A stretch of 53,144 nucleotides of DNA, taken from assembly GCA_035402825.1 (NCBI GenBank), contig DAONDZ010000006.1, forward strand, positions 1 to 53,144, in the 5' to 3' direction. Source of the stretch: a bacterium (GTDB lineage: Bacteria; Patescibacteriota; Patescibacteriia; Patescibacteriales; UBA12465). How positions within the stretch are numbered: position 1 is the first letter of the stretch; each line of letters begins with the position of its first letter. The translations under genes and the position numbers were made by a program. Positions 1-53,144 of this stretch are shown here, piece after piece. Below the pieces are notes generated by a model. It worked only from the letters and a program-made list of their open reading frames with translations, searched no databases and had not been told where the DNA came from.

Positions 1-254
1 ATTTTCATTATATGAACTCATAGAGAAAGTGTCTAGGATTTGGGGTACCTGCCATCTTTGGTCGTTTTATTTCCATCGTTTGGATAGCAATGACATTTAT
101 CGCTATTTTTCCAGCGCCTTGCCGTATAATACTCTGGTGGTTCTTCCTAATTTGCAACCGTCAGTTAAATAAGACTGTTTTAATCCTTCGCTTGCCAATA
201 GATTTCTATTGTTGAGCGAGGGATTTTTTAATTTCCAACCAGTACTAACCAAGA

Positions 255-283
255 TTGACAAAGCTAAATTTTAATAGTATATT
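255..283 (+). promoter_or_regulatory. sigma70-type promoter candidate
   Basis: TTGACA (255-260), 17-nt spacer, TATATT (278-283). Confidence 0.5.
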
Positions 284-359
284 TTTCTAATTCAGAAGTT
301 TTATTAGCACCTTAAAATCTAGATAGTCATATTCCGCTAACCTAATATTAGAAAAGATC

Positions 360-800
360 ATGAATGTAAAAGCAAAAACAAAAAGTTTATTATTAATTTT
401 ATTACTCTTGGCGGCGACTTCCTGCCAGAGAGAAAAAAGGAAGGTCATCATTGTCTCCGAAGTCACTCACCGCGATGCCTATTACCATGAGAATTACGAA
501 ACTGTTTATATCAAAGGAATCCCGGTGGAAAGGGATAACGGCTATGCCGTTTCCGGATGTTGGTATTTTGATATTAGAAGCATTGAGGATACTAACGGTT
601 TAAATATTCGCAGTGTTCATATTGATGAGGACATTTGGGGAAACGACAGCTATAGCCAAGGGGACACTCTGGAGATAAATCTCTGGGAATATCAAAAAAT
701 CTTTGCTGGTCCGCCTCAAAACAAAAATCAATCCGAAACCAATTATGGCGGAGTTACTATTATTAACAACATCGTTATTTCGGACACTATCTATGAATAA
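360..800 (+). CDS. hypothetical secreted or lipoprotein-like protein
   Basis: 146-aa ORF. N-terminal signal peptide KSLLLILLLLAATS-C with a lipobox-like Cys. No recognisable catalytic motif. Has its own promoter upstream and a hairpin terminator downstream. Confidence 0.6.
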   Translation: MNVKAKTKSLLLILLLLAATSCQREKRKVIIVSEVTHRDAYYHENYETVYIKGIPVERDNGYAVSGCWYFDIRSIEDTNGLNIRSVHIDEDIWGNDSYSQGDTLEINLWEYQKIFAGPPQNKNQSETNYGGVTIINNIVISDTIYE

Positions 801-811
801 GTTTGTAAAAT

Positions 812-838
812 AAAGAAGCTCTAAACCGGCTTCTTTTT
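812..838 (+). terminator. rho-independent terminator
   Basis: aaagaagc / 9-nt loop / gcttcttt followed by a T run. Confidence 0.6.
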
Positions 839-865
839 AAATTTCTGATAGATTTTTAAGGAGAT

Positions 866-889
866 AAACCCCGTTAATGCTGGGGTTTT
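866..889 (+). terminator. second weaker hairpin
   Basis: aaacccc / 9-nt loop / ggggttt. The T tract is short. Confidence 0.35.
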
Positions 890-904
890 ATTATGGCTTG
901 AATA

Positions 905-913
905 TGATATAAT
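905..913 (+). promoter_or_regulatory. extended -10 promoter candidate
   Basis: TGATATAAT, 28 nt upstream of the ATG at 942. Confidence 0.4.
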
Positions 914-941
914 TAAAGCAAATAATATTAATTTTAAATTT

Positions 942-1400
942 ATGCGACAAAGATTTGTTTTATCAGTATTAAATATTATAACACTCTGCATAGTTATTGC
1001 CGCAGTCAGTATATTTTTTGTTAATAGAGCTGAATGGATGGGGTTGGTATTAATTATTTTGGCTTTGCTTTGTATTGTCTCTCTTATTCCTTTTAAAATA
1101 GATTTGAAAGGAATCTTGCCCGATATCTTTTTTGGTTTGATAGATAATGGTATTCTAGCTGTCCTGGCTATCTTCGGCGGACATTTTGCCGGCGTGGCTG
1201 GAGCGATTATTGGTGGAGTGGTTGGTAATGCTATAACAGATGGTATTGCTGGTATATTTGAAGGGCATATGGCCGAAAAGCTAAGATTGAGGTTGATTCC
1301 AGAGGAAAGAACGATGTTGAAATCAGCCGTTGGAAAAATGGCCGGTTGTCTTTTGGGAGCAGGAGTTGTTTTGATTGTGGCTAATTTTATTAATTTTTAA
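942..1400 (+). CDS. small integral membrane protein with glycine-zipper helices
   Basis: 152 aa, about 4 hydrophobic helices. Gly-zipper stretch GVAGAIIGGVVGNAITDGIAGI. Confidence 0.6.
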   Translation: MRQRFVLSVLNIITLCIVIAAVSIFFVNRAEWMGLVLIILALLCIVSLIPFKIDLKGILPDIFFGLIDNGILAVLAIFGGHFAGVAGAIIGGVVGNAITDGIAGIFEGHMAEKLRLRLIPEERTMLKSAVGKMAGCLLGAGVVLIVANFINF

Positions 1401-1420
1401 TTATTAATTAGTTTGATATT

Positions 1421-1957
1421 ATGAGCGTCAAAATAATTTATTTTGTCCATGGGACAACCACGGACAATGAAACTGATAAATGTACAGGTTGGGCTGGCGG
1501 GGAACTGTCAGAGTTGGGCATCCGCCAGGCTAAGGATTTAAAAGATCAGATAACTGAGAAAGATTTTTCGGTTATGTTTTGTTCTGATTTAAAAAGAGCG
1601 GTAGACTCGGCTCATTTAGGATTTGATGGCTATTGTCCGATAATTCAAGATGAGAGATTGAGGGAATGTAATTATGGTGATTTAACTCAAGCCGATGAAC
1701 ATCTGGTTAATTATAGTAAACAAATTGACACCCCATTTCCTAACGGCGAATCAATGAAGGATGTTGAGAGACGGATAAGGAATTTCCTTAATTATTTAAA
1801 AGAGAACTATGACGGCCAATTTATTGCTATCATGGCCCACAAAGCGCCTCAGCTGGCTCTGGAGGTGATATTAAATGGCCAGACCTGGGAACAAGCGATA
1901 GAGGAAGACTGGCGCAATCGTAAAGCCTGGCAACCGGGGTGGGTATATAAGGCATAA
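1421..1957 (+). CDS. histidine phosphatase family (phosphoglycerate mutase-like) protein
   Basis: 178 aa. N-terminal IYFVHGTTTDNE (RHG-type motif with V in place of R), SDLKRAVDSA, and a C-terminal IAIMAHKAP histidine, as in the PGAM/cofactor-dependent histidine phosphatase fold. Confidence 0.75.
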   Translation: MSVKIIYFVHGTTTDNETDKCTGWAGGELSELGIRQAKDLKDQITEKDFSVMFCSDLKRAVDSAHLGFDGYCPIIQDERLRECNYGDLTQADEHLVNYSKQIDTPFPNGESMKDVERRIRNFLNYLKENYDGQFIAIMAHKAPQLALEVILNGQTWEQAIEEDWRNRKAWQPGWVYKA

Positions 1958-1994
1958 TCATTTATTAAAATTAAAACGGATAATATAAAAAGAC

Positions 1995-2375
1995 ATGAAA
2001 AAGATATATTTAATTTCTGGTCTAGCTATAATCTTCGGGTTGATTTTTGCTTTTAATCCGGATTGGTTCAGATTTTTTTGGGGGTGGCAAATTCTTTTGC
2101 TGCCACTCATCACAGGGATTTTTATGGTCTTGGTTCAAAATGAAGACCGGAGCTATAGATTTATTCCTAAACTTATTATCGGCTCATTATTAACGAGCTT
2201 TATTTTTGTGATCTTTTGGTGGGTGTGGCACTATGATCAAAGCGGCAATTTTTATATTCCCGAAGCTTTATATACCGCTTTGTTCTTTTCCGGGATAATT
2301 ATTTTTGGGGGATTAATTGGAATAGTTATCAGGGGAGTTATTTTGTTAATAGGGAAACATGATAAGAAAAAATAA
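1995..2375 (+). CDS. small integral membrane protein
   Basis: 126 aa, about 4 hydrophobic helices, Lys-rich C-terminus. Overlaps the next ORF by 17 nt. Confidence 0.55.
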   Translation: MKKIYLISGLAIIFGLIFAFNPDWFRFFWGWQILLLPLITGIFMVLVQNEDRSYRFIPKLIIGSLLTSFIFVIFWWVWHYDQSGNFYIPEALYTALFFSGIIIFGGLIGIVIRGVILLIGKHDKKK

Positions 2376-3324
2376 AAAAATAATATTTATTGGCTCAGGA
2401 ATACTAGTGGCAGTTTTGGCTCTGATATTTTTATTGTATCAGCCGATAATCTTCCAAGAGGGGAACCCTTGGCCCTTGGTCGAGGGAATAATACGTTTAA
2501 ATTTTACTCAGGATAAAATTGCTAGATTAGACATGGCGGGAGAAAAATATTTGACTAAGGACAAAAATGGCCGAGAATCTTTGGCTGGTTTGTTGAATGG
2601 TCAGGGATATGAATTTTTTGATCAGTTGGGGGCGGGTTATTTTTTTAAAGACAAAGACGGTGATACATTGGTTGCTACTCATCGTTATTATTCTCACCTC
2701 TATTCCATTTGGAGTTTGGTCATCACCAAAAACGCTAAAGAATCAATCGCTTGGCCAGAGTATATAAACGAGGAATATGGTTTTAGTTTTCGTTACCCGG
2801 CATTGTCTATTGATAATAAGTTTTGGACTAACTTTCCGGAGGGTCTAGATGTTTTGCTTCCTAACCAGGTGCTGAGTAAAGGCAATAATTTTTATCTTCA
2901 CCAGAAATATGATTTAGAAATTGATTGGCAGACAGGGAAGTCAACCAAAAAAGAAAATACTTTTGTTCCCGAATATGATCATACTTATAGCTATCTGTTG
3001 CCTTGGCATATTGTTATCTTAACTGTGGATGATGAGGCCGACTTGGATAAGGTTATCAAACAAAAGCTTGGTCCAGGTTGTAGCTATAAAACAAAGATAC
3101 CGACCGAATTCAGTGGTAATTATCGGATAGAAATAAACGGCGATGGTAAGGATTTGGGATCAACTTTGTGCCCAGTCAATTATGCTAATTATATAATATA
3201 TAGCCCAATCAAGAAGAGGATAGCTTTTTGGAGCACTGGACAGGAATGCCAGATTGGCCTGAGCTTTGATTCTGTAAATTGTTTTGATCAAAAAATATCA
3301 GATTCTTTCCATTTTATTAATTAA
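2359..3324 (+). CDS. membrane-anchored hypothetical protein
   Basis: 321 aa. Single N-terminal TM (IIFIGSGILVAVLALIFLLY) followed by a soluble domain with no motif I recognise. Terminator follows. Confidence 0.6.
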   Translation: MIRKNKKIIFIGSGILVAVLALIFLLYQPIIFQEGNPWPLVEGIIRLNFTQDKIARLDMAGEKYLTKDKNGRESLAGLLNGQGYEFFDQLGAGYFFKDKDGDTLVATHRYYSHLYSIWSLVITKNAKESIAWPEYINEEYGFSFRYPALSIDNKFWTNFPEGLDVLLPNQVLSKGNNFYLHQKYDLEIDWQTGKSTKKENTFVPEYDHTYSYLLPWHIVILTVDDEADLDKVIKQKLGPGCSYKTKIPTEFSGNYRIEINGDGKDLGSTLCPVNYANYIIYSPIKKRIAFWSTGQECQIGLSFDSVNCFDQKISDSFHFIN

Positions 3325-3345
3325 ACCAGCCAATAAATCTTAACT

Positions 3346-3373
3346 AAACGTGGCCCCCAAAGCCACGTTTTTT
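3346..3373 (+). terminator. rho-independent terminator
   Basis: aaacgtggc / cccccaa / gccacgttt followed by ttt. Confidence 0.7.
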
Positions 3374-3400
3374 ATTAAAGTCAAGATGGTCTAAATTTTG

Positions 3401-3430
3401 TTGACAAAATAGCCTTTTGAGTGCTATTTT
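3401..3430 (+). promoter_or_regulatory. sigma70-type promoter with extended -10
   Basis: TTGACA (3401-3406), 18-nt spacer ending TGc, TATTTT (3425-3430). The spacer contains ATAGC...GCTAT. Confidence 0.5.
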
Positions 3431-3464
3431 ATTTGATATTAGCCTTATTAACTAATCTAAAAAT

Positions 3465-4199
3465 ATGGACAGCGATGACATCAAAAAAATTGTGAAAGAT
3501 AAATATAGCGAGATAGCGACCGCTGGTTCCTCTTGCGGTTGTGGCTGCAGCAATGTCAAAAATGTTTCTCGGAGTATTGGCTATTCCGAGGAAGAATTGC
3601 AGATAGTCGGAGCGGCTAATCTAGGATTGGGGTGTGGAAATCCTTTGGCTTTTGGAAAAATAAAAGAAGGGGATATAGTTTTGGATTTAGGCGCTGGAGC
3701 GGGTATCGATGCTATATTGGCAGCTAAAAAAGTCGGACCAAGCGGCAAAGTGATTGGCGTGGATATGACTGAAGAGATGGTGCAGCGAGCCAAAGACAAC
3801 GCCGCGAAACAGAATATTACTAATGCCGAGTTTTTATTGGGTGAAATAGAGAATTTACCCTTAGCCGATAATTCGGTGGATACTATTATTACCAATTGCG
3901 TTATTAACCTCACCCCGGATAAGGCTAAAACTTTCAGCGAGGCCTATCGGGTTCTTAAACCGGGAGGCAAAATTTATCTCTCCGATATTGTGTTGCTAGC
4001 AGAGCTTTCGTCGGAGCAGAAAAATGATCGAGACCTCTTGTCGGGTTGTGTCGCCGGAGCTTTGCTCAAGGAAGATTATTTGGAGAAAATTAAAGCCGCC
4101 GGCTTTGAGGTACGTATTTTGCATGAGAATACGGCTATCAGCAAAGAACAATATCAGGGCATCGCTTTAGAGAGTCTGATGGTGGAATTAAGCAAATAA
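3465..4199 (+). CDS. arsM: arsenite S-adenosylmethionine methyltransferase-like class I methyltransferase
   Basis: 244 aa. N-terminal KDKYSEIA...GSSCGCGCS Cys cluster, SAM motif [22 protein letters not shown], and a further Cys in LLSGCVAG, as in the ArsM/Cyt19 family. Confidence 0.7.
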
Positions 4200-4216
4200 A
4201 GTAGATTGTTTTAACT

Positions 4217-4246
4217 TTGACAGAATAGCACTTTAAGTGCTATTTT
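4217..4246 (+). promoter_or_regulatory. sigma70-type promoter with extended -10, apparently leaderless
   Basis: TTGACA (4217-4222), 18-nt spacer ending TGc, TATTTT (4241-4246). Only 6 nt separate it from the ATG at 4253. A 9-bp perfect inverted repeat lies in the spacer. Confidence 0.5.
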
Positions 4247-4252
4247 TGTTAT

Positions 4253-4708
4253 ATGAACGATATCGAAATAATACTAGGAAATAGGGAAGATTTAGATAAA
4301 ATCGTGGCCTTAAACCAGGAGATATTTAAATCTCTGTATCAAACTGAGCCCTATTCTTTGCAAAAATATCAAGAAAGGTTATCTAGCCAAGAGCCGACCA
4401 TTTACTTGGTTAAATCTCAGGGCAGCTTAATCGGCAACTCCATCGCTTTTCCTCGCGAAGGTGATTTATATCTCTGGATTCTCGGCGTTCATCAGGACTA
4501 TCGACATCAGGGAGTGGCTACCCAGCTTTTGATATTGAATGAACAGGAAGCCGAAAAGAGCGGATATCCCAAGGTGGTAGTTAAAGTCTATAATGTTTCT
4601 AAAGATATGCTGCGGCTGCTTCTGGGTCGCGGTTATCATATTGTCGGTGTGGAGACCTCGGCTGAAGACGCTAAGTATAATGCTATTAATTTGGAAAAAA
4701 TTATTTAA
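4253..4708 (+). CDS. GNAT family N-acetyltransferase
   Basis: 151 aa. Acetyl-CoA motif A region GVHQDYRHQGVATQLL. Confidence 0.8.
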   Translation: MNDIEIILGNREDLDKIVALNQEIFKSLYQTEPYSLQKYQERLSSQEPTIYLVKSQGSLIGNSIAFPREGDLYLWILGVHQDYRHQGVATQLLILNEQEAEKSGYPKVVVKVYNVSKDMLRLLLGRGYHIVGVETSAEDAKYNAINLEKII

Positions 4709-4712
4709 CGGT

Positions 4713-5153
4713 ATGGGTAATATTGTATTGAAGCGAGCCACTCTAAAAGATGCTAAAGAGGTTTTAGCCTTGGAAAGCAGCGCTAATTCCAGAACCTATT
4801 CGGCCCGGATTAGTGAGAAAGCGTTAAATCATTTTATCAAGAATGAATTTGTTTTTTTGATCCGCAAAGGATCTAAAGTTGTCGGACTGATTTCTTATGA
4901 AGTCAAAAGAGGGAAGACTATGCATTTAAACGGCTTGGTTATCAAACCCGAGCTGCGTGGCCAGGGGTTTGCCCGACAAGCGTTGTCTTCACTATTGAAA
5001 AAGAAGTTAGGATATTCCCGAATTGAATTGGTGGTTCATCCTCATAATACCCCGGCGCTAACTCTTTATTTATCTTTGGGGTTTATGATTGAGTCCTGGC
5101 AGGATAACTATTTTGGCGATGGTGAACCGCGCTTGCTGTTAGTGAAAAAATAA
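4713..5153 (+). CDS. GNAT family N-acetyltransferase
   Basis: The ORF track starts at 4593, inside the previous gene. The ATG at 4713 (MGNIVLKRATLKD) lies just after the upstream stop. Motif A: IKPELRGQGFARQAL. Confidence 0.8.
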   Translation: MGNIVLKRATLKDAKEVLALESSANSRTYSARISEKALNHFIKNEFVFLIRKGSKVVGLISYEVKRGKTMHLNGLVIKPELRGQGFARQALSSLLKKKLGYSRIELVVHPHNTPALTLYLSLGFMIESWQDNYFGDGEPRLLLVKK

Positions 5154-5156
5154 ACT

Positions 5157-6671
5157 ATGAAAAATAAAAATAGATTTCTATTAATCGTGGCCTTTGTTTC
5201 CGGCTTTTGTATTATGGCTATGGAAATATCAGCCTCCCGCTTGCTGGCGCCTTATTTCGGCACCTCAATTTTTGTTTGGACTAATATTATCGGCATAGTG
5301 ATGGTGGCCCTATCTTTGGGCTATTATTTCGGCGGCAAATTGGCGGATCGGATCCCTAAGATTGAATTGCTTTTGAAATTGATTTTTAGCGCCGGTTGTC
5401 TGTTCTTGATAGTGCCGTTAATTATCAAGCCGCTCAGCTCCATGATTGATTTAGGCTCCTTAGGGTTGCATTCTTCCGCAGCTATTATTTTCATTTCTTC
5501 TTTGTTGTTAACCACCATTCTTTTCGCTTTGCCCTTGATTCTCTTGGGCATGGTTAGCCCGTTTATTATAAAATTATTTTTATTGGAAAAAGACAATCAA
5601 GTGGGAGAGTCGGCCGGTCGGGTTTCGGCGGTGTCCACTATCGGCAGTATTTTAGGAACCTTTTTGCCGACTTTGCTGTTAATTCCGGTTTGGGGAACTA
5701 GAGCCACTATCAATATCTTTGCCTTGATTTTAATCGCCTTGGGTAGCTTGGGATTTAGGAAGAAAAAGACTAATCTGTTATTTTTAGCTGTTCTCACCCC
5801 AGCTTTTTATTTCAGCGGGGCGCAGATTAATACTCAGCCGGAATCAATCTTTGAAGATGAGTCAGCTTATCAATATATCAATATTCGCCAAGATGCTCAG
5901 GGCACTAAATATTTGTCAGTGAACGAAGGCGCCGGGATTCAATCGGTCTATAACAGTGAGCGGGCGTTAACCGGCTACTATTATGATTATCTCAACGTCT
6001 TGCCCTACCTGCTAAAATCAGAGGAGCCTAAGAAGGTTTTAATCGTCGGCCTTTGCGGCGGCACTATTGCTAATCAGTTGAGTCATTTTTTCCCCGGAGA
6101 ATTAGAAATTGACGGAGTGGAAATTGATCCCAAAATTATCAACGCCGCCCAAAAGTATTTTAATATTAATCAGACTAATACCCAGATTTATAACGCTGAT
6201 GGTCGGATGTTTTTAGCCGGCAATTCTAAAAAATATGATTTGATTATTGTTGATGCTTATGCCCAGGAGTTTTATATTCCCTGGACTTTGACTACCCAAG
6301 AGTTTTGGGGATTAGTGAAAGAAAATTTAACCCCTACCGGTATTATGGCGATTAATGTTAATTCGGTCAGTCCTAGCTCTCGATTGTTGAAATCAATTGC
6401 TAATACTATGGCTAGCGTTTTTCCTAATACCTATATCACGCCGATCAAAGACGGCAATATTAATTATGTGCTCACCGCTTCTCGTCAGCCGCTTAACTTT
6501 TCCGATTTAACCGAAGCGGTGGAGAATAATGAGCTGAAAAGCTTGGCTTGGTCTTATCAGAACAATACGGAGAAAATAGGGTATGATGCTAACGCTATGA
6601 TTCTGACCGATGATCGGGCGCCGGTGGAGTTTTTAACCGATAGCATGGCTTTAGATTATTTAAAAAAATAA
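5157..6671 (+). CDS. fused polytopic membrane / spermidine synthase-like (aminopropyltransferase fold) protein
   Basis: 504 aa. The N-terminal half has about 7 TM helices. The C-terminal half carries SAM-fold motifs VLIVGLCGGTIANQL, GVEIDPKII and YDLIIVDAY, typical of spermidine-synthase-like proteins. Confidence 0.8.
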   Translation: MKNKNRFLLIVAFVSGFCIMAMEISASRLLAPYFGTSIFVWTNIIGIVMVALSLGYYFGGKLADRIPKIELLLKLIFSAGCLFLIVPLIIKPLSSMIDLGSLGLHSSAAIIFISSLLLTTILFALPLILLGMVSPFIIKLFLLEKDNQVGESAGRVSAVSTIGSILGTFLPTLLLIPVWGTRATINIFALILIALGSLGFRKKKTNLLFLAVLTPAFYFSGAQINTQPESIFEDESAYQYINIRQDAQGTKYLSVNEGAGIQSVYNSERALTGYYYDYLNVLPYLLKSEEPKKVLIVGLCGGTIANQLSHFFPGELEIDGVEIDPKIINAAQKYFNINQTNTQIYNADGRMFLAGNSKKYDLIIVDAYAQEFYIPWTLTTQEFWGLVKENLTPTGIMAINVNSVSPSSRLLKSIANTMASVFPNTYITPIKDGNINYVLTASRQPLNFSDLTEAVENNELKSLAWSYQNNTEKIGYDANAMILTDDRAPVEFLTDSMALDYLKK

Positions 6672-6683
6672 AAGAAAAAATAA

Positions 6684-7505
6684 ATGAGCAGAAAATTATC
6701 AATTATTTTAGGAATCTTAATCGCCGGCGGGGTGCTGTTTCTGTTTTTCCATTTTTTTGTTCAATCAGATGCAGATATCTCAATTCCTGAAGAAGCAAAT
6801 AATATTACTCCAGTTGATATTATTCCTACTTCCACCCCTGTTGTTGCTACCACCTCTCAGCCAGCTCCGGTAGTTGCGGAACCCATTCTAGCTACAACCA
6901 CTACCATTACCACCACAACTCCTAAGATTATTAAATTAATCGTACCCTTTACTGCGCAGGCTCCCTTTGGAGAATGGTCTGACCCTCGCCAGCAGAATGG
7001 CTGCGAAGAGGCTTCGGCGCTGATCGCGGTCTCTTGGGCTAGGGGGAAGACTTTTACTCTTCAGGAAGCTAAAGATACAATTTTGGCGATTTCTGATTGG
7101 GAACTGGAGAAATATGGCAGCTATCAAGACACTTCGGCCGCTGATACGGTGAAAAGGATATTCAATGAATATTTTGATTTCCATCAGGCAGAGGTGGTTA
7201 ACAATATTGTTATTCAAGATATTATAACTGAATTGAAGAATGGCAATTTAGTGATGGTGCCGGCTAATGGTCAGGCTATCCATAATCGGTTTTTTCAAGT
7301 GCCAGGCCCGGATGAACATATGACGGTGATTATCGGCTATGACTATCAGACCAAGGAATTCATCACTAACGACCCTGGCACCCGGCAGGGCAAGAATTAT
7401 CGCTATGATCAAGAAGTATTATTCAATGCTATTCGGGATTATCCCACCGGCAACCATTTGCCGATTAAGGGGGTCTCTAAAGTGATGATTGTGGTGAAGA
7501 AATAG
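6684..7505 (+). CDS. membrane-anchored C39-like cysteine peptidase domain protein
   Basis: 273 aa. N-terminal TM, Thr/Pro-rich linker, then QQNGCEEASALI (Gln...Cys), HMTVIIGYD (His) and TNDPG (Asp), as in Peptidase_C39-like proteins. Confidence 0.6.
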   Translation: MSRKLSIILGILIAGGVLFLFFHFFVQSDADISIPEEANNITPVDIIPTSTPVVATTSQPAPVVAEPILATTTTITTTTPKIIKLIVPFTAQAPFGEWSDPRQQNGCEEASALIAVSWARGKTFTLQEAKDTILAISDWELEKYGSYQDTSAADTVKRIFNEYFDFHQAEVVNNIVIQDIITELKNGNLVMVPANGQAIHNRFFQVPGPDEHMTVIIGYDYQTKEFITNDPGTRQGKNYRYDQEVLFNAIRDYPTGNHLPIKGVSKVMIVVKK

Positions 7506-7522
7506 AATTAATATTTTGAATT

Positions 7523-8071
7523 ATGAAAGAATTATTAAATATTGTTAATGAACAAGATGAAGTTATCGGTGAAAAAGATCGGGTGGAGATTCATAAAAGT
7601 GGCTGGCTGCATCGCGAGGTCCATGTCTATTTCGTGACGCCGAATAGAGAAATGATTTTTCAGCATCGCGCCAAGGATAAAGATACTTTTCCTGATTTAT
7701 TAAACGCCACCGTTGGCGGTCATGTGGAAATAGGGCAGAACTATGAAGAAACGGCCCTCAAAGAAACTGAGGAGGAAACCGGAATGAAAATCGCTGTTTC
7801 GGATTTAATCTTTATCCGCAAAAGACAAAAATGGTCGGAGAGCCCGGCCACCGGCAATGTCAATCATAATTTTTTAGTCCAGTATTTGTATATTTATCGC
7901 GGCGATATTAAAGACTTGAAAATAGAGGCTGGAAAGGCAATTGGTTTTGAAGCTATGGCCATTGAAAAATTGTCTGGCTTGAGTAAAGCCGAACAAGCTA
8001 GATTTATTCCTTTTGTTTTTGAATTCACCAGCACCGAGCTGGCGGAGTTTATTAAAGATTTAAAACTATAA
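7523..8071 (+). CDS. NUDIX hydrolase
   Basis: 182 aa. Nudix box GGHVEIGQNYEETALKETEEETG. Confidence 0.85.
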   Translation: MKELLNIVNEQDEVIGEKDRVEIHKSGWLHREVHVYFVTPNREMIFQHRAKDKDTFPDLLNATVGGHVEIGQNYEETALKETEEETGMKIAVSDLIFIRKRQKWSESPATGNVNHNFLVQYLYIYRGDIKDLKIEAGKAIGFEAMAIEKLSGLSKAEQARFIPFVFEFTSTELAEFIKDLKL

Positions 8072-8072
8072 T

Positions 8073-8501
8073 ATGAAAATAGTCATTTGCGGCAGTTCCA
8101 CCTTTAAAGAAAAAATGCTGGAGTACCGGGATAGATTGTCGGCCTTGGGTCATGAGCCGATAGTTCATCCGGATTACGAAGCTTTTGTTAAGGGCGAGAA
8201 ACAGGAAATTTGGGGGCAAGTCATGGCCGGAGAACATCATAAAGCTAAGCGAGAACAGGGATATATCAAATGGTATTATGACGCTATTTTTAACGGCGAT
8301 GCGGTTTTGATTTTAAATTTTGATAAGAAGGGGATTAAGAATTATATCGGCGGCAATACTTTAATGGAAATTAGTTTTGCCTATGTTAATGACAAAAAGA
8401 TTTTTTTGCTCAACCCTATCCCGGAAGAAGTGTCCTACGTTGATGAAATCAAGGCTATGGTGGATAACATTTTAGACGATGATTTGGATAAATTAATCTA
8501 A
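8073..8501 (+). CDS. nucleoside 2-deoxyribosyltransferase-like Rossmann protein (tentative)
   Basis: 142 aa. MKIVICGSS start, DAVLILN...YIGGNTLMEISFAY...KKIFLL pattern resembling the Nuc_deoxyrib_tr-like fold. ATG lies 1 nt after the NUDIX stop. Confidence 0.4.
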   Translation: MKIVICGSSTFKEKMLEYRDRLSALGHEPIVHPDYEAFVKGEKQEIWGQVMAGEHHKAKREQGYIKWYYDAIFNGDAVLILNFDKKGIKNYIGGNTLMEISFAYVNDKKIFLLNPIPEEVSYVDEIKAMVDNILDDDLDKLI

Positions 8502-8521
8502 TTTGACTTAAATTATTTAAA

Positions 8522-8550
8522 TTGACAAAAATATAGCTTCATGCTATATT
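8522..8550 (+). promoter_or_regulatory. sigma70-type promoter with extended -10
   Basis: TTGACA (8522-8527), 17-nt spacer ending TGc, TATATT (8545-8550). The spacer contains ATATAGC ttcat GCTATAT. Confidence 0.55.
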
Positions 8551-8600
8551 TTTCTGTTATTTAGCTCATTCACAAAGATTATTAACCAAAACCGCCTGCC

Positions 8601-9461
8601 ATGGATGCAAAAGAAATCAGGGAAGAGTTCTATGGAAATATTTTTCCCGACCTAGCCCGAATTTGCCAGCTTCGCCCGGCGCTTTGGCCGGTGAGTTATT
8701 ATCAAGAAAGATTTAAGGATTTGCAAAAATTGGGTTTTTCTAACCCCAAAAAAATGATTGTGTCTTTTCCGTCTTTGCTCAGTTATTCTATTATGAATAT
8801 TGATCAAAAGATCAAAGACTTACGCAGTCTGGGGTTTAAGAATCCAATTAAGATTATCACTTCCTGTCCCTCGCTTTTCGGCAGTTCTCTGAGCAATCTC
8901 AAAGTGAAGATTGCCGAGTTGGAAAAACTGGGTTTTAAGAATCCGATTAAGATTATCACCTCATTTCCGCCCACTTTGCTTTTGGCCACGGAAAACGTGG
9001 CTCAGAAAATTGAAGATTTGCAGGCCTTGGGATTCGCTAATCCGCAGAAATTAATCAATTCTTTGCCGGCTATCTTGGGGTTAAGCGTCCAGAATATCAA
9101 AAGCAAAATTGATAATCTGAGCGCCTTAGGATTTGTTAATCCTAATCAGATGATTATTTCCTTGCCGGCCCTGCTTAGCTATTCAGTAGATAGTATTAAA
9201 ATTAAGCTTAGTTTCTATTGCCGAGTGTTAAAAGGATCGGCTGTCAATTACCTGGAAATAGCAGAGCGTTATCCGATTAGCTTAGGATTCGCTCAAGCCA
9301 GGATTTCGTTGGTCATGCGTATCTTATATGACCAAAAAATTCCTCTTACCGGCGCCAAGCTATTCGCGCGGCTTTCCGACCCCCAGAGATACGTGGCGGC
9401 TGAGGATTTAATCAAATATCCAAAGCTGAAACGGCTCTATCAGTTATATTATGATAAATAG
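8601..9461 (+). CDS. mTERF-like helical repeat protein
   Basis: 286 aa. Five tandem 33-aa units with consensus LGFxNPxKxIxSxPxLLxxSxxNIxxKIxxL, plus degenerate flanking units. No signal peptide or TM. Has its own promoter and terminator. Confidence 0.6.
   Translation: MDAKEIREEFYGNIFPDLARICQLRPALWPVSYYQERFKDLQKLGFSNPKKMIVSFPSLLSYSIMNIDQKIKDLRSLGFKNPIKIITSCPSLFGSSLSNLKVKIAELEKLGFKNPIKIITSFPPTLLLATENVAQKIEDLQALGFANPQKLINSLPAILGLSVQNIKSKIDNLSALGFVNPNQMIISLPALLSYSVDSIKIKLSFYCRVLKGSAVNYLEIAERYPISLGFAQARISLVMRILYDQKIPLTGAKLFARLSDPQRYVAAEDLIKYPKLKRLYQLYYDK
8730..9224 (+). repeat. in-frame 99-bp tandem repeat (5 units) encoding the 33-aa helical repeats
   Basis: Units starting near 8829 and 8928 are nearly identical at the DNA level (ctggggtttaagaatccaattaagattatcac vs ctgggttttaagaatccgattaagattatcac). 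The period is 99 nt. Confidence 0.8.
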
Positions 9462-9475
9462 TTTTATTACCCTGT

Positions 9476-9507
9476 GGGCAATCAATTGATTGCCCGCTTT
9501 TATTTTT
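9476..9507. terminator. palindromic terminator between convergent genes
   Basis: Perfect 20-nt palindrome gggcaatcaattgattgccc followed by gcttttattttt. The T tract overlaps the glgP stop codon. Confidence 0.65.
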
Positions 9508-11125
9508 GGTATATTTTTTGCCAATACTCTTTGACCATTCGGGCGCTGTTATAAATTGGAGCATTATAACTCATGGCGTTACGCATCATGGTCTGCCATT
9601 TTTGGGGATAGAGATAGTATAAAGGCAATATTTCTTTTTCTAAAGTGTCATAAAGAGCGGCGGCCTGGCTGTTTTTTATTTCCCAGCCGTTCTGGTTTTT
9701 CCGATAGGCTTCTTTCCACCAGCCGTCTAAGGAGCTGATTTGCGGCACGCCGTTTAAGGCCGCTTTCATACCGCTGGTCCCGCAAGCTTCATTGGGCGGT
9801 AGAGGGTTATTCAGCCATAGATCGGCGCCGGAGACTAAAAGTTTGGCTAAAGAGATATTGTAGTTTTCCAAAAAGACCAGTTTGATTTCTTTTTGATATT
9901 TAGCTTTTATCTTGTATATTTCCTTAATCATTTCTTTTCCTTGACGATCTTGGGGGTGGGCTTTACCAGCGTAGATTATTTGCAGCGGCCAGCGGCGGTT
10001 TATCTCCAAGAGTCTGGACATATCGTTGAGCAGCAATAAGGGTTGTTTATAGGCCACCAGGCGGCGAGCAAAGACTAAGGTTAACACCGTAGCCTCTAAT
10101 TCTATACCAGTTTCTTTTTTGACATATTGCAAAAGTTTTTTCTTGTTGATTAAATGCGCTTGGTTTATTTCCGTTAATGAAATATTTTTAGTTTTCCGCA
10201 GGAGTTGATTATTCTTCTCCCAACCTGGCAGATGCTGAGTATAGAGCTGGGCGAATTTTGGGGATGTCCAAAAGGCGGCATGAACGCCATTGGTAATGGA
10301 ACTAATTTTAGCTTGCGGGAAATGCTTTTGCAAAGTCTTCCGATGGCTTTGGGAAACGCCATTGACCCGGCCGGCTAAACTGACGCCCAATTGAGTAAGG
10401 TTAATTTTTTCTTTGACTATTAAGTCTTGGTAGTGCAAAGGGAAGTCAGGCTGATATTGAAGCATGGTGGCCAGCGGAAAGATGTCTTGGCCGGCCTTTA
10501 CTGGTGTATGGTTAGTGAAAATTAATTTTTGGCGGAGTTTTTTTCTCTTTAGTCGGTCTTTGTTTCCTTTCATTTCTGCCAGCAATTCCAGGGCGGCCAG
10601 AATCCCATGGCCTTCATTGATGTGATATTTCTTTATCTTATGCCCCAGAGCAGCCAGCATTTTGACCGCGCCTCTTCCCAAAACGATTTCTTGTTGGAGA
10701 CGATAGGTTTGATCTTGGCCATAGAGTTCATTGGTTAATTGGCGATAGGATTCTTGGTTAGCTGGTAAATCAGTATCCAGAAAATAGACCGGGAGTTGGC
10801 CGTTAATTAAGTATTGCCAGACTCCCACCACGACTCGGTCGGTGCCAATGGCAATAGTAATGGTCTGCGGCAATTTGTTGAGCTGCCGGCTGCGGTTAAT
10901 TTCTGGTAGTTCTATCTGTTCTCCTGAGCTAGTGATTTTTTGTTTAAAGTATCCTTGTTTATTTAATAGGCTTACCGCCACTAAAGGCAAGTGGAGGTCG
11001 GAGGCGGAACGCAAAAAATCACCGGCCAAAATGCCTAAGCCGCCGGCATAATTAGACAGCTTTTCATCCACGGCAATTTCCATGCTGAGATAGGCGATTT
11101 TATGGGAAGCGTTTATTTTTTTCAT
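9500..11125 (-). CDS. glgP: alpha-glucan (glycogen/maltodextrin) phosphorylase, GT35 family
   Basis: 541 aa. N-terminal IAYLSMEIA...YAGGLGILAGD, PLP-Lys region EACGTSGMKAALNG, NHTPV motif. Confidence 0.9.
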   Translation of the reverse strand: MKKINASHKIAYLSMEIAVDEKLSNYAGGLGILAGDFLRSASDLHLPLVAVSLLNKQGYFKQKITSSGEQIELPEINRSRQLNKLPQTITIAIGTDRVVVGVWQYLINGQLPVYFLDTDLPANQESYRQLTNELYGQDQTYRLQQEIVLGRGAVKMLAALGHKIKKYHINEGHGILAALELLAEMKGNKDRLKRKKLRQKLIFTNHTPVKAGQDIFPLATMLQYQPDFPLHYQDLIVKEKINLTQLGVSLAGRVNGVSQSHRKTLQKHFPQAKISSITNGVHAAFWTSPKFAQLYTQHLPGWEKNNQLLRKTKNISLTEINQAHLINKKKLLQYVKKETGIELEATVLTLVFARRLVAYKQPLLLLNDMSRLLEINRRWPLQIIYAGKAHPQDRQGKEMIKEIYKIKAKYQKEIKLVFLENYNISLAKLLVSGADLWLNNPLPPNEACGTSGMKAALNGVPQISSLDGWWKEAYRKNQNGWEIKNSQAAALYDTLEKEILPLYYLYPQKWQTMMRNAMSYNAPIYNSARMVKEYWQKIYQK

Positions 11126-11133
11126 ACTTTAAT

Positions 11134-11142
11134 AGTATAGCA
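11134..11142 (-). promoter_or_regulatory. extended -10 promoter candidate for glgP
   Basis: Minus-strand TGCTATACT. 8 nt separate it from the glgP ATG at 11125. Confidence 0.45.
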
Positions 11143-11157
11143 AAAGAATCTTTCTTT

Positions 11158-11166
11158 TGCTAAAAT
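11158..11166 (+). promoter_or_regulatory. extended -10 promoter candidate for the flavodoxin gene
   Basis: TGCTAAAAT, 27 nt upstream of the ATG at 11194. Confidence 0.45.
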
Positions 11167-11193
11167 GAGAGTATTAATATTAACCGTCATTAT

Positions 11194-11652
11194 ATGAAAA
11201 CTTTAGTCGTGTATAGTTCTATGTATGGCAACACCAAGAAAATCGCGGCAACTATTGCCCAGGTTTTTCCCGGGGCTAAAGTAATGGAGGACAAAGATTT
11301 TGATAGTTCAGTCTTAGACTCTATTGACCTCTTGATTTCCGGCTCTCCCACTCATGGCGGCCGACCTAAGCCGAGCTGGAATGAGTTCTTACAAAAGATT
11401 CCGGCTGAGGGGTTAAAAGGAAAAAAGTTCGCTGTTTTTGACACTAGATTTTGGGAACCGGATTTAAATTTCGCTTTGCGGCTTCTAGTGAAAACTATTG
11501 GCTATGCTGCGCCGCGTATGAGTGCCTCCTTGAAATCTTTAGGGGGTGAAGAGGCTGTGGAACCGATGGGTTTTATCGTCACCGGCAAATCAGGCCCGAT
11601 TAAAGAAGGGGAGTTGTCAAAAGCCGAAATCTGGGCGAAGAGTATTTCTTAG
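11194..11652 (+). CDS. flavodoxin family protein
   Basis: 152 aa. MKTLVVYSSMYGNTKKIA FMN phosphate-binding loop and LLISGSPTHGG. Confidence 0.75.
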   Translation: MKTLVVYSSMYGNTKKIAATIAQVFPGAKVMEDKDFDSSVLDSIDLLISGSPTHGGRPKPSWNEFLQKIPAEGLKGKKFAVFDTRFWEPDLNFALRLLVKTIGYAAPRMSASLKSLGGEEAVEPMGFIVTGKSGPIKEGELSKAEIWAKSIS

Positions 11653-11681
11653 GGTTGCTTGCTGAAAAGGCGGAATAATTA

Positions 11682-11687
11682 TATAAT
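11682..11687 (+). promoter_or_regulatory. -10 box candidate
   Basis: TATAAT 31 nt upstream of the ATG at 11719. No clear -35 or TG extension. Confidence 0.3.
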
Positions 11688-11718
11688 TTTATTAGCCTCA
11701 ATTATTAATTATACATAC

Positions 11719-12867
11719 ATGACTACGCGCCGAGTGTTTATTCGCCAAATTTTATTGCTGACGCTATTTTTTTCTCTTTTAGCTTTAGCGGCGGTTTTGG
11801 TAGTTTCCCGGGTGGGAATAAATAGTTTTAATAATGATTTATTTCGAGCCATGGATGTGTCTTTAGCGGCGGTTAATCCGGTGAGAGTGGAGCGACAGGC
11901 CCAGGTTATAACTGATAATCAAACGGAGGATTATTTGCGTCTCAAAGAGCAATTAATTAAGATTAGCAATTTATTCACGGATTACGGCATTGATTCTATT
12001 TATATCATGACTAAAAATGACCAGCGAATTTATTTCTTGGTTGACTCTCTAACTCCCGATCATCCCCGCTATAGCGCTCCTGGCGTACTCTATAACAAGC
12101 CGCCGCAAGAATTGAATGATGTTTTTGAATATAGCAGTCCGGCTCTAGTCGGCCCCTATACCGATGAATACGGCACTTTCTTGTCTTATTTCAAGCCGGT
12201 TAAATCTTTTACCGACGATAGCTTATTTGGGGTGATGGGGGTTGATATTAATTACAGTTTTTTTCAAGCCAAATCGCGGCTGTGGTCTTTTTATGCCATT
12301 TCCGGCACGATTATTTTATACATATTATCCCTATTGCTTTTCCTTTATTATCACAGCCGCTTAGTCTCCAAGCAAAGGCAGGAAAATGACAAGCGGATTA
12401 CCGAAAACATGGCCGATTCTTTAACCGATTTTTTCTATGTCTTTGATAATGACGGCAAATGTATTTTGTGGAACAAGGCGGCTGTTAAGTTTACTGGCTA
12501 CAAATTAAACGAAGCTTCAAAGTTGGGCTATCACAAACTATTTAAACCGACTGACTATAGTCGAATCGATAAATCGATTGATAAAGTTTTGAAAACCGGC
12601 TCTGACTCTTTGGAAATTGATATTCTCACTAAAGACGGACGGGCGATACCTTGCGAATTAAATAACTCTCTATTAAAAAACGCTCAAGGTGAAGTTGTCG
12701 GTTTGGTGGGTGGCGGTCGGGATATTTCTCGGCGTCGGGAAAAAGAAGAAGAATTGATTAAGCAAAAAAAAGACTTGGAGAAAATTAATCAATTGATGGT
12801 GGGCCGGGAACTGCGGATGATTGAATTGAAGAAAGAATTGGAGCAGAATAAGAAACCGACAAAATAA
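11719..12867 (+). CDS. membrane sensor protein: Cache-like extracytoplasmic domain, TM, PAS, C-terminal coiled coil, no kinase or other output domain
   Basis: The ORF track begins at a TTG (11659). The ATG at 11719 (MTTRRVFIRQ + TM) follows a TATAAT box. Two TM helices flank a periplasmic-type domain. PAS core FFYVFDNDGKCILWNKAAVKFTGY...GGGRDISRRRE. Ends in MVGRELRMIELKKELE. Confidence 0.7.
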   Translation: MTTRRVFIRQILLLTLFFSLLALAAVLVVSRVGINSFNNDLFRAMDVSLAAVNPVRVERQAQVITDNQTEDYLRLKEQLIKISNLFTDYGIDSIYIMTKNDQRIYFLVDSLTPDHPRYSAPGVLYNKPPQELNDVFEYSSPALVGPYTDEYGTFLSYFKPVKSFTDDSLFGVMGVDINYSFFQAKSRLWSFYAISGTIILYILSLLLFLYYHSRLVSKQRQENDKRITENMADSLTDFFYVFDNDGKCILWNKAAVKFTGYKLNEASKLGYHKLFKPTDYSRIDKSIDKVLKTGSDSLEIDILTKDGRAIPCELNNSLLKNAQGEVVGLVGGGRDISRRREKEEELIKQKKDLEKINQLMVGRELRMIELKKELEQNKKPTK

Positions 12868-12871
12868 ACTT

Positions 12872-14083
12872 ATGCTTTACGACTTAGCTATTTTAGGCGG
12901 CGGCCCCAGCGGTTTATTAGCCGCCATAGCCGCTGCTCAGCGCGGCGCTAAAGTTATCCTCTTAGAGAAAAATGAAAGATTAGGCACCAAGCTGCTCTTA
13001 AGCGGCGGCGGGCGCTGTAACCTGACTAATATCTTTTTGAGTGCCGCTAATATTAATCATGTCTTTGGTCCTCAAGGCAAGTTTTTGCTATCTGCTTTGT
13101 CCCGTTTTAGTCCGACTGAGACTATCAGTTTCTTTGCCGGCCTAGGCATCATTTCTAAGGTGGAAGCTGAGGGGCGGGTGTTTCCGGTCAGCAATCAAGT
13201 CCAGGAGGTTTTAACGGCTCTCCTTAAGGCCCTGAAGGTCTATGGCGCCGATATTAGACTGGGAGCTGAGGTAATAGCCATTAAAGAGAAGGAGACCTTT
13301 ATTCAGACGTTTAAATTGAGGAGCGGGGAAGAGATTCAGGCTCGCCATTATATTATTGCCAGCGGCGGTCGTTCTTATCCCTTGACCGGCTCCGACGGCG
13401 GAGCCTATGCTTTTTTGAAAAAATTGGGACATGAAATCGTCTTACCTCGGCCGGCTTTGGCACCGCTTTTAATGACTGAATCGTGGCTAAAAAGGTTAGA
13501 GGGGCTAAGCGCGGTGGTGGAATTATCGGTTAAAGAAAAGAAAATTAAACAAACCGGTTCAATTATTTTTACTGCCCAAGGATTAAGTGGCCCTCTGGCT
13601 CTTAATTTGAGTCGGCAAATGGCTAGCGGTGATATTTTAATTTTAGATTTTTTTCCTGATATTTCTTCTTCGGATTTAGCACAAAGCTTAAATGATAGCT
13701 TATCTTCCCAGGGGGCGAAGATGATTAAAAATATTTTGGGAGAAATGGTTCAGCCCAAACTCTTGCCGGTGATCTTGGATTTAGCTCATGTTTCGCCAGA
13801 GAAAAAAGGAGCGGTTGTCAGTCGAGAGGAAAGGCAGAGTATTTTAAAATATTTAAAAAGTTTTCCTTTATCCGTTTCTCAAGTGGCCGGATTTGATCAG
13901 GCTATGGTGACGGCCGGTGGGGTAGACCTCCGTCAAGTAGATCCTAAAACTATGAAATCTAAAATTATCAAAAATCTTTCTTTAGCCGGAGAAGTTTTAA
14001 ATTTAGACGGCATTACCGGCGGTTATAATTTGCAACTGTGCTGGAGCACCGGCTATGTTGCCGGTTCATCTTTCCTTGACTAA
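12872..14083 (+). CDS. HI0933/BaiN-type NAD(P)/FAD-dependent oxidoreductase
   Basis: 403 aa. YDLAILGGGPSGLLAA dinucleotide motif, SGGGRCNLTN, and C-terminal LAGEVLNLDGITGGYNLQ, typical of the HI0933-like flavoprotein family. Confidence 0.85.
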   Translation: MLYDLAILGGGPSGLLAAIAAAQRGAKVILLEKNERLGTKLLLSGGGRCNLTNIFLSAANINHVFGPQGKFLLSALSRFSPTETISFFAGLGIISKVEAEGRVFPVSNQVQEVLTALLKALKVYGADIRLGAEVIAIKEKETFIQTFKLRSGEEIQARHYIIASGGRSYPLTGSDGGAYAFLKKLGHEIVLPRPALAPLLMTESWLKRLEGLSAVVELSVKEKKIKQTGSIIFTAQGLSGPLALNLSRQMASGDILILDFFPDISSSDLAQSLNDSLSSQGAKMIKNILGEMVQPKLLPVILDLAHVSPEKKGAVVSREERQSILKYLKSFPLSVSQVAGFDQAMVTAGGVDLRQVDPKTMKSKIIKNLSLAGEVLNLDGITGGYNLQLCWSTGYVAGSSFLD

Positions 14084-14104
14084 TTGGGAAATATGTATTA
14101 TAAT
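14076..14104 (+). promoter_or_regulatory. near-consensus sigma70-type promoter for the Cys-rich peptide
   Basis: TTGACT (14076-14081), 17-nt spacer, TATAAT (14099-14104). Overlaps the last codons of the upstream gene. Confidence 0.55.
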
Positions 14105-14132
14105 ACTAATACTTAAAATTAATTATAATTTT

Positions 14133-14270
14133 ATGGAAAAAACTTGTGTGAAATGCGGCTTGCCGCTTAATGAGACCAACCAATGCTCCTGCAATACTGA
14201 TTTATGCGCTTATTGCTGTGAATGTTCTCAGGACTGCCAATGCGGCTGTCAGGAGAAGAAAGCGGAATAA
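14133..14270 (+). CDS. 45-aa cysteine-rich (metallothionein-like) peptide
   Basis: MEKTCVKCGLPLNETNQCSCNTDLCAYCCECSQDCQCGCQEKKAE has 11 Cys in 45 residues (CxxC, CxC, CxxCCxC, CxCxC). TTGACT-17-TATAAT promoter upstream and a strong terminator downstream. The ORF-track start at 14055 lies inside the upstream gene. Confidence 0.55.
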   Translation: MEKTCVKCGLPLNETNQCSCNTDLCAYCCECSQDCQCGCQEKKAE

Positions 14271-14283
14271 GCTTCCTATACTC

Positions 14284-14310
14284 AAAACCCCTGAATGAAT
14301 CAGGGGTTTT
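14284..14310 (+). terminator. rho-independent terminator
   Basis: aaaacccctga / atgaa / tcaggggtttt (11-bp stem). Confidence 0.75.
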
Positions 14311-14364
14311 GACTTATCCGGGGAAACTAGGATAAAATAGAGCTATAATTTAAATTACTAAAAT

Positions 14365-15045
14365 ATGGGATTTGAGAACAAATTAGAGGGGCTTAATTTA
14401 GCGGAGGGGGAATCGAAACAATATGAATTTTTTCCGAGAGCAGAGAACCGGGAAAAACTTTTTGAGTATACTCAGAAATTAGCAGAATATTTAAAGTCTC
14501 AGCAGATAGCCGATATTATCTTAATGGATAGAGCTGCCCGGCCCATAGCCAATGCCTTGAAAGCCTATTGGCAGAATCAGGCCGAGAAACCGACCGAGGC
14601 TAATATTTATTTCTTTAACAAGAACGGCTTTGGCGACTACGGCTCCGATTATGAACACTCTATTCCGGGTCGGGAATTAAAAGCCGCTTATCCCAAGTTA
14701 ATAGCCGACAAAGATCAGCCGGTTTTGTTGTTTGATACTTGTGTCCATTCCGGCGATACTTTGGCCCCGATAGCCAAACAGCTGCGGGGAATGAATTTTT
14801 CTGATTTGCGTTTGGGCTCAATATCTAAACCGCAGAAAGGTTCTCCTCTAAAAACTGATTTTTATATTGAAGAAGCCGAAGCCTCTTTAGGCTGCCATCC
14901 TTTTGGTTGGGACTCTATCGTGGAAAGGGACTCAGAGCATGTTTTTTCCAAGCCCAATCCGGATCAGGCCAAGCGAGATTATTCTATTAGATTGAAACGA
15001 GAGATAGCCGAGATTATCAAAGAGTACACTCAAAAACAGAAATAG
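14365..15045 (+). CDS. phosphoribosyltransferase-like domain protein
   Basis: 226 aa. PRPP-binding-type motif VLLFDTCVHSGDTLAPI preceded by IILMDRAARPIA. Confidence 0.55.
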   Translation: MGFENKLEGLNLAEGESKQYEFFPRAENREKLFEYTQKLAEYLKSQQIADIILMDRAARPIANALKAYWQNQAEKPTEANIYFFNKNGFGDYGSDYEHSIPGRELKAAYPKLIADKDQPVLLFDTCVHSGDTLAPIAKQLRGMNFSDLRLGSISKPQKGSPLKTDFYIEEAEASLGCHPFGWDSIVERDSEHVFSKPNPDQAKRDYSIRLKREIAEIIKEYTQKQK

Positions 15046-15048
15046 CCT

Positions 15049-16329
15049 ATGCCTAAAAAAATTATTATTATCGCCGTAGCGATTTTAAATCTTCTGGCCA
15101 TCATCATTTTTTGGGCGGTTAATAATACCGGTATTTTGTGGACTGGTATCGGCCTGGGAAGATTGACCGGATTATTGGCGGCTTATTTTTTATTGATTCA
15201 GTTGCTGTTTATTTCCCGGTTTAAATTCTTGGAATCGGTTTTTGGCTGGGATCGCTTGACCTTCATCCATCATCTTAACGGTTTTTTGACTTTAGCTTTT
15301 ATCTTGCTCCATCCGTTATTTTTAGCTTTGGGCTATGGCTTTAGAAGCGGCCGGGGATTAGTGGGGCAATTGTTTAGCTTTTGGGGTTGGGAAGAAGTTC
15401 CGGCAGCATTTTTAAGCGTTGGTCTGTTTATTTTGATTGTCGTTTTATCAATAATTTTTGCTCGTGGCAAGATGCGTTATGAGAAGTGGTATTTTATCCA
15501 TCTCTTAGCCTATCTGGCGGTAATTTTATCCTTTTCCCATCAATTTGAGCTGGGAGCCGATTTGCGTAATAATTTTTTTGCCGCTTATTATATTTTGCTC
15601 TATGTTCTTTTGGGACTGGTTTGGCTCTGGGGAAGGATCGTCAGACCGCTCTGGTTTTTTTCTCGCCATCGTTTTTTTGTTTCTAAAATTATCACCGAAT
15701 GTCCCGGTGTTGTTTCTGTCTATATCAGTGGCCGGCAAATGGAAAACTATCGATTTTTAGCCGGTCAATTTGTTAGTATTCGTTTCCTAAATAGTTTAGC
15801 CTATCAATCTCATCCTTTTTCTTTTTCTCAGGACTATAACGGTCGGGAACTGCGGTTGACGATTAAAGCCCTGGGCGATTTTACCGGTGATTTGGAAAAG
15901 AAAATTAAAGTGGGGGATATGGTTATTTTAGAGGGCCCTTATGGCCGCTTTACTCTGCGCCACGCCAAGCGGCAAAAGTTGGCTTTAATCGCTGGCGGCA
16001 TTGGTATTACCCCGATTAGGTCTTTGGTGGAAGCGGGGAAAAAAGAAAATATTGATTTAAAAGTGATTGCCAGTTTTAAGTCGAATCAAGAGTTTGTTTT
16101 TAATTCGGAAATAATGCCCTGGGCGGCTGAGGATACAGTGATACATTATTTAGCTAGTGACCAAAGCGGCCGCTTGAATGAGGCTAAGGTCAAGGAACTG
16201 ATACCTGATTATTTAGAACGCGATTTTTATGTTTGTGGACCGCCGGCGATGACCGCGGCCATAGTTTCAACTCTTTTGGCTCTGGGGGTGGGAAAGAAAT
16301 ATATTCACCAAGAGAAGTTTTCTTGGTAG
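15049..16329 (+). CDS. NOX/ferric-reductase-like transmembrane flavocytochrome (Ferric_reduct TM domain + FAD + NAD(P)H domains)
   Basis: 426 aa, 6 TM helices. Two His pairs 13 residues apart (FIHHLNGFLTLAFILLH; FIHLLAYLAVILSFSH). FAD motif HPFSFS, GPYG, NAD(P)H motif IAGGIGITP, C-terminal YVCGPPAM. Confidence 0.8.
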   Translation: MPKKIIIIAVAILNLLAIIIFWAVNNTGILWTGIGLGRLTGLLAAYFLLIQLLFISRFKFLESVFGWDRLTFIHHLNGFLTLAFILLHPLFLALGYGFRSGRGLVGQLFSFWGWEEVPAAFLSVGLFILIVVLSIIFARGKMRYEKWYFIHLLAYLAVILSFSHQFELGADLRNNFFAAYYILLYVLLGLVWLWGRIVRPLWFFSRHRFFVSKIITECPGVVSVYISGRQMENYRFLAGQFVSIRFLNSLAYQSHPFSFSQDYNGRELRLTIKALGDFTGDLEKKIKVGDMVILEGPYGRFTLRHAKRQKLALIAGGIGITPIRSLVEAGKKENIDLKVIASFKSNQEFVFNSEIMPWAAEDTVIHYLASDQSGRLNEAKVKELIPDYLERDFYVCGPPAMTAAIVSTLLALGVGKKYIHQEKFSW

Positions 16330-16701
16330 CTGATCGTTTTTCATCTTGATGGAGCAGGTGTTAAAAACTTTATCATCCGGCATAATAGGGATTTTGGTGA
16401 GTTTGGTAATCACCCCCAGACGCTGTTGGTATAATTTGCGGACCACCGCCTGATCGTCGGAGTCAAATATGACATATAATTCCTGCTCTCTTTTGCTGAG
16501 CAGAAAGATCAGGTTGGGAAACTTGGGGGCCAGCTTTTCCTGAGCGTTTCTGGCATAAGCGCTGTGGACAAACTCAATTCGTCCTCTTCTGGCGTCAGAT
16601 TTGATGGTCGGCGGCATACCTTTGATGCCATTGCCCATTAAGCGAATCTGTTGGAGGATTTCTCCAAAGTTCTTGTTCCGGTTCGTTTCTCCTTGATTCA
16701 T
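16267..16701 (-). CDS. hypothetical protein (orphan, no recognisable motif)
   Basis: 144-aa ORF, the only minus-strand gene in this stretch. Its last 63 nt overlap the 3' end of the convergent NOX-like gene. Confidence 0.45.
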   Translation of the reverse strand: MNQGETNRNKNFGEILQQIRLMGNGIKGMPPTIKSDARRGRIEFVHSAYARNAQEKLAPKFPNLIFLLSKREQELYVIFDSDDQAVVRKLYQQRLGVITKLTKIPIMPDDKVFNTCSIKMKNDQLPRKLLLVNIFLSHPQSQKS

Positions 16702-16801
16702 GACTAATTAGTTTTAAATGTATGGGTTTGGGTTATAATATTTATTACTATTTGTCAATGGCATAAAGTAACTAAAATTATTTTTCTATTTATGCAAATT
16801 G

Positions 16802-16810
16802 TGTTATAAT
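16802..16810 (+). promoter_or_regulatory. extended -10 promoter candidate for the pilus operon
   Basis: TGTTATAAT, 30 nt upstream of the ATG at 16841. Confidence 0.45.
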
Positions 16811-16840
16811 GATTTTAGCTAATATTATCTTTATATACCT

Positions 16841-17212
16841 ATGGCCGAGACGTTAAAAAAAATATTAATCGCTGAGGACGAGGCTTCTATCGCTCGGGCG
16901 TTGGAGTTAAAATTGACCAAGTTGGGCTACGAGGTGGCTCTGGCCAATAACGGGGAAGTGGCTCTGCGGCTCTTAAAACAACAAAGTTTTAATCTCTTGC
17001 TTCTGGACCTAATCATGCCGGTTTTAGACGGTTTTGGGGTATTGGAGGCTATGAAAGCCGAAAAAATTAAAGTGCCGGTATTAGTCTGTTCCAATTTAGG
17101 CCAAGACGAAGACATCAAAAAGGCGAAAGCCTTAGGCGCTTCAGACTATATTGTGAAATCAGATACCCCGATTAGCCAGATCGTTCAACGGATTGAAAAA
17201 ATTATTAAATAA
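16841..17212 (+). CDS. single-domain (CheY-like) response regulator receiver
   Basis: 123 aa. IAEDE acidic pocket, LLLLDLIMPVLDG phospho-Asp, conserved Lys in YIVKSD. No output domain. Immediately upstream of pilB. Confidence 0.9.
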   Translation: MAETLKKILIAEDEASIARALELKLTKLGYEVALANNGEVALRLLKQQSFNLLLLDLIMPVLDGFGVLEAMKAEKIKVPVLVCSNLGQDEDIKKAKALGASDYIVKSDTPISQIVQRIEKIIK

Positions 17213-17233
17213 TTAAAATTTAAAATAACTCCC

Positions 17234-18907
17234 ATGCTTTTAGATAATAATCTCATCAAGAAGATTCTTTTGGAAGAGAGCTATGTTTCAGCTAGCGATA
17301 TGGCTCAAGCTGATGACTATGTTAAAAAGAATGGTTTGGATTTAATTGATTATTTATTAAGCGAAGAAATATTAAGCAATGATTTGCTGGGTCAGGCTTT
17401 AGCCGAATACTACAACCTGCCTTATGCTGATTTGAACTCTAACCCAGTTAGCCCGGAACAAGTCAAAAAAATTCCGGAAAAATTCGGTCGGGAATTACGG
17501 GCGGTTTTTTTCGGAGAAAACGGCAAGCAAGTTTTTGTTACTACCGATACACCGCAAAATCCTGAATTAAAAAAAATCATCACACCTTTGTTTCCCGGCA
17601 AGAAGGTGAGCTTTTTGTATTCTTTAAGTGAAGACATTGATACTAGCTTAAATCATTATCGCCAAGCTTTAAATACCCGCTTCGCCGGCATCATCAAGGA
17701 AGGAGAGAGAGTGGCGCCGGAAATTATTGATGAGATTTTGGCTGATGCCATAAACTACCGGGCTTCGGATATTCATTTTGAGCCGGATGTCAAAGAAGTC
17801 TTGGTGCGTTTCAGAATCGACGGTGTCTTGCAAGAAGCCGGACGAATTCCGCAGGAGTTTTTTGATAATATTTTAAATCGGATTAAAGTGCAAAGCCGTT
17901 TGCGCACTGATGAGCACTATGGCGCCCAGGACGGTTCTATTCGTTACCTTAAGGGCAATTCGGTAGTGGATTTAAGAGTTTCCATTATTCCGACAGTTAC
18001 CGGAGAAAAAATTGTTATCCGTCTACTAGCTCAATATATTCGGGGTTTTAACTTAGGAGATTTGGGATTGAGCGAACCGGATCAAGCTATATTATCTAAA
18101 ACTTCCGATCTGCCCTTTGGCATGATCCTGGTGGTCGGTCCGACTGGATCCGGAAAGACGACTACTCTTTATGCGCTTTTGAAAAAATTAAATCGGCCGG
18201 AAGTTAATATCACCACTATTGAGGATCCGGTGGAATACAAAGTCAAAGGGATTAATCAGATCCAGGTTAATTTGCAGACTAATTTGACTTTTGCCAAAGG
18301 ACTAAAATCCATTGTCCGCCAGGATCCGGATATTATTTTAGTGGGAGAAATTAGAGATAACGAAACGGCGGAAATTGGCGTTAATGCCGCTTTAACCGGT
18401 CATTTGTTATTATCCACTTTCCATGCCAATGATGCCGCTACTGCCGTTCCGCGCCTCTTGGATATGGGTATTGAGCCGTTTTTATTGGCCTCCACCTTGG
18501 AATTGATTGTTGCCCAAAGATTGGTGCGCAAGGTTTGCGAATCTTGTCGGGTTAGTCATCAAGTGGCCAATAAAGATTTATTGAATCGTTATTCATTTTT
18601 AAAACCTTATCTTTCCGGTGCTGCCACCACTCTTTATTCCGGCAAGGGTTGTCCGGTTTGTAATTATAGCGGCTACAAAGATCGCGTGGCTATTTTTGAA
18701 ATGATTAAGGTTACTCCGGAGATTGAAGATTTAATTTTGCATCGGCCGGCCTCTAAAGAAGTTTGGCAATTAGCCCGGGCTCAAGGTTCTCATTCTTTAT
18801 TTGAAGACGGTTGGGACAAAATCCGAAATGGTATTACCACTATTGATGAGGTTCTGCGGGTAGCGGAAGCACCACAGGATGATAAAAAGATTTATGGCAA
18901 GAAATAA
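17234..18907 (+). CDS. pilB: type IV pilus assembly ATPase (GspE/PilB family)
   Basis: 557 aa. N-terminal T2SSE_N-like domain, Walker A VGPTGSGKTT, Asp box, Walker B IILVGEIRD, His box, tetracysteine CESC...CPVC. Confidence 0.92.
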   Translation: MLLDNNLIKKILLEESYVSASDMAQADDYVKKNGLDLIDYLLSEEILSNDLLGQALAEYYNLPYADLNSNPVSPEQVKKIPEKFGRELRAVFFGENGKQVFVTTDTPQNPELKKIITPLFPGKKVSFLYSLSEDIDTSLNHYRQALNTRFAGIIKEGERVAPEIIDEILADAINYRASDIHFEPDVKEVLVRFRIDGVLQEAGRIPQEFFDNILNRIKVQSRLRTDEHYGAQDGSIRYLKGNSVVDLRVSIIPTVTGEKIVIRLLAQYIRGFNLGDLGLSEPDQAILSKTSDLPFGMILVVGPTGSGKTTTLYALLKKLNRPEVNITTIEDPVEYKVKGINQIQVNLQTNLTFAKGLKSIVRQDPDIILVGEIRDNETAEIGVNAALTGHLLLSTFHANDAATAVPRLLDMGIEPFLLASTLELIVAQRLVRKVCESCRVSHQVANKDLLNRYSFLKPYLSGAATTLYSGKGCPVCNYSGYKDRVAIFEMIKVTPEIEDLILHRPASKEVWQLARAQGSHSLFEDGWDKIRNGITTIDEVLRVAEAPQDDKKIYGKK

Positions 18908-19988
18908 ACATCGGTTGGCCTTCTTTTTGTTGCGTCATGGCTGGGCCAAAGAATCCAAGGAAAATTTTTTAGAGAATCTGGCGATGCTTTTATCGGCCGG
19001 CTTGGATATTTATGGCGCCTTAGACGCTGTTCAGGCGGAAAATCGATCGCGTTTGTTTAGGCGGTTGGTTAATTTTTTAATTTCCGAAATTGAAAATGGC
19101 TCCACCTTGTGGCAGGCCTTAGAAAAGACCGGTACTTTTCCGCGCCAAGCCGTGTCTTTGATTAGAAACGGTGAAAAGTCTGGCAATCTCCCGGATAATT
19201 TAAAGGTGCTAGTGGCGCAAAGGCAGAAAGAGCAGGGATTCTACGGCAAAATTCGCTCGGCCATGATTTATCCGCTTTTTGTTTTGAGCTTAGCAGTGGT
19301 GGTGGGGCTGGGAACCTCTTGGTTTGTCTTGCCACGCCTAGCGCAGGTGTTTAGTTCGTTAGATGTCAAATTGCCGGCAATCACTCAATGGCTGATTGAT
19401 TTCGGTTATTTTATGGCGCACTATGGCTATATTTTTGTGCCGGCGGTTTTAGCCTTTTTAATTATTTTCTTTTTCTTCTTATTTTTCTTTAAGTATTCCA
19501 AATTCTTGGGACAATTTTTTCTGTTGCGTTTGCCGGGCATCAAAAAACTAATCAAGCAGGCCGAGGTGGCTCGCGGCACTTATATTTTAGGCACTTTATT
19601 AAATTCCGGTTTGCCGATAGTGGAAGCGATGGATTCCTTGATCCAATCTAGTGACATTAGGGCTTATCGCCGCTTCTATGAAAAATTGAAAGTTGGATTA
19701 GAGGAAGGCAATTCTTTCCGCAAGATATTTTCTCAAAATCGTACCTTTAGCCGTTTCTGGTCGCCGGCTATAGAGCAATTAATTTTGGCAGCGGAAACTT
19801 CCGGCAACTTGCCCAATGTTCTCCTGAAAATCAGTTCCAGTTTTGAAGAAAAAGTATCCGGCACCAGCAAGAATTTGGCGGTTTTAATTGAACCGATTTT
19901 ATTAATTATAGTTTGGTTGGCTGTCTTGGCAGTGGCAGTGGCGATTTTCTTGCCAATTTATAGTCTGGTCGGATCATTCAATCACTAA
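18879..19988 (+). CDS. pilC: type IV pilus platform protein (GspF/PilC family)
   Basis: 369 aa. Two T2SSF-type repeats and 3 TM helices. Overlaps pilB. The alternative ATG at 18894 (MARNKHR) is equally plausible. Confidence 0.9.
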   Translation: MIKRFMARNKHRLAFFLLRHGWAKESKENFLENLAMLLSAGLDIYGALDAVQAENRSRLFRRLVNFLISEIENGSTLWQALEKTGTFPRQAVSLIRNGEKSGNLPDNLKVLVAQRQKEQGFYGKIRSAMIYPLFVLSLAVVVGLGTSWFVLPRLAQVFSSLDVKLPAITQWLIDFGYFMAHYGYIFVPAVLAFLIIFFFFLFFFKYSKFLGQFFLLRLPGIKKLIKQAEVARGTYILGTLLNSGLPIVEAMDSLIQSSDIRAYRRFYEKLKVGLEEGNSFRKIFSQNRTFSRFWSPAIEQLILAAETSGNLPNVLLKISSSFEEKVSGTSKNLAVLIEPILLIIVWLAVLAVAVAIFLPIYSLVGSFNH

Positions 19989-19989
19989 T

Positions 19990-20448
19990 ATGATTCAGGT
20001 TGGAAAACAATGCATAACCAGAAAAGGCTTCACTTTAGTAGAAGCCTTGTTAGTTTTAGCTTTGTTGGCCATAGTGGTGGCTATATCCATGCCGCTTTAT
20101 CAAAACTTGCAAGTCCGGACCGATTTAAATAATCAGGCTAATATCACCGCGCAAACTTTGCGCCGCGCCCAAGCCTTAGCTCGAGCCGGGAACAACGATT
20201 CGGCCTGGGGAGTGCTGATAGCCAGCTCCAGCATTAATCTTTTTTCTGGTAACAGTTATGCCGCTCGCGATATAAATTATGACGAAGTTTTTAGTTTGCC
20301 AAACAGTATCTCTCCAGCCACCAGTACTGAGCTAGTTTTTTCTAAATACTGGGGACTGCCTAATGCTACCGCCACCGTTACTTTTTACTCGGTTAACAAT
20401 GAAAGCCGAATATTAGGAGTAAATAGTCAAGGAACTATTAATTATTAA
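19990..20448 (+). CDS. minor pilin / pseudopilin (GspH/FimT-like)
   Basis: 152 aa. Prepilin signal ...RKG/FTLVEALLVLALLAIV with Glu at +5. Confidence 0.8.
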   Translation: MIQVGKQCITRKGFTLVEALLVLALLAIVVAISMPLYQNLQVRTDLNNQANITAQTLRRAQALARAGNNDSAWGVLIASSSINLFSGNSYAARDINYDEVFSLPNSISPATSTELVFSKYWGLPNATATVTFYSVNNESRILGVNSQGTINY

Positions 20449-20449
20449 T

Positions 20450-21835
20450 ATGCCAGAGAATAGAAAAACAACCGGATTTACTTTAGTGGAGGCGATATTA
20501 GCCGGCGCTTTGTTTTTGATGATTTCTCTTTCTTTGGTTTCTGCTGTTCTCTATGGCCAAGAAGGCGCGGCTTTGGCCGGCAAAAGAGCCCGAGCTCTTT
20601 ATTTAGCCGAAGAGGGAATAGAAGCAGTGCGTAATATTCAAGAGCAGGCCTTTGCCAACCTCACTCCCGGCACTTATGGTTTAAGCACTACTGCTAATAG
20701 CTGGGTGCTCGCTGGAGCTAGCGATACGATAGATATTTTTAATCGGCAAATAACCATTGCTAATATTGATGCGCAGAAGAAAACGGTAAATGTAGTTATT
20801 AATTGGGCGCAAAATTTGCAAAGAGCCGGCACAATTTCTCTCTCTACCACTTTAACTAATTGGCGCGCTTTAACTATTGGCAATTGGGCTAATCCTAATA
20901 CTTTAGCTGCTAGCATTGACTTGCCGGGTAATACCGACGGCTGGCGAGTAGATGTGGTAGGCAATTATGCTTATGTGGCCAGGGCTGCCAATCCGTCTAA
21001 TTTTCATATTATTGATATTACTAATCCGGCTAGTCCGGTACTATTGAGCACTACTAATATCGCCGGCAACCCTCAGGATGTTACAGTGGCGGGTAATTAT
21101 GCTTATATCGCTACTACCAATAATACCGGGGAATTAGCGGTTTATAATATCACCAATCCGGCCGCGCCTACTTTGGCCGGCAGTTATAACGCCGCTGGCA
21201 ATGAAGATGGCTTGGCTGTCTCTGTGGTCGGAAACATGGCTTATCTGGGACGAGTCTCAGGGACTGATCCGGAGTTTTATGCTTTAAATATTACCAATCC
21301 CGCTGCCATTGCATCTTTAGGCAGTTTACAGCTTAGCAATAATATTAATGAAATAGCTATTTCCGGAAACCATGCTTTTATCGCCTCAGCAAATACAGCT
21401 CAAGAACTACAGGTCGTAGATATTACTAATCCGGCGGCCATGAGTCAGTTGGCCTCATATAACGCCGCTGGCAACGGAGCAGGCAACGATGTGATAATCG
21501 CCGGCAATCTATTGGCCCTAGCTTTAAGTACTAACAGTGTCGCGCTCCTTAATATTACCACTCCGACCGCCCCAGCGCTTTATTCTAGTGTCGCTATTGG
21601 TGGTATAGCTAACGGAATCAGCTTTGGCAACAACGACACTTATTTATTTGTGGCGAGCGCTAATGCGACGGCGGAATTACAAGTTTTTGATGTTACTAAT
21701 CCGGCGGTGACTACCTTGGTCGGTAATTATAATGCCGCTGCCAGCGCTAATGATGTTTTCTATGATTCAATTAGCGACAGAGCTTATTTGACCGATACCA
21801 ATAATGCTACCGAATTTCTCGTAGTGGCGCCTTAA
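20450..21835 (+). CDS. pilin-like protein fused to a C-terminal LVIVD-repeat beta-propeller
   Basis: 461 aa. Prepilin signal ...KTTG/FTLVEAILAG. From about residue 150, roughly seven units of the form G-N-Y-A-Y-[VI]-A-x(5-7)-[hydrophobic]-x-[IV]-x-[DN]-I-T-N-P-A-x-P (LVIVD repeat pattern). Confidence 0.8.
   Translation: MPENRKTTGFTLVEAILAGALFLMISLSLVSAVLYGQEGAALAGKRARALYLAEEGIEAVRNIQEQAFANLTPGTYGLSTTANSWVLAGASDTIDIFNRQITIANIDAQKKTVNVVINWAQNLQRAGTISLSTTLTNWRALTIGNWANPNTLAASIDLPGNTDGWRVDVVGNYAYVARAANPSNFHIIDITNPASPVLLSTTNIAGNPQDVTVAGNYAYIATTNNTGELAVYNITNPAAPTLAGSYNAAGNEDGLAVSVVGNMAYLGRVSGTDPEFYALNITNPAAIASLGSLQLSNNINEIAISGNHAFIASANTAQELQVVDITNPAAMSQLASYNAAGNGAGNDVIIAGNLLALALSTNSVALLNITTPTAPALYSSVAIGGIANGISFGNNDTYLFVASANATAELQVFDVTNPAVTTLVGNYNAAASANDVFYDSISDRAYLTDTNNATEFLVVAP
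20897..21835 (+). repeat. intragenic degenerate repeats (about 7 x about 43 aa) encoding LVIVD-type blades
   Basis: Recurrent DNA cores: attactaatccggc (3 copies) and variants caccaatccggcc and taccaatcccgct. The protein repeats ITNPA[AS]P. Confidence 0.7.
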
Positions 21836-21838
21836 TTT

Positions 21839-22348
21839 ATGAAAAATATTAGAAAAAAATCAGGTTTTACGCTCATTGAACTACTTTTGTATTCGGCTTT
21901 GTCGGGCGTTATAATTTTAGCCGTGTCATCTTTTGTTTTTATTATCTGGCAGGCGCAGGCTAAGAGCCAGAGTATTAGCGAAGTGGAACAGCAGGGTATT
22001 CAGATTATGGATAATATTTTGCGGCAAGTGAGAAATGCTAATGCTATAAACTCGCCGACGCTAACTAACACTGCCGCAGTTTTGAGTTTGGCCACTTCCA
22101 CTCCAGCCGCTAATCCGATAGTGATAGACCAAAGTGGTAATTATTTACGCCAAACTTTGGGAGCTAATCCAGCGGTTTTATTAAACAATGATCGGGTGGT
22201 GGTTTCCAATTTATCTTTTTCTAATTATGGCCGAACCGGTACTAACGGCTCCATTCGAGTTAAATTTACCCTGACTCATATTAATCCGGGAGGCAAAAAT
22301 GAATATAATTATAGCCAAACATTCTATGGCACAGCCAGCGGCCGCTAA
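21839..22348 (+). CDS. minor pilin / pseudopilin
   Basis: 169 aa. Prepilin signal ...KKSG/FTLIELLLYS. Confidence 0.8.
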   Translation: MKNIRKKSGFTLIELLLYSALSGVIILAVSSFVFIIWQAQAKSQSISEVEQQGIQIMDNILRQVRNANAINSPTLTNTAAVLSLATSTPAANPIVIDQSGNYLRQTLGANPAVLLNNDRVVVSNLSFSNYGRTGTNGSIRVKFTLTHINPGGKNEYNYSQTFYGTASGR

Positions 22349-22730
22349 GCCGGCCTACATCTTATTATTGAGCGTTATTATTTTAGGAGCGGTCAGTCTG
22401 GCTGTCGCTCTAACCTTGCTATTGCTTAGCATTTCCACTGGTCGCTCCAGTTCTAGCTTGGAACAGGGGACTAAAGCCCGTTATCTAGCTAACGCTTGTG
22501 CTGAAGAAGGCTTGCAGCAGATTAGGGTTTTAAAAACTTATACCGGTACCACCAATTTAGTCTATGCTGATGGCACTTGTTTCTATACAGTTATCAATAC
22601 CGGCGGTAATACCCGCCAAATTCAAGCTGCGGGAACGGTTAATAATCATATTCAGAGGATGATAATAAATTTAAACGGCCTGACTCCGGTTTTGACCGTG
22701 GTTAGTTGGCAAGAAGTAGCCAGTTTTTAA
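22326..22730 (+). CDS. PilX-like minor pilin (non-canonical N-terminus)
   Basis: Hydrophobic N-terminus MAQPAAAKPAYILLLSVIILGAVSLAVAL without a G/FTLxE site, in pilin operon context. The ORF track starts at 22299. Either start overlaps the upstream gene. Confidence 0.5.
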   Translation: MAQPAAAKPAYILLLSVIILGAVSLAVALTLLLLSISTGRSSSSLEQGTKARYLANACAEEGLQQIRVLKTYTGTTNLVYADGTCFYTVINTGGNTRQIQAAGTVNNHIQRMIINLNGLTPVLTVVSWQEVASF

Positions 22731-22736
22731 GGGGTA

Positions 22737-22745
22737 TGTTATAAT
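22737..22745 (+). promoter_or_regulatory. extended -10 promoter candidate dedicated to the major pilin
   Basis: TGTTATAAT in the 94-nt gap before the pilin gene. The leader would be about 70 nt. Confidence 0.5.
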
Positions 22746-22824
22746 TATTATAGAATTTATATATTAAAAAAAGATTTGGTGGTCAAAGCAACATTCGTTA
22801 TTTTGCCTCTCAAATTCTACATTT

Positions 22825-23265
22825 ATGAATCGCAAGAACAAAAAAGGTTTTACCCTTTTAGAGGTTTTGCTGGTGGTGGCTATCATTGCCATTCTCGCCG
22901 GTATCGTTATTTTAGCTTTGAATCCGTCCAAGCAATTGGCTGATTCACGCAATGCCCAGCGCCGTGCTGACGTGAACACTATTTTAAATGCTGTGTACCA
23001 GTATGCTATTGATAGCAACGGTACTATCCCGGCTGCCATCACTACCAGCAGCACCGAGATTTGCAAAACCAGCAGCACCTGCACCGGCTTGATTGATTTA
23101 TCAGTCTTGACCGCCAGCGAAAAGTTTTTGACTTCAATTCCGACCGATCCCACTGGAGCTACTACCAATGGTACTGGTTATCGGATCAGCAAATCAGCTA
23201 ATGGCCGGGTAACCATTACCGCCCCTAGCGCCGAAGACAGCGCCACGATTTCTGTCACTAGATAG
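22825..23265 (+). CDS. major type IV pilin candidate (PilA-like)
   Basis: 146 aa. Short leader MNRKNKKG/FTLLEVLLVVAIIAILAGIV, C-terminal Cys pair (EICKTSSTC). Has its own extended -10 promoter and a strong downstream hairpin. Confidence 0.85.
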   Translation: MNRKNKKGFTLLEVLLVVAIIAILAGIVILALNPSKQLADSRNAQRRADVNTILNAVYQYAIDSNGTIPAAITTSSTEICKTSSTCTGLIDLSVLTASEKFLTSIPTDPTGATTNGTGYRISKSANGRVTITAPSAEDSATISVTR

Positions 23266-23279
23266 TTTGAAGATAAATT

Positions 23280-23305
23280 AAGGACCATAATTTTTTATGG
23301 TCCTT
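23280..23305 (+). terminator. strong hairpin after the major pilin gene (terminator or attenuator)
   Basis: aaggaccataa / tttt / ttatggtcctt (11-bp stem). The trailing T tract is short. Confidence 0.55.
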
Positions 23306-23315
23306 GGTATATAAT
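23305..23315 (+). promoter_or_regulatory. extended -10 promoter candidate for the kinase/receiver pair
   Basis: TGGTATATAAT, 10 nt before the ATG at 23326. Confidence 0.4.
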
Positions 23316-23325
23316 TAAGCTCGCT

Positions 23326-25677
23326 ATGAAATTAGGCAGCAAGATATTTTTAATAATCGGAGTGACTACGATTATTGGTGTTCTATTAATCGGTTATCTA
23401 ACCTATTTTTATTCTTCTCAATTTTTAAATAAACAAATCGGCCAAGACCACCAAGAAGTGGCCAGTTCAATCATGAATAATGTCAATTATTTATTGGACG
23501 AACAACTGCGATCTCTGGAATCGGTGGCTAGCCGCGCTTTGCTGCGGGAAAATTTAAATAACAGTATTTCCGCTTCCGAAAATCAATCCCTGCGTCAATC
23601 TTTAGCGATTAATTTGGCGGTTTATAAGAATTGGAATAATTTAGTCCTATTGGACGCAGTGGGCAATCCGCAATTAACAGTTTCGGCTAATGGCGAGACT
23701 GATGTTAAGATGAGCCCAGAGCGGGAAAAAATATTTGTAAAAGCTTTAGGCGGCAGCACTGTCTATTCCGACGTTTATTTTCAAGATGGCGGATCTCAGC
23801 CTATTATTACTCTGATGACGCCGGTATATTCCAGTGATCAGGTTATCGGCGTAGTATCGGTTGATTTAGATTGGGGAAAAGTGGTTACGGAGTTAAATAA
23901 TTTAGCGGATGGTAATAAAGTTTATCTTTTTAATCAGCAGGGATTAAAATTGGCTGAAACTCAGCGTTCGGATTTTAATTATATTTTGCGGGAAAAATAT
24001 TTAGACCAACAAATTTTTCAAGAAGCTGTTAGCCAATCCTCTGGTTATCGTATCTATAACAATCAGGACCAGGGCAACAAAAAATACTTGATTGCTGTTG
24101 TCCACCAGCAGGATAATGATAAATATGAAGGATATAATTGGGTATTATTTGTGGAAGAATCGCAGTCCTCGGTATTTGCTCCGGCGCAAAGAATAATTAT
24201 TATCTTTATCCTGGTGCTATTTTTATCTCTGATTCTAAGCGGCCTTATCATCTATTTCTTCTTTTCTTCCTTGATAATTAGGCCAATTAAAGAAATTAAC
24301 TCCGTCGTTTCTAAAATAGCTCAAGGAGATTTGAACTCTCACATTGAACATCAAAGCAGCGATGAAATAGGAAAATTAGCCAAAGGGGTTAATTTTATGA
24401 GTCAGAGCCTGCGCACTTTAAATAATGATTTAGCCGGACAGGTTGAAGAAAAAACCAAAAGCTTGGAACAACAGGTAGGGGAAGTGGAGAAGCAGAAGAA
24501 ATCGTTAAGCGATACGCAAAAAGCTATTTTTAATATTTTGGAAGATGTTAATTTGGAAAAGGAAAACTCTGAAAAATTAGCGGCCGATTTAGAAAAGTTT
24601 AAATTGGCGGTGGACAATGCCTCCGATCACATTGTGATTACTGACGCCGAAGGCTTGATTATTTATGCTAATACAGCCATGGCTAAGATTACCGGGTTCG
24701 CCATTGCCGATGTTTTAGGTAAGAAGGCTGGTAATAGTGATTTATGGGGCGGGAAAATGGGTAAGGCTTTTTATACTAAGATGTGGAAGATTATTAAAAC
24801 CAATAAGCAGATTTTTGTCGGGGAACTAAATAATCAGCGCAAGAATGGAGAAAAATATGTAGCCGCCGTGAGTATTTCTCCGGTATTAAATGATCAAAAT
24901 GAGGTCATCTTCTTCGTGGGCATCGAGAGAGATATTACCCGAGAGAAGGAAATAGACAAAGCCAAGACCGAATTCGTTTCTTTGGCTTCTCATCAATTGC
25001 GCACCCCATTATCAGCGATTAATTGGTATGTGGAGATGCTTTTAGACGGCGACGCTGGCAAGATTAATGCGGAGCAGAAAAAGTATTTAGAGGAGGTCTA
25101 TCAAGGCAATCAACGGATGGTAGAGCTGATTAATGCCTTGCTTAATGTTTCTCGCATTGACTTAGGCACTTTTGCCATTAATTCGGAATTAATAGATATT
25201 AATTCTCTGGCTAAGAGCGTGATTAAAGATTTAACCCCGAAGATTAAAGAAAAAAAACAGGTGTTGATTGAGAAGTATGATGCCAAGCTCCCCTTAGTCA
25301 AGGTTGACCCGAAGTTGGTACGAATCATATTTGATAATCTCTTGTCTAACGCCGTTAAGTATAGTCCGGAAAAAGCCACTATCACCCTCACCATTTCTAA
25401 GGATGCTAAGGATATATTAATCGCCGTAGCTGATACCGGCTATGGCATCCCAGAGTCGGAACAGGGCAAGATATTTAGCAAGCTCTTTCGGGCTAGCAAT
25501 ATTCGAGACAAAGAAACCGACGGAACCGGCTTGGGGCTTTATATCGTCAAATCTATAGTTGAATCTAGTGGGGGAACGATAACCTTATCCTCTCAGGAGA
25601 ATAAAGGCACTACCTTCAATGTTAAATTGCCATTATCCGGCATGAAATCTAAAGCCGGAAGTCGAGAATTAACTTAA
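23326..25677 (+). CDS. sensor histidine kinase (Cache-like extracytoplasmic domain, HAMP, PAS, HisKA, HATPase_c)
   Basis: 783 aa. Two TM helices flank a roughly 260-aa external domain. HAMP IRPIKEIN...DEIGKLAKGVNFM, PAS, H-box SHQLRTPLSAI, N/G boxes DTGYGIP and GTGLGLYIVK. Confidence 0.9.
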   Translation: MKLGSKIFLIIGVTTIIGVLLIGYLTYFYSSQFLNKQIGQDHQEVASSIMNNVNYLLDEQLRSLESVASRALLRENLNNSISASENQSLRQSLAINLAVYKNWNNLVLLDAVGNPQLTVSANGETDVKMSPEREKIFVKALGGSTVYSDVYFQDGGSQPIITLMTPVYSSDQVIGVVSVDLDWGKVVTELNNLADGNKVYLFNQQGLKLAETQRSDFNYILREKYLDQQIFQEAVSQSSGYRIYNNQDQGNKKYLIAVVHQQDNDKYEGYNWVLFVEESQSSVFAPAQRIIIIFILVLFLSLILSGLIIYFFFSSLIIRPIKEINSVVSKIAQGDLNSHIEHQSSDEIGKLAKGVNFMSQSLRTLNNDLAGQVEEKTKSLEQQVGEVEKQKKSLSDTQKAIFNILEDVNLEKENSEKLAADLEKFKLAVDNASDHIVITDAEGLIIYANTAMAKITGFAIADVLGKKAGNSDLWGGKMGKAFYTKMWKIIKTNKQIFVGELNNQRKNGEKYVAAVSISPVLNDQNEVIFFVGIERDITREKEIDKAKTEFVSLASHQLRTPLSAINWYVEMLLDGDAGKINAEQKKYLEEVYQGNQRMVELINALLNVSRIDLGTFAINSELIDINSLAKSVIKDLTPKIKEKKQVLIEKYDAKLPLVKVDPKLVRIIFDNLLSNAVKYSPEKATITLTISKDAKDILIAVADTGYGIPESEQGKIFSKLFRASNIRDKETDGTGLGLYIVKSIVESSGGTITLSSQENKGTTFNVKLPLSGMKSKAGSRELT

Positions 25678-25681
25678 AAAT

Positions 25682-26071
25682 ATGAAAAATGTTTTAGTAG
25701 TGGAAGATGAAAAACCGCTTAGCGAAGCCATTAAGCTCAAATTAGAGAAGAGCGATTTTGCCGTGGTTACCGCTCGAAGCATGGAGCAGGCGGTTAAATA
25801 TTTAGAAGATGAGGTGAAAATTGATGTCATTTGGCTGGACCACTACTTGTTAGGCCGGGGCAGTGGTTTGGATTTAGTGGCTAAAGTTAAAGAGCCGGGT
25901 TCTCCTTGGCAAAAAATCCCAATTTTTGTAGTTTCCAACACCGCCAGTCCGGATAAAGTCAATTCTTATCTCCGTTTAGGGGTCAATAAATATTATACCA
26001 AGACCGATTATCGTCTGGATCAGATTATCGGAGACATCCAGGATCTTTTAGAAAAGGGGACAATTGAATAG
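25682..26071 (+). CDS. single-domain response regulator receiver
   Basis: 129 aa. VLVVEDE, phospho-Asp in VIWLDHYL, no output domain. Starts 4 nt after the kinase stop. Confidence 0.85.
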   Translation: MKNVLVVEDEKPLSEAIKLKLEKSDFAVVTARSMEQAVKYLEDEVKIDVIWLDHYLLGRGSGLDLVAKVKEPGSPWQKIPIFVVSNTASPDKVNSYLRLGVNKYYTKTDYRLDQIIGDIQDLLEKGTIE

Positions 26072-26084
26072 CTAAAAAGCTGAT

Positions 26085-26111
26085 AAAACCCCCTATTTTA
26101 CGGGGGTTTTT
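26085..26111 (+). terminator. rho-independent terminator
   Basis: aaaaccccc / 8-nt loop / gggggttttt. Confidence 0.75.
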
Positions 26112-26121
26112 GTTATATCTA

Positions 26122-26150
26122 TTGACATAAAATATATTTTGTGTTAATAT
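26122..26150 (+). promoter_or_regulatory. sigma70-type promoter with extended -10
   Basis: TTGACA (26122-26127), 17-nt spacer ending TGt, TAATAT (26145-26150). Confidence 0.55.
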
Positions 26151-26217
26151 AGAGGGTTAGGAATTCCTGTCACTTGCTTGATAGGATTTTTTAATTTAAG
26201 AATAACTAACCCTTAAT

Positions 26218-26685
26218 ATGATATTGAATCTGATAAAAAAGTCTTTAATTGTTATATTCTTGGCTTTTCTGGCTTTCAGCCCTTATCCGGTGCTGTTAGC
26301 TCAAGCCGATACTCATAATCCGATTGTATTGGCCAAAGAACCCCAATTATTGGCCGAGCCGGAATATCGCGTTAGTCGAGTTAGTGATCATTATATCACT
26401 TCTTATACCTCAGAAGTGGCTCAAACCGATAGTTCACCTTGCATTACCGCTAACGGCTACAACGTCTGTACCGGAGCTAATGAGGATACTATCGCCGCTA
26501 ACTTTTTGCCCTTCGGGACTAAGGTTAGAATACCGGAGTTATTTGGCGACCGAGTCTTCGTGGTCCGCGACCGGATGAACCGTCGCTATCCTAACCGAGT
26601 TGATGTTTGGTTGCGGGATAATGACGAAGCTATTCAATTTGGTGTTCAATTCGCCAAAATTGAAGTTTTGGCTGAAAATAATTAA
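26218..26685 (+). CDS. secreted 3D / RlpA-like double-psi beta-barrel domain protein
   Basis: 155 aa, signal peptide. TSYTSEVAQTDSSPCITANG...IAANFLPFGTKVRIPELFGDRVFVVRDRMN...RVDVWL resembles the 3D (MltA/RlpA-like) domain. Confidence 0.7.
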   Translation: MILNLIKKSLIVIFLAFLAFSPYPVLLAQADTHNPIVLAKEPQLLAEPEYRVSRVSDHYITSYTSEVAQTDSSPCITANGYNVCTGANEDTIAANFLPFGTKVRIPELFGDRVFVVRDRMNRRYPNRVDVWLRDNDEAIQFGVQFAKIEVLAENN

Positions 26686-26692
26686 TAATCAT

Positions 26693-26724
26693 AAAAAAGA
26701 CAGCTCAGATGAGCTGTCTTTTTT
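26693..26724. terminator. bidirectional terminator between convergent genes
   Basis: aaaaaagacagctc / agat / gagctgtctttttt (14-bp stem with an A run and a T run on either side). Confidence 0.8.
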
Positions 26725-26745
26725 AGTATAGAATAGATGATTTGT

Positions 26746-27477
26746 TTATTCCGTAGCTTGATGCTCTAAAAGCATTTTCTCTATTTCTGGATAGCCATTA
26801 GAGCGAGCGATGTTTAAAGCGGTGGTGCGATAGTTGTTTTTGGCATTAACATCAGCCCCGGCTTCTACCAACAACTTGGCAATGTCGGTATGACCGTCTT
26901 GAACGGCCTTGATTAAGGCAGTGGAACCATTTTGAGACTCAGTATTAATATCAGCTCCTAGTTTAATTAAGCTGGCCACTGTTTCTAAATGTCCATTGCG
27001 AGCGGCAGCCATGAGGGGTGTAATGCCTTTACGGCCACGGCCATTAACATCCACTCCTTTGTTTACTAATATTTCCACTATCGCGGTATGGCCGTTTTGA
27101 GCGGCAAAAACTAAAGCATTATGAGCGGCAAAGATGGAAGAGAAGTTGGCATGACCATTTTCGGCCAAGATAACTCCTTTTTCGATTAGCAGTTCAATGA
27201 TATCTTGACGACCGCTCCAGGCGGCATACATCAAAGCGTTAAAGCCATGGAAGTTCTTGAGGTTAACATCAGCGCCTTTCTCAATTAAGTATTTGGCAGT
27301 CTCGTAATGTCCATCCCGAGCGGCAATCATTAAGGCGGTTAATCCTTCATTATCATTCTGGTTGATGTCAGCACCATTAGCCATTTCTTTTTGGACAGCG
27401 GACAGATTATCGGAGCGTACCGCTTCCAAGAAGGGCGAGAGAATGTTCAGATTGTTTTCTCCGTTAGTTTTAGGCAT
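26746..27477 (-). CDS. ankyrin repeat protein (about 6-7 ANK repeats)
   Basis: 243 aa. Repeated G-x-TALM-x-AA-x-xGH-x-E/D-x-x-x-LI-x-xGADVN units. No signal peptide. ATG lies 1 nt after the upstream receiver stop. Confidence 0.9.
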   Translation of the reverse strand: MPKTNGENNLNILSPFLEAVRSDNLSAVQKEMANGADINQNDNEGLTALMIAARDGHYETAKYLIEKGADVNLKNFHGFNALMYAAWSGRQDIIELLIEKGVILAENGHANFSSIFAAHNALVFAAQNGHTAIVEILVNKGVDVNGRGRKGITPLMAAARNGHLETVASLIKLGADINTESQNGSTALIKAVQDGHTDIAKLLVEAGADVNAKNNYRTTALNIARSNGYPEIEKMLLEHQATE

Positions 27478-27478
27478 A

Positions 27479-27850
27479 TTATTGGCCCAATTTTTCTTTA
27501 ACCTTAGCTACTATTTGGGATAGGTCCCAATCGCTTTTAACTAAATAATAGAAAGCTTGCTGTGATAGGGCTTCCATAACCTTCTGTTCGTCGCTTAAGT
27601 TAGTTAACATCATCACCGGAATATTTTTGCCCCATTCGGTAGTTCGCATGTTCTTTAACATGGTCAATCCGTCCATTTTAGGCATGTTGATATCAACCAG
27701 CATTAAATCCGGCAGATTCTGCTCGGCAGTTTTTAGGCCCTCTTCGCCGTCATAGGCGGTAAAGACTTCAAAGTTTTCCTGTTCAAACTCATAGCTGATA
27801 GCCTTAGCTAAAGTGATATCATCCTCAACGATCAATATTTTTTTGCGCAT
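27479..27850 (-). CDS. single-domain response regulator receiver
   Basis: Start taken at MRKKILIVEDD (27850), 1 nt after the kinase stop. The ORF-track start at 27886 would overlap the kinase. Phospho-Asp in LMLVDINMPKMDG. No output domain. Confidence 0.9.
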   Translation of the reverse strand: MRKKILIVEDDITLAKAISYEFEQENFEVFTAYDGEEGLKTAEQNLPDLMLVDINMPKMDGLTMLKNMRTTEWGKNIPVMMLTNLSDEQKVMEALSQQAFYYLVKSDWDLSQIVAKVKEKLGQ

Positions 27851-27851
27851 A

Positions 27852-29111
27852 TTATTTAATTTCTTTGTTAATATTTTTAACTTCATCTTCGCCTTTTAAG
27901 GCTAGTTTGAAGTAGAAAGTAGTGCCTTGGTTTTCTTTGGTTTCAAACCACATTTCGCCGCCGTGAGCCCTGATTAATTCGCGGGCAATATAGAGGCCTA
28001 GGCCGCTGCCGTTAGGATCTTGGCTGGAGGCATTATCGGCTCGGAAGAACTTCTCAAACAAACGTTCTTTTTGATAGGCAGGGATGCCAATACCCTCATC
28101 TTTGACCATGATAATGGCGTCCTTATTATTCTTCTCGGAAACGGAAATAGTAATTGCTTTGCCGGCCGGAGTATACTTGGTGGCATTACTGATTAAATTC
28201 TGTAGTACTTGTTTTATTTTAACATAATCGGCAAAAATTGACAATGTTTTCGGTACTTGATTGGTTATTTTCAAGCTCTTAGTTTGGATCAGGGAAACGT
28301 TCTCGGTTAGCACCTCTTCAATGGCCTGAGAGAGGAAGAAATTGGCTTTAGTGACCGTAAATTTGCGGCCGGTTTCAATATGGGAAATATCCAAAATGTC
28401 GTTTACCAATTTAATCATTCTTTGGTTACTCCCGGAGATTTGGTTCAAGAAATCCAATTGCTGGGGGGTGAGATTATTTTCTTTGTTGCGCAAAAGAAGC
28501 TCGGTAAACCAGCGGATACCGGTTAAAGGAGTGCGGAGCTGATGAGAAACTAAGCTGATAAACTCATTTTTCATCTTTTCCATCTCTTTTTCCTTGGTGA
28601 TGTCCCGTTCAATGCTGACAAAGAAGAGGATTGAGCCGTTTTCATCTAGAACCGGAGCGATATTTAATTCCGCGGCGTAGTCTTCGCCATTTTTGCGGCG
28701 GTTGTTTATTTCTCCGCGGAAGGCCTCTTTTTTCACTTTGATAGTCTCCCACATCTTTTGATAGAACTCCGGGTTCATATGATTACCCCAAAGATCTTTG
28801 CCGCCGGCTTTTTTGCCTAATATTTCCGGGACCTGATAGCCGGTGATGCTTTCGGTGGCTTTGTTGGCATAGACAATGATAGCGTCGGGGTCGGTGATGA
28901 TGATGGTATCAGAAGCGCTATCCACGGCTAAGCGGAACTTCTTGGATTCAATCATTTGCAATTCCAAATTCAGCTTATCACGAACTAGATCGTCAAAAAG
29001 GATTTTTACTTTTTCCTGCAGGGAACCGTATATTTCCTTGGTGCGTTCTATATCTTCGCCAAAATCTTTCTCGTTTAAAGATTGGGCGGGGTTTTTTTTA
29101 ATTTCAGCCAT
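27852..29111 (-). CDS. cytoplasmic PAS-domain sensor histidine kinase
   Basis: 419 aa, no TM. Its PAS domain is paralogous to that of 23326..25677. H-box SHQLRTPLTGI and G-box GSGLGLYIAREL. Confidence 0.9.
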   Translation of the reverse strand: MAEIKKNPAQSLNEKDFGEDIERTKEIYGSLQEKVKILFDDLVRDKLNLELQMIESKKFRLAVDSASDTIIITDPDAIIVYANKATESITGYQVPEILGKKAGGKDLWGNHMNPEFYQKMWETIKVKKEAFRGEINNRRKNGEDYAAELNIAPVLDENGSILFFVSIERDITKEKEMEKMKNEFISLVSHQLRTPLTGIRWFTELLLRNKENNLTPQQLDFLNQISGSNQRMIKLVNDILDISHIETGRKFTVTKANFFLSQAIEEVLTENVSLIQTKSLKITNQVPKTLSIFADYVKIKQVLQNLISNATKYTPAGKAITISVSEKNNKDAIIMVKDEGIGIPAYQKERLFEKFFRADNASSQDPNGSGLGLYIARELIRAHGGEMWFETKENQGTTFYFKLALKGEDEVKNINKEIK

Positions 29112-29144
29112 AGAATAAAGAGATTTTTGAATTATGATGTCTTC

Positions 29145-29153
29145 ATTATATCA
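29145..29153 (-). promoter_or_regulatory. extended -10 promoter candidate for the kinase-receiver-ankyrin operon
   Basis: Minus-strand TGATATAAT, about 33 nt upstream of the ATG at 29111. Confidence 0.45.
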
Positions 29154-29189
29154 CAATCTCGGGCGGACTGCCAAATTAGCGCTTCTAAA

Positions 29190-29219
29190 TTGGACGGGGA
29201 TTTTAAAAAATGGTAGAAT
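29190..29219 (+). promoter_or_regulatory. sigma70-type promoter with extended -10
   Basis: TTGGAC (29190-29195), 18-nt spacer ending TGg, TAGAAT (29214-29219). Confidence 0.5.
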
Positions 29220-29242
29220 GTAATTAATTAATTATAAAACAT

Positions 29243-29626
29243 ATGAAAATTCTCATCATTGATAATGACACCAGCATCGGGACTACCATGAAAAGCGCCT
29301 TGGGCCTTAATCCCAGTTATGAAGTGGATATTGCCCTGAGCGCTAAGGAAGGTTTGGACAAGATGCGAGCCCAGAAATATGATTTGGTGCTCTTGGATTT
29401 TATGATGCCGGAAATTAGCGGTATTGATTTATGTAAAACCATGGTGGCTGACCCGGAATTGAAGAAGATGTCGGTTATTTTGGTTTCAGCCCTACCCATC
29501 ACTTCCAAGGTTTTTCAAGAGACCAATGGCAATTTTCAGGAGCTTGGCGTGATTAAAGGGCTTTTGGAAAAGCCTTTCGGCGTTTCCGACTTATTAGACA
29601 AGGTGGCGCAGGTAATCAAAAAATAA
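29243..29626 (+). CDS. single-domain response regulator receiver
   Basis: 127 aa. ILIIDND, phospho-Asp in LVLLDFMMPEISG, no output domain. Confidence 0.85.
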   Translation: MKILIIDNDTSIGTTMKSALGLNPSYEVDIALSAKEGLDKMRAQKYDLVLLDFMMPEISGIDLCKTMVADPELKKMSVILVSALPITSKVFQETNGNFQELGVIKGLLEKPFGVSDLLDKVAQVIKK

Positions 29627-29636
29627 ATTTTTTTCT

Positions 29637-30983
29637 ATGGATAAAATAAAATCTTTTTTAGCTAAAAAGCTGGTTTTGGCCGTATTGGTGGTAATCTACT
29701 TCGCAGTGGTGATTTATTTCATCATGCTTAAATCTTATCCGCCGCAAACCTATTATCTGCTCGGCTTTTTCGCGGTGACTAATGTGCCGACCGGCTTAGC
29801 TTTGATTTTGCGCCGTAATTCCGCAGAGCTCAAGGCTCGATTAGTGCGAAAAGATTTGGAATTATCTTTAACTAAGCGTCGTTTTTCCGGAGTGATAGAT
29901 TTATTACCGCAAATGGTCTATGAATATCAAAGCGAGAATGGCGGCAAGATAGTTTTTCTTAACAACTTTGGTTTGAAACTTTTGGGATACACTAATGAAG
30001 AAGTGAAGAATTTGAACTATATTAATATCTTTGATCCGGCAGAAAGAGAAAAGATTATCAAGGAAAAGGAAAAGATTATCCGCTCGCATCAAACTACCGT
30101 TAGCGAACATATTTGCGTGCGTAAAGACGGTTCCAAATTTCCGGCCGCTCTTTATTCTGCTCCCATTAGTAATGAACGCAATGAAATCGTGGGGGTGCGA
30201 AGCATTTTAATTGATTTAACCGAAGTCCAACGCTTTAAAGATACTGTGGAGCAGTTAACTAACTTGGATAAAACCAAAGATGACTTTTTAAATATCGCCG
30301 CCCATGAATTAAAGACTCCGTTAACCTCTATTCTGGTGATGAGCGAAATATTGCGGCAGAATCCCAAGCTGGCCAAGGTTCCAGATTTAAAGGAGCAAAT
30401 GGATGTGATCTTTAATGAATCCAATCGGCTCAAGAAAATTGTTGATCAGATCTTGACTATTACCCGATTTGAAAATAAACGGCCGGTGGCTAAGATTGAA
30501 CCTTTTGATTTGGTGGCTGGAATTAATAATTTTTTGCCGACCTTGCAAGCTTTAGCTAGTACCAAGAAAGCGGAGTTCTCAATAGATATGAAAGTGAAGA
30601 AGGCGATGGTTCGGGCTAACTTGGATAAGGTGATGGAGGTGATTTATAATTTTGTGGACAACGCTATTAAATACGGTGGCAATATCAACAAGGTGGAAAT
30701 GAATGTCTCCCGACAATTAAATAAAATCAGAGTAGAGGTTAGAGATCATGGCGATGGCATCGGCCGCGATAAGGCTACCAGTATTTTTACTAAATTCGGA
30801 CAGCTAGAGTCCACTATGACTCGCAGCCAAGAGGGAATCGGATTGGGCCTCTATATTTGCCGCTTAATCATTGAAGCCTATGGCGGGGAAATCGGCGTTG
30901 ATAGCCGAGTTCATCAGGGCAGCACCTTCTATTTCTCTCTACCGGTAATGAAAGAGGACAAGGAAGTTAATGAAAATAAATAA
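29637..30983 (+). CDS. membrane-anchored PAS sensor histidine kinase
   Basis: 448 aa. Two N-terminal TM helices with almost no external loop, PAS, H-box AAHELKTPLTSI, G-box GIGLGLYICRLI. Confidence 0.9.
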   Translation: MDKIKSFLAKKLVLAVLVVIYFAVVIYFIMLKSYPPQTYYLLGFFAVTNVPTGLALILRRNSAELKARLVRKDLELSLTKRRFSGVIDLLPQMVYEYQSENGGKIVFLNNFGLKLLGYTNEEVKNLNYINIFDPAEREKIIKEKEKIIRSHQTTVSEHICVRKDGSKFPAALYSAPISNERNEIVGVRSILIDLTEVQRFKDTVEQLTNLDKTKDDFLNIAAHELKTPLTSILVMSEILRQNPKLAKVPDLKEQMDVIFNESNRLKKIVDQILTITRFENKRPVAKIEPFDLVAGINNFLPTLQALASTKKAEFSIDMKVKKAMVRANLDKVMEVIYNFVDNAIKYGGNINKVEMNVSRQLNKIRVEVRDHGDGIGRDKATSIFTKFGQLESTMTRSQEGIGLGLYICRLIIEAYGGEIGVDSRVHQGSTFYFSLPVMKEDKEVNENK

Positions 30984-31003
30984 TAGCTGAAATAATTTTC
31001 TCT

Positions 31004-31029
31004 AAAAACCCCCGAAATTCGGGGGTTTT
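31004..31029 (+). terminator. rho-independent terminator
   Basis: aaaaacccccg / aaatt / cgggggtttt. Confidence 0.75.
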
Positions 31030-31044
31030 GCTATATTCTGATTG

Positions 31045-31053
31045 TGCTATAAT
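31045..31053 (+). promoter_or_regulatory. extended -10 promoter, apparently leaderless rarA
   Basis: TGCTATAAT, 7 nt before the ATG at 31061. Confidence 0.5.
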
Positions 31054-31060
31054 CTATTAT

Positions 31061-32242
31061 ATGATTCCTTTAGCCACTAAGCTCCGGCCTCAGAAATTAG
31101 AGGATTTCGTGGGGCAGGAGAAGGTAATCAATCCGAAGAGTTTTTTATATGAGGCCATTATGAACGATAATGTGCCGTCTTTGATTTTTTGGGGACCGCC
31201 GGGAAGCGGTAAGACCACTTTAGCTTTAATTATCGCCAAAGAAACCAAGGCTGATTTCAAACAATTGTCAGCGGTTAATAGTGGGGTTAAAGATTTGCGT
31301 TTGATTTTAGATCAAGCCGATGTTAATTCTCGATTTAATAAAAAAACCATTTTATTCATTGATGAAATTCATCGTTGGAATAAAGCCCAACAAGATGCCC
31401 TGTTGCCGGAAATTGAAAACGGCCGAATCATCTTAATCGGCGCCACTACTGAAAATCCTAGCTTCGCGGTGATTTCAGCACTCTTGTCTCGTTGTCGTAC
31501 GGTAGTTTTGGATTCTTTGAGCGCTGACGACTTGAACAAAATTATTGTTCGGGCCGGCAAATTAGAAAAGGTGAAGATTAAAAGTGAAGTGGTAAAGTTT
31601 TTAGCCGGCCAAGCTCGGGGTGATGCTCGCACCGCTTTGAATATTTTAGAAAATTGTTTAAAGAAAAGTCGGGATCTCACTATTGAATTAGTGAAGGAGG
31701 TCATTCATCGGCCTAATTTGCTTTATGACAAAAATGGCGACGAGCATTACAATATTATTTCCGCTCTTCATAAATCATTACGGGGCGGCGATCCGGGGGC
31801 GGCAGTCTATTGGTTAGTCCGAATGATTGCGGCCGGAGAAGATCCACTCTATATCGCTCGCCGCTTAATTCGTTTTGCTAGCGAAGATATCGGTTTGGCT
31901 AATTCCAGTGCGTTGATGCTGGCTAATGAGACTTATAGCGCCTGTCAGCACATCGGTTTGCCGGAGTGCGGAGTTAATTTAGCTCATTGTGCTATTTACT
32001 TAGCTAAGTCGCCTAAAAGCATCGCCGCCTATGAAGCCTATGAATTGGCTCAAGCCGAAGTGGCTAAGAGCGGCGCCTTGCCAGTACCGGTTCACTTGCG
32101 CAATGCGCCCACCAAACTAATGAAAGATTTGGGATATGGCAAGGAATATAAATACACCCCCAAAGAGGATAGCTCAGAGCAGGAATATTTGCCGCCGGAG
32201 GTCAAAAATGGACCAATGGGGAAGATTAAATTTAAAAATTAA
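31061..32242 (+). CDS. rarA: replication-associated recombination protein A (AAA+ ATPase, MgsA/RarA)
   Basis: LATKLRPQKLEDFVGQ, Walker A GPPGSGKTT, Walker B LFIDEIHR, GATTENPSF, and the C-terminal MgsA domain (HYNIISALHKSLRG, YLPPE). The ATG at 31061 lies 7 nt after an extended -10. The track start is a TTG at 31028. Confidence 0.9.
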   Translation: MIPLATKLRPQKLEDFVGQEKVINPKSFLYEAIMNDNVPSLIFWGPPGSGKTTLALIIAKETKADFKQLSAVNSGVKDLRLILDQADVNSRFNKKTILFIDEIHRWNKAQQDALLPEIENGRIILIGATTENPSFAVISALLSRCRTVVLDSLSADDLNKIIVRAGKLEKVKIKSEVVKFLAGQARGDARTALNILENCLKKSRDLTIELVKEVIHRPNLLYDKNGDEHYNIISALHKSLRGGDPGAAVYWLVRMIAAGEDPLYIARRLIRFASEDIGLANSSALMLANETYSACQHIGLPECGVNLAHCAIYLAKSPKSIAAYEAYELAQAEVAKSGALPVPVHLRNAPTKLMKDLGYGKEYKYTPKEDSSEQEYLPPEVKNGPMGKIKFKN

Positions 32243-32245
32243 ATT

Positions 32246-32707
32246 ATGTTAGATATTACTTTAGTGGCTTTTGGCAAAATCAAAGAAAAACACTATGAGG
32301 CTGTCTGCCAAGAATATGTTCGGCGTTTGAAGCCCTATGCTCGGTTAAAAATTATTGAGCTGGAGGCGGTGAGTTTTTCAGCGAGCAATAAATTGGCGGT
32401 TCAACAGCAAGAAGCCAAGAAAGTAAAAGTCCTTTTGGATAAATACCCCGATCATCAGGTTGTTCTCTGGGATGAGGCTGGAGAAAGTTTTACCTCTTTG
32501 ACTTGGGCTAAAAAATTGGTTAAGATTAACCGCCCCTTGCTTTTGGTAATCGGCGGCACTCTGGGTTTTGCGCCGGAAATTAAACAGAGTTATACGCGGT
32601 GGTCGCTGTCGCCTCTGACCATGCCGCATGAATTGGCGCGAGTAGTCTTAATGGAGCAATTATATCGAGCCGCTACTATTATTCAGGGGAAAGAATATCA
32701 TTATTAA
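32246..32707 (+). CDS. rlmH: 23S rRNA (pseudouridine1915-N3)-methyltransferase (SPOUT)
   Basis: 153 aa. FGKIKEKHY..., LLLVIGGTLGF, LSPLTMPHELARVVLMEQLYRA, typical of RlmH. Confidence 0.85.
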   Translation: MLDITLVAFGKIKEKHYEAVCQEYVRRLKPYARLKIIELEAVSFSASNKLAVQQQEAKKVKVLLDKYPDHQVVLWDEAGESFTSLTWAKKLVKINRPLLLVIGGTLGFAPEIKQSYTRWSLSPLTMPHELARVVLMEQLYRAATIIQGKEYHY

Positions 32708-32711
32708 TACC

Positions 32712-34547
32712 ATGGCTAAATTATTTCAATTACAATCAGAGTTTCAGCCGGCCGGAGATCAACCTCAGGCTATTTTAAAATTGATGAAAGGTTTGGAGAA
32801 GGGCTATGATTTTCAAACTCTTTTGGGTGTCACCGGTTCCGGCAAGACTTTTACCGCCGCTAATGTGATTACTCAATTTGATAAGCCGGTGTTGGTAATT
32901 GCTCCTAACAAATCTTTAGCCGCTCAATTATACCGGGAGTACAAGAATTTTTTTCCTAATAACGCGGTCCATTATTTTGTTTCCTATTATGATTATTATC
33001 AGCCGGAAGCCTATTTGCCGACCTCAGATACCTACATTGAGAAAGAAGCGATGATTAATGAGGAAATTGACCGCTTGCGCCACGCTGCCACCACCGCGCT
33101 TTTGACACGGCGGGATGTGATTATTGTCGCTTCGGTTTCTTGTATCTATAACCTGGGGGTGCCGGTCAATTATTCCGAATCAGCTATTCATTTAGAAAAA
33201 GGCCAGACAATGGTTCGAGGAGATTTGATTGCTCAATTGGTGAAGATTCAATTTGAAAGAACCAATGGAGAAATTAAGCGCGGCCAATTCAGGGTTCGGG
33301 GCGATGTTTTTGAATTGCGGCCGATGTCGGAAAATATTGTCTATCGCTTGGAAATCAAAGATCAAAAGATCGCCGAGTTGGCGGTGAGCGACAATTTAAC
33401 CAAAAAAATCTTAAATGACTTATCAGAGATGGTCATTTTCCCGCCCAAGCATTTTGTTTCCACTCAGCCCCAAGTGGAGCAAGCAATTAATAATATTAAT
33501 ATTGAATTGAAAGAACGTTTGCAATATTTTGCCGCTAATGGCTTATATTTAGAAGCGGAAAGGTTAGAGCGCCGAGTGCGTTATGATATGGAAATGCTCC
33601 GTACTCTAGGGTATTGTCATGGCATTGAAAATTATTCTCGCCATTTAACAGGCAAACTGGCGGGGGAAGCGCCGGATTCGCTCTTGGCCTATTTCCCGCA
33701 AAAAGACGGTCGGCCGGATTTTTTAACTATCATCGATGAAAGCCATATTGCCGTGCCGCAAATTAGAGGCATGTATTTCGGCGACAAGAGCCGCAAGGAA
33801 ACCCTAGCTCAATACGGCTGGCGTTTGCCTTCGGCTCTAGACAATCGCCCTTTAAAATTCAAAGAATTTGAGAGTCGAGTCGGCCAAGTGATTTTCACCA
33901 CCGCTACGCCGGGAGAATATGAAACCGAACATTCCCACCAAGTGGTGGAGCAGATTATTCGTCCTACCGGCTTGGTAGATCCGGAAATTGAAATCCGACC
34001 GGTGTTTAACAAAGCCAAAAACTATAGCCAGATAGATGATATTATCAGTGAGATAGAAGTTTTGGCCGCTCGCCAAGAAAGAGTGATAGTCAACACGTTA
34101 ACCAAAAAACAGGCCGAAGATTTAAATACTTTTTTAAACCAAAAAGGATTACGCAGCAATTATTTGCACTCCGATATCAAAACTTTTGAAAGAACGGAGA
34201 TATTAAAAGAATTCCGAGAAGGGAAGTTTGATACTTTGATTGGGGTGAACTTGTTGCGCGAAGGCTTAGATTTGCCAGAGGTGACTCTGGTGGCTATTTT
34301 AGACGCTGATCGGGAAGGATTTCTGCGCAGCCAAACCTCGCTTATTCAAACTATGGGTCGGGCAGCGCGCAATGTGCGGGGAAAGATTATTCTCTACGCC
34401 GATACCAAGACTAGATCCATGCGGGCGGCAATCAAAGAAGTGGAGCGCCGGCGAGTGAAGCAATTGGCTTATAACCAAGAGCATCATATCGTGCCGCAGA
34501 CTATCTCTAAAAAAATTGAAGACTTTTTGGATACCCGGCAAGATTAA
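32712..34547 (+). CDS. uvrB: excinuclease ABC subunit B (lacks the C-terminal UVR domain)
   Basis: 611 aa. GDQPQAI, Walker [13 protein letters not shown] box, helicase motifs, MGRAARN. The protein ends shortly after [12 protein letters not shown], without the usual C-terminal coiled coil. Confidence 0.95.
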
Positions 34548-34556
34548 TTAAATATT

Positions 34557-37076
34557 ATGAGTGAAAAAATAATTATCCGCGGCGCGCGGATGCACAATTT
34601 GAAGAATGTTAATTTAGAAATACCGCATAACAAGCTGACGGTGATTACCGGCGTTTCCGGGTCCGGAAAATCGTCTTTAGCTTTTGATACCCTCTTTGCC
34701 GAAGGGCAAAGACAATATATAGAATCATTGTCGCCCTATATGCGCCAATTCCTGGGCCAAAAGAAACCGGCTGATGTGGATGAGATTACCGGTTTAGCTC
34801 CGGCTATTTCTATTGATCAAAAAGCTTTGTCTCATAATCCGCGTTCTACTGTCGGTACCTTAACCGAAGTCTATGATTATCTGCGGGTTTTGTATGCTCG
34901 CATCGGGGAAGTATTCTGTCCGACTTGCGGCCACAAAATTGAAAAATTATCTTTAGAAGAGATGATTGATATTATTATTTCTCGGGCCAAAGAATTGAAA
35001 TCAGAAACAGTGACTATTTTGGCGCCGGTAGTTTCCGGACGCAAGGGGGAATATTATCAACTGCTCTACGATTATTTATCTTTGGGCTATGTGGAAGCCA
35101 GAATTGATGGCGAATGGCGATCACTGAAAGAGAAATTGGAATTATCTCCTCACAAAAAACATACTATTGAAATCGTGGTGGACAAGGTGATGGTTAAAGA
35201 TGAAACCAGATTATTTGAAGCGGTGGAAAACGCCTTAGTTTATAGCCAGGGTTTGGTGGTGAGCATAATGGGGGAGCGAGAATTTCTGTTGTCAGCCAAT
35301 TGGACTTGTCCCAATGATAATTTTGCTTTTCCGGAAGTGGAGCCCCGTTTGTTTTCTTTTAACTCTCCTCATGGCGCTTGTTCTTCTTGTAATGGTTTAG
35401 GTAAAATTGGTTTCTTTGCCGAAGAAAGATGTCCCAAATGTCACGGGGATCGTCTGCGTCCGGAAGCTTTGGCAGTGAGAATTAGTCAGAAGAATATTGC
35501 TGAAGTCTGCGCGCTCTCTATTTCCGAAGCCCATGATTTTTTCTATAAGTACTACGGTCAGATGACTAAACGTCAGCTGACTATTGCCGAGAATGTCGTC
35601 GGCCAAATCGTCTCTCGTTTGGAATTTTTGAATAAAGTGGGTCTGAGTTATTTATCTCTAAATCGGGAAGCGGAAACTTTATCTGGTGGAGAAGCTCAGC
35701 GTATCAGACTATCTTCTCAAATTGGTTCCCAACTATCCCGCACTTTATACGTCTTAGACGAACCGACTATTGGTTTGCATGAAAGGGATACTGAAAGATT
35801 AATTGAAACCCTAGAAGCTTTGCGGGACAAGAATAATACCGTGGTGATTGTGGAGCATGACGAACGGACTATCTTAGCTTCTGATTATCTAGTGGATATG
35901 GGGCCGCTGGCCGGAGTTCACGGCGGCGAAGTGGTGGCGGCCGGTAATACTAAAGAATTATTAAAAAGCCAGGGGAAACATAATTCTCTGACTTTGGATT
36001 ATTTGCGCCGGGAAAGAGAAATCTCTTTGCCGGAGAAGAGGCGGGAACAAAATCACGGCAGTCTAAAAATAATTGGTGCCAGCGCCAATAATTTACACAA
36101 TTTAAAATTAGAAATACCCTTGGGACGGCTGGTGGGCATTAGCGGCGTTTCCGGTTCTGGAAAATCCTCTTTGTTATACGATGTGTTGTATAAGAATATC
36201 GGCAAAATTAAAAATCGTCCCGGTCGCAAAATTCCTTTAGATGGCGTAAGCGAAATTAGGGGCACCGAATATATTAATAAGGTGGTAGTGATAGATCAAT
36301 CGCCCATTGGCCGCACTCCGCGTTCCAACCCGGCCACCTATACCGGTATCTTCACTCCGATTCGCGATTTCTTCGCTTCTTTGCCGGAATCCCGAGAGAG
36401 AGGCTATGGCATTTCTCGATTTTCTTTCAATCGTCCCGGCGGCCGCTGTGAGGCTTGCGAAGGAGCCGGTTTTAATTTAATTGAAATGCATTTTTTGCCG
36501 GCGGTGTTAGTGGAGTGCGAAGTCTGCCACGGCCAACGTTTTAATCGGGAAACTTTACAGGTGGAATATAAAGACAAAAATATTGCCGATGTTTTGAACC
36601 TAACCATTGATGAAGCGGTAGATTTTTTCTCCGAAAACTATTATATCGCCGATAAGCTGAAAGTTTTGCAATCAGTCGGTTTGGGATATATCAAAATCGG
36701 CCAAAGTGCCACTACTTTATCCGGCGGCGAAGCCCAACGCGTCAAAATTGCCAAGGAGTTGACTCATACTTTGGGCCAGCGGACTTTGTATCTCTTAGAT
36801 GAACCGACTACCGGTTTGCACTATCATGATATTGATATGCTGCTCATGGTCTTGAATAAACTAGTGGAAAGAGGGAATAGCGTCTTGGTGATTGAGCATA
36901 ATATGCACATGCTTAAATCCATGGATTATATCATTGATCTCGGGCCGGATGGCGGGGCTAAAGGCGGACGGCTGATAGCCGCGGGAGCGCCGGAAGATAT
37001 TGTTCGCCAAAGCGCCAGTATCACCGGCCAGTATTTAAAAGAATATTTAAAAAAACCGCATGACAAAAATCGATAA
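34557..37076 (+). CDS. uvrA: excinuclease ABC subunit A (lacks the insertion domain)
   Basis: 839 aa. Two ABC modules (GVSGSGKSS twice, LSGGEAQR twice). UvrB-binding region present. Zn-module Cys pairs CSSC and CPKC are separated by only 13 residues. Confidence 0.95.
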
Positions 37077-38214
37077 GCCGCAAAACATTCCTACTCAGCC
37101 TGGTATCTATTTTTGGCGCGATCAAAAGGGTCGGCCTTTGTATATTGGTCGAGCGGTAAATTTGCGCCAAAGATTGAGCCAATACTTTTTAAAAAATTTG
37201 GACCCGCGCATTGCCGAAATGGTAGCTCTGGCCAAAAGTTTAGATTTTGTCGTTATGGACAGTCTGCTGGAGGCTATTATCGCTGAAGCTAACGCTATCA
37301 AAAAGTATTGGCCTAAATATAATATCAAGGATAAAGACAATCGCTCTTTTTCTTATGTGGTCATTAACCCGGGAGAATATCCGCGGCCGATAATTATTCG
37401 AGAAAGGGAATTGGCCAAGCTAGCTCAACCGCGAGCCAAGATTTTTGGACCCTATCAATCTACTACTTTAATTCAAAGAGCGCTGCGGTTAATTCGGCCC
37501 ATCTTTCCTTATAGTACCTGTACGCCTCATAGCGGCAAGGCTTGCTTTGATTATCAAATCGGCTTATGTCCCGGTGCTTGCGTGGACGCTATTGGCAAAC
37601 GAGAATATGCCAAAAATATTACCAACTTAGTTTGGCTGCTTCGGGGAGACAGAAAAAGATTGCTTAATAAATTAATTAAAGAAAATCCGAGCCAAGCCAA
37701 AGCTCTAAAACATTTACAAGAAGTTTCTTTATTGGCCAGAGAAGAAAAATTAAACAACGGAGCAATTAATAGAATTGAAGGCTATGATATTTCTCACCTC
37801 ATGGGCAAAGAAAGCTATGGCTCCATGGTGGTTTTTTCTCAAGGCGTAGCCGATAACAAAAATTATCGCCTCTTCAAACTCAAACGAACCGCTCCCGGAG
37901 ACGATTTGCGAGCTTTGACCGAAGTTCTAGAAAGACGTTTTCAGCATCCGGAATGGTCATATCCGGATTTAGTGATGATCGACGGCGGGGCGCCGCAGAT
38001 TAATTTTGTGGCTGATTTTTTGCGCCAGAAACAAATCAATTGTCCGCTGGTTGGCGTTTCTAAATATGGCGGCGATCGCTTGGTTTTTTCTCCTAATGTC
38101 AAAAAGGATCAGCGAGCGCTAATTAACGATTTAAAGATAACTATTTTACAAGTCCGGGACGAAGCACATCGTTTTGCCAACAGTGCCGGACGAAGAGCCC
38201 GGCGCCTGAAATAA
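37060..38214 (+). CDS. uvrC: excinuclease ABC subunit C, short form (GIY-YIG + RNase H-like endonuclease domains only)
   Basis: 384 aa. GIYFWRD...PLYIGRAVNLRQR (GIY-YIG), Cys cluster CTPHSGKACFDYQIGLCPGAC, RIEGYDISH...MIDGGAPQ...VRDEAHRFA. No (HhH)2 tail. Overlaps uvrA by 17 nt. Confidence 0.85.
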   Translation: MTKIDKPQNIPTQPGIYFWRDQKGRPLYIGRAVNLRQRLSQYFLKNLDPRIAEMVALAKSLDFVVMDSLLEAIIAEANAIKKYWPKYNIKDKDNRSFSYVVINPGEYPRPIIIRERELAKLAQPRAKIFGPYQSTTLIQRALRLIRPIFPYSTCTPHSGKACFDYQIGLCPGACVDAIGKREYAKNITNLVWLLRGDRKRLLNKLIKENPSQAKALKHLQEVSLLAREEKLNNGAINRIEGYDISHLMGKESYGSMVVFSQGVADNKNYRLFKLKRTAPGDDLRALTEVLERRFQHPEWSYPDLVMIDGGAPQINFVADFLRQKQINCPLVGVSKYGGDRLVFSPNVKKDQRALINDLKITILQVRDEAHRFANSAGRRARRLK

Positions 38215-38237
38215 TATTTGGCGAATTTTAAAAAATC

Positions 38238-38260
38238 TGTTATAATATTTTTGTTATAAT
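38238..38260 (+). promoter_or_regulatory. tandem duplicated extended -10 elements
   Basis: TGTTATAAT at 38238-38246 and again at 38252-38260. The ATG is at 38273. Confidence 0.4.
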
Positions 38261-38272
38261 AATTTTATTTTT

Positions 38273-38728
38273 ATGGCTCAAGTTAAAAGATTATATCGTT
38301 CCAAAAAAGAAAGAATTATTTTTGGCGTTTGCGGCGGCTTAGCCGAGTATTTTAAAATTGATCCGATTTTAGTGCGGATTTTATTTTTGCTTTTGGCTTT
38401 TGGTGGCGGCAGCGGTATTTTCATCTATTTAGTTTTAGCCGTTATTACTCCGTTGTCTCCCGATGGCCAAAAGATTTCTCCGGCCGAATTGCAGGTTAAT
38501 CATTTGAAGTCGGAATTGAGAGATAGTTCTCAGAGATTGTCCAATCACTGGCAATCCAATACCTCCGATTGGCGCAATGTGGTTGGTCTAGCTATTATCG
38601 CCATTGGCGTTTTGGCTCTCGGCAATCATTATCTGCATCTAATTATTGATTGGCCGTTATTTTTCTCTATCGCCGTGATTTTAATCGGCGTAGTGTTAAT
38701 TACTAAACAAGATAAAAAACATAATTAA
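38273..38728 (+). CDS. PspC domain membrane protein
   Basis: 151 aa. LYRSKKERIIFGVCGGLAEYFKIDPILVRILFLL is the PspC domain signature. Additional C-terminal TM helices. Confidence 0.8.
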   Translation: MAQVKRLYRSKKERIIFGVCGGLAEYFKIDPILVRILFLLLAFGGGSGIFIYLVLAVITPLSPDGQKISPAELQVNHLKSELRDSSQRLSNHWQSNTSDWRNVVGLAIIAIGVLALGNHYLHLIIDWPLFFSIAVILIGVVLITKQDKKHN

Positions 38729-38748
38729 ATAGTACCTCTAAAAAAACT

Positions 38749-39546
38749 ATGAAAAAAACAGTGAAGAAGCCGATCGGCGCTTCTAAAAAAACGACGCTAA
38801 AAACTATGGCGCCGGAAATGCCGAAAATTGAAATCAAAGAAGTTAAAACCACCAAAGAATGCTGCGGTTCCGATTGCCATTGCGGCAAAGGTTTCGGTCG
38901 CTGGCTCTTGGGTTTAGTTTTGGTTTTAGTCGGTCTAGTTTATCTCGCTAAAAACACCGGTCTCTTGCCTTGGGATATTAATTTGAGCTGGGGGCAGGTT
39001 TGGCCGATAATCATCGTGATCATCGGTTTGTCCATGATTAATCGCCGTTCCAAGTTATCTATTTTCTTCGGTATCATTATTGCCGTTATCGCCATGTTGT
39101 TAATTCTATTCTTGATCAGCTTCAATTTTAGCCAGAAGACTTATGATCAACAAATTAATAACATCAAGCAGGAAGAGGCGACTCCGGAAAATACCAACGC
39201 CACTAGCAGCGATGCCGTCAAAGTTGAAGACAGCATCAAGATTGCTAATCCGGAACCGAATCAAAAAGTTTCCAGCCCGATTAAGATTTCCGGCCAGGCT
39301 AAGGGCAATTGGTTTTTTGAGGGTTCTTTCCCGGTGAAATTGATTTCTGAAACCGGTGAGCAATTGGCTGTCACTACCGCTCAAGCTCAGAGCGATTGGA
39401 TGACTGATAATTTTGTTAATTTTACTGCCGAATTGAAATATTCCAAAACCACCAGCACTAAAGCCGTGATTATCTTTGAGAAAGATAATCCCTCCGGTTT
39501 GGTTCAGAACGAAGCGGCTTTCGCTTTGCCGGTTGACTTGAAATAA
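38749..39546 (+). CDS. membrane protein with N-terminal Cys-rich tag, LiaF/DUF5668-like TM region and C-terminal Gmad2-like Ig domain
   Basis: 265 aa. ECCGSDCHCG before TM1, 3-4 TM helices, and a C-terminal IKIANPEPNQKVSSPIKISGQAKGNWFFEGSFPVKL resembling Gmad2. Confidence 0.65.
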   Translation: MKKTVKKPIGASKKTTLKTMAPEMPKIEIKEVKTTKECCGSDCHCGKGFGRWLLGLVLVLVGLVYLAKNTGLLPWDINLSWGQVWPIIIVIIGLSMINRRSKLSIFFGIIIAVIAMLLILFLISFNFSQKTYDQQINNIKQEEATPENTNATSSDAVKVEDSIKIANPEPNQKVSSPIKISGQAKGNWFFEGSFPVKLISETGEQLAVTTAQAQSDWMTDNFVNFTAELKYSKTTSTKAVIIFEKDNPSGLVQNEAAFALPVDLK

Positions 39547-39568
39547 ATTTATTCCTTTTAGGCAATTT

Positions 39569-39597
39569 AAAAACCCGTCTGAGAAAGACGGGTTTTT
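39569..39597. terminator. bidirectional terminator between convergent genes
   Basis: aaaaacccgtct / gagaa / agacgggttttt (12-bp stem). Confidence 0.8.
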
Positions 39598-39609
39598 GTT
39601 GATATAGTG

Positions 39610-41985
39610 TTATCTAATTCGCATTTTGTAGAATGATCGCCAAACAAAATAAATGGCGACGGCAAAGAACGCGATGCCCACTAAGGGAGCAATTTGTCGG
39701 AAGTTGGGATCAATTGCTATCTCCATAGCCAGAAGTCCAAACAGGGTAGTGAACTTGATGATGGGGTTAAGGGATACCGAAGAGGTGTCCTTGAAAGGAT
39801 CACCGACTGTATCGCCTACCACCGTAGCATCGTGCAAGGGCGTACCTTTTTCCTTGAGGTCTACCTCTACGACTTTTTTGGCATTATCCCAACCACCGCC
39901 GGCGTTAGCCATGAATACGGCTTGTAATAGGCCAAAAACGGCAATAGAAATCAAGTAACCGACAAAGAGAGCCACCGCTTCGGTTTGATTAGGAGCGGAG
40001 AAAAAAGCTAAGGCCAGAGTAATACAGAAAACGGCAATAAAGATGTTTAACATCCCTTTTTGAGCGTATTTTGTACATATTTTGACCACCTCTTTGGATT
40101 TTTTGATGATTTCTGATTGGTCGGCATCTTCTTCTAACCGGATATTCTTCTTGATGTAGGCTACGGCTTCATAAGCGCCGGCGGAAACCGCTTGAATGCT
40201 GGCGCCGCTGAACCAAAAGATTACTCCGCCGCCCAAAATGAATCCGAATAGGGTATAGGGGTTAAGGATGCTGAGAATAGCTTCCGGTTCCACACCTAGG
40301 GTGTTTTTAATCACCAGAATCAATGAGAAGATCATCGTGGTAGCCCCCACTACCGCGGTACCGATCAAAACCGGTTTAGCGGTAGCCTTGAAGGTGTTGC
40401 CGGCTCCATCATTGCATTCCAACAAGTATTTAGCTCTTTCCAGATTGGGCTGGAAATCGTATTGCCGCTCAATCTTTTTTTCTATCTCCGGAATTTTTTC
40501 AATCTCGGATAATTCAAAAACTGATTGAGCATTATCAGTCACCGGTCCGTAGCTGTCCACGGCAATATTCACCGGGCCCATCCCTAAGAATCCGAAAGCC
40601 ACCAGGCCGAAACCAAAGATGGCCGGATAGATCATCATGTCTCCCAGTCCTTGCTGGCTGAGAAAGAAAGCGATGCTCATCAATCCGACAAAAACTAAGG
40701 AGCTCCAAAAAGCGCTGAAGTTTCCCGCCACTAATCCAGACAGAATATTGAGCGATGGTCCACCTTCGCGAGAAGCTTTGACGATTTCTTGGACATGTCC
40801 CGACTTGGGGCTGGTGAATTTTTTGGTTACTTCCGGAATCAACGCTGCACCCAAAGTGCCACAGCTGATAATCCCGGAAAGATATAACCAAAGATCGTTG
40901 GGGAGATGATGGAGCAGAACCCAGCTGGCTAAAAAGGTAGCGGCGATAGATAGAATTGAGCTTATCCAAATCAATGAAGTCAAAGGTTTCTCAAAGTCTA
41001 AATCTTTCCGATGGCGATAAAGCAAACGACTGTATAGTCCGTTGACGTAGAATGACAGCATAGAAGTCACGATCATCATTATCCTCATAGTAAATATCCA
41101 GGTAATGAGCTCGGCTTGAAATTGCGGAAAAACCGCCAAGACTATGAAAGAAATCAGAGCCACTCCGGTCACGCCGTAGGTTTCGAAACCATCGGCGGTC
41201 GGACCGACGCTATCACCGGCGTTGTCGCCAGTACAATCGGCAATTACTCCCGGGTTGCGCGGGTCATCTTCCTTAATCTTGAAAACAATCTTCATTAGAT
41301 CTGAACCGATATCGGCTATCTTAGTGAAGATACCGCCGGCAATTCTCAAAGCGCTGGCGCCCAATGATTCGCCAATGGCAAAGCCGATAAAACAAGCTCC
41401 GGCATATTGGCTGGGAATAAAGAGCAGAATAATCAGCATTAGAATCAGCTCAATGCAAATGAGCAAGACGCCAATACTCATACCGGCATTCAACGGTATC
41501 CCTAATAGCTTTAACGGCCGATTTTTTAAAGCCTCAAAAGCCATGCGGGAATTCGCCAGGGTGTTAACGCGAATTCCGAACCAAGCCACTGAGTATGATC
41601 CCAATATCCCGATAATGGTCCAGGATAAAATCAGAGCCACGCCAGAGAAGGGATAATTACGCAGATAACCGAAGTAGAAAGCTACGCAGACGCCGATAAA
41701 CAGAAAGAGAACGATTAAAAATTTTCCTTGCTGTAAAAGATACGATTTACAGGTTTCAAAGATAGTTTTTGACACATTCAACATGGCACTGTGCGCCTCC
41801 AGCCGCTTGGTTCGCCGGTAGTAATACCAGCTGAATAAGAGCCCTAGGCCGCAAATTAGCAAGCCCCATTCCAATAGAGATCTTTGCCCGAAACTTAATT
41901 CCGGCATTTTCAAATCAGCTTCGCTCGCCGAAGCCACCAGCGGCAAAGTAATTGCCGCAATCCAGAAAAACACTTTTTTCATCAC
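39610..41985 (-). CDS. hppA: membrane-integral H+-translocating pyrophosphatase, probably K+-independent
   Basis: 791 aa, polytopic. GVIADCTGDNAGDSVGPTADGFETY, DNAKK, VGDTVGDPFKDTSSVSLNPIIKF. The GNTFKATAK motif has Lys at the K+-dependence position. Confidence 0.93.
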   Translation of the reverse strand: MMKKVFFWIAAITLPLVASASEADLKMPELSFGQRSLLEWGLLICGLGLLFSWYYYRRTKRLEAHSAMLNVSKTIFETCKSYLLQQGKFLIVLFLFIGVCVAFYFGYLRNYPFSGVALILSWTIIGILGSYSVAWFGIRVNTLANSRMAFEALKNRPLKLLGIPLNAGMSIGVLLICIELILMLIILLFIPSQYAGACFIGFAIGESLGASALRIAGGIFTKIADIGSDLMKIVFKIKEDDPRNPGVIADCTGDNAGDSVGPTADGFETYGVTGVALISFIVLAVFPQFQAELITWIFTMRIMMIVTSMLSFYVNGLYSRLLYRHRKDLDFEKPLTSLIWISSILSIAATFLASWVLLHHLPNDLWLYLSGIISCGTLGAALIPEVTKKFTSPKSGHVQEIVKASREGGPSLNILSGLVAGNFSAFWSSLVFVGLMSIAFFLSQQGLGDMMIYPAIFGFGLVAFGFLGMGPVNIAVDSYGPVTDNAQSVFELSEIEKIPEIEKKIERQYDFQPNLERAKYLLECNDGAGNTFKATAKPVLIGTAVVGATTMIFSLILVIKNTLGVEPEAILSILNPYTLFGFILGGGVIFWFSGASIQAVSAGAYEAVAYIKKNIRLEEDADQSEIIKKSKEVVKICTKYAQKGMLNIFIAVFCITLALAFFSAPNQTEAVALFVGYLISIAVFGLLQAVFMANAGGGWDNAKKVVEVDLKEKGTPLHDATVVGDTVGDPFKDTSSVSLNPIIKFTTLFGLLAMEIAIDPNFRQIAPLVGIAFFAVAIYFVWRSFYKMRIR

Positions 41986-42030
41986 TTTTTAGATTTGGTT
42001 AAACATTAATTTTTGAAAGAACAGTTTCTA

Positions 42031-42059
42031 ATATTAGGCTTATTTTAGGGGTTTGTCAA
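42031..42059 (-). promoter_or_regulatory. sigma70-type promoter for hppA
   Basis: Minus strand: TTGACA (42059-42054), 17-nt spacer, TAATAT (42036-42031). Confidence 0.55.
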
Positions 42060-42082
42060 ATAGCAACTTGCTTTATTGGGTA

Positions 42083-42091
42083 TGGTATAAT
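42083..42091 (+). promoter_or_regulatory. extended -10 promoter candidate
   Basis: TGGTATAAT, 23 nt before the ATG at 42115. Confidence 0.45.
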
Positions 42092-42114
42092 ACAATAATA
42101 TATGATCATTTTAT

Positions 42115-42513
42115 ATGAAAAAGATACTGGATAAAAAATTTGATTTGTGGCGCTATTTAAGCAATTTTTGGACAGCTATTTTTGTCATGGCCATCCTTTG
42201 GGACTTTATCTGCGACAACGCTATCACTTCAATTTTGGAGATAATGGCCTTTATCTATATCGGCGTTTTAGCTGTTTATGTAGGGCAAAAGGAGTTTTCT
42301 CGCTGGTATAGCAGCCATCACAGCAAGTACCCCGGCGAATGGTTTGTCTTGTGTTGGACTTTTTTGGTGGCTGGGGTATTAGTCTTTGACTTTATTTTAA
42401 ACAAGCCTTATCATCTACCTAACGCTGTAATTTCCGCCTATGTTGCCGTCCTGACTATTTTAGCAGTGACTGAAAAATCAAAATCAATGCACCGGCGCAA
42501 AAAAAGAAATTAA
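42115..42513 (+). CDS. small integral membrane protein
   Basis: 132 aa, 4 hydrophobic helices, basic C-terminal tail HRRKKRN. Confidence 0.55.
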   Translation: MKKILDKKFDLWRYLSNFWTAIFVMAILWDFICDNAITSILEIMAFIYIGVLAVYVGQKEFSRWYSSHHSKYPGEWFVLCWTFLVAGVLVFDFILNKPYHLPNAVISAYVAVLTILAVTEKSKSMHRRKKRN

Positions 42514-42550
42514 TTTTTTAAATAACCGAACATTCACAAAAGCATAAACA

Positions 42551-42805
42551 ATGGAAAGAGTATTAAAGATCAAGCAGTGTTGGCGCTGCGGCAAAGTATT
42601 TGATCTGGAAACCGGAACTTGGGTAGAATTGCCAGAAGAGGATTCTTTGGAAAATTTAAGTCAAAGCTTGTTGCTCAAATTAATGGGCATTGAAATCAAG
42701 CGGACGGAAATTTCCGATAATGATCCTTGTCCGACTTGCCATGCCCAAACCGGCGGATTAAAAAAGAAAGATATTGTTGAACAAAATAAAAAAGAGGAGC
42801 AATGA
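42551..42805 (+). CDS. small zinc-ribbon-like protein
   Basis: 84 aa. CWRC...(about 48 aa)...CPTC Cys pairs and a Lys/Glu-rich tail. Its stop overlaps the next start (ATGA). Confidence 0.5.
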   Translation: MERVLKIKQCWRCGKVFDLETGTWVELPEEDSLENLSQSLLLKLMGIEIKRTEISDNDPCPTCHAQTGGLKKKDIVEQNKKEEQ

Positions 42806-43119
42806 AAGAAACTCAATGGTTTGTAGCTGTAGGCGACGCCGCCAGCAATGAAGCTCTGGCTAAGTATTTAGCCGATTCCGGAAAAGAAATCTTTACCGAA
42901 AACTTACTGGATGAAGATGGGAATGAGCACCAAGCTTATCGCGTCAGTTATCCGACTGTTAATTTGGTTATGGGCAGCCAGGACAAATTCGGTCTCAAGG
43001 TAGTAATTCTCAACCGCTATGGTCAATATGGCAAAGTACGGTGCTGGAAGTTCACCCAGCAGAAAAAGAAAAAACAGGCGCGGGTTACCACCGCCGCCAA
43101 AATGACTAGGTCCCCTTAG
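42802..43119 (+). CDS. hypothetical protein
   Basis: 105 aa. Basic tail QQKKKKQARV. The only gene in the window with a clear GAGGAG Shine-Dalgarno-like motif 5 nt upstream. Confidence 0.5.
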   Translation: MKETQWFVAVGDAASNEALAKYLADSGKEIFTENLLDEDGNEHQAYRVSYPTVNLVMGSQDKFGLKVVILNRYGQYGKVRCWKFTQQKKKKQARVTTAAKMTRSP

Positions 43120-43129
43120 TCATTTTTTT
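43103..43129 (+). terminator. weak hairpin plus T7 tract overlapping the stop codon
   Basis: tgacta / 8-nt loop / tagtca followed by ttttttt. Confidence 0.35.
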
Positions 43130-43136
43130 ATTTTTA

Positions 43137-43145
43137 TGCTAAAAT
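43137..43145 (+). promoter_or_regulatory. extended -10 promoter candidate
   Basis: TGCTAAAAT, 29 nt before the ATG at 43175. Confidence 0.45.
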
Positions 43146-43174
43146 ATAATCAGTTAAAATTAACTTTTAAAACT

Positions 43175-43951
43175 ATGGAACACAATACTTGCGAGTGCGG
43201 CTGTTCGTCTAAGCACGGCGGCCGAATAATTTTTGGCATTATTGCCATTGTGCTTTTGGCGGTAGTTATCCTAGCGGCTATTTTGCGCGACCGCATAGTC
43301 AACCAACCTCAGTATCAGGTTTCGGTGACCGGCCAAGGAAAAATTAGCTATCAACCGGATATCGCCACGGTAGTGATCGGCGTCCAAATTGATAAGGTGG
43401 CTAAAGCCGAAGATGCTTTAAAGCAATTAAATGACCAGATGGCTAAAGTCAGCGCGGCTATTAAGGCTTTAGGAATTAAAGATGAAGATTTAAAGACTCA
43501 GAATTATAGCTTGTTGCCGCAGTATGATTATGTTAACAATGTCAGCGTGCTTTCCGGCTATAACGCTAACGAACAGTTGGTGGTTAAGGTCAAAGACATC
43601 AAAACTGCTCCGACTAATCTTAGCCGTGTAGTGGAAGAGGCTTCCAAGGCTGGGGCTAACCAGATATTAGGCATCAACTATGATTTGTCCAATACCGAAG
43701 AATTAAAACAGCAGGCTCGCTTAATGGCTATCTCCGATGCTAAGGGCAAAGCTACTGTTTTGGCTGATGCGGCCGGTGTAACCCTAGGGGATATAGTCGG
43801 CTGGTGGGAAAATACGGTTCAGACTCCTTATGTCAACAGCAGCTACTCCGTGGACAAAGGTGGTATGGGCGGCGGTGGTGGCACTAGCTATACTCCGGGA
43901 GGAACCCAGGAAATCATTATTGAAATGAACATGAGCTACAAACTGAAATAA
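43175..43951 (+). CDS. membrane-anchored SIMPL (DUF541) domain protein with N-terminal Cys-rich tag
   Basis: MEHNTCECGCSSKHGG then a TM helix. ISYQPDIATVVIGV...QNYSLLPQY... matches the SIMPL pattern. The track start at 43136 overlaps the TGCTAAAAT -10 element, so the ATG at 43175 is preferred. Confidence 0.75.
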   Translation: MEHNTCECGCSSKHGGRIIFGIIAIVLLAVVILAAILRDRIVNQPQYQVSVTGQGKISYQPDIATVVIGVQIDKVAKAEDALKQLNDQMAKVSAAIKALGIKDEDLKTQNYSLLPQYDYVNNVSVLSGYNANEQLVVKVKDIKTAPTNLSRVVEEASKAGANQILGINYDLSNTEELKQQARLMAISDAKGKATVLADAAGVTLGDIVGWWENTVQTPYVNSSYSVDKGGMGGGGGTSYTPGGTQEIIIEMNMSYKLK

Positions 43952-43972
43952 TCAAATAGATTGAAATAAGCT

Positions 43973-44000
43973 AAAAAAGAGGGGATTACCCCTCTTTTTT
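43973..44000. terminator. bidirectional terminator between convergent genes
   Basis: aaaaagagggg / atta / cccctcttttt. Overlaps the stop of the OmpR-family gene. Confidence 0.75.
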
Positions 44001-44676
44001 AGACTTTTAAAGTATCTATTTTGTATCCCCGGCCGGCAATAGTTTGAATAAGATCGTGGCTGCCGGGTAAATTTATTTTTCGTCTTAAATTAACCATATG
44101 TGATTCTATGGTATTAGAAAAGGGATCGGCGTTTACATCCCAAACATGTTCCAGAATCATAGCTCGGGATAAGACGCGGCCCCGGTTCTGTAAAAGATAT
44201 TCTAGAAGCAACATTTCTTTGCGGGTTAAGCGAATATTGCGGCCGGAGCGTCGTACCGTGTGTCTATCCACGTTCACTATTAAATCATCAATTCTAAATA
44301 TTTTTGGCTTGGTAATTTTGGGACGGCGCAAAACTGCTTGAACGCGAGCCAGAAGTTCTTCAAAGATAAAGGGCTTGCTAACATAATCGTCAATCCCCAG
44401 TGCAAAAAGATCTAGTTTGTCATCCAATTCGCTTTTTACGGTTAACATGATAATTGGCAAATCTTTGTTTTCCTTCTTGATTTCTTTAATTACCTGAGCG
44501 CCGTTAATACCCGGCAAAACATAGTCCATGATTACTAGATCATAGTCATTGGTGCGAGCCAGGAAGGAGCCGCGTTCGCCGTCATGAGCTACATCGACGC
44601 TAAAGAATTCCGACTTAAAACTTTCTTTCAAGAATTCGGCTAAATCAACTTCGTCCTCCACAATTAACAGGCGCAT
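43999..44676 (-). CDS. OmpR/PhoB-family DNA-binding response regulator
   Basis: 225 aa. Receiver (LLIVEDE, LVIMDYVLPGING) plus winged-helix Trans_reg_C (LTRKEMLLLEYLLQN...VNLRRKI...IQTIAGRGYK). Confidence 0.92.
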   Translation of the reverse strand: MRLLIVEDEVDLAEFLKESFKSEFFSVDVAHDGERGSFLARTNDYDLVIMDYVLPGINGAQVIKEIKKENKDLPIIMLTVKSELDDKLDLFALGIDDYVSKPFIFEELLARVQAVLRRPKITKPKIFRIDDLIVNVDRHTVRRSGRNIRLTRKEMLLLEYLLQNRGRVLSRAMILEHVWDVNADPFSNTIESHMVNLRRKINLPGSHDLIQTIAGRGYKIDTLKV

Positions 44677-44703
44677 ATTTTTTACTTTAATTATTATGCT
44701 TAT

Positions 44704-44712
44704 ATTTTAGCA
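44704..44712 (-). promoter_or_regulatory. extended -10 promoter candidate for the OmpR-family regulator
   Basis: Minus-strand TGCTAAAAT, 27 nt before the ATG at 44676. Confidence 0.4.
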
Positions 44713-44801
44713 CAATGGAGATAAAATTTTGATAAAGAAAAGTTAAGGGGATAATCAATGTGAATTGTCAAGTTTTTGGCTTAACAAAGCTGGATTAATT
44801 G

Positions 44802-44810
44802 TGCTATAAT
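44802..44810 (+). promoter_or_regulatory. extended -10 promoter, apparently leaderless flippase gene
   Basis: TGCTATAAT, 6 nt before the ATG at 44817. Confidence 0.5.
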
Positions 44811-44816
44811 GCTCTC

Positions 44817-46280
44817 ATGAATAAAGTTGGCAATATCGCTAGAAATACTTCCTATTTGACGATGGCTTTAATTTTGCAAAAAGTCATCTCTTTTTCTTAT
44901 TTCACTATTTTAGCCCGCAATTTAGGCCCGGCTGATTTGGGGAAGTACTATTTTGCCATTTCTTTCACTACCATCTTTGCTATTCTCATTGATTTGGGGT
45001 TTATTAACTTTTTAACCAGGGAAATAGCCAAACGGCAGAAAGAGGCCGGGGTTCTCTTGGGCAATGTCCTGAGCGTCAAAATATTGCTATCCATGATCAC
45101 CGCTGTTTTGGTGGTCGTTTTAATTAATTTTACGCCGCACGATCCGTTGACTAAGGATTTGGTCTATCTGTCCATTGCCTGCATGATTTTGGATTCTTTT
45201 ACCACCACCTTTTTCGCGGTGCTGAGAGGATTTCATAATTTAAAATATGAGAGTCTGACTTCGGTGTTTTTTCAGGTAGTGGTCTTGGTCTTCGGTTTAG
45301 CCGCCATGTATTTCAATTTAGGATTGCGGATGATTATGGCTTCCTTAATTATCGCCAGTCTTTATAATTTTATTTTCTCTTTCTGGGTGATTAACAAAAA
45401 ACTAAAGATTAAATTGCGTTGTTTATATGATTCGCAAATAGTTCACTCTATTTTTCAAATCAGTCTGCCTTTCGCTTGGTTTTCTATATTTCAAAGAGTG
45501 TACACTTATTTAGATTCAGTTTTATTATCTTTGTTTGCCGGTGATTATTATGTTGGCATCTATCAGGTAGCGTTTAAAATTATTTTCGCTTTGCAGTTTT
45601 TGCCCATGGCCTTTACTGCCTCGCTTTATCCGGCCATGAGTACCTATTGGCTCTCCAATCGGCCGCAATTGAAAATCGCTTTTGAAAGAGCCATGAACTA
45701 TTTAATTATCATCTCTGTGCCGATTACCGCCGGCAGTATTATTTTGGCGCCGCAAATTATCACCCTATTTAAATCCGGCTATCAAGACGCCATTTTACCG
45801 CTGCAGATAACCATGGGCGCCTTGTTTTTCATCTTTGTTAATTTTCCCATCGGCTCCTTGCTTAATGCCTGCGATAGGCAGAAGCGCAATACCCGCAATA
45901 TGCTGATAGTCACTATTTTTAGTGTCTTGTTGAACCTAATCCTAATTCCTCTCTGGCAGGCCAAGGGAGCGGCCATTACCGTCTTAATTACCAACTTCTT
46001 GATGTTTGGGTTGGGTATGGTAGTGGTGCCGCAAATTATTAATTACAACGCCAAGAATAACCTCAAAACTCTGGGCCGCTCTATTTTAGCCACTGCTTTC
46101 ATGGCTGCCTTCATTAATTATTATTCCACCTTAAATATTTTTTTGCTTTGTTTATTAGCAATGATTATTTATTTCTTCTTTTCTTTTGCCCTGGGCAGTT
46201 TCAAGAAAGCCGACTTGGCCTATATCCTAAAATCTTTTAAGAAATCGCCACCGCCGATAAATAATGAGAACTTAGAATAA
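44817..46280 (+). CDS. MOP-superfamily polysaccharide flippase (Wzx-like)
   Basis: About 12-14 TM helices. N-terminal NTSYLTMALILQKVISFSYFTILAR is typical of Polysacc_synt proteins. The ATG at 44817 lies 6 nt after an extended -10. The track start is a TTG at 44799. Confidence 0.85.
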   Translation: MNKVGNIARNTSYLTMALILQKVISFSYFTILARNLGPADLGKYYFAISFTTIFAILIDLGFINFLTREIAKRQKEAGVLLGNVLSVKILLSMITAVLVVVLINFTPHDPLTKDLVYLSIACMILDSFTTTFFAVLRGFHNLKYESLTSVFFQVVVLVFGLAAMYFNLGLRMIMASLIIASLYNFIFSFWVINKKLKIKLRCLYDSQIVHSIFQISLPFAWFSIFQRVYTYLDSVLLSLFAGDYYVGIYQVAFKIIFALQFLPMAFTASLYPAMSTYWLSNRPQLKIAFERAMNYLIIISVPITAGSIILAPQIITLFKSGYQDAILPLQITMGALFFIFVNFPIGSLLNACDRQKRNTRNMLIVTIFSVLLNLILIPLWQAKGAAITVLITNFLMFGLGMVVVPQIINYNAKNNLKTLGRSILATAFMAAFINYYSTLNIFLLCLLAMIIYFFFSFALGSFKKADLAYILKSFKKSPPPINNENLE

Positions 46281-46282
46281 TT

Positions 46283-47344
46283 ATGAAAACCACATTATTC
46301 ACTTTAGAGTTTCCGCCCCAGACCGGGGGGGTAGCCAAATACTACGGAGCCTTGGCTCAAAATTGGCAACCGGCCAGTGATTTTTCAGTTATCTTAGCCG
46401 CTAATTTAACCGGTCCCCAAAAATATCGGCAATATATTCGACAACTTCAGCGAGAATATCACAGAGGCACGCGCAATTTCATCGCCGGCCAGATATTGCC
46501 TTTGGGAACAGCGCTCTATTTATATTCTTTAATTAAAAAAATAGACTATTCCGTCATATTGCATGGCTTAGATTTTAGCTTAGCTACCAAAAATCCTTGG
46601 CGGCGCTATTTAAGCCGAAAAATATTGCGGCGAGCCAAACAAATAATTTGCGCTAATTCCTATACCCAAAAACAAGTGCAAGCTTTTCTGCTGGCGAAAG
46701 AATCCCATATTTTTGTGGTGAATCCCGGAGTGTCGGCACCAAAAAATGGGGAAGAGATTGCCTTGGTTGCTAAGAAGTTGAAAGACAAATACCAAATTGC
46801 TAATCAAAGGATTATTTTTTCTCTAGGGAGACTAGTGAAACGCAAGGGGTTTGATAATTTAATAGCGGCTTGGCAAGAAATTAAAACCACCGATTCCGAT
46901 AGCTTGTTGGTCATCGCTGGCAGCGGGCCGGAAGAAGCAGAGCTCAAGAAAATGGCCGGAGATGAGAGGCGAATAATATTCTTGGGCAAGATAGCGGAAA
47001 CAGAGAAATGGGCTTGGCTGGAAATAGCTGACATTTTTGCTTTGCCGGCTCGGGATTTAGCCGGAGACTACGAAGGTTTCGGCATTGTATATTTAGAAGC
47101 GGGGTTAGCGGGAAAGGCGGTATTAGCCGGACGAACTGGTGGAGTGGAGGATGCGGTTATTGATAATCAAACCGGGGTCTTGGTGAACGGGGAAAAGAGG
47201 GAAGAGATTGCCGCTGCTTTGTTAAAATTATTAGCTGACCAGAATTGGCGAGAAAAATTGGGAACAGCCGGAAAACGGCGCGCCGAAATTGATTTTTCAG
47301 AAAAGATCCAGGCGTCTAAGATTCAAAAAATATTAAGTTTATGA
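46283..47344 (+). CDS. GT4-family (group 1) glycosyltransferase
   Basis: 353 aa. C-terminal EGFGIVYLEAGLAGKAVLAGRTGGVEDAV (E-x7-E type motif). Confidence 0.85.
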   Translation: MKTTLFTLEFPPQTGGVAKYYGALAQNWQPASDFSVILAANLTGPQKYRQYIRQLQREYHRGTRNFIAGQILPLGTALYLYSLIKKIDYSVILHGLDFSLATKNPWRRYLSRKILRRAKQIICANSYTQKQVQAFLLAKESHIFVVNPGVSAPKNGEEIALVAKKLKDKYQIANQRIIFSLGRLVKRKGFDNLIAAWQEIKTTDSDSLLVIAGSGPEEAELKKMAGDERRIIFLGKIAETEKWAWLEIADIFALPARDLAGDYEGFGIVYLEAGLAGKAVLAGRTGGVEDAVIDNQTGVLVNGEKREEIAAALLKLLADQNWREKLGTAGKRRAEIDFSEKIQASKIQKILSL

Positions 47345-48042
47345 TTTCTATAATTATTCCGGTCTACAATCAGGCGAAATATATTGCCCAAACCCTGGAT
47401 AGCATAGTGGCGCAAAGCTATCAGGATTTTGAGGTGATTATCGTCAATGACGGTTCGCATGATAATTTGGATAAGGTTTTAGATATTTATTTTGCTAAAT
47501 CTAAAGCGCCGCAAAGATTCTTTATCATCCATCAGAAAAATCAAGGCGCTCCAGCCGCTCGCAATCGTGGCGCTAAAGAAGCCCGCGGCGAATATCTGTT
47601 ATTCTGTGATGCCGATGCGGTGTTTAAACCCCAAGCCTTGGAAATAATGCTTGATACCTTAGCAAATAACCAACAGGCAGCTTATGTCTATTCTTCCTTT
47701 CTGTGGGGCCGAAAGCTTTTTAAATTAGGTCCTTTTGACGCGGAAAAGCTCCGTCAGGGACCCTATATCCACACTATGTCATTATTGCGCCGCCCAGCCT
47801 TCCCAGCGGGCGGCTGGGATGAGAGCATCAAGAAACTACAGGATTGGGATCTCTGGCTCACTATTTTAGAAAATGGGGGGACTGGCTATTGGATAGACCA
47901 AGTATTATTTAAAGTGAAACCGGGCGGAACCATCAGCTCTTGGTTGCCAAAGATGGCTTACAAGTTTTTGCCTTTTTTAACCAATGTCAAAAAATATAAG
48001 ATAGCCGTAAATATTATAAAACAAAAACATCAATTAGTATGA
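47341..48042 (+). CDS. GT2-family glycosyltransferase
   Basis: 233 aa. ISIIIPVYNQAKYI...EVIIVNDGS and FCDADA (DxD). ATGA overlaps on both sides. Confidence 0.88.
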   Translation: MISIIIPVYNQAKYIAQTLDSIVAQSYQDFEVIIVNDGSHDNLDKVLDIYFAKSKAPQRFFIIHQKNQGAPAARNRGAKEARGEYLLFCDADAVFKPQALEIMLDTLANNQQAAYVYSSFLWGRKLFKLGPFDAEKLRQGPYIHTMSLLRRPAFPAGGWDESIKKLQDWDLWLTILENGGTGYWIDQVLFKVKPGGTISSWLPKMAYKFLPFLTNVKKYKIAVNIIKQKHQLV

Positions 48043-49484
48043 AAAAAACTTTTGCCGCCAAATCTTGGTTGGTTTTTTGCTTAATTGCAATAATCGAAAT
48101 GTTTTCTTTCTTCGGTTATTATTTTCCCCAATTTAATGAAGCCGCTTTCTTCATTATCATCGCTGTGGTGATAGTGGCCGCTTGTGAAGATTTAGCTCTG
48201 GGCGTCGGAGTCCTATTAGCCGAACTCTTTTTGGGATCTAAGGGCTATTTATTTCATCTGGATGTTTGTGGCTTTCAGATTTCTTGGCGCATAGCCCTTT
48301 GGGCCGTGGTGATGGCTATTTGGGCGTTTAAGGCCATTAAAAGACGTCTTCAGGACCAGGAGGAGCTGGTGACGGCAGACCAGCATGATTTTCTCAAGCC
48401 CTATTTATTACTATTATTTTTTGTGATTATCGGCGCCGTGAATGGACTAGTCCGAGGGCATAGTTTGAATAATTGGTTTTTAGATTTAAACGGCTGGATT
48501 TATTTCACTTTGATTTTTCCGTTATATGAAATCTTTATCAAAAAAGATAAGGCTATTAATTGGCAAAGACTTAAAGTTCTTTTTTATGCCGCCATGTATT
48601 TCTTATGTCTCAAAACCATTTTGGTATTTTTGCTATTGAAATATGGCCAAGGTGATTTCGCTTTAGATATTTATCGCTGGGTGCGCACTAGCGGAGTGGG
48701 GGAGGTGACCATTACCGATACCGAATTTTATCGCACTTTTTTCCAATCCCAAATTTTTATCATCGCCGTATTAATTATTGATTTCTTCTCTTATATCAGC
48801 GCCATCGCCCAGAAGAAAATATCTTTAGCTAGGTTGAGCCGCTATTATTTTAATTTTATTTTGTTTACCGGAGTGATTCTAATCAGCCTTTCCCGCAGCT
48901 TCTGGTTTGGACTAGGGTTGGCGATGCTCACGGCCTTGGTGTTGATATTAATCCGAGAAGGAAAAAAGATCTTCTGGCATTCTACCAGCTTCATCGTTAT
49001 TTCCACCTTAGCCGCCATTGGCTTAGTGGCTCTTCTGGCTTGGACCGCTCCGCAAGATTTCTTGATGCGAACGAATATTAACAAGAATGAACCGGCGGTA
49101 GCTTCTCGCTGGGCATTGTTGGCTAAAATAGGTGAGGAGATAAAAGAAGCGCCAATTTTGGGTCAGGGATTTGGGGCCACCATTACTTATCTCAGCAAAG
49201 ACCCGCGGGTTAACGGCGAATATACCACCTATGCCTTTGAGTGGGGCTGGCTGGATGTTTGGCTAAAGTTAGGTCTTTTGGGGCTATTAACCTATTTGTT
49301 TATTTTTGTCCAGAATATTTATGCCGGGTTGAAATCTAAGGATTATATGGCCAATGCCGTAGCGATTACTCTCTTGGCTCTGGGATTAGTGAATATTTTT
49401 AGTCCTTATGTCAACCACCCCTTGGGCATCGGTTTGCTCTTATTGGGGGCCTTGGCTATTGTCACCAAGCAAAAGATAAGGTAA
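48039..49484 (+). CDS. O-antigen ligase / Wzy-like polytopic membrane protein
   Basis: 481 aa, about 11-12 TM helices with one larger loop (NKNEPAVASRWALLAKIGEEIKEAPILGQGFG), resembling Wzy_C/O-antigen ligase family proteins. Confidence 0.7.
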   Translation: MKKTFAAKSWLVFCLIAIIEMFSFFGYYFPQFNEAAFFIIIAVVIVAACEDLALGVGVLLAELFLGSKGYLFHLDVCGFQISWRIALWAVVMAIWAFKAIKRRLQDQEELVTADQHDFLKPYLLLLFFVIIGAVNGLVRGHSLNNWFLDLNGWIYFTLIFPLYEIFIKKDKAINWQRLKVLFYAAMYFLCLKTILVFLLLKYGQGDFALDIYRWVRTSGVGEVTITDTEFYRTFFQSQIFIIAVLIIDFFSYISAIAQKKISLARLSRYYFNFILFTGVILISLSRSFWFGLGLAMLTALVLILIREGKKIFWHSTSFIVISTLAAIGLVALLAWTAPQDFLMRTNINKNEPAVASRWALLAKIGEEIKEAPILGQGFGATITYLSKDPRVNGEYTTYAFEWGWLDVWLKLGLLGLLTYLFIFVQNIYAGLKSKDYMANAVAITLLALGLVNIFSPYVNHPLGIGLLLLGALAIVTKQKIR

Positions 49485-49517
49485 TATTATTATCGATATT
49501 TATAACTAATTAAAAAT

Positions 49518-49982
49518 ATGCCAGAACAACAAATCATTTCTCGCGAAGGGTATAACAAGCTCAAGGATGAGTTGGATAATCTCAGCACTGTGAAGCGCCG
49601 TGAAATTGCTGATCGGATAGAAAAGGCTAAAGAATTAGGAGATTTGAGCGAGAACGCTGAGTATAGCGAAGCCAAAGATGCCCAGGCTTTAAACGACGGC
49701 CGCATCATTGAGCTTATGGCTATCTTGAAAAATGTTACGGTGGTAGACAATGTTCCGGCTAAAAGCAATACAGTAGCCATGGGATCAACCGTAACAGTGA
49801 AGTCCGGCGACCAGGAAAAGGAGTATACTATCGTCAGTTTCAATGAAGCTAATCCCAGCGACGGCAAAATCTCTAATGAATCGCCTTTGGGTATGGCATT
49901 TTTGAATAAGTCTAAGGGAGACGAAGTTAAGGTCTCCACTCCGAAGGGTGAAATGAAATATAAAATTGTGGCTGTTAAATAA
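49518..49982 (+). CDS. greA: transcription elongation factor GreA
   Basis: 154 aa. LSENAEYSEAKD acidic finger-tip motif and a C-terminal FKBP-like domain (ISNESPLGMAFLNKSKGDEVKV). Confidence 0.92.
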   Translation: MPEQQIISREGYNKLKDELDNLSTVKRREIADRIEKAKELGDLSENAEYSEAKDAQALNDGRIIELMAILKNVTVVDNVPAKSNTVAMGSTVTVKSGDQEKEYTIVSFNEANPSDGKISNESPLGMAFLNKSKGDEVKVSTPKGEMKYKIVAVK

Positions 49983-49983
49983 T

Positions 49984-51465
49984 ATGTCAGAGATTATTTC
50001 CAATCCTATCAACGAGCGCGAAGAACGGTTAAAGAAATTAGCCGCCCTGAAAGCTCTGCCCCTTGACCCTTATCCGGCTAGCGCTCGGAGAGAGGTGGCT
50101 TTGGCTGAGGTGATGGCTAATTTTCCCAAGTTACTTAAAAGCGGCGCCAAAGTTTATGTGGCCGGCCGTTTGCGGGGTGTTCGCAGCCATGGCAATTTAA
50201 CATTCGCTCATTTGCAGGACGGCAAAGAATTGATGCAAATCGCTTTATCTAAAAAAGATATCGGTGATGAGTTGTATAAAAGATTTATCAAATTAATTGA
50301 TACCGGTGATTTTATCGCCATTCAAGCCTATTGCTTTGAGACTCACAAAGGGGAACCGAGCCTGATGGTGGAAGATTGGCAACTATTATCCAAATCTTTG
50401 CGCCCTCTGCCGGAAAAATGGCATGGATTGTCCGATGACGAAGAGAGACTACGCAAACGATATTTGGATATTATGTTCAATCCTGATGTCTATGAAATGG
50501 TGGAAAAAAGATCCAAGTTTTGGAATGCTACCCGCAAATTTTTAGCCGATCGTGGCTTCTTGGAAGTGGAAACTCCGGTTTTGGAAACCACAGCCGGCGG
50601 GGCTGACGCCAAACCGTTTATCACTTTCCATAATGCTTTAAATATCGGTGTCTATCTCCGTATTTCCATGGGTGAACTGTGGCAGAAGAAATTGATGGTG
50701 GCCGGGTTTCCAAAAACCTTTGAAATTGGCCGACAATTTAGAAATGAAGGCATGGATGCCGAGCACTTGCAGGACTATACTCAAATGGAGTTCTATTGGG
50801 CCTATGCCAACTATCAAGACGGCATGAAATTAGTGGAAGAGATGTATAAATATATTGCTCAGGAATCATTTGGCACCATGAAGTTCAAGATCAAGGATTT
50901 TGATATCAATCTTGACCAAAAATGGGAAATATATGACTATCGCGATACCGTGAAGCAATATACCGGCGTGGATATCCTTTCGGCCACTGAGGAGGAGATT
51001 AAGGCTAAATTGGACGAACTAGAGGTTAAATATGATGAGAAGGGATTCAATATCACTAGAGCGATTGATAATCTTTGGAAATATTGCCGCAAGCAGATTG
51101 CCGGCCCGGGATTTTTGGTGGGCGTGCCCATCACTGTTTCACCTTTGGCCAAAAGAGATGAAAATAATCCGGATCTAGCTCAGAGATTCCAAGTGATTAT
51201 CGCCGGTTCAGAATTAGGTAATGGATACAGCGAGTTAAATGATCCGGTGGATCAGGAATCTCGTTTCTTAGAACAACAGAAACTACGGGAAGCCGGAGAT
51301 GAGGAGGCTCAGATGCATGATCATGATTTTGTGGAAGCTTTAGAATATGGCATGCCGCCGACTTGCGGTTTCGGCATGAGTGAGAGAGTCTTTAGTTTCT
51401 TTATGAATAAATCAGCCCGAGAATGCCAAATTTTCCCGCTGATGAAACCTAAAACAGATAAATAG
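49984..51465 (+). CDS. lysS: lysine--tRNA ligase, class II
   Basis: OB-fold N-domain and class II motifs (FEIGRQFRNEG; GGADAKPF; GFGMSERV). The ATG at 49984 lies 1 nt after the greA stop. The track start at 49966 overlaps greA. Confidence 0.93.
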   Translation: MSEIISNPINEREERLKKLAALKALPLDPYPASARREVALAEVMANFPKLLKSGAKVYVAGRLRGVRSHGNLTFAHLQDGKELMQIALSKKDIGDELYKRFIKLIDTGDFIAIQAYCFETHKGEPSLMVEDWQLLSKSLRPLPEKWHGLSDDEERLRKRYLDIMFNPDVYEMVEKRSKFWNATRKFLADRGFLEVETPVLETTAGGADAKPFITFHNALNIGVYLRISMGELWQKKLMVAGFPKTFEIGRQFRNEGMDAEHLQDYTQMEFYWAYANYQDGMKLVEEMYKYIAQESFGTMKFKIKDFDINLDQKWEIYDYRDTVKQYTGVDILSATEEEIKAKLDELEVKYDEKGFNITRAIDNLWKYCRKQIAGPGFLVGVPITVSPLAKRDENNPDLAQRFQVIIAGSELGNGYSELNDPVDQESRFLEQQKLREAGDEEAQMHDHDFVEALEYGMPPTCGFGMSERVFSFFMNKSARECQIFPLMKPKTDK

Positions 51466-51466
51466 T

Positions 51467-52252
51467 ATGATTAATGTCGAACACTTAACCAAAAGTTTCA
51501 ATGATTTTGTGGCGGTCAATGATATTTCTTTTTCGGCTAAAGCCGGGGAAATAGTGGCTTTTTTAGGGCCCAACGGAGCCGGCAAAACCACCACTATCAA
51601 GATGCTCACCACAGTTCTGCGACCGACTAGCGGGAAAATAACCATCAACGGCTTTGATCCAATTAATGAGCAGGATAAAGTGCGGCAATCATTCGGCATT
51701 GTTTTTCAAGATGCCAGTTTAGACGATGAGCTCACCGCGTCAGAAAATATGAATATCCACGCTGTGCTCTATAAGGTGCCGGGGACGGAAAAGAAAAAAA
51801 AGATTCAGGAACTTTTGGAATTTGTGGAGCTTTGGGACAAGCGCAAGAAGCTGGTGAAAACTTTCTCCGGCGGTATGAAGAGACGCTTGGAAATAGCTAA
51901 AGGACTATTGCATCACCCCAAGGTTTTGTTTTTAGACGAACCAACTCAAGGATTAGATCCCCAGAACAGGAATCATATCTGGCAATATATTGAGTCAATG
52001 AGCCAGAAAGAGAATATGACCGTTTTTTTCACCACTCACTATATTGAAGAAGCTGAAAAAATGGCTGACCGGGTGATAATCATTGATCATGGCCAGATAA
52101 TTGACAGCGGTACTCCGGAAGAATTAATGGCTAAGAGCGGCAAAGATAATTTGGAAGATGTCTTTATCGCTTTAACCGGATCAAAAATTAGAGAAGAAGA
52201 AGCTAGCGGTTTGGATTCCATGCGCCAGCGCCGTTTAGCCAGACGACATTAA
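51467..52252 (+). CDS. ABC transporter ATP-binding protein (ABC-2/DrrA-like exporter)
   Basis: 261 aa. Walker A GPNGAGKTT, signature FSGGMKRRL, Walker B VLFLDEPT. Confidence 0.92.
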   Translation: MINVEHLTKSFNDFVAVNDISFSAKAGEIVAFLGPNGAGKTTTIKMLTTVLRPTSGKITINGFDPINEQDKVRQSFGIVFQDASLDDELTASENMNIHAVLYKVPGTEKKKKIQELLEFVELWDKRKKLVKTFSGGMKRRLEIAKGLLHHPKVLFLDEPTQGLDPQNRNHIWQYIESMSQKENMTVFFTTHYIEEAEKMADRVIIIDHGQIIDSGTPEELMAKSGKDNLEDVFIALTGSKIREEEASGLDSMRQRRLARRH

Positions 52253-52262
52253 TTTATATTTT

Positions 52263-53009
52263 ATGCAAATCATTTATATATTGTGGCTCAGACAATTAAA
52301 GCGCTATTTCCGTTCTAAGGCGAGAATTATCGGCTCTTTAGGTCAGCCATTATTATTCATGTTCGCCTTTGGGTTCGGCTTTGGCAGTATCTACAGCCAG
52401 GCCGGAGAAGGGGATTACATCCAATTCTTAGTGCCGGGAGTTATTTGTATGACCATTCTATTTACTTCCGTCTTTTCTGGATTGGAGATAATTTGGGATA
52501 GACAATTCGGTTTCTTGAAAGAAATGTTGGTGGCCCCAGTGCCGCGTTTGAAGATTATGATCGGCCGTTCTTTGGGCGGCGCCACTCTAGCCGTCTTGCA
52601 AGGTGTCTTAGTTTTAGGTTTGTCTTTCTTGGTGGGGTTCAGATTGCATAATCCTTGGGGGTTAATTCCAGCCATTGGGTTCATGTTCTTAATCGCTTTC
52701 CTCTTCACCCTTTTTGGTACCGCCATTGCCTCACGGCTCAAGGATGCCCAGGGTTTCCAATTAATTATGAACTTCTTGGTGATGCCGATGCTTTTCCTTT
52801 CCGGGGCCTTTTTCCCCATAGATATCCTTCCTAAGACTGTTTATACCATTATTAGCCTTAACCCCTTAGCCTATGGCGTAGATGCCATTAGAGGGGCTTT
52901 GGTGGGGCTTAATCATTTTCCACAGTTCACTAGTTTGTCAATTTTGACAATTATTACCATTTTGCTATTATTTATCAGTAGTCTTCTGTTTTCCAAGATA
53001 GAAGCCTAA
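52263..53009 (+). CDS. ABC-2 type transporter permease
   Basis: 248 aa, 6 TM helices. Adjacent to the ATPase. Confidence 0.85.
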   Translation: MQIIYILWLRQLKRYFRSKARIIGSLGQPLLFMFAFGFGFGSIYSQAGEGDYIQFLVPGVICMTILFTSVFSGLEIIWDRQFGFLKEMLVAPVPRLKIMIGRSLGGATLAVLQGVLVLGLSFLVGFRLHNPWGLIPAIGFMFLIAFLFTLFGTAIASRLKDAQGFQLIMNFLVMPMLFLSGAFFPIDILPKTVYTIISLNPLAYGVDAIRGALVGLNHFPQFTSLSILTIITILLLFISSLLFSKIEA

Positions 53010-53021
53010 TAATATACGCTT

Positions 53022-53092
53022 TCGGGGATCGTCTAATGGTAGGACAGCAGGTTCTGGACCTGTTAATCGGGGTTCGAATCCCTGTCCCCGAG
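53022..53092 (+). tRNA. tRNA-Gln (anticodon CUG)
   Basis: Hand-folded cloverleaf. Acceptor 53022-28/53085-91 (U1:A72), D stem 31-34/42-45 with a GG loop, anticodon stem 47-51/59-63, loop UUCUGGA, T arm with TTCGAAT loop, discriminator G. CCA is not encoded. Confidence 0.85.
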
Positions 53093-53105
53093 CAAAAATA
53101 CAGAG

Positions 53106-53129
53106 ATGAGCCGAAAGGCTCATTTTTGT
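53106..53129 (+). terminator. rho-independent terminator after tRNA-Gln
   Basis: atgagcc / gaaa / ggctcat followed by ttttgtt. Confidence 0.7.
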
Positions 53130-53144
53130 TATAGAAAAGTGGTT

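Follow-up and report, generated by a model that had tools for sequence, protein, structure and literature searches.

An mTERF-fold tandem repeat protein of a rare 33-residue subfamily encoded by an ultrasmall CPR-type bacterium

The locus and its host genome

The window analyzed here (the whole stretch of DNA, 53,144 nucleotides) carries at 8601..9461, on the forward strand, the coding sequence of a 286-aa mTERF-fold repeat protein, called P0001 below. The frame begins with ATG and is the sole long one there. The gap to the upstream gene measures 99 bp, and that to a convergent glycogen-phosphorylase-like (glgP-like) gene 38 bp. The upstream gap holds a predicted sigma-70-type promoter-like site (8522..8550, forward strand; TTGACA, 17 nt, TG-extended TATATT; 11 of 12 matches), which lies 50 nt 5' of the ATG and is identical across five metagenome contigs. 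The downstream gap holds an intrinsic-terminator-like hairpin followed by TTTTATTTTT (9474..9507, forward strand). In the hairpin itself (9474-9497), 6 of the 10 stem pairs are GC, the perfect 20-nt palindrome GGGCAATCAATTGATTGCCC is part of the stem, and the folding energy is -18.3 kcal/mol (z -3.5). No obvious Shine-Dalgarno sequence was seen upstream of the ATG. The first-pass annotation had described a stand-alone transcription unit with a near-consensus promoter (TTGACA-17-TGcTATATT) and a perfect palindromic terminator, and this description is borne out by the gaps, the promoter-like site with its TG, the hairpin, and the convergent neighbor. Judged from these sequence signals, the gene appears to form a monocistronic unit driven by its own predicted promoter.

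Just upstream of the gene are also two copies of a 19-bp direct repeat, TAAATTATCTAAATTGACT, at 8489-8532. Each copy has a TTGAC box, giving two alternative -35-like elements, at 8503 and 8522. A palindrome, ATAGCTTCATGCTAT, lies within the spacer and -10 region of the promoter-like site.

P0001 is a soluble and basic protein (pI 9.64, net charge +16). No signal peptide was found, nor any hydrophobic segment, the maximal 19-residue Kyte-Doolittle mean being 1.15, in agreement with the earlier view of a cytoplasmic protein lacking a signal peptide and a TM helix.

The source assembly comprises 851,095 bases (0.85 Mb) in 9 contigs and is 97.6% complete; every genome sampled from the host phylum is about 0.6-1.4 Mb, a size range that fits the ultrasmall CPR/Patescibacteria. 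The host is an ultrasmall CPR-type (CPR/Patescibacteria) bacterium and the P0001 gene is chromosomal. On its 53-kb contig the gene lies among bacterial genes, its neighbors encoding spermidine-synthase-like, C39-like peptidase and NUDIX proteins, a 142-aa protein without a Pfam match, the glycogen-phosphorylase-like protein, a flavodoxin, a PAS sensor, and an HI0933-like flavoprotein. The GC content is 41.0% for the gene and 41.6% for the window. The exact P0001 protein is present in the same context on 13 metagenome contigs from several samples, and over 8502-9499 the DNA is 100% identical in the five metagenome contigs compared. The DNA runs containing the locus are activated-sludge metagenomes. 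PADLOC gave no match for P0001 or its two upstream neighbors, and on this basis a role as a defense-system component was rejected. Elsewhere in the window (26746-27477, minus strand) there is a gene for a 243-aa protein that consists almost wholly of ankyrin repeats (Ank_2, 171.7 bits, three stretches).

Repeat architecture and fold

The center of P0001 is an array of five canonical 33-aa units (8730..9224, forward strand; residues 44-208) of the form LGFxNPxKxIxSxPxLLxxSxxNIxxKIxxLxx. The LGF that opens each unit is found at residues 44, 77, 110, 143, and 176, a spacing of exactly 33 aa (99 bp). When the protein is scored against itself with BLOSUM62, the self-similarity is 196 for lag 33 and harmonics follow at 66 and 99; in 1000 shuffles the best lag averaged -99.5 (sd 14), which places lag 33 at a z of about 21. 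Any two of the five units share only 30-52% of their residues and 41-59% of their nucleotides, and Tandem Repeats Finder detects no DNA array of 99-bp period in the gene. The first-pass annotation had spoken of five near-perfect tandem copies; the five units, the 99-bp period and the span stand, whereas the near-perfection does not. A recent expansion at the DNA level was rejected for the same reasons. Since the units are diverged and form no detectable DNA array while the lag-33 register is exact, the array is best seen as old and diverged, with only its register perfect.

An AlphaFold2 model of P0001, built from a 50-sequence alignment, has a mean pLDDT of 97 and a pTM of 0.88, and folds into about eight three-helix modules. 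Each canonical unit is modeled as three helices, the first short, the second very short, and the third long. Ahead of the array is an N-terminal cap with one degenerate mTERF-like unit (8601..8729, forward strand; residues 1-43), for which DSSP on the model gives helices at residues 3-14, 18-24, and 31-43, partly in the canonical motif register. Behind the array is a C-terminal cap with two degenerate helical units, ending …IKYPKLKRLYQLYYDK (9225..9458, forward strand; residues 209-286), modeled at pLDDT 93-98. The degenerate three-helix units on either side of the canonical five agree with the degenerate flanking copies that had been proposed from the sequence. Column counts from 29 units of the subfamily described below give L1 G2 F3 x N/D5 P6 x K8 M/I9 I10 ... 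P14 x I16 L17 G18 x S20 .. N23 I24 .. K27 I28 .. L31, in accord with the LGF-x-NP consensus drawn up earlier. Variation between the units of P0001 is spread over about a dozen positions and does not resemble a two-residue code; positions 4, 7, 11-13, 22, 25-26, and 29-30 of the 33-aa unit vary and are candidates for base contacts.

The family assignment rests on agreement among profile, motif, and fold. The Pfam mTERF profile (PF02536), proposed at the outset as a check, matches P0001 in two stretches with an E of 4.1e-20 and 72.4 bits, far over the gathering score of 23.1, and a six-frame search of the genome with this profile found the P0001 locus as its single match. The canonical mTERF motif, about 30 aa long, has its Pro at position 8 and a hydrophobic residue at each of positions 11, 18, and 25 (after Roberti et al. 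2009, quoted in PMC11417379). This pattern is present in all five central units and partly in the three flanking ones. In a Foldseek comparison of the model with the PDB, the other check proposed, ranks 1-19 are all mTERF-family proteins and the designed helical repeats that come next have non-significant scores. The mTERF matches are MTERF3, MTERF1, the MTERF4-NSUN4 complex, and mitoribosomal mTERFs of Tetrahymena, Chlamydomonas, and Polytomella. The best fold match is MTERF3 (query-normalized TM score, TMq, 0.60; E 2.6e-5), and DNA-bound full-length MTERF1 gives a TMq of 0.57-0.61. The closest solved structures by sequence are human MTERF1 and MTERF3, at E about 5e-3; identity to solved eukaryotic mTERFs is 18-20%. 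Other alpha-solenoid classes, a better fit to which had been named as grounds for giving up the assignment, were ruled out: TPR, Sel1, HEAT, and PUF are absent from the Pfam results at E <= 10 and from all 33 PDB fold matches. P0001 is a genuine mTERF-fold helical repeat protein, and the central call of the first-pass annotation is upheld by Pfam, the AlphaFold2 model, and Foldseek.

P0001 has its fold and motif in common with the organellar mTERFs of eukaryotes (PF02536; human MTERF1-4 and plant mTERFs), and the model superposes on MTERF1, MTERF3, and MTERF4. However, P0001 is bacterial and has no targeting peptide, whereas the eukaryotic proteins are nuclear-encoded and imported into mitochondria or plastids. 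Import into organelles characterizes the members known so far, but the Pfam definition does not require it. The arrangement of units also differs: those of P0001 are strictly tandem and of equal length, while those of eukaryotic mTERFs are interspersed and irregular. The TALE-like proteins (TALE, BurrH/Bat, STAR), with tandem units of about 33 aa that form a DNA-wrapping superhelix, offer a working analogy for recognition at one unit per step. They match P0001 in neither sequence nor fold, are absent from its Pfam and PDB matches, and vary between units at two RVD-like positions, unlike the dozen or so in P0001.

Relatives, distribution, and mobility

An exhaustive phmmer search of 1.84 billion cluster representatives (clusters at 50% identity) found 867 clusters related to P0001 at E <= 1e-3, 350 at E <= 1e-10, and 49 at E <= 1e-30. 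Other searches returned far less. A word-indexed search gave only five other proteins against the 867 clusters of phmmer; a search of genome contigs with a three-sequence alignment gave no more than three loci, the reach of the method being set by its search patterns; and a single-protein query of genome contigs gave no match. The closest relatives (the 49 clusters at E <= 1e-30) are tandem-repeat proteins. Look-ups of the relatives' clusters returned "hypothetical protein" or nothing. Grouping the best 150 of the 867 clusters by repeat period and C-terminal motif distinguishes at least five architectural groups: A, that of P0001 (33 aa, …YPKLxxxYxxY, 8 clusters), B (33 aa, …RYFRGYP, 33 clusters), C (35 aa, …KYNYxEY, 18 clusters), D (32 aa, GxMYLxY, 8 clusters), and E (34 aa, NWxWIF, 6 clusters). 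Representatives of every group tested pass the Pfam mTERF profile, at 71-157 bits.

Group A is a subfamily marked, at the level of sequence, by 33-aa LGFxNP units and a …YPKLKxxYxxYY C-terminal cap, the latter being its signature. In BLASTP with the cap alone (residues 205-286) against about 155 relatives, the only proteins to match were P0002, P0024, P0067, P0020, P0017, P0014, P0021, and the one from genome G033 (contig L008). All nine subfamily members are basic (pI 9.5-10.3). The neighborhoods inspected among relatives are prokaryotic or phage-like with uninterrupted ORFs in all 11 cases. Among the subfamily members inspected there is no conserved gene neighborhood or partner gene, and contexts differ. 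L008 (CAZSRC010000016.1), titled "uncultured Gammaproteobacteria" at NCBI, is the same contig as C16 of G033 and carries the same mTERF-like ORF; since G033 is 0.7 Mb and falls in the GTDB family of the window genome, the gammaproteobacterial label is probably wrong.

On a contig labeled "MAG: bacterium DBS1-2.bin54" (L007, 5138-9730), a relative of 518 aa contains twelve units of 33 aa. After it come a YgjP-like metallopeptidase and a protein of 712 aa, the latter with many leucine-rich-type repeats of about 22 residues and no Pfam match. On a metagenome contig (L045, 776-9294), a protein of 2097 aa that consists for the most part of mTERF units (eight matched stretches) comes directly after a 741-aa mTERF protein, with a Fic-domain gene close by.

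The possibility had been raised that P0001 represents an unrecognized prokaryotic branch of a family usually regarded as eukaryotic. This has been overtaken by pTERF, described by its authors as the first class of distant prokaryotic mTERF homologues (Nucleic Acids Res 2024;52:10464; PMC11417379). The pTERF homologues are mostly from Bacillota MAGs and have tandem units. pTERF1 (MBQ3414883.1), from a ruminant-gut Clostridia MAG, binds ACTNNNAGTC with a Kd of 1.9 nM, and pTERF2 binds a different motif, both being specific for dsDNA with nanomolar Kd (PMC11417379). The cluster label of pTERF1, TR_35_C32_2 (PMC11417379), apparently denotes a 35-aa period, which fits group C. P0001 matches this 35-aa Bacillota-type group with a phmmer E of 1.7e-22 (P0005) and a pairwise BLASTP E of 7e-16 (P0153). 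The alignment with P0153 covers the repeats and the start of the cap, with a 2-residue gap per unit where LGFKNP stands against LGYKKEEA. More generally, proteins of 35-aa period in Firmicutes-style contexts match P0001 at E 1e-16 to 1e-22, and these we take to be the same as the published pTERF. One such pTERF-type protein, of 481 aa and from a cluster of 777 member sequences, is encoded in an apparent operon (L042, 799-5822), where it is preceded by a sigma-70-type factor and two genes without a Pfam match and followed by an overlapping 130-aa mini-mTERF partner.

P0001 and pTERF are alike in being prokaryote-encoded, in consisting of uninterrupted tandem mTERF-like three-helix units, and in matching the Pfam mTERF profile. 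They differ in unit length (exactly 33 aa with an LGFxNP turn in P0001, apparently 35 aa in pTERF), in the C-terminal cap, and in host, an ultrasmall CPR-type bacterium for P0001 and Bacillota for pTERF. P0001 keeps Pro8 and the hydrophobic residues at 11, 18, and 25, whereas pTERF1 is stated by its authors to lack the canonical Pro8 and leucine pattern (PMC11417379). The P0001 gene stands alone, in contrast to that of P0153, which is in an operon with a sigma factor and a mini-mTERF. P0001 belongs to the broad prokaryotic mTERF-like (pTERF-like) kind, in which it is a member of a distinct, rare subfamily, from another phylum and closer to the canonical motif. Its novelty is limited because pTERF was described in 2024 and Pfam already recognizes these proteins.

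The rarity is evident in genome surveys. The Pfam mTERF profile exceeds its cut-off in 3 of the 61 nearest relatives and in 2 of 401 genomes of the phylum; the family profile A3 (E <= 1e-5) finds matches in 2 of the 148 genomes of the GTDB family (16 genera) and in 3 of the 401. G033, from the same GTDB family, has an orthologue of 41% identity that shares the cap; the locus is an unrelated one, and glgP of G033 has other neighbors. In a genome of the same genus, G001, glgP is directly convergent with another gene, NUDIX adjoins, and no mTERF gene lies between NUDIX and glgP. The synteny is loose, glgP being 47% and NUDIX 29% identical to the window's, and the gene in between unrelated to that found in the window between NUDIX and P0001, so that absence from the syntenic site is only moderately supported. 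The intervening gene of G001 (L032, 4983-6209, minus strand) encodes a 408-aa protein in which an ArsM/UbiE-type methyltransferase is fused to a nucleoside 2-deoxyribosyltransferase-like domain; the corresponding slot of the window is occupied by the unrelated 142-aa protein mentioned earlier. The sporadic presence, the absence from G001, and the different locus in G033 indicate an accessory gene that was gained or is often lost. For the host organism, P0001 is probably a dispensable factor of this accessory kind.

Carriage of the P0001 subfamily by phages or plasmids was considered and rejected. A tblastn search of 50,697 phage and 72,556 plasmid records found no match for the subfamily, a BFVD fold search found none for P0001, and the PHROG matches to P0001 are single-unit noise. 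Scanning IMG/VR brought up only a short, different, alphaproteobacterial mTERF-like form. This form (LGFENPVKMI…; 216 aa, 2-3 units, P0004 among its relatives) occurs on contigs of high GC content that IMG/VR lists as viral. In one case (L009, 1291-1941, on a contig shared with L050, IMGVR_UViG_2710723594_000007) it adjoins an ERF-family annealing protein and a YqaJ exonuclease. In another (L049, 1-342) it is beside a 680-aa ORF that by eye is cytosine methyltransferase-like. From its presence on viral contigs near ERF and YqaJ, this branch appears to be phage- or prophage-carried.

Function and origin

By analogy with its relatives, P0001 is probably a nucleic-acid binder, for which its basic charge, kept across the subfamily, is indirect support. 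The explanation that we favor, and hold to be fairly probable taken whole, is that it is a basic, mTERF-fold, pTERF-like solenoid, probably a sequence-specific dsDNA binder, serving as an accessory regulator or roadblock. The positively charged concave face would be laid along double-stranded DNA, as in human MTERF1, pTERF1, and pTERF2, and would recognize a short specific sequence. The DNA-bound protein could then be an accessory, non-essential regulator or a transcription roadblock in its CPR host. The link to the assayed pTERFs runs through the 35-aa Bacillota-type relatives, which are presumed to be of the pTERF family.

The fold does not separate binding to DNA from binding to RNA, since MTERF3 and MTERF4, which are RNA or ribosome-assembly binders, match the model as well as MTERF1 does. 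P0001 might accordingly be an RNA-binding or ribosome-biogenesis factor acting on rRNA or other structured RNA, like MTERF3, MTERF4, and several plant mTERFs. That MTERF3 is the best fold match, and that MTERF4 from mitoribosome assembly intermediates and mitoribosomal mTERFs are among the matches, speaks for such a role, as does the location of one subfamily member just after secE-nusG-rplK-rplA and of another (in G033) about 3.7 kb upstream of rplJ-rplL. However, a core role in ribosome assembly is hard to square with a gene found in 2 of the 148 genomes of the family and 3 of the 401 of the phylum, no ribosomal genes are close to the P0001 gene in the window, and the sole assayed prokaryotic relatives bind dsDNA (PMC11417379). 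We regard an RNA role as unlikely. Still less probable is a protein-binding scaffold or adaptor that works through the solenoid and the aromatic C-terminal cap and has no role with nucleic acids. Alpha-solenoids are often protein binders, MTERF4 is an adaptor for NSUN4 (PDB 4fp9), and the conserved aromatic motifs at the C terminus, a different one in each bacterial subfamily (YPKLxxxYxxY, RYFRGYP, KYNY, GxMYLxY), could be docking sites. Against a scaffold stand the strongly basic charge kept across the subfamily and the lack of a conserved partner gene beside the members inspected.

The other reading of the first-pass annotation was of an acquired, eukaryote-like protein, which in its strong form would be an effector taken over recently from a eukaryote. 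It draws on the family being best known from eukaryotic organelles and on the ankyrin-repeat gene of the window. That gene is genuine, but since 5 of 14 ordinary control bacterial genomes also contain ankyrin repeats, its presence says nothing for capture of a eukaryotic gene. Among the relatives, the nearest are tandem-repeat proteins, every sampled neighborhood is bacterial or phage-like, the solved eukaryotic mTERFs are distant, the GC content of the gene is that of the window, and a signal peptide is lacking. Recent capture from a eukaryote is thus disfavored, and we consider it highly improbable.

A reverse direction of descent can be imagined. Phage ancestry has been proposed for the mitochondrial RNA polymerase and Twinkle, and would offer a parallel for the origin of organellar mTERFs. 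The 33-aa LGFxNP-type proteins of bacteria, including the CPR subfamily and the short alphaproteobacterial phage or prophage form near ERF/YqaJ, might be part of a prokaryotic and phage gene pool ancestral to the organellar mTERFs, and might serve bacteria as DNA roadblocks, programmable by sequence, at which transcription is terminated or blocked. We put this forward as a speculation with a small chance of being right.

P0001 extends the bacterial mTERF-like proteins, first reported in 2024, by a lineage from the CPR/Patescibacteria and by a distinct subfamily with 33-aa units. Judged by its motif, its fold, and the Pfam profile, the bacterial mTERF-like family extends well beyond Bacillota. 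Because its units are strictly regular and keep the canonical motif, P0001 would make a clean model for how an mTERF unit reads nucleic acid, and its subfamily could be used in a proper phylogeny of the origins of eukaryotic mTERFs.
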